From positions 1 through 7,836 of IMG/VR virus record IMGVR_UViG_3300033892_000027: a stretch of 7,836 bases of DNA; one strand, 5' to 3'. Numbering within the stretch: the stretch's first letter is position 1; the number at the start of each line of letters is the position of its first letter. The notes below the pieces were generated by a model. That model saw only the letters and a list, made by a program, of their open reading frames with translations, was not told the origin of the DNA and ran no database searches. The translations under genes and the position numbers were made by a program. Of this stretch, positions 1 to 7,836 are shown one piece after another.

Positions 1-287
1 TAATCTCCCGGTACAGTTTTTGTAACTCTTCTAATAAAATAACTTTTATTATCTGGAATTTTGTATTCTTGAGCTATATATCTAAATGGAGTATTGTCAT
101 GGAGCCATGCTACAGCTACAATAAAATCTTGTTCACTGTCGTTAGCAATATACATAAAATATCTGCTATTTTTTCCAGCTCCGCCTCCTAAAGGCATACC
201 TTGTTTATGATAATAATCTATCAACATTCTGACAAATTTTATTAATTCTTTATTTTTAGCTTCTTCTATTCTAAACTGTAACTCCAT
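1..287 (-). CDS. Partial (N-terminal 95 aa) GNAT/Mom-like acetyltransferase, SIRV2 ORF154-like; runs off the left edge
   Basis: Manual translation from ATG at 287: MELQFRIEEAKNKELIKFVRMLIDYYHKQGMPLGGGAGKNSRYFMYIANDSEQDFIVAVAWLHDNTPFRYIAQEYKIPDNKSYFIRRVTKTVPGD..., open to the edge. It has a TATA+GTC promoter upstream and lies divergent to the ORF488-like gene, matching the SIRV neighbourhood. Not in the ORF track. Confidence 0.7.
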   Translation of the reverse strand, partial: MELQFRIEEAKNKELIKFVRMLIDYYHKQGMPLGGGAGKNSRYFMYIANDSEQDFIVAVAWLHDNTPFRYIAQEYKIPDNKSYFIRRVTKTVPGD

Positions 288-359
288 ATATTCACAACTC
301 ACAATATGACAAATATATATTTTTCGAATTGAATATGACAAGATCAAAATGTAAAACTA

Positions 360-379
360 ATATACATTATATTATGTAT
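360..379. promoter_or_regulatory. Quasi-palindromic operator-like 20-mer ATATACATTATATTATGTAT, copy 1
   Basis: Identical to 6123-6142; lies 10 nt upstream of the TATA box of the 466-aa gene. Confidence 0.55.
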
Positions 380-421
380 TAGAATTGAGTTTTATATTAA
401 CATTTTATGAATATAATAATT

Positions 422-1822
422 ATGGGTAAGAAGGTAGGTAACAGAAATATCGCATCTATGAAGTATCATCTTTATCAAAAAGTATTGAATAGAAATACTT
501 TTCCCGCTTTTAGCACAATGTTTAACGCTGGAGTTTCATCAGTTTTGCCAACTCCACTTGAGAACATTTCAGTTCCTAAAGGTATAAATACTAATTATGG
601 AATTGCATATGCTACAATTATTTCAGCTTTACTTTCAGCTTTAAATAATTTAGCAATTTCTACATTTAATTCAAATGCAAATTCATTTAGTTTTCTACAA
701 TTAGGCCAAAGTGGAATTTTTGGACAAACTTCTGGTCTTGCATTTATTAATAGCTTTACAAAACTTTATGATAATTATGTAGAACTTTGCAGTGTACTTT
801 ATCAACCCGCGGTTTTCGATGAGACTTATTTTGATCTATCAGTTTTCCAGTCAGCAAACACAATTATCAATAGAAATCAAGCATGTGAAAAAATAGAACA
901 ATATTTTAATAGTTTAAGTTATTCAAATATTAGTATTGATCTTCCAACTTTGGGAATTGGAAATACTCAAATTCCAAATGTTGATAATTATTCATTATCA
1001 AATATCCAAAATACTGGAGTAGGCGATTTATTAAACACTCTAAATCTCAATTTTAATCAACTTCCAGATTTAGCAAAATTCATAGTTTCATTTATACCAA
1101 ATTTGAATGATATAATTAATAGTGGATTTGCTTTAGATGTTGGATGGTTAGACAGATGTGTTTTAGCTCCAGAAATTGAAGAAAGTCCAGAGTATAAAGT
1201 CCAGTTACAAAACGGTATGATTTTACAAAATTTTGCTAACGTTTTCGGAATGATATTAGATTATTCGCCTTTAGATTTATCAATTCTAATTCCAGAATTT
1301 AATCCAAACAATATCACACAATTAGATTTAGTTTCCATTTTGTCTGCTGATAAAACTGTAATTTCAATATTTGGAAGTTTGTTTAAACAACATTTATATG
1401 ACCCATCTCCTGGAGGAATAAACATAACTTACAGTTCTGAAATTGAAAATTATGCAGTTTCATATGAACAATTTTTACAAGTCCAAAGAATTGTAAACAA
1501 GAAATATTCTAATATATGGTATGCTAAAATGGTAGCTTCAGCAATTTTGGAAATTGCTAGATATCCTTATCAACAAAATTATAGTTATTCAACTGGAAAA
1601 AGAACACTTCCTTATAATGAATTTTTGAATTATTGGAAGAATAAGTGGTCATTTTATGGAATATCTGCTCAAGATTTACAATTTGCTCAAGAATATGGTG
1701 AGAAAATTCAAGGTCAAGCAAAAGTTGAAAATTCGATAAAATTAGCTCAAAAATCTGCAAAAGCTAAACAATATAAGCCAATTTTCTATTACAAAAACTT
1801 TAAAAATATAGCAAATAGATAA
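422..1822 (+). CDS. Minor virion structural protein (SIRV ORF486/488-like), ~466 aa
   Basis: Long ORF (track 407-1822). Start reassigned to ATG 422 because TTTTATAT at 390-397 sits ~25-32 nt upstream, as expected for a leaderless transcript. Basic N-terminus, N/S-rich body; size and position next to the ORF154-like gene match the rudivirus core gene. Confidence 0.75.
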   Translation: MGKKVGNRNIASMKYHLYQKVLNRNTFPAFSTMFNAGVSSVLPTPLENISVPKGINTNYGIAYATIISALLSALNNLAISTFNSNANSFSFLQLGQSGIFGQTSGLAFINSFTKLYDNYVELCSVLYQPAVFDETYFDLSVFQSANTIINRNQACEKIEQYFNSLSYSNISIDLPTLGIGNTQIPNVDNYSLSNIQNTGVGDLLNTLNLNFNQLPDLAKFIVSFIPNLNDIINSGFALDVGWLDRCVLAPEIEESPEYKVQLQNGMILQNFANVFGMILDYSPLDLSILIPEFNPNNITQLDLVSILSADKTVISIFGSLFKQHLYDPSPGGINITYSSEIENYAVSYEQFLQVQRIVNKKYSNIWYAKMVASAILEIARYPYQQNYSYSTGKRTLPYNEFLNYWKNKWSFYGISAQDLQFAQEYGEKIQGQAKVENSIKLAQKSAKAKQYKPIFYYKNFKNIANR

Positions 1823-1826
1823 TAAG

Positions 1827-2030
1827 ATGATAAACATGATAATTAAAAAGAAGAAAGATTGGAATACTGAGCCATGTAATTTGAATAAAAAATTATGGTA
1901 TAGTGAACCAGTTTATCCTAAAATAAAAATATGGTACGGTGAACCGTATGATTTAAATGAAGGATTTTATATACCTTGTAAAACTGATAAAAAAATTGAC
2001 AAAAAGAAAATTTTGGAAATATTGACTTAA
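1827..2030 (+). CDS. Hypothetical 67-aa protein with three 12-aa W-x-x-E-P repeats
   Basis: ORF begins 4 nt after the upstream stop (alternative ATG at 1836). The repeat is conserved at protein level (WNTEPC/WYSEPV/WYGEPY). Its stop overlaps the convergent gene's stop in TTAA 2027-2030. Confidence 0.6.
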   Translation: MINMIIKKKKDWNTEPCNLNKKLWYSEPVYPKIKIWYGEPYDLNEGFYIPCKTDKKIDKKKILEILT

Positions 2031-2242
2031 GATTTAGATAAATCTTCTTTTACTGTTTTCATAAATAGTCTTAGCAATTTTTGTTGATAAAAATTAAAAT
2101 ATTTCCAAGATTCATAATCTAATTTTGAATTTATATATGCTATTAATTCATATTCATTTAATTCCAAAATTTCTTTACCATATTTTTGAGCAAATTCATG
2201 AGCTAATTCAATTATTTGTTGTTCAATTTCTTTTACGCTCAT
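2027..2242 (-). CDS. Hypothetical 71-aa helical protein (accessory; anti-defence candidate)
   Basis: ORF with its own BRE/TATA (GCGAAAGATTTATATA) and a purine-rich GGGATAAAG leader before the ATG. Confidence 0.8.
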   Translation of the reverse strand: MSVKEIEQQIIELAHEFAQKYGKEILELNEYELIAYINSKLDYESWKYFNFYQQKLLRLFMKTVKEDLSKS

Positions 2243-2271
2243 CTTTATCCCTGATATGATATATGCTTTCG

Positions 2272-2291
2272 AAATATATAAATCTTTCGCT
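2272..2291 (-). promoter_or_regulatory. BRE+TATA promoter block, copy 1 (AGCGAAAGATTTATATATTT)
   Basis: Identical 20-mer at 2752-2771. TATA lies 32 nt before ATG 2242. Confidence 0.8.
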
Positions 2292-2368
2292 TTCTGTTTG
2301 TTAAAAATTAGAAATATTATTTAAAAGATGAGAAAAATTAGAGATAAAAAAATAAAGAAAGAATAAAT

Positions 2369-2722
2369 TTACATTTTTCCACTTTTCTTTAGGTCATTTA
2401 ATAAATACTTTTTCAATTCACAAGTTGAACAATACTCTTTGTATAAGCGTTTTATTTCTGTTTTATCATTCTCAATATCAATTTGCGGTCTAATAATACA
2501 TCCTCCGCCTTTGCAAATTCTTAAATATTCGTTTTTCATGTATTCTTCATAATCTTTTTTCTTTAGAAAAATTACTTGAAATTCTTCAGAAATATCATCA
2601 TCACTTTCATGACTTAACTTGTAATGATGATCTAATTCTTCATAACTTGTAGCTACATAACTACATAATTTACAAAAAAGTAATTTATTTGAGAACTTAG
2701 TTTGAACTTTTTTATTTGTCAT
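2369..2722 (-). CDS. Zinc-finger protein (~117 aa): C2H2 finger plus a second Cys cluster
   Basis: CKLC-x12-HYKLSH C2H2 motif; later CKGGGC and CSTC. Start probably ATG 2722 (GGAGA Shine-Dalgarno, 32 nt from TATA as in the neighbouring gene) rather than 2734. Confidence 0.75.
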   Translation of the reverse strand: MTNKKVQTKFSNKLLFCKLCSYVATSYEELDHHYKLSHESDDDISEEFQVIFLKKKDYEEYMKNEYLRICKGGGCIIRPQIDIENDKTEIKRLYKEYCSTCELKKYLLNDLKKSGKM

Positions 2723-2751
2723 TTTTATCTCCATTATACATTTCGAAATCT

Positions 2752-2771
2752 AAATATATAAATCTTTCGCT
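2752..2771 (-). promoter_or_regulatory. BRE+TATA promoter block, copy 2
   Basis: Exact repeat of 2272-2291, 480 bp away. TATA lies 32 nt before ATG 2722. Confidence 0.8.
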
Positions 2772-2871
2772 CATGCTTTACGCGTTCATCAATAAATGCA
2801 TATTCATAATATTTTGTATATAGCAAATTTGCTTTGAGTTTATTTATTCTTGTTTTGTGAAATATATAATT

Positions 2872-3234
2872 ATGCAAGTTAAAGATGAGTTTTCGAATAT
2901 TTTCGGCCCCGTAAGAATCGCGATAGATAAAATTAGAGAACTAGAACTTCAAGGTCAAATTTATGGTCTTAGTAAATATTTACCTCATTCAATTATTGTT
3001 TTGAAAAATGCAGAATTACCTATGGTTGTAGATTTATATATCCCCGGATTTACTTTTTATTTCCAGTTTTTAATTGCAAAAGATCCCGAAACTAATAGAA
3101 TTGGTATTTCAGATTTTCGAGTAGTTTACCCACAACCTTATGCGAAACAAGTCGATTCTGTTTACCAGAAATTCAAAAATGATGAAAATACAAATTTAGA
3201 TAATTTAGAAGAAGAATTAGGTGAGCGTGAATGA
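2872..3234 (+). CDS. Hypothetical protein (~120 aa), possibly SIRV2 ORF110-like by synteny
   Basis: Track ORF 2857-3234. ATG 2872 preferred because its upstream sequence (TTGAGTTTAT...ATAATT-ATG) mirrors that of the gene starting at 422. Orthology is inferred from position only. Confidence 0.75.
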   Translation: MQVKDEFSNIFGPVRIAIDKIRELELQGQIYGLSKYLPHSIIVLKNAELPMVVDLYIPGFTFYFQFLIAKDPETNRIGISDFRVVYPQPYAKQVDSVYQKFKNDENTNLDNLEEELGERE

Positions 3235-3305
3235 GTTTAAAAGAAAAATATAAAATTTTAAATTATTCACGCGATCCAGTGCAAATTTATAAATTAAGTA
3301 CGTGA
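3231..3305 (+). CDS. Putative 24-aa translationally coupled mini-ORF (MSLKEKYKILNYSRDPVQIYKLST)
   Basis: ATGA overlap with the upstream stop, GGTGA Shine-Dalgarno at 3220-3224, and it fills the gap to the next gene's ribosome-binding site. Confidence 0.4.
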   Translation: MSLKEKYKILNYSRDPVQIYKLST

Positions 3306-3316
3306 GGGAATAAAAG

Positions 3317-3544
3317 ATGAGTGAATATACACTTGTTTTAACTATAATTTCAACATTTGTAACTACATTATTTGCAATTGTTCAACTTTATTTAAAAATT
3401 AAGAATGCATTAAGAGACGCAGTTAAAGAAATAGTTAATTCAGAACTACAAAATTTAAAAATAGAAATTGAAGAGTTGAAAATAAATCAGAATGAATTAA
3501 AACAACAAATTGAAGAAATAAAAATGAGACTAGATAAAACTTGA
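3317..3544 (+). CDS. 75-aa protein with an N-terminal transmembrane helix and a coiled coil
   Basis: Hydrophobic YTLVLTIISTFVTTLFAIVQLYL followed by heptads LQNLKIEIEELKINQNELKQQIEEIKMRL; GAGGG ribosome-binding site upstream. Confidence 0.8.
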   Translation: MSEYTLVLTIISTFVTTLFAIVQLYLKIKNALRDAVKEIVNSELQNLKIEIEELKINQNELKQQIEEIKMRLDKT

Positions 3545-3581
3545 TATTTGTCATATTTTAAATTTCTAACTAGGTGGAAAG

Positions 3582-3779
3582 ATGGTAAAAAAGATAGATT
3601 TAATAAAATTTGAGGTTTTGCTTGAATTACAACTTGGTCTAATTAATGAAATTAATAAAAATGAAGATCTTAAAGAAGATGAAATATTAGAAGCTTTAGA
3701 AATAATTAAAAATATATCTGAAGAAATAAGCAAAGATATAGCAGTTTTATTAAACAAAAATTCAGAAAATAAGAAGTAA
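3582..3779 (+). CDS. Hypothetical 65-aa acidic helical protein
   Basis: AGGTGG Shine-Dalgarno upstream, TTTGTC element at 3547-3552, E/K/L/I-rich composition typical of this genome. Confidence 0.7.
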   Translation: MVKKIDLIKFEVLLELQLGLINEINKNEDLKEDEILEALEIIKNISEEISKDIAVLLNKNSENKK

Positions 3780-3803
3780 AAAAAATACAAACTAAAAAAA
3801 GAA

Positions 3804-4103
3804 TTATAACTTATTCGTCATTCTTTTTATATGAAATTTGATATAGTTGTCAAGTTTTAAATTTTCATCTTTCAAAATATTTGTACTATTTGCTTCTTTG
3901 CACAAAATTGCTAAATCTCTTAATAAAATTGCTTTTCTTCTAAATTGTAAATGATAATATGCTAAATGTATTGATAAATTTTTAGTTTTCATATTGCAAT
4001 ATGGACATCTTTCATTATGAAAATGTATTTGTGCGTGTTTTTTGAATTCTTTTTTTCCAGATATTGAAATTTTGCAAATATAGCAATAATAATATTTTGG
4101 CAT
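3804..4103 (-). CDS. Tandem C2H2 zinc-finger protein (99 aa)
   Basis: CYIC-x12-HAQIH and CPYC-x9-HLAYYH; AAGGTG Shine-Dalgarno inside the end of the upstream 41-aa ORF. Confidence 0.8.
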   Translation of the reverse strand: MPKYYYCYICKISISGKKEFKKHAQIHFHNERCPYCNMKTKNLSIHLAYYHLQFRRKAILLRDLAILCKEANSTNILKDENLKLDNYIKFHIKRMTNKL

Positions 4104-4106
4104 TTT

Positions 4107-4232
4107 TTAATACACCTTCACTTCTAAACCATAATCTTGACACATATTTATTATATTTTTAATTTGTATACCTTTCTTTTTCTTTACATGAAACTTTGTG
4201 AAATTTTTACATTCAATTATTACTTCCTCCAT
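4107..4232 (-). CDS. Unannotated 41-aa basic protein (MEEVIIECKNFTKFHVKKKKGIQIKNIINMCQDYGLEVKVY)
   Basis: Manual translation. Promoter CGAAAAATTTATATG at 4263-4277 (-), GTGAG ribosome-binding site, stop 3 nt before the zinc-finger ATG, suggesting a two-gene operon. Confidence 0.6.
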   Translation of the reverse strand: MEEVIIECKNFTKFHVKKKKGIQIKNIINMCQDYGLEVKVY

Positions 4233-4295
4233 AGTCTCACTATAATTATATATCATACAAAGCATATAAATTTTTCGATTAATTAACTCTTGAAG

Positions 4296-5303
4296 TCATT
4301 CTAAAAATCTAACATATAAATTATTAATGTCATATCTCTTAGCTAATTCTTTTAGATTTCTACTTCTTTCTTCTCTATCTTGAAGTTCACTAGCTATCAA
4401 TATTGCATTTACCATGTCATGAATATCAAATTTATGAATTTTCCATTTTTGACCATGAGTTTTGTCATAATATTCTTCAACTTCTGAAGATTTAATTAGT
4501 AAATTCCATTGCCATGAAGTAAATTCATCAAATGGCGGCATTAATTGATGAATGACCGGCGTTCCCATAGCCATACTTTCTAGAACTGGAAGTCCAAAGC
4601 CCTCAGTTCCTGAAGGAACTATCATATAATCCATAACTTTGTAAAATGCGAAAATGTAATCCCTAGGATTTAGCCCAAATTCGCTAACAAAATGAACATT
4701 TGCTGGAACTTCAAAATTCTTAAAGTCCTTATGAGAAATTACAAAGAAGTGAACTTTTTTGGCTAATTCTGGAATTTTAGTATTTATTTCTTGGAAAACT
4801 CTTATCATAAGATCCATATTCTTTCTTTTAGTTAAACCACTTACAATTCCAAATTTTATGGAATTTGGAAAATCTTTATCTAATTTTTGCTTTAATTGAA
4901 TAGCTAATTGTTCAGCTTTTTCTACAATTTCAAAATTAATGCCATGGAAAACTGGAAGATCAGTTTGTAAACCGACCTCTTGCAAATTTTGAGCTGTAAA
5001 CTTTGAATTTGGTATAAATATTATATTTTCTAATAGATATTGATTTACAATATTTGTATTAGGTATACCATCACAAGTTGTATAAAAGTATTTCTTACCT
5101 TTAAATTCTCTAAATGTATACAAATATGGATTTAATGAAGGAGGGTGAAATGGCATAAAAATTATTAATTTATCACTTTGTGGAATTAAATATGGATTTG
5201 TTGAAATTGTAACAATTTCACCATGATTTCTTAAAATATAAGCTATATCTTCTGAAACATTTCTTATAGATGAGTAATTCATAGTCAGGATTGTCGTTTT
5301 CAT
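4296..5303 (-). CDS. GT-B fold (GT4/group 1) glycosyltransferase, SIRV ORF335 homologue
   Basis: Signature PSGTEGFGLPVLESMAMGTPVI (E-x7-E), plus PNSKFT, HGIN and KRKN motifs. 335 aa, next to the capsid gene as in SIRV1/2. Confidence 0.95.
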   Translation of the reverse strand: MKTTILTMNYSSIRNVSEDIAYILRNHGEIVTISTNPYLIPQSDKLIIFMPFHPPSLNPYLYTFREFKGKKYFYTTCDGIPNTNIVNQYLLENIIFIPNSKFTAQNLQEVGLQTDLPVFHGINFEIVEKAEQLAIQLKQKLDKDFPNSIKFGIVSGLTKRKNMDLMIRVFQEINTKIPELAKKVHFFVISHKDFKNFEVPANVHFVSEFGLNPRDYIFAFYKVMDYMIVPSGTEGFGLPVLESMAMGTPVIHQLMPPFDEFTSWQWNLLIKSSEVEEYYDKTHGQKWKIHKFDIHDMVNAILIASELQDREERSRNLKELAKRYDINNLYVRFLE

Positions 5304-5310
5304 ATTAAGC

Positions 5311-5334
5311 TTTTAAATGTCATGACATTAAAAA
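5311..5334. promoter_or_regulatory. Palindromic bidirectional promoter (TTTTAAATGTCATGACATTAAAAA)
   Basis: Perfect 14-bp palindrome AATGTCATGACATT at 5316-5329 (24 bp with one mismatched pair) in the 36-bp gap between divergent ATGs 5303 and 5340. Each arm reads TATA-like followed by GTC. Confidence 0.7.
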
Positions 5335-5339
5335 ATATC

Positions 5340-5510
5340 ATGGACATCTTTTTATTTGAGTGTCCAGTTTGTAAAAGAATAACAAAAACTAGAAAAGCTA
5401 TGATTACACATTTGAAAAAACATCATCCAGGTGTAAGAATTAGTGATTGTAAAAGAATTAGTAAAAAAACTTATGAATATGTTGAAACAAAAGTAGAAGA
5501 TAATGATTAA
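5340..5510 (+). CDS. Small C2H2 zinc-finger protein (56 aa), SIRV ORF55-like
   Basis: CPVC-x12-HLKKHH. Located between the capsid and glycosyltransferase genes as in SIRV. Start 5340 fits TATA spacing; the track's 5322 start lies inside the promoter palindrome. Confidence 0.8.
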   Translation: MDIFLFECPVCKRITKTRKAMITHLKKHHPGVRISDCKRISKKTYEYVETKVEDND

Positions 5511-5558
5511 AAGTTAAAAGTAAATTTTTTTAAATTTTAAATTTGAACTAACGTTCTG

Positions 5559-5583
5559 AAAAAGAAAAAATAAAAAAATAAAA
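5559..5583 (-). terminator. Oligo-T terminator of the capsid gene
   Basis: TTTTATTTTTTATTTTTTCTTTTT-type tract on the - strand ~27-50 nt past the MCP stop. A T7 run at 5525-5531 (+) could terminate the convergent zinc-finger gene. Confidence 0.5.
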
Positions 5584-5609
5584 TAGCTTAAAAGATATTC
5601 TATAATTTT

Positions 5610-6014
5610 TTAGCTTACATATCCAGTTGGACTTCCAGTAATAATGTTGGTGACTGCGTCTAATACTGTAGGATTTGCATTAAACGCTGAAATATAATAT
5701 GCCTTCAATCCGTTAATCATATTAACTAGTGCCGGGCCACCGCCGAGTCTATTTAAAGCTCTAGCTACCTTAAGACCGAAACCTTGATAAATCGCTCTAT
5801 TGGGACCAGTTATTCCATATTCCGACAAAACTGAACTAACTTGTTCATTCACAGAAGTGAATTTTGGAACGTTAGTTTGGAAATTTTGTTGTGCAACTGG
5901 AGATACATTACTTAAAATTGTTGAAGCTACGGTAGGATTTGAAAATGATGCAAATTTTGCACTCCACTTAGCATATCTTTGACTATATGATCTTGGTGTT
6001 CTTCCTTTTGCCAT
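5610..6014 (-). CDS. Rudivirus major capsid protein (SIRV2 ORF134/gp26 homologue)
   Basis: 134 aa, near-identical to the remembered SIRV coat protein: RSYSQRYAKW, FSNPTVASTILSNVSPVAQQNFQTNVPKFTSVNE, YGITGPNRAIYQGFGLKVARALNR, ITGSPTGYVS. Confidence 0.98.
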   Translation of the reverse strand: MAKGRTPRSYSQRYAKWSAKFASFSNPTVASTILSNVSPVAQQNFQTNVPKFTSVNEQVSSVLSEYGITGPNRAIYQGFGLKVARALNRLGGGPALVNMINGLKAYYISAFNANPTVLDAVTNIITGSPTGYVS

Positions 6015-6071
6015 TTTTGGTCAATTAATATTTAAAATTGCTACAATATAAATTTTCACGTCTTATATACT

Positions 6072-6142
6072 ATATAATGTATATAAATTGATGAAATTGA
6101 GTCATTACTTAAAGAAAAAGTTATATACATTATATTATGTAT
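6072..6142. promoter_or_regulatory. Operator-like 20-mer copy 2 (6123-6142) plus a 15-bp inverted copy (6072-6086), upstream of the capsid promoter
   Basis: ATATAATGTATATAA (6072-6086) is the reverse complement of TTATATACATTATAT (6121-6135). The MCP TATA (GAAAATTTATATT, -) is at ~6046-6058. Confidence 0.55.
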
Positions 6143-6262
6143 ATGAGTTGACAAGATTTTAAACTAAAACACTACAATAATTAAGAGAATTATTAATCAT
6201 CTAATATACTATCTTCTATTTTTAAAAAAACTATTAAATTGTCAGATCATGAAATTTAAAAT

Positions 6263-6574
6263 ATGAATGATCTTGTCAAATATGAATGTAGAAAATATGT
6301 AGTTCAAATTTTTAAATGGTTAAAAAATCGTTACTCTGATAATGTTTATGATTATTTAGTTTTAGAAGATGAAAACTTAGTAACTATAAAAATTATAATG
6401 AATGTAACAATAAAATTTTATGAAAAAAGAGGTCTAGGAATTGTAAATTATATAATTAAAACTTTCAGACGACCAGAATTAATAAAAGTAAATTGGAGAT
6501 ATAATAGAAATATGTTTAATATTACTGTAATTTGTGGTAAAGTCGATAAAACTGAACAAGGTGAAATTCTTTAA
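6263..6574 (+). CDS. Hypothetical 103-aa alpha/beta protein
   Basis: ORF with TATTAAATT-GTC promoter, GTC 22 nt before the ATG (leaderless spacing). No family recognised. Confidence 0.75.
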   Translation: MNDLVKYECRKYVVQIFKWLKNRYSDNVYDYLVLEDENLVTIKIIMNVTIKFYEKRGLGIVNYIIKTFRRPELIKVNWRYNRNMFNITVICGKVDKTEQGEIL

Positions 6575-6630
6575 TTCAGAATTAAAGATAAAGTAAAGTT
6601 TTTTAAATGTCTAATAACAAATATTCATAT

Positions 6631-6765
6631 ATGAGAATTGAAGAAAAAAATGGAGAAAAGTTTTTAGTAATTGAAAGTAAAGAAGATTTAGAAGAATTCA
6701 GAAAAATGTTAATTGAGGCTTATTATGAACTTCATCAAGAACATAAGCCTAAGTCTTCAAAATGA
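6631..6765 (+). CDS. Unannotated 44-aa protein (MRIEEKNGEKFLVIESKEDLEEFRKMLIEAYYELHQEHKPKSSK)
   Basis: Own promoter TTTTAAAT-GTC with GTC 22 nt before the ATG. Beta-hairpin plus helix pattern; codon usage resembles neighbouring genes. Confidence 0.7.
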   Translation: MRIEEKNGEKFLVIESKEDLEEFRKMLIEAYYELHQEHKPKSSK

Positions 6766-6785
6766 CTTGAAATAGAAACTTATAA

Positions 6786-7099
6786 ATTTGTCAGAAAACG
6801 AAAAATAAAAACGAAAAAAAATGGAAAGAGAATTTCGTGAAATAATAGTTTTCTTAATTTTTTTAGCTTTAATGTCTTTAGCTTTAATAGTCATGTCATT
6901 AGGAATTCTTGTAAAAAATATGCCAATAGTTATAATATCAACATTTTTTGCATCTGGAATTTTTGCAATTATATATGTAGTAATTTATGATATCTTTGCA
7001 GATATTTATGATGAAATTGATGAACTTAAACAAGAAATTGAAAGATTAAAAAGAAAGAAATAATCAGAAATATATTTGTCAGAAAATGAAAAATAAAAA
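6786..7099 (+). repeat. 26-bp direct repeat ATTTGTCAGAAAAYGAAAAATAAAAA (6786-6811 and 7074-7099) flanking the 80-aa membrane gene
   Basis: 25/26 identity read directly from the sequence. Confidence 0.75.
6821..7063 (+). CDS. 80-aa membrane protein: two transmembrane helices and a charged C-terminal coiled coil
   Basis: IIVFLIFLALMSLALIVMSLGILV and MPIVIISTFFASGIFAIIYVVIY, then DEIDELKQEIERLKRKK; TTATAAATTT-GTC promoter. Confidence 0.8.
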   Translation: MEREFREIIVFLIFLALMSLALIVMSLGILVKNMPIVIISTFFASGIFAIIYVVIYDIFADIYDEIDELKQEIERLKRKK

Positions 7100-7118
7100 A
7101 AGATATATTAATTTATTT

Positions 7119-7265
7119 TTAACTATCATATGTTGTAGTATTTGGTCTCAAGAATTCCATTAGCGCTTGCCTAATTACTTCAGATCTGTTTAATTTATGA
7201 TTCATAGCATATTTATCAAGTTTTTGCAAAAGATCTTCTTCAACTTTAAACGTTATTACTCTCAT
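7119..7265 (-). CDS. 48-aa CopG-like ribbon-helix-helix protein ([48 protein letters not shown])
   Basis: Textbook RHH pattern (ITFKV strand, LLQKLDKYA helix, [10 protein letters not shown] helix). ATGA overlap with the svtR stop and a GGGGAG Shine-Dalgarno. Missed by the ORF track. Confidence 0.85.
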
Positions 7266-7420
7266 TTAACTCCCCTTTTCTGTAAATATTCTTCTAAAGC
7301 TTCTTCAATTGCCTCTGTTAAAGTTTTATTATTATTTGCACAATATACTTTCAGTTTTCTCTTTAATTCTTTATCTATATTTATACCGAAAACTGTTCTT
7401 TCCTTTTTAACTTTCTCCAT
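7262..7420 (-). CDS. svtR: SvtR-like RHH transcriptional repressor, 52 aa ([52 protein letters not shown])
   Basis: Matches remembered SIRV1 SvtR motifs VFGI-x-x-DK, LKVYCA-x-NN and AIEEA-x-x-EYLQKR. GAGG ribosome-binding site and TATA+GTC promoter at ~7452-7470. Missed by the ORF track. Confidence 0.88.
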
Positions 7421-7521
7421 TGTTTATCCTCATTTTATAAACATACATTATGACATATTTATATATTTCGATTTTTTGCATAAACTTTATTACTAAGTAA
7501 TTTGCATATAATAAAATTGAA

Positions 7522-7809
7522 ATGTCAACAATACAATATGCAGTAGAAGGATTTCTAGTACTGATGGGTGTGCTAATAGGCTCATATGTAGTTGGAGAAA
7601 TTGTACATCTCTACAATCAAAAGCAAGCAAATGAATCGTTCCAAATAGCAGTAGATCAAATGACAAAAAGTACAATTAGTGCAATAGAAAGTATTAAAGA
7701 TACCACTACTCTTGGCGTTAATGCATTATTGAATATGGATACTCTTTCAGATGTAAATGCATTAGCACAGAAAAAGCAAAGTTCTCAGCAACAGTCACAA
7801 AGTAAATAA
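7522..7809 (+). CDS. pvap: PVAP, virus-associated pyramid egress protein (SIRV2 P98 / STIV C92 family)
   Basis: N-terminal transmembrane helix followed by GEIVHLYN-x-KQ, DQM-x-KST and AIESIKDTT-x-x-G-x-NALLNMDTL-x-DVN, the conserved PVAP motifs. T-run at ~7814-7819 after the stop. Confidence 0.95.
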   Translation: MSTIQYAVEGFLVLMGVLIGSYVVGEIVHLYNQKQANESFQIAVDQMTKSTISAIESIKDTTTLGVNALLNMDTLSDVNALAQKKQSSQQQSQSK

Positions 7810-7836
7810 TCTATTTTTTAGATTTAGTCATATAAG

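What the first reader, a model, noticed from the sequence alone, without database searches (positions are those of the whole stretch)
422..1822. The 466-aa minor virion protein appears to contain a split copy of the major capsid fold
Seen by eye within this window: the C-terminal part (from ~nt 1445) ENYAVSYEQFLQV...AILEIARY...FLNYWKNKWSFYGISAQDLQFA lines up in order and spacing with the MCP helices QNFQTNVPKFTSV...FGLKVARA...MINGLKAYYISAFNANPTVLDAV. The N-terminus MGKKVGNRNIASMKYHLYQKVL resembles the MCP DNA-binding arm MAKGRTPRSYSQRYAKWSAKF. Known: the SIRV2 MCP has a basic N-terminal arm plus a four-helix bundle that wraps A-form DNA. Inference: this protein is a diverged MCP paralogue with a ~300-aa insertion that could co-assemble at the helix ends as an initiator, terminator or tail-fibre adaptor. 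Identity is low, so this is a hypothesis, and I cannot check whether it has been published.
Basis: partly seen in the sequence, partly recalled or inferred. Interest (0 to 1): 0.72.

Follow-up and report, generated by a model that had tools for sequence, protein, structure and literature searches.

The report
Capsid-like domain in rudivirus minor protein

Summary
The window is a Sulfolobus rudivirus, about 89% identical in DNA to SIRV9. ORF 422-1822 (+) is the orthologue of SIRV2 gp33/ORF488, a minor virion protein.

Compared directly with the window's own MCP (5610-6014, -), it shows no significant similarity: BLASTP E 0.085, hhalign probability 1%.

Intermediate sequences from metagenomes do establish the link:
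- gp33 family to a distant subfamily: hhalign 98.4%, E 1e-14.
- Distant subfamily to a 368-aa positional orthologue: 98.0%, E 3e-13.
- C-terminus of that orthologue to rudivirus MCPs, residues 48-125: 96.5%, E 1e-9. PF12193 is its top Pfam hit.

The residue map through this chain gives offsets of 299-300, 295 and 301-302.

Two further results agree. An AF2 model of residues 296-466 has its best Foldseek TM scores against the AFV1 capsid proteins, although the E-values are not significant. One distant orthologue matches the AFV1 MCP family at E 0.004.

The N-terminal "arm" resemblance is at chance level, so the protein is a C-terminal MCP-like bundle behind a family-specific N-terminal region of about 335 aa, not a split copy.

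A 2026 Microbiome paper already states that this rudiviral protein (Q8QL30) carries an MCP-related domain. A role at the virion ends remains inference.

The parts
422..1822 (+). Gene for the 466-aa minor virion protein, the orthologue of SIRV2 gp33/ORF488, SIRV1 gp25 (Q8QL30) and SIRV9 gp36.
   Evidence: ORF list. Matches phrog_7238 end to end, E 2e-263. 94% identical to the SIRV9 protein and 74% to SIRV2. SIRV2 annotation. SIRV9 annotates the same 422-1822.
390..399 (+). A/T-rich TATA-box-like element about 28 nt upstream of ATG 422. It favours 422 over 407 as the start codon.
   Evidence: Sequence read directly. Most homologues are 466 aa and start at the equivalent Met. The promoter role is inferred from the usual spacing of archaeal promoters.
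422..493 (+). Basic N-terminal segment (aa 1-24; conserved R8, K14, K20).
   Evidence: Conservation in A1. No similarity to the MCP arm above reversed-profile controls.
800..853 (+). Conserved motif at aa 127-144 (A-x-F-D-E-T-x-F-D-x-S). It is shared with the distant subfamilies, where it reads K-I-E-K-x-x-Y-G...Y-Y-D-P.
   Evidence: Invariant columns A130, F132, D133, S140. Aligned in hhalign between A1 and the distant subfamily. It is the strongest block linking the 368-aa group to the distant subfamily.
1124..1156 (+). Conserved motif at aa 235-245 (G-F-A-L-D-V-G-W-L-D-R) in the middle region.
   Evidence: Invariant G235, L238, D239, W242, D244, R245. The region around it is matched in all distant relatives (HMM positions 204-293).
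1433..1726 (+). MCP-like helical bundle, aa 338-435. Predicted helices are 339-361, 365-379, 398-411 and 416 onward. Residues 334-421 map to MCP residues 37-120.
   Evidence: AF2 domain model with core pLDDT 83-96. Foldseek best TM and probability against AFV1 MCPs 3fbz and 3fbl. Chain of profile alignments. Residue map.
1727..1819 (+). Basic C-terminal tail, aa 436-466, with a conserved Y-K-P-x-F-Y motif. It continues the last helix. The tail is absent from the 368-aa relatives.
   Evidence: Alignment A1 (K440, Y451, K452, F455, Y456 invariant). Helix 416-455 in the model. The 368-aa proteins end right after the bundle.
5610..6014 (-). Major capsid protein gene (134 aa), the proposed parent of the bundle.
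   Evidence: PF12193 E 1.2e-75. Matches PDB 6wq0, 3j9x and 3f2e.
4296..5303 (-). Glycosyltransferase gene. It lies between the MCP gene and the gp33-like gene in distant relatives too, so the linkage is conserved.
   Evidence: PF00534 and PF13692. MCP-GT-gp33-like order in L001, in L012, L013, L015, L017 and L018, and in L030 and L031.

Best explanation
ORF 422-1822 encodes the rudiviral gp33/ORF488-type minor structural protein. Its last ~100 structured residues (aa ~338-435) are a diverged homologue of the four-helix bundle of the Adnaviria major capsid protein. This bundle sits behind a family-specific, mostly helical N-terminal region of ~335 aa and is followed by a short basic tail. The copy lacks the MCP's N-terminal basic arm, the part that wraps A-form DNA.

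Shown here: the homology of the bundle, its register, and the conservation of the gene next to the MCP and glycosyltransferase genes.

Inferred: the bundle lets the protein take an MCP-like position in the capsid lattice by bundle-to-bundle contacts. Because it has no DNA-wrapping arm, it cannot propagate the helix. It would therefore sit where the helix starts or stops, at the virion termini, and its large N-terminal region would build the terminal plug or hold the gp38 fibres.
For: (1) gp33 family profile against a distant subfamily from metagenomes (17 loci plus P0122): hhalign 98.35%, E 1.1e-14, 366 columns running through the C-terminus.

(2) That subfamily against a 368-aa positional orthologue (L028, L029, L030): 98.0%, E 2.9e-13, 340 columns.

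(3) C-terminus of the 368-aa proteins against rudivirus MCPs: 83% with E 8.6e-6, rising to 96.5% with E 9.6e-10 over MCP residues 48-125 once divergent MCPs are added. The reversed-profile control scores 8.7. PF12193 is the top Pfam hit for all three proteins: E 0.0024-0.024 for the full length and 2.7e-4 to 3.2e-3 for the C-terminus.

(5) The C-terminus of the distant orthologue P0121 matches the AFV1 MCP family (phrog_18994) at E 0.0043 over profile positions 38-132. The match was reproduced with my own HMM, 94 columns. Against that HMM, P0121 scores above true rudivirus-type MCPs.

(6) An AF2 model of aa 296-466 (pLDDT 72, core 83-96) has its highest Foldseek probability and TM scores against AFV1 MCPs: 3fbz with probability 0.38 and TM 0.52, and 3fbl with TM 0.61 over all 82 residues.

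(7) The gene order MCP-GT-gp33-like is conserved in distant lineages.

(8) Literature: Gp33 is a minor SIRV2 virion component (PMC5537682). [quoted passage not shown]
Against: - Direct comparison of the window protein or its close family with MCPs is not significant. The window protein has no PF12193 hit even at E <= 10.
- The Foldseek E-values are 3.4-6.3, and the SIRV MCP structures themselves are not among the hits.
- The decisive link rests on three nearly identical 368-aa sequences from one sampling project, so it is effectively one lineage.
- The Pfam scores of those proteins (15-21.5 bits) are below the gathering cut-off of 25.2.
- Nothing here tests location in the virion, binding to the MCP, or function.
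Confidence: 0.78

Rival explanations
1. The C-terminal domain is a generic up-and-down helical bundle. Its likeness to MCPs would then be chance or convergence, not common descent.
For: Direct BLASTP and hhalign are not significant. The Foldseek hits all have E > 1 and include unrelated bundles such as 2rld, TIPE proteins and designed proteins. The same P0121 fragment gives chance hits at E ~0.08 against PDB sequences.
Against: Three consecutive profile links lie at 96.5-98.4% probability, and their aligned regions overlap. PF12193 is the top Pfam hit of the 368-aa orthologues. The sequence evidence and the structure evidence independently pick the same AFV1 MCP family. The register agrees with an independent by-eye alignment.
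Confidence: 0.08
2. One reading: a split MCP whose DNA-binding arm is at residues 1-22 and whose bundle is at the C-terminus, separated by a ~300-aa insertion.
For: Both N-termini are basic. R8 and K20 are conserved in both families. At profile level the 1-21 block scores in the top 0.3% of random placements.
Against: hhalign of the N-terminal 60-170 residues against MCP profiles scores 13-15, against 11-13 for reversed controls. The distant subfamilies score 8-9. A block picked by eye from about 60,000 possible placements is expected to reach the top 0.3%. The intervening region is conserved across all relatives as the body of the protein itself.
Confidence: 0.07
3. The bundle is MCP-derived, but the protein does not act as an end cap. 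It could instead nucleate assembly on the genome, act as an assembly chaperone that binds free MCP, or be scattered sparsely along the rod.
For: The homology evidence is the same. The only stated fact on location is 'minor amounts' in virions. In rudiviruses that have a second MCP paralogue, that paralogue is reported not to be incorporated into virions (PMC10541130).
Against: The protein is detected in purified virions according to the literature. It is conserved in every rudivirus searched (42 records), beside the structural genes.
Confidence: 0.25

Closest known systems
Rudiviral minor structural protein SIRV2 gp33 (ORF488), SIRV1 gp25 (Swiss-Prot Q8QL30), SRV ORF464; PHROG 7238; called the 'MCP-like MSP' in Microbiome 2026
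   Same: Orthologous over the full length: 74% identity to SIRV2, 94% to SIRV9, phrog_7238 E 2e-263. Same neighbourhood, with the MCP and glycosyltransferase genes nearby. The same predicted MCP-related domain.
   Different: Nothing of substance; it is a new sequence variant.
Adnaviria major capsid protein (SIRV2 P134, PF12193; structures 3F2E, 3J9X, 6WQ0; AFV1 ORF132/ORF140, 3FBL, 3FBZ, 5W7G)
   Same: Four-helix bundle in the same helix order. The transitive alignment covers MCP residues 37-120. It is encoded in the same gene cluster.
   Different: It lacks the contiguous basic N-terminal arm that wraps A-form DNA. It carries ~335 extra N-terminal residues and a basic C-terminal tail. It is a minor rather than a major component. 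There is no direct Pfam hit.
Second MCP paralogue of lipothrixviruses, ungulaviruses and tristromaviruses (heterodimeric capsomers)
   Same: A second MCP-fold protein encoded beside the first. P0121 and the structural model resemble the AFV1 MCPs more than the SIRV MCP.
   Different: Those paralogues are small (~130-170 aa), abundant, and keep the DNA-binding arm (ICTV profile). This protein is large and minor.

Membership tests
Rudiviral gp33/ORF488 minor structural protein (PHROG 7238) | Full-length sequence match to the family | tested here: met
   phrog_7238 E 2.2e-263 over residues 1-466 against profile 1-463. 63 homologues found, and all named ones are rudiviral.
Rudiviral gp33/ORF488 minor structural protein (PHROG 7238) | Conserved position near the MCP and glycosyltransferase genes | tested here: met
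   Window: MCP at 5610-6014, GT at 4296-5303. Same layout in SIRV2 and SIRV9. MCP-GT-gp33-like order in distant loci.
Rudiviral gp33/ORF488 minor structural protein (PHROG 7238) | Physical presence in virions in minor amounts | not testable with these tools
   Reported for SIRV2 Gp33 (PMC5537682). Orthologues are annotated 'virion protein' (SIRV3) and 'structural protein' (SMRV1).
Adnaviria MCP fold (PF12193 / PF21660) | C-terminal four-helix bundle homologous to MCP residues ~50-130 | tested here: met
   Chain of profile alignments at 98.35%, 98.0% and 96.5%. Map to MCP residues 37-120. Four predicted helices with core pLDDT 83-96. Best Foldseek TM against AFV1 MCPs, but with E > 1.
Adnaviria MCP fold (PF12193 / PF21660) | Direct match to the Pfam model above its gathering score | tested here: not met
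   The window protein or its C-terminus has no PF12193 or PF21660 hit at E <= 10. The 368-aa relatives reach 15-21.5 bits against a cut-off of 25.2.
Adnaviria MCP fold (PF12193 / PF21660) | Basic N-terminal arm contiguous with the bundle, which becomes helical and wraps A-form DNA | tested here: not met
   The alignment begins at MCP residue 37. The segment before the bundle (aa 296-337) has few basic residues. The protein's own N-terminus shows no similarity above controls.
Adnaviria MCP fold (PF12193 / PF21660) | Forms dimeric capsomers that polymerise along the DNA as the major component | not testable with these tools
   The literature describes this protein as a minor component.

The most novel reading that the evidence does not exclude
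gp33 is the subunit that ends the rudiviral helix. Its bundle would pair with an MCP subunit as a pseudo-capsomer, and the missing DNA-wrapping arm would stop further polymerisation. Its N-terminal ~335 residues would form the plug that anchors the three gp38 fibres.

A bolder corollary is that the bundle descends from the second MCP of heterodimeric adnaviruses. Rudiviruses would then never have been true 'single-MCP' viruses; they would have moved the second paralogue to the termini.
Probability: 0.3. Interest if true: 0.65.

Novelty: already known. Interest (0 to 1): 0.35.

Why it matters
Filamentous A-DNA viruses of archaea are built from one protein fold, and how their helices are started, stopped and fitted with receptor-binding fibres is unknown. 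An MCP-derived domain without the DNA-wrapping arm, in a conserved minor virion protein, is the obvious candidate for the lattice-to-terminus adaptor. This turns an open question into concrete experiments on SIRV2.

The domain prediction itself is already in print (Microbiome 2026). This window therefore adds a confirming orthologue, a residue-level map and a set of bridging metagenomic sequences, not a new discovery.

Tried and rejected
- Direct BLASTP and family-profile hhalign against the window MCP were not significant.
- Their best local match, P466 362-388 against MCP 24-50 (score 24.5, against <= 15.9 for 30 column permutations), lies in a register incompatible with the validated map. 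It is left unexplained.
- The full-length AF2 model was too poor to use (pLDDT 53). Its Foldseek searches gave nothing beyond the SRV orthologue.
- Sequence searches of the PDB with the protein or with the family profile gave only chance hits to eIF2B-beta at E ~0.6.
- An HMM search of 1.84 billion representative proteins found no MCPs, only 10 family members.
- The gp33 C-terminal profile against AFV1 ORF132/ORF140 single sequences scored 11-13, which is no signal.
- The N-terminal arm was tested in the close family with four window lengths and in all three subfamilies. None scored above reversed controls.
- phmmer of the P0121 C-terminus against the PDB returned chance matches to a Legionella protein at E ~0.08 and no MCP.
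- A viral-contig scan for P0121 relatives found none.
- The search for AFV1 ORF140 homologues gave only three near-identical proteins, too few for a deep profile.
- Scanning full-length family members against PHROGs did not recover the phrog_18994 hit that the 173-aa P0121 fragment gave, so that single hit is fragile on its own.

Full report
**What the window is.** The 7.8-kb window is AT-rich, with GC of 20-32%. At DNA level it matches only Sulfolobus islandicus rod-shaped viruses. The best match is SIRV9 (Usarudivirus, Yellowstone), at 89% identity over 95% of the window.

ORF 5610-6014 (-) is the major capsid protein (MCP): PF12193, E 1e-75. ORF 4296-5303 (-) is a GT-1 glycosyltransferase.

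The ORF in question runs from ATG 407 or ATG 422 to the stop at 1822. Most homologues are 466 aa and start at the Met equivalent to 422. A TATA-like run at 390-399 lies about 28 nt upstream of 422. SIRV9 annotates exactly 422-1822.

The protein matches phrog_7238 end to end, E 2e-263, and has no Pfam family. It is found in all 42 rudivirus records searched. It is 74% identical to SIRV2 gp33/ORF488. SIRV2 Gp33 is reported to be a minor virion component (PMC5537682).

**Checking the observation directly.** The quoted strings are at aa 342-354, 374-381, 401-422 and 1-22 of the protein, and at aa 43-55, 79-86, 99-121 and 1-21 of the MCP.

Taken by itself the resemblance is not more than chance:
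- Ungapped BLOSUM62 scores are 19, 9, -9 and 0.
- The best BLASTP alignment has E 0.085 and a different register.
- hhalign of a 25-sequence gp33 family profile (A1) against a 23-sequence MCP profile (A2) gives probability 1%.
- An HMM of the family searched against 1.84 billion representative proteins found 10 proteins and no MCP.

As a yardstick, known MCP homologues in other families are hardly detectable by sequence either. The rudivirus MCP profile hits AFV1 ORF132 at E 0.17 in the PDB, and at hhalign probability 19%. A negative direct comparison therefore decides nothing.

**Structure prediction.** The full-length AF2 model was poor (pLDDT 53) and all-helical. Foldseek gave nothing for it.

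A model of aa 296-466 with a 57-sequence alignment reached pLDDT 72. Its confident core (pLDDT 83-96) consists of helices 339-361, 365-379, 398-411 and 416 onward.

Foldseek against the PDB gave no hit with E < 1. However, the highest probability (0.38) and the highest target-normalised TM scores belong to the two capsid proteins of AFV1. These are 3fbz (ORF140, TM 0.52, 124 columns) and 3fbl (ORF132, TM 0.61, rmsd 4.6 over all 82 residues). On its own this is only suggestive.

**Bridging sequences.** The HMM search gave two very distant relatives, P0121 (402 aa) and P0122 (381 aa). P0121 lies in the order MCP, glycosyltransferase, P0121.

The C-terminal 173 aa of P0121 hit phrog_18994 at E 0.0043, over residues 60-156 against profile positions 38-132 of 140. 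phrog_18994 is the AFV1 ORF140/ORF132 family. I reproduced this match with an HMM built from AFV1 MCPs: 94 nearly gapless columns, P0121 289-384. Among 616 ORFs from all fetched loci, P0121 scored higher against that HMM than true rudivirus-type MCPs did.

A metagenome scan with P0121 plus P0122 returned 25 loci. Seventeen of them encode full-length relatives of 424-465 aa. Several have a PF12193-type MCP about 1.2 kb upstream.

Three further loci (L028, L029, L030) encode a 368-aa version in the same position, after the MCP and the glycosyltransferase.

**The chain.** Three profile-profile links connect the window's family to the MCPs:
- gp33 family against the distant subfamily: hhalign 98.35%, E 1.1e-14, 366 columns that include the C-terminus.
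- Distant subfamily against the 368-aa group: 98.0%, E 2.9e-13, 340 columns.
- C-terminus of the 368-aa group against rudivirus MCPs: 83%, E 8.6e-6. After adding nine divergent MCPs from the loci: 96.5%, E 9.6e-10, 77 columns, MCP residues 48-125.

The reversed-MCP control scored 8.7. Independently, PF12193 is the top Pfam hit of all three 368-aa proteins, with E 0.0024-0.024 for the full length and 2.7e-4 to 3.2e-3 for the C-terminus. The scores are below the gathering cut-off. MCP hallmark residues are matched there, in the pattern L..YG..GP.R..Y..F.

A profile of the distant subfamily without P0121 still finds the last-helix motif of AFV1 MCPs, at P 0.003.

**The register.** I carried window residues through the three alignments. 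Residues 338-360 map to the MCP at offset 300/299, residues 361-387 at offset 295, and residues 406-421 at offset 302/301.

Residues conserved in both families coincide under this map: R380/R85, W409/Y107, Y412/F111 and L419/L118.

**What is not supported.** The N-terminal 'arm' has no signal. hhalign scores are 13-15 for the close family, against 11-13 for reversed controls. They are 8-10 for all three subfamilies against an extended MCP arm profile, where reversed controls score 5-12.5.

The alignment to the MCP begins at MCP residue 37, so the arm is missing rather than relocated. The ~335 residues ahead of the bundle are conserved through all relatives, including motifs at aa 127-144 and 235-245. 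They are the body of the protein, not an insertion.

**Mechanism.** This part is inferred, not shown. A bundle that can make MCP-type contacts but has no DNA-wrapping arm suits a subunit that docks on the lattice without extending it. That points to the ends of the rod, where fibres of gp38 are attached. ICTV notes that the terminal structures are made of minor structural proteins.

[quoted passage not shown] Q8QL30 is SIRV1 gp25 and belongs to the same 90% cluster as SIRV2 gp33. The central inference is therefore correct but already published, as a prediction from HHpred and AlphaFold3.

**Caveats.**
- The decisive third link depends on three near-identical sequences from one sampling project.
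- hhalign was run without secondary-structure scoring.
- The Foldseek E-values are not significant, and the SIRV MCP structures did not appear among the hits.
- The phrog_18994 hit was seen only with the fragment, not with full-length P0121.

Noticed in passing
window 1505-1585 (aa 362-388) versus MCP aa 24-50 (window 5865-5945, - strand): The strongest direct profile similarity between the two families joins gp33 aa 362-388 to MCP aa 24-50, which lie in the MCP's N-terminal arm. The hhalign score is 24.5 (P 0.003), against <= 15.9 in 30 column permutations. This register conflicts with the validated bundle map and is unexplained.
   Followed up: partly
L028:834-1940, L029:800-1906, L030:3725-4831; MCPs at L030:2218-2583 and L031:2901-3302: A divergent rudivirus-like lineage in metagenomes has a short (368-aa) gp33-like protein whose C-terminus still looks plainly like an MCP. 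Its own MCP carries a Y-G-L-D-P-D-I-L-D motif like that of AFV1 MCPs and also weakly matches PF25647 (SFV1 VP4).
   Followed up: partly
L008-L021, L025, L027 (for example L015:4968-6284, with an MCP at L015:3355-3729): About 17 metagenomic loci encode a 424-465-aa gp33-like subfamily, 22-29% identical to P0121, with a basic R-L-x-R-L-G-I-P tail. Several have a 124-133-aa PF12193-type MCP upstream. These probably represent rudivirus-like groups that have not been described.
   Followed up: partly
clusters of P0045 and of the MCP (P0070, P0107): Copies of the rudiviral gp33 and MCP proteins are deposited under bacterial names (Streptomyces, Aquimarina, Microbacterium, Paenochrobactrum, 'MULTISPECIES [Bacteria]'). 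This most likely reflects contamination of those assemblies.
   Followed up: no
alignment A3 members: Fifteen of the 57 family members weakly match phrog_28284 (unknown function; best E 0.0038). I did not examine which part of the protein matches.
   Followed up: no
window 2369-2734 (-), 3804-4103 (-), 5322-5510 (+), 7119-7420 (-), 7522-7809 (+): Other genes in the window: three small C2H2 zinc-finger-type proteins, two adjacent small ribbon-helix-helix-like proteins (the SIRV9 counterpart of one is annotated 'Arc-like repressor'), and the 95-aa orthologue of the pyramid-forming egress protein annotated in SIRV9.
   Followed up: partly
L004:601-1986 (-) and L005:1857-3242 (-): In the contigs that carry the 421-aa relative P0116, a 461-aa ORF with no Pfam hit lies between the MCP and glycosyltransferase genes. 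Large ORFs of 1101 and 596 aa follow the Holliday junction resolvase gene, in the positions that ORF1070 and ORF564 occupy in SIRV2.
   Followed up: no

What the first reader, a model, noticed from the sequence alone, without database searches (positions are those of the whole stretch)
7119..7809. Compact lysis-control module: two coupled RHH regulators head-to-head with the pyramid gene
Seen: svtR and a second RHH gene overlap by ATGA and diverge from pvap across a 101-bp gap that must hold both promoters (svtR TATA ~7456-7465, pvap TATA-like CTTTATTA ~7484-7492). Known: SvtR is an autoregulating repressor that also represses a structural gene, and PVAP alone builds the egress pyramids and is toxic when expressed. 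As I recall, svtR and P98 are far apart in SIRV2, with P98 distant from the capsid gene. Inference: here they form a switch that times host-cell opening, possibly through an SvtR/RHH2 heterodimer or antagonism. Both regulators fall under the 60-aa ORF cutoff and are easily overlooked.
Basis: partly seen in the sequence, partly recalled or inferred. Interest (0 to 1): 0.65.

Follow-up and report, generated by a model that had tools for sequence, protein, structure and literature searches.

The report
Usarudivirus svtR-aCcr1 operon facing pyramid gene
The three genes and their shared 101-bp gap are real and conserved in Yellowstone rod-shaped Sulfolobus viruses, but the second small regulator belongs to a known cell-cycle regulator family and the gap shows only two ordinary promoters set back to back, so a dedicated lysis switch is an untested idea.

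Summary
On the minus strand, a 48-aa RHH gene (7119-7265) overlaps a 52-aa svtR homologue (7262-7420) by ATGA. A 101-bp gap separates them from the plus-strand pyramid gene pvap (7522-7809). The window is a fragment of a Yellowstone usarudivirus.

The same svtR/pvap/rep arrangement is annotated in SIRV4-11. I found it in 34 of 34 informative IMG/VR relatives, with no indels between the svtR promoter and the pvap ATG.

- **Second RHH.** It is not an unknown partner. It passes the NCBIfam aCcr1 equivalog cutoff and is 96% identical to SIRV9 gp19, a protein placed in and tested with the clade of cell-cycle regulators that act on host promoters (Li et al. 2023). It is missing downstream of svtR in 11 of the 34 relatives.
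- **The gap.** It is two inherited core promoters. The svtR side carries the rudivirus-wide TATA+ATGTCATAA element. The pvap side matches the P98 promoter of SIRV1/2. Their TATA centres are about 27 bp apart.
- **Operators.** No SvtR consensus, no aCcr1 box and no conserved extra operator were found.
- **Heterodimer.** The complex model gave only weak, non-discriminating support.

SvtR control of pvap by spreading or crowding remains possible but untested.

The parts
   Evidence: ORF. NCBIfam NF053762 aCcr1_fam equivalog, 75.4 bits against cutoff 60. Pfam RHH_1 E 2e-7. 95.8% identical to SIRV9 gp19. 54% identical to SIRV2 gp21 over 35 aa, E 3e-14.
7262..7420 (-). svtR homologue (52 aa RHH repressor)
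   Evidence: PF21432 56B_RHH, 55.6 bits against cutoff 27.2. PDB 2KEL E 1.4e-16. About 71% identical to SIRV1/2 ORF56b.
7262..7265 (-). ATGA overlap: svtR stop TGA overlapping the aCcr1 start ATG
   Evidence: Sequence. The same 4-nt overlap occurs in all 10 usarudivirus genomes.
7270..7275 (-). Shine-Dalgarno-like GGGGAG, 4 nt upstream of the aCcr1 ATG, inside the svtR 3' end
   Evidence: Read directly from the sequence. Its role is inferred.
7428..7431 (-). Shine-Dalgarno-like GAGG, 7 nt upstream of the svtR ATG
   Evidence: CCTC is invariant in the ten-genome alignment. It is also present in SIRV1.
7448..7470 (-). svtR core promoter: BRE CGAAA (7470-7466), TATA TATATAAA (7465-7458), and the rudivirus-specific downstream element ATGTCATAA (7456-7448)
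   Evidence: Invariant block and near-invariant in 30 unique relatives. Homologous to the SIRV1/2 svtR promoter. The same element sits at many SIRV1/SIRV9 promoters. Kessler 2006 reports that most SIRV promoters carry an extra virus-specific element.
7482..7492 (+). pvap core promoter (AAACTTTATTA; TATA TTTATTA at 7486-7492). The predicted transcription start is about 5-9 nt before the ATG.
   Evidence: TTATTA is invariant in 30 unique relatives. Homologous to the SIRV1/2 P98 upstream sequence GAAAACTATATTA. The start position is inferred from the usual TATA-to-start distance in Sulfolobus.
7522..7809 (+). pvap (P98/C92 homologue, pyramid-forming egress protein, 95 aa)
   Evidence: phrog_8367 E 1e-52. 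95% identical to SIRV8/9/10 PVAP, 68% to SIRV2 P98, 56% to STIV1 C92.
7089..7101 (-). Oligo-U tract (U7 A U5) 18-30 nt after the aCcr1 stop; likely terminator of the svtR-aCcr1 transcript
   Evidence: Sequence. No stable hairpin (z-score 0.78), as expected for archaeal oligo-T terminators. Function is inferred.
7814..7819 (+). T6 tract 5 nt after the pvap stop; likely terminator
   Evidence: Sequence. Function is inferred.

Best explanation
The locus is the standard usarudivirus junction between two independent transcription units.

One unit is a bicistronic svtR-aCcr1 operon on the minus strand, with a short SD-bearing leader, an ATGA-coupled second gene and an oligo-T terminator. The other is a monocistronic, nearly leaderless pvap gene on the plus strand.

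The 101-bp gap is two ancestral core promoters abutted back to back, with TATA centres about 27 bp apart. The svtR promoter belongs to the rudivirus-wide 'TATA + ATGTCATAA' class. The pvap promoter is of a different class and is the same one P98 has in SIRV1/2.

The juxtaposition came from a genome rearrangement relative to the Icelandic rudiviruses. The block from svtR to the gp20/ORF84a homologue is inverted. pvap now sits between svtR and rep (the ORF119c homologue).

Functionally, by homology and not shown here:
- SvtR autoregulates and represses selected viral genes.
- aCcr1 reprogrammes host cell-division and replication promoters.
- PVAP builds the egress pyramids.

The proximity may let SvtR bound at its own promoter spread over, or crowd, the pvap pre-initiation complex. 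The sequences do not demand this.
For: - Gene identities.
- Conservation of order, overlap and gap length in 10 isolate genomes.
- svtR<- ->pvap-><-rep is present in 34 of 34 informative IMG/VR loci. None of the 30 unique sequences has an indel from ATTATGACA to the pvap ATG. The neighbouring divergent MCP/ORF103 gap, by contrast, varies from 173 to 272 bp.
- The gap is more conserved than the flanking genes: mean pairwise identity 85.7% against 77-81% for the three CDSs.
- The svtR promoter is homologous to that of SIRV1/2. Its ATGTCATAA element recurs at many rudiviral promoters, including SIRV2 gp17 and gp20.
- The pvap promoter is homologous to the P98 promoter of SIRV1/2.
- Rearrangement: the gene convergent with pvap in relatives is 74% identical to SIRV2 ORF119c. 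SIRV9 gp11 matches SIRV2 gp20 at E 6e-18 and follows the ORF207 homologue as in SIRV2. Bautista 2017 notes that the non-central core genes are rearranged between Yellowstone and Icelandic SIRVs.
- aCcr1 function: Li 2023.
- SvtR autorepression and spreading from a distal site: review PMC5569661.
- Weak RNA hint: in one hot-spring metatranscriptome, a single contig spans both RHH genes (7150-7403). Other contigs cover pvap (7544-7769), and none covers 7404-7543.
Against: - No transcription starts or ends were measured. The metatranscriptome evidence is from contigs only, comes from roughly 94%-identical relatives, and may include DNA.
- The strict length conservation of the gap, and its higher conservation than the coding flanks, could mean more than two independent promoters. 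A phasing constraint for a bridging regulator or mutually exclusive pre-initiation complexes is possible.
- The direction of the rearrangement (which genus is ancestral) was not determined.
- The SvtR beta-strand differs from SIRV1 (VFGINID against VFGIYMD). A missing SIRV1-type consensus therefore does not exclude a local SvtR site on the pvap side.
Confidence: 0.7

Rival explanations
1. SvtR, alone or together with aCcr1, directly represses the pvap promoter from the shared gap, so that pyramid formation is timed by the regulator level.
For: - The TATA boxes are only about 27 bp apart and the spacing is invariant in 30 variants.
- The gap is more conserved than the coding flanks.
- SvtR is reported to repress by competing with TBP/TFB and to act from a site about 80 nt away, probably by spreading.
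- A related RHH, AvtR, protects about 100 nt between two promoters.
Against: - No match to the SvtR consensus in 7421-7521 at up to 3 mismatches. Window-wide there are 17 hits against 13 expected.
- In the pvap half, what is invariant or nearly so is confined to the TATA and the A-rich stretch just before the ATG. The palindrome's right arm and the TTTGCATA repeats vary.
- The pvap promoter is the same one used in SIRV1/2, where no RHH gene is adjacent.
- Li 2023 reported only unspecific binding of SIRV2 gp21 to the SIRV2 svtR (gp15) promoter.
Confidence: 0.2
2. SvtR and aCcr1 form a heterodimer, or antagonise each other by subunit mixing, and this sets regulator activity.
For: - The genes are translationally coupled by ATGA in 10 of 10 isolate genomes.
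- The complex prediction scored 0.41 against a best control of 0.00. The tool rates this as 'weak support'. The three runs agreed in at least 97% of contacts and the partner pLDDT was about 70.
Against: - By the tool's calibration, a pass at or below 0.60 was reached by only 5 of 78 solved complexes and by all 4 of the 180 mismatched pairs that reached the pass mark, so it is more often wrong than right.
- Any two RHH monomers can be laid as a pseudo-dimer from memory of the fold, and the controls contained no other RHH protein.
- SvtR is a homodimer in 2KEL/the literature, and aCcr1 homologues are modelled as homodimers.
- 11 of 34 relatives have svtR without an adjacent aCcr1.
- In SIRV1/2, aCcr1 is coupled to a different, non-RHH upstream gene.
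Confidence: 0.05
3. The linkage is functional but not transcriptional. aCcr1 shuts down host cdvA and division, while PVAP is reported to engage ESCRT-III/Vps4. The two are kept close as a co-inherited 'division takeover plus egress' cassette.
For: - In STIV1, an unrelated virus family, C92 (PVAP) is followed on the same strand by A61, an aCcr1 homologue.
- In one STIV1 variant the two matches are only about 108 bp apart.
- The review reports a C92-CdvB yeast two-hybrid interaction and CdvC at the pyramids.
- aCcr1 binds the cdvA and escrt-III-2 promoters.
Against: - In STIV2 the slot upstream of the A61 homologue holds an unrelated gene, A103, with no similarity to C92. The STIV1 adjacency may therefore be incidental.
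- In SIRV2, gp21 (12522-12701) and P98 (31671-31967) lie about 19 kb apart.
- 11 of 34 usarudivirus-like contigs lack aCcr1 within the fetched flank of up to 3 kb around pvap.
Confidence: 0.1

Closest known systems
SIRV1 SvtR (gp08, ORF56b; PDB 2KEL) and its regulon
   Same: The 52-aa protein is about 71% identical to it, with the same RHH fold family (PF21432). Its promoter (TATA + ATGTCATAA, then AAAATGAGG before the ATG) is homologous to that of SIRV1/2 svtR.
   Different: In SIRV1/2, svtR follows rep (ORF119c) on the same strand and is followed by ORF399. Here it faces pvap and is followed by aCcr1. Beta-strand residues differ (INID against IYMD), and the region between the promoter and the SD is not conserved. 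The published targets (its own gp08 promoter, gp30 with the highest affinity, and further sites that the review does not name) are not known to me to include P98.
aCcr1 / SIRV2 gp21 / SiL_0190 clade of RHH cell-cycle regulators (Li et al. 2023, NAR)
   Same: The 48-aa protein passes the NCBIfam aCcr1 equivalog model. It is 96% identical to SIRV9 gp19, which that study listed and expressed as the usarudiviral member. As in SIRV1/2, the gene overlaps its upstream gene by 4 nt.
   Different: The upstream partner is svtR rather than ORF84a. The protein is shorter (48 aa against 59 aa). No exact AGTATTA box lies in its own upstream region or in the gap.
PVAP (SIRV2 P98 / STIV1 C92)
   Same: A full-length homologue (phrog_8367, 68% identical to P98) with a homologous core promoter.
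   Different: The genomic position differs. It lies 1.5 kb from the capsid gene, between svtR and rep, rather than near the right genome end 17 kb from the capsid gene as in SIRV2.
AFV6 AvtR gp29/gp30 intergenic control region
   Same: An autoregulating viral RHH protein controls a neighbouring gene by covering about 100 nt between two promoters.
   Different: For AvtR, binding and regulation were shown by footprinting and in vitro transcription. Here nothing beyond core-promoter elements is conserved and no binding data exist.

Membership tests
SvtR / 56B-like RHH (PF21432) | Sequence match to the family model above the curated cutoff | tested here: met
   55.6 bits against cutoff 27.2, E 4.8e-15. 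PDB 2KEL E 1.4e-16.
SvtR / 56B-like RHH (PF21432) | Binds and represses its own promoter (autoregulation) | not testable with these tools
   Only promoter homology with SIRV1/2 svtR could be shown.
SvtR / 56B-like RHH (PF21432) | Published SvtR consensus site ATnnTTCAAnAnnnnnAAAATG near a regulated promoter | tested here: inconclusive
   No hit in 7421-7521 at up to 3 mismatches. However, the consensus as quoted in the review also fails to pick out the gp08 and gp30 regions cleanly in SIRV1 itself (best 3-4 mismatches). The original paper was not held.
aCcr1 family cell-cycle regulator (NF053762) | Equivalog model score above the curated cutoff | tested here: met
   75.4 bits against cutoff 60, E 2.3e-21. 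SvtR scores only 20.9 bits on the same model.
aCcr1 family cell-cycle regulator (NF053762) | Overexpression arrests division; binds AGTATTA in cdvA and other promoters | not testable with these tools
   Literature only. Li 2023 report lower transformation efficiency, small colonies and growth retardation for every construct except SIL_RS14755, which includes the 96%-identical SIRV9 gp19. Cell-enlargement data are described only for other members. Binding was shown for SIRV2 gp21 and SiL_0190.
PVAP (P98/C92) | Full-length homology to the pyramid protein, including the N-terminal hydrophobic segment | tested here: met
   phrog_8367 covers residues 1-94 of 95, E 1e-52. Identity is 68% to P98 and 56% to C92. 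The hydrophobic N-terminus is visible in the translation.
Shared-operator divergent switch (regulator gene head-to-head with its target) | A conserved operator, distinct from the core-promoter elements, in the gap or over the target promoter | tested here: not met
   In 30 unique relatives, the invariant or nearly invariant positions fall mainly in the two TATA/BRE regions, the ATGTCATAA element and the A-rich stretch before the pvap ATG. A short GAnT motif between the two BREs is the exception. The palindrome ATTACTAAGTAAT and the TTTGCATA repeats vary.
Shared-operator divergent switch (regulator gene head-to-head with its target) | Regulator binding changes target promoter activity | not testable with these tools
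   Needs EMSA, footprinting or in vitro transcription.

The most novel reading that the evidence does not exclude
In usarudiviruses a rearrangement fused the pyramid-gene promoter to the autoregulated svtR promoter at a fixed 27-bp TATA-to-TATA distance. SvtR occupancy or spreading, or competition between the two pre-initiation complexes, would then gate PVAP synthesis. Co-transcription of aCcr1 would tie host division arrest to the same control point. This would be a lineage-specific rewiring of lysis timing by promoter juxtaposition.
Probability: 0.15. Interest if true: 0.6.

Novelty: new member of a known kind. Interest (0 to 1): 0.3.

Why it matters
How archaeal viruses time the opening of egress pyramids is unknown, and no regulator of P98/C92 expression has been described in the papers I could read. 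If SvtR did gate pvap in usarudiviruses, this would be the first lysis-timing circuit for an archaeal virus. It would be easy to test because SIRV8/9 and their host are culturable.

As it stands, the locus is a new metagenomic copy of an arrangement already present in published, annotated genomes, built from three known gene families.

The useful corrections are:
- The second RHH is aCcr1, a host cell-cycle regulator.
- The gap consists of two inherited promoters.
- The svtR-pvap-rep core, not the two-RHH pair, is the invariant unit.

Tried and rejected
- **SvtR consensus scan.** I scanned for the consensus quoted in the review. Nothing fell in the gap, and window-wide hits were at chance: 17 against 13 expected. 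The consensus is also hard to recover in SIRV1 itself. The original Guilliere 2009 paper was not held, so the real footprints could not be compared.
- **aCcr1 box AGTATTA.** There are two exact hits in the window, both inside coding sequence, at chance level. One 1-mismatch hit lies over the pvap TATA (7488-7494, minus strand), but 1-mismatch hits occur about 10 per kb. The SIRV2 gp17 and gp20 promoter regions that I scanned (about 135-170 bp upstream of each start), which gp21 binds, also lack the box at up to 1 mismatch.
- **Repeats in the gap.** I found a TTTGCATA x2 direct repeat, a 10-nt inverted repeat and the palindrome ATTACTAAGTAAT. I rejected them as operators because they are not conserved across relatives, apart from the parts that coincide with the TATA and start regions.
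- **Heterodimer prediction.** Score 0.41 against a best control of 0.00; partner pLDDT about 70; runs agree in at least 97% of contacts. The tool's verdict is weak support. I do not count it as evidence, because the RHH fold is an obligate dimer, no RHH control was included, and passes at or below 0.60 are more often wrong than right by the tool's own calibration.
- **Public reads.** Only contigs were available. Two metatranscriptomes hold parts of relatives. They cannot show starts, strands or levels.
- **Rfam.** No RNA family matched in the window.
- **Hairpin terminator after aCcr1.** No stable hairpin was found, z-score 0.78. Only oligo-T tracts are present.
- **STIV2 A103 against C92.** No similarity.
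- **Not run.** I did not use the large protein searches, because family scans and the literature settled the identities.

Full report
**What the window is.** The 7,836-bp window is an IMG/VR virus record estimated at 25% complete. Its DNA matches Yellowstone Sulfolobus islandicus rod-shaped viruses of the genus Usarudivirus. Over 6600-7836 it is 92-93% identical to SIRV8/9 and 76-86% identical to SIRV4-7, 10, 11 and isolates V3/V60/V65. It carries the rudiviral major capsid protein (5610-6014, Pfam Sulf_coat_C, E 1e-75), a GT4 glycosyltransferase and other rudiviral PHROGs.

**Checking the observation.**
- All stated coordinates hold. The 48-aa ORF lies at 7119-7265(-), the 52-aa ORF at 7262-7420(-) and the 95-aa ORF at 7522-7809(+). 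The first two overlap by ATGA, and the gap is 101 bp.
- The 52-aa protein is an SvtR homologue: PF21432 at 55.6 bits against a cutoff of 27.2, and PDB 2KEL at E 1.4e-16.
- The 95-aa protein is PVAP: phrog_8367 at E 1e-52, and 68% identical to SIRV2 P98.
- The 48-aa protein is an RHH protein (Pfam RHH_1).
There svtR (ORF56b) lies at 8818-8988, the capsid gene at 14058-14462 and P98 at 31671-31967.

**The second RHH is a known regulator family.**
- It scores 75.4 bits on NCBIfam NF053762, 'aCcr1 family cell cycle regulator' (equivalog, cutoff 60). SvtR scores only 20.9 bits on that model.
- It is 95.8% identical to SIRV9 gp19 and 54% identical to SIRV2 gp21.
- Li et al. 2023 (PMC9976892) defined this clade. 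SIRV2 gp21 and the host protein SiL_0190 bind AGTATTA in the promoters of cdvA, escrt-III-2 and replication genes. Their overexpression blocks division and enlarges cells.
- That study explicitly included SIRV9 gp19 and STIV A61 among the viral members expressed. All constructs except SIL_RS14755 lowered transformation efficiency and slowed growth.
- gp21 bound the viral gp17 and gp20-gp21 promoters specifically. It bound the SIRV2 gp15 (svtR) promoter only unspecifically.
- Both small genes are annotated in the RefSeq records of SIRV4-11, so they are not generally overlooked.

**Conservation and synteny.**
- In all ten usarudivirus genomes examined, the order aCcr1<-svtR<- ->pvap is kept, with the 4-nt overlap and a 98- or 101-bp gap.
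- A scan of IMG/VR with PVAP returned 35 loci, 71-96% identical at the protein level. In all 34 with enough sequence, svtR faces pvap, and pvap is convergent with a rep (ORF119c) homologue.
- In 11 of those 34, svtR has no RHH ORF downstream, and no aCcr1 match lies within the fetched flank of up to 3 kb. The invariant unit is therefore svtR/pvap/rep, not the RHH pair.
- Relative to SIRV1/2, the block from svtR to the gp20/ORF84a homologue is inverted, and pvap sits between svtR and rep. The rep homologue is 74% identical to ORF119c. SIRV9 gp11 matches SIRV2 gp20 and follows the ORF207 homologue as in SIRV2.
- Bautista et al. 2017 already noted that the non-central core genes are syntenic among Yellowstone SIRVs but rearranged compared with the Icelandic ones.

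**Anatomy of the gap.**
- The gap is better conserved than the genes around it: 85.7% mean pairwise identity against 77-81% for the three CDSs.
- Conservation is strongest over a block read on the minus strand as BRE CGAAA, TATA TATATAAA and ATGTCATAA (7470-7448).
- This block is homologous to the svtR promoter of SIRV1/2, where it lies inside the 3' end of rep.
- The 'TATAAA(A/T)ATGTCATAA' module recurs at many other rudiviral promoters. Examples are SIRV2 gp17 and gp20, about ten SIRV1 and SIRV9 genes, and at least six genes in this window. [quoted passage not shown]
- An invariant GAGG (7431-7428) lies 7 nt before the svtR ATG. A GGGGAG (7275-7270) lies 4 nt before the aCcr1 ATG.
- On the pvap side, TTATTA (7487-7492) is invariant. 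The segment AAACTTTATTACTAAGT aligns with GAAAACTATATTATTTAGT upstream of P98 in SIRV1/2. It lacks the TGTC element, so the two promoters belong to different classes.
- No SD precedes pvap. With the TATA about 30 nt upstream of the ATG, the mRNA is probably nearly leaderless (inference).
- The two TATA centres are about 27 bp apart. None of 30 unique related sequences has an indel from ATTATGACA to the pvap ATG. The neighbouring divergent MCP/ORF103 gap, by contrast, varies from 173 to 272 bp.
- Oligo-T tracts follow both units, at 7101-7089 on the minus strand and 7814-7819 on the plus strand.

**Search for operators.**
- The SvtR consensus quoted in the review has no match in the gap at up to 3 mismatches. 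This is weak negative evidence. The consensus is poorly recoverable even in SIRV1. The SvtR beta-strand here differs from that of SIRV1. The primary paper was not available.
- No exact aCcr1 box lies in the gap.
- The TTTGCATA direct repeat and the palindrome ATTACTAAGTAAT found in this window are not conserved in relatives.
- The conserved positions are thus mostly accounted for by the two core promoters, the SD and the region just before the pvap ATG, leaving only a short GAnT motif between the two BREs.

**RNA evidence.** Only assembled contigs were available.
- In one hot-spring metatranscriptome, a single 254-nt contig (about 94% identical) spans 7150-7403, covering both RHH genes.
- Several contigs cover pvap (7544-7769), and none covers 7404-7543.
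- This fits a bicistronic svtR-aCcr1 RNA and a separate pvap RNA. It cannot prove either, because DNA carry-over is possible and contigs give no ends or strand.

**Heterodimer idea.** A complex prediction of SvtR with aCcr1 scored 0.41 against 0.00 for the best control. The partner pLDDT was about 70 and the runs agreed in at least 97% of contacts. The tool rates this as weak support and more often wrong than right. Two RHH monomers can always be modelled as an RHH dimer, and no RHH control was used, so I give it no weight. The absence of aCcr1 next to svtR in a third of relatives also argues against an obligate pair.

**Conclusion.**
- The most economical reading is two independent units whose ancestral promoters were brought back to back by rearrangement. 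SvtR and aCcr1 would keep their known roles of viral autoregulation and host cell-cycle control.
- Direct control of pvap by SvtR, through spreading from its own promoter or through crowding of the adjacent pre-initiation complex, is mechanistically plausible given the 27-bp spacing and its rigidity. It has no positive sequence support, and I put it at about 0.2.
- A looser functional link between aCcr1 and PVAP is suggested by the C92-A61 adjacency in STIV1 and by the reported ties of both proteins to the Cdv/ESCRT system. It is weakened by STIV2, by SIRV1/2 and by the aCcr1-less relatives.

Noticed in passing
window 7067-7090 (+), compared with L010:1784-1830 and L009:1784-1941: A TATA+TGTC promoter-like element (GAAATATATTTGTCAGAAAATG) sits right after the ORF80 stop. 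It is homologous to the dUTPase (dut) promoter of SIRV6. SIRV4 keeps a dut 5' fragment, while this window, SIRV9 and SIRV10 have no dut. The orphan promoter points antisense into aCcr1-svtR, and a T5 tract (7116-7120) could stop it early. Metagenome contigs show dut-bearing variants branching at 7081.
   Followed up: partly
window 6786-6807 and 7074-7095: A 22-nt near-identical direct repeat (ATTTGTCAGAAAA[C/T]GAAAAATA) flanks ORF80 (6821-7063). The first copy is ORF80's own promoter and leader region, and the second is the orphan dut promoter.
   Followed up: partly
window 5303-5328: The divergent glycosyltransferase gene (ATG at 5303, minus strand) and the C2H2 zinc-finger gene (ATG at 5322, plus strand) are only 18 bp apart. 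They share a perfect palindrome ATGTCATGACAT (5317-5328) that presents the rudiviral TGTC element in both directions.
   Followed up: no
window upstream of 2242(-) and 2734(-): ORF71 and ORF121 have nearly identical promoters, GCGAAAGATTTATATATTT(C/A)GA. This is a duplicated promoter class without the TGTC element.
   Followed up: no
L015:3023-3026 (SIRV2), L016:9114-9117 (SIRV1), window 7262-7265: aCcr1 keeps a 4-nt start/stop overlap with its upstream gene in both rudivirus genera, although the upstream gene differs (ORF84a against svtR). How a rearrangement breakpoint preserved or recreated this coupling is unexplained.
   Followed up: partly
L004:1389-2118 (STIV1) and L053:1381-2146 (STIV2): In STIV1 the pyramid gene C92 is followed on the same strand by A61, an aCcr1 homologue. 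In STIV2 the same slot upstream of the A61 homologue holds A103, which has no similarity to C92.
   Followed up: partly
L017:7279-7551 (SIRV9 gp15; beyond the window's right end): A third RHH-like gene lies two genes beyond pvap in relatives. It encodes 90 aa, hits Pfam RHH_3 at 21.5 bits (just under the cutoff of 21.6), and is the counterpart of SIRV4 gp10, the name-giving member of one of the viral RHH clusters in Li 2023. The pvap neighbourhood therefore holds up to three RHH genes.
   Followed up: no
L023, L026, L033, L036, L047 and others: Eleven IMG/VR relatives have a monocistronic svtR with no aCcr1 within the fetched flank of up to 3 kb. Where, or whether, these viruses carry aCcr1 is unknown.
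   Followed up: partly
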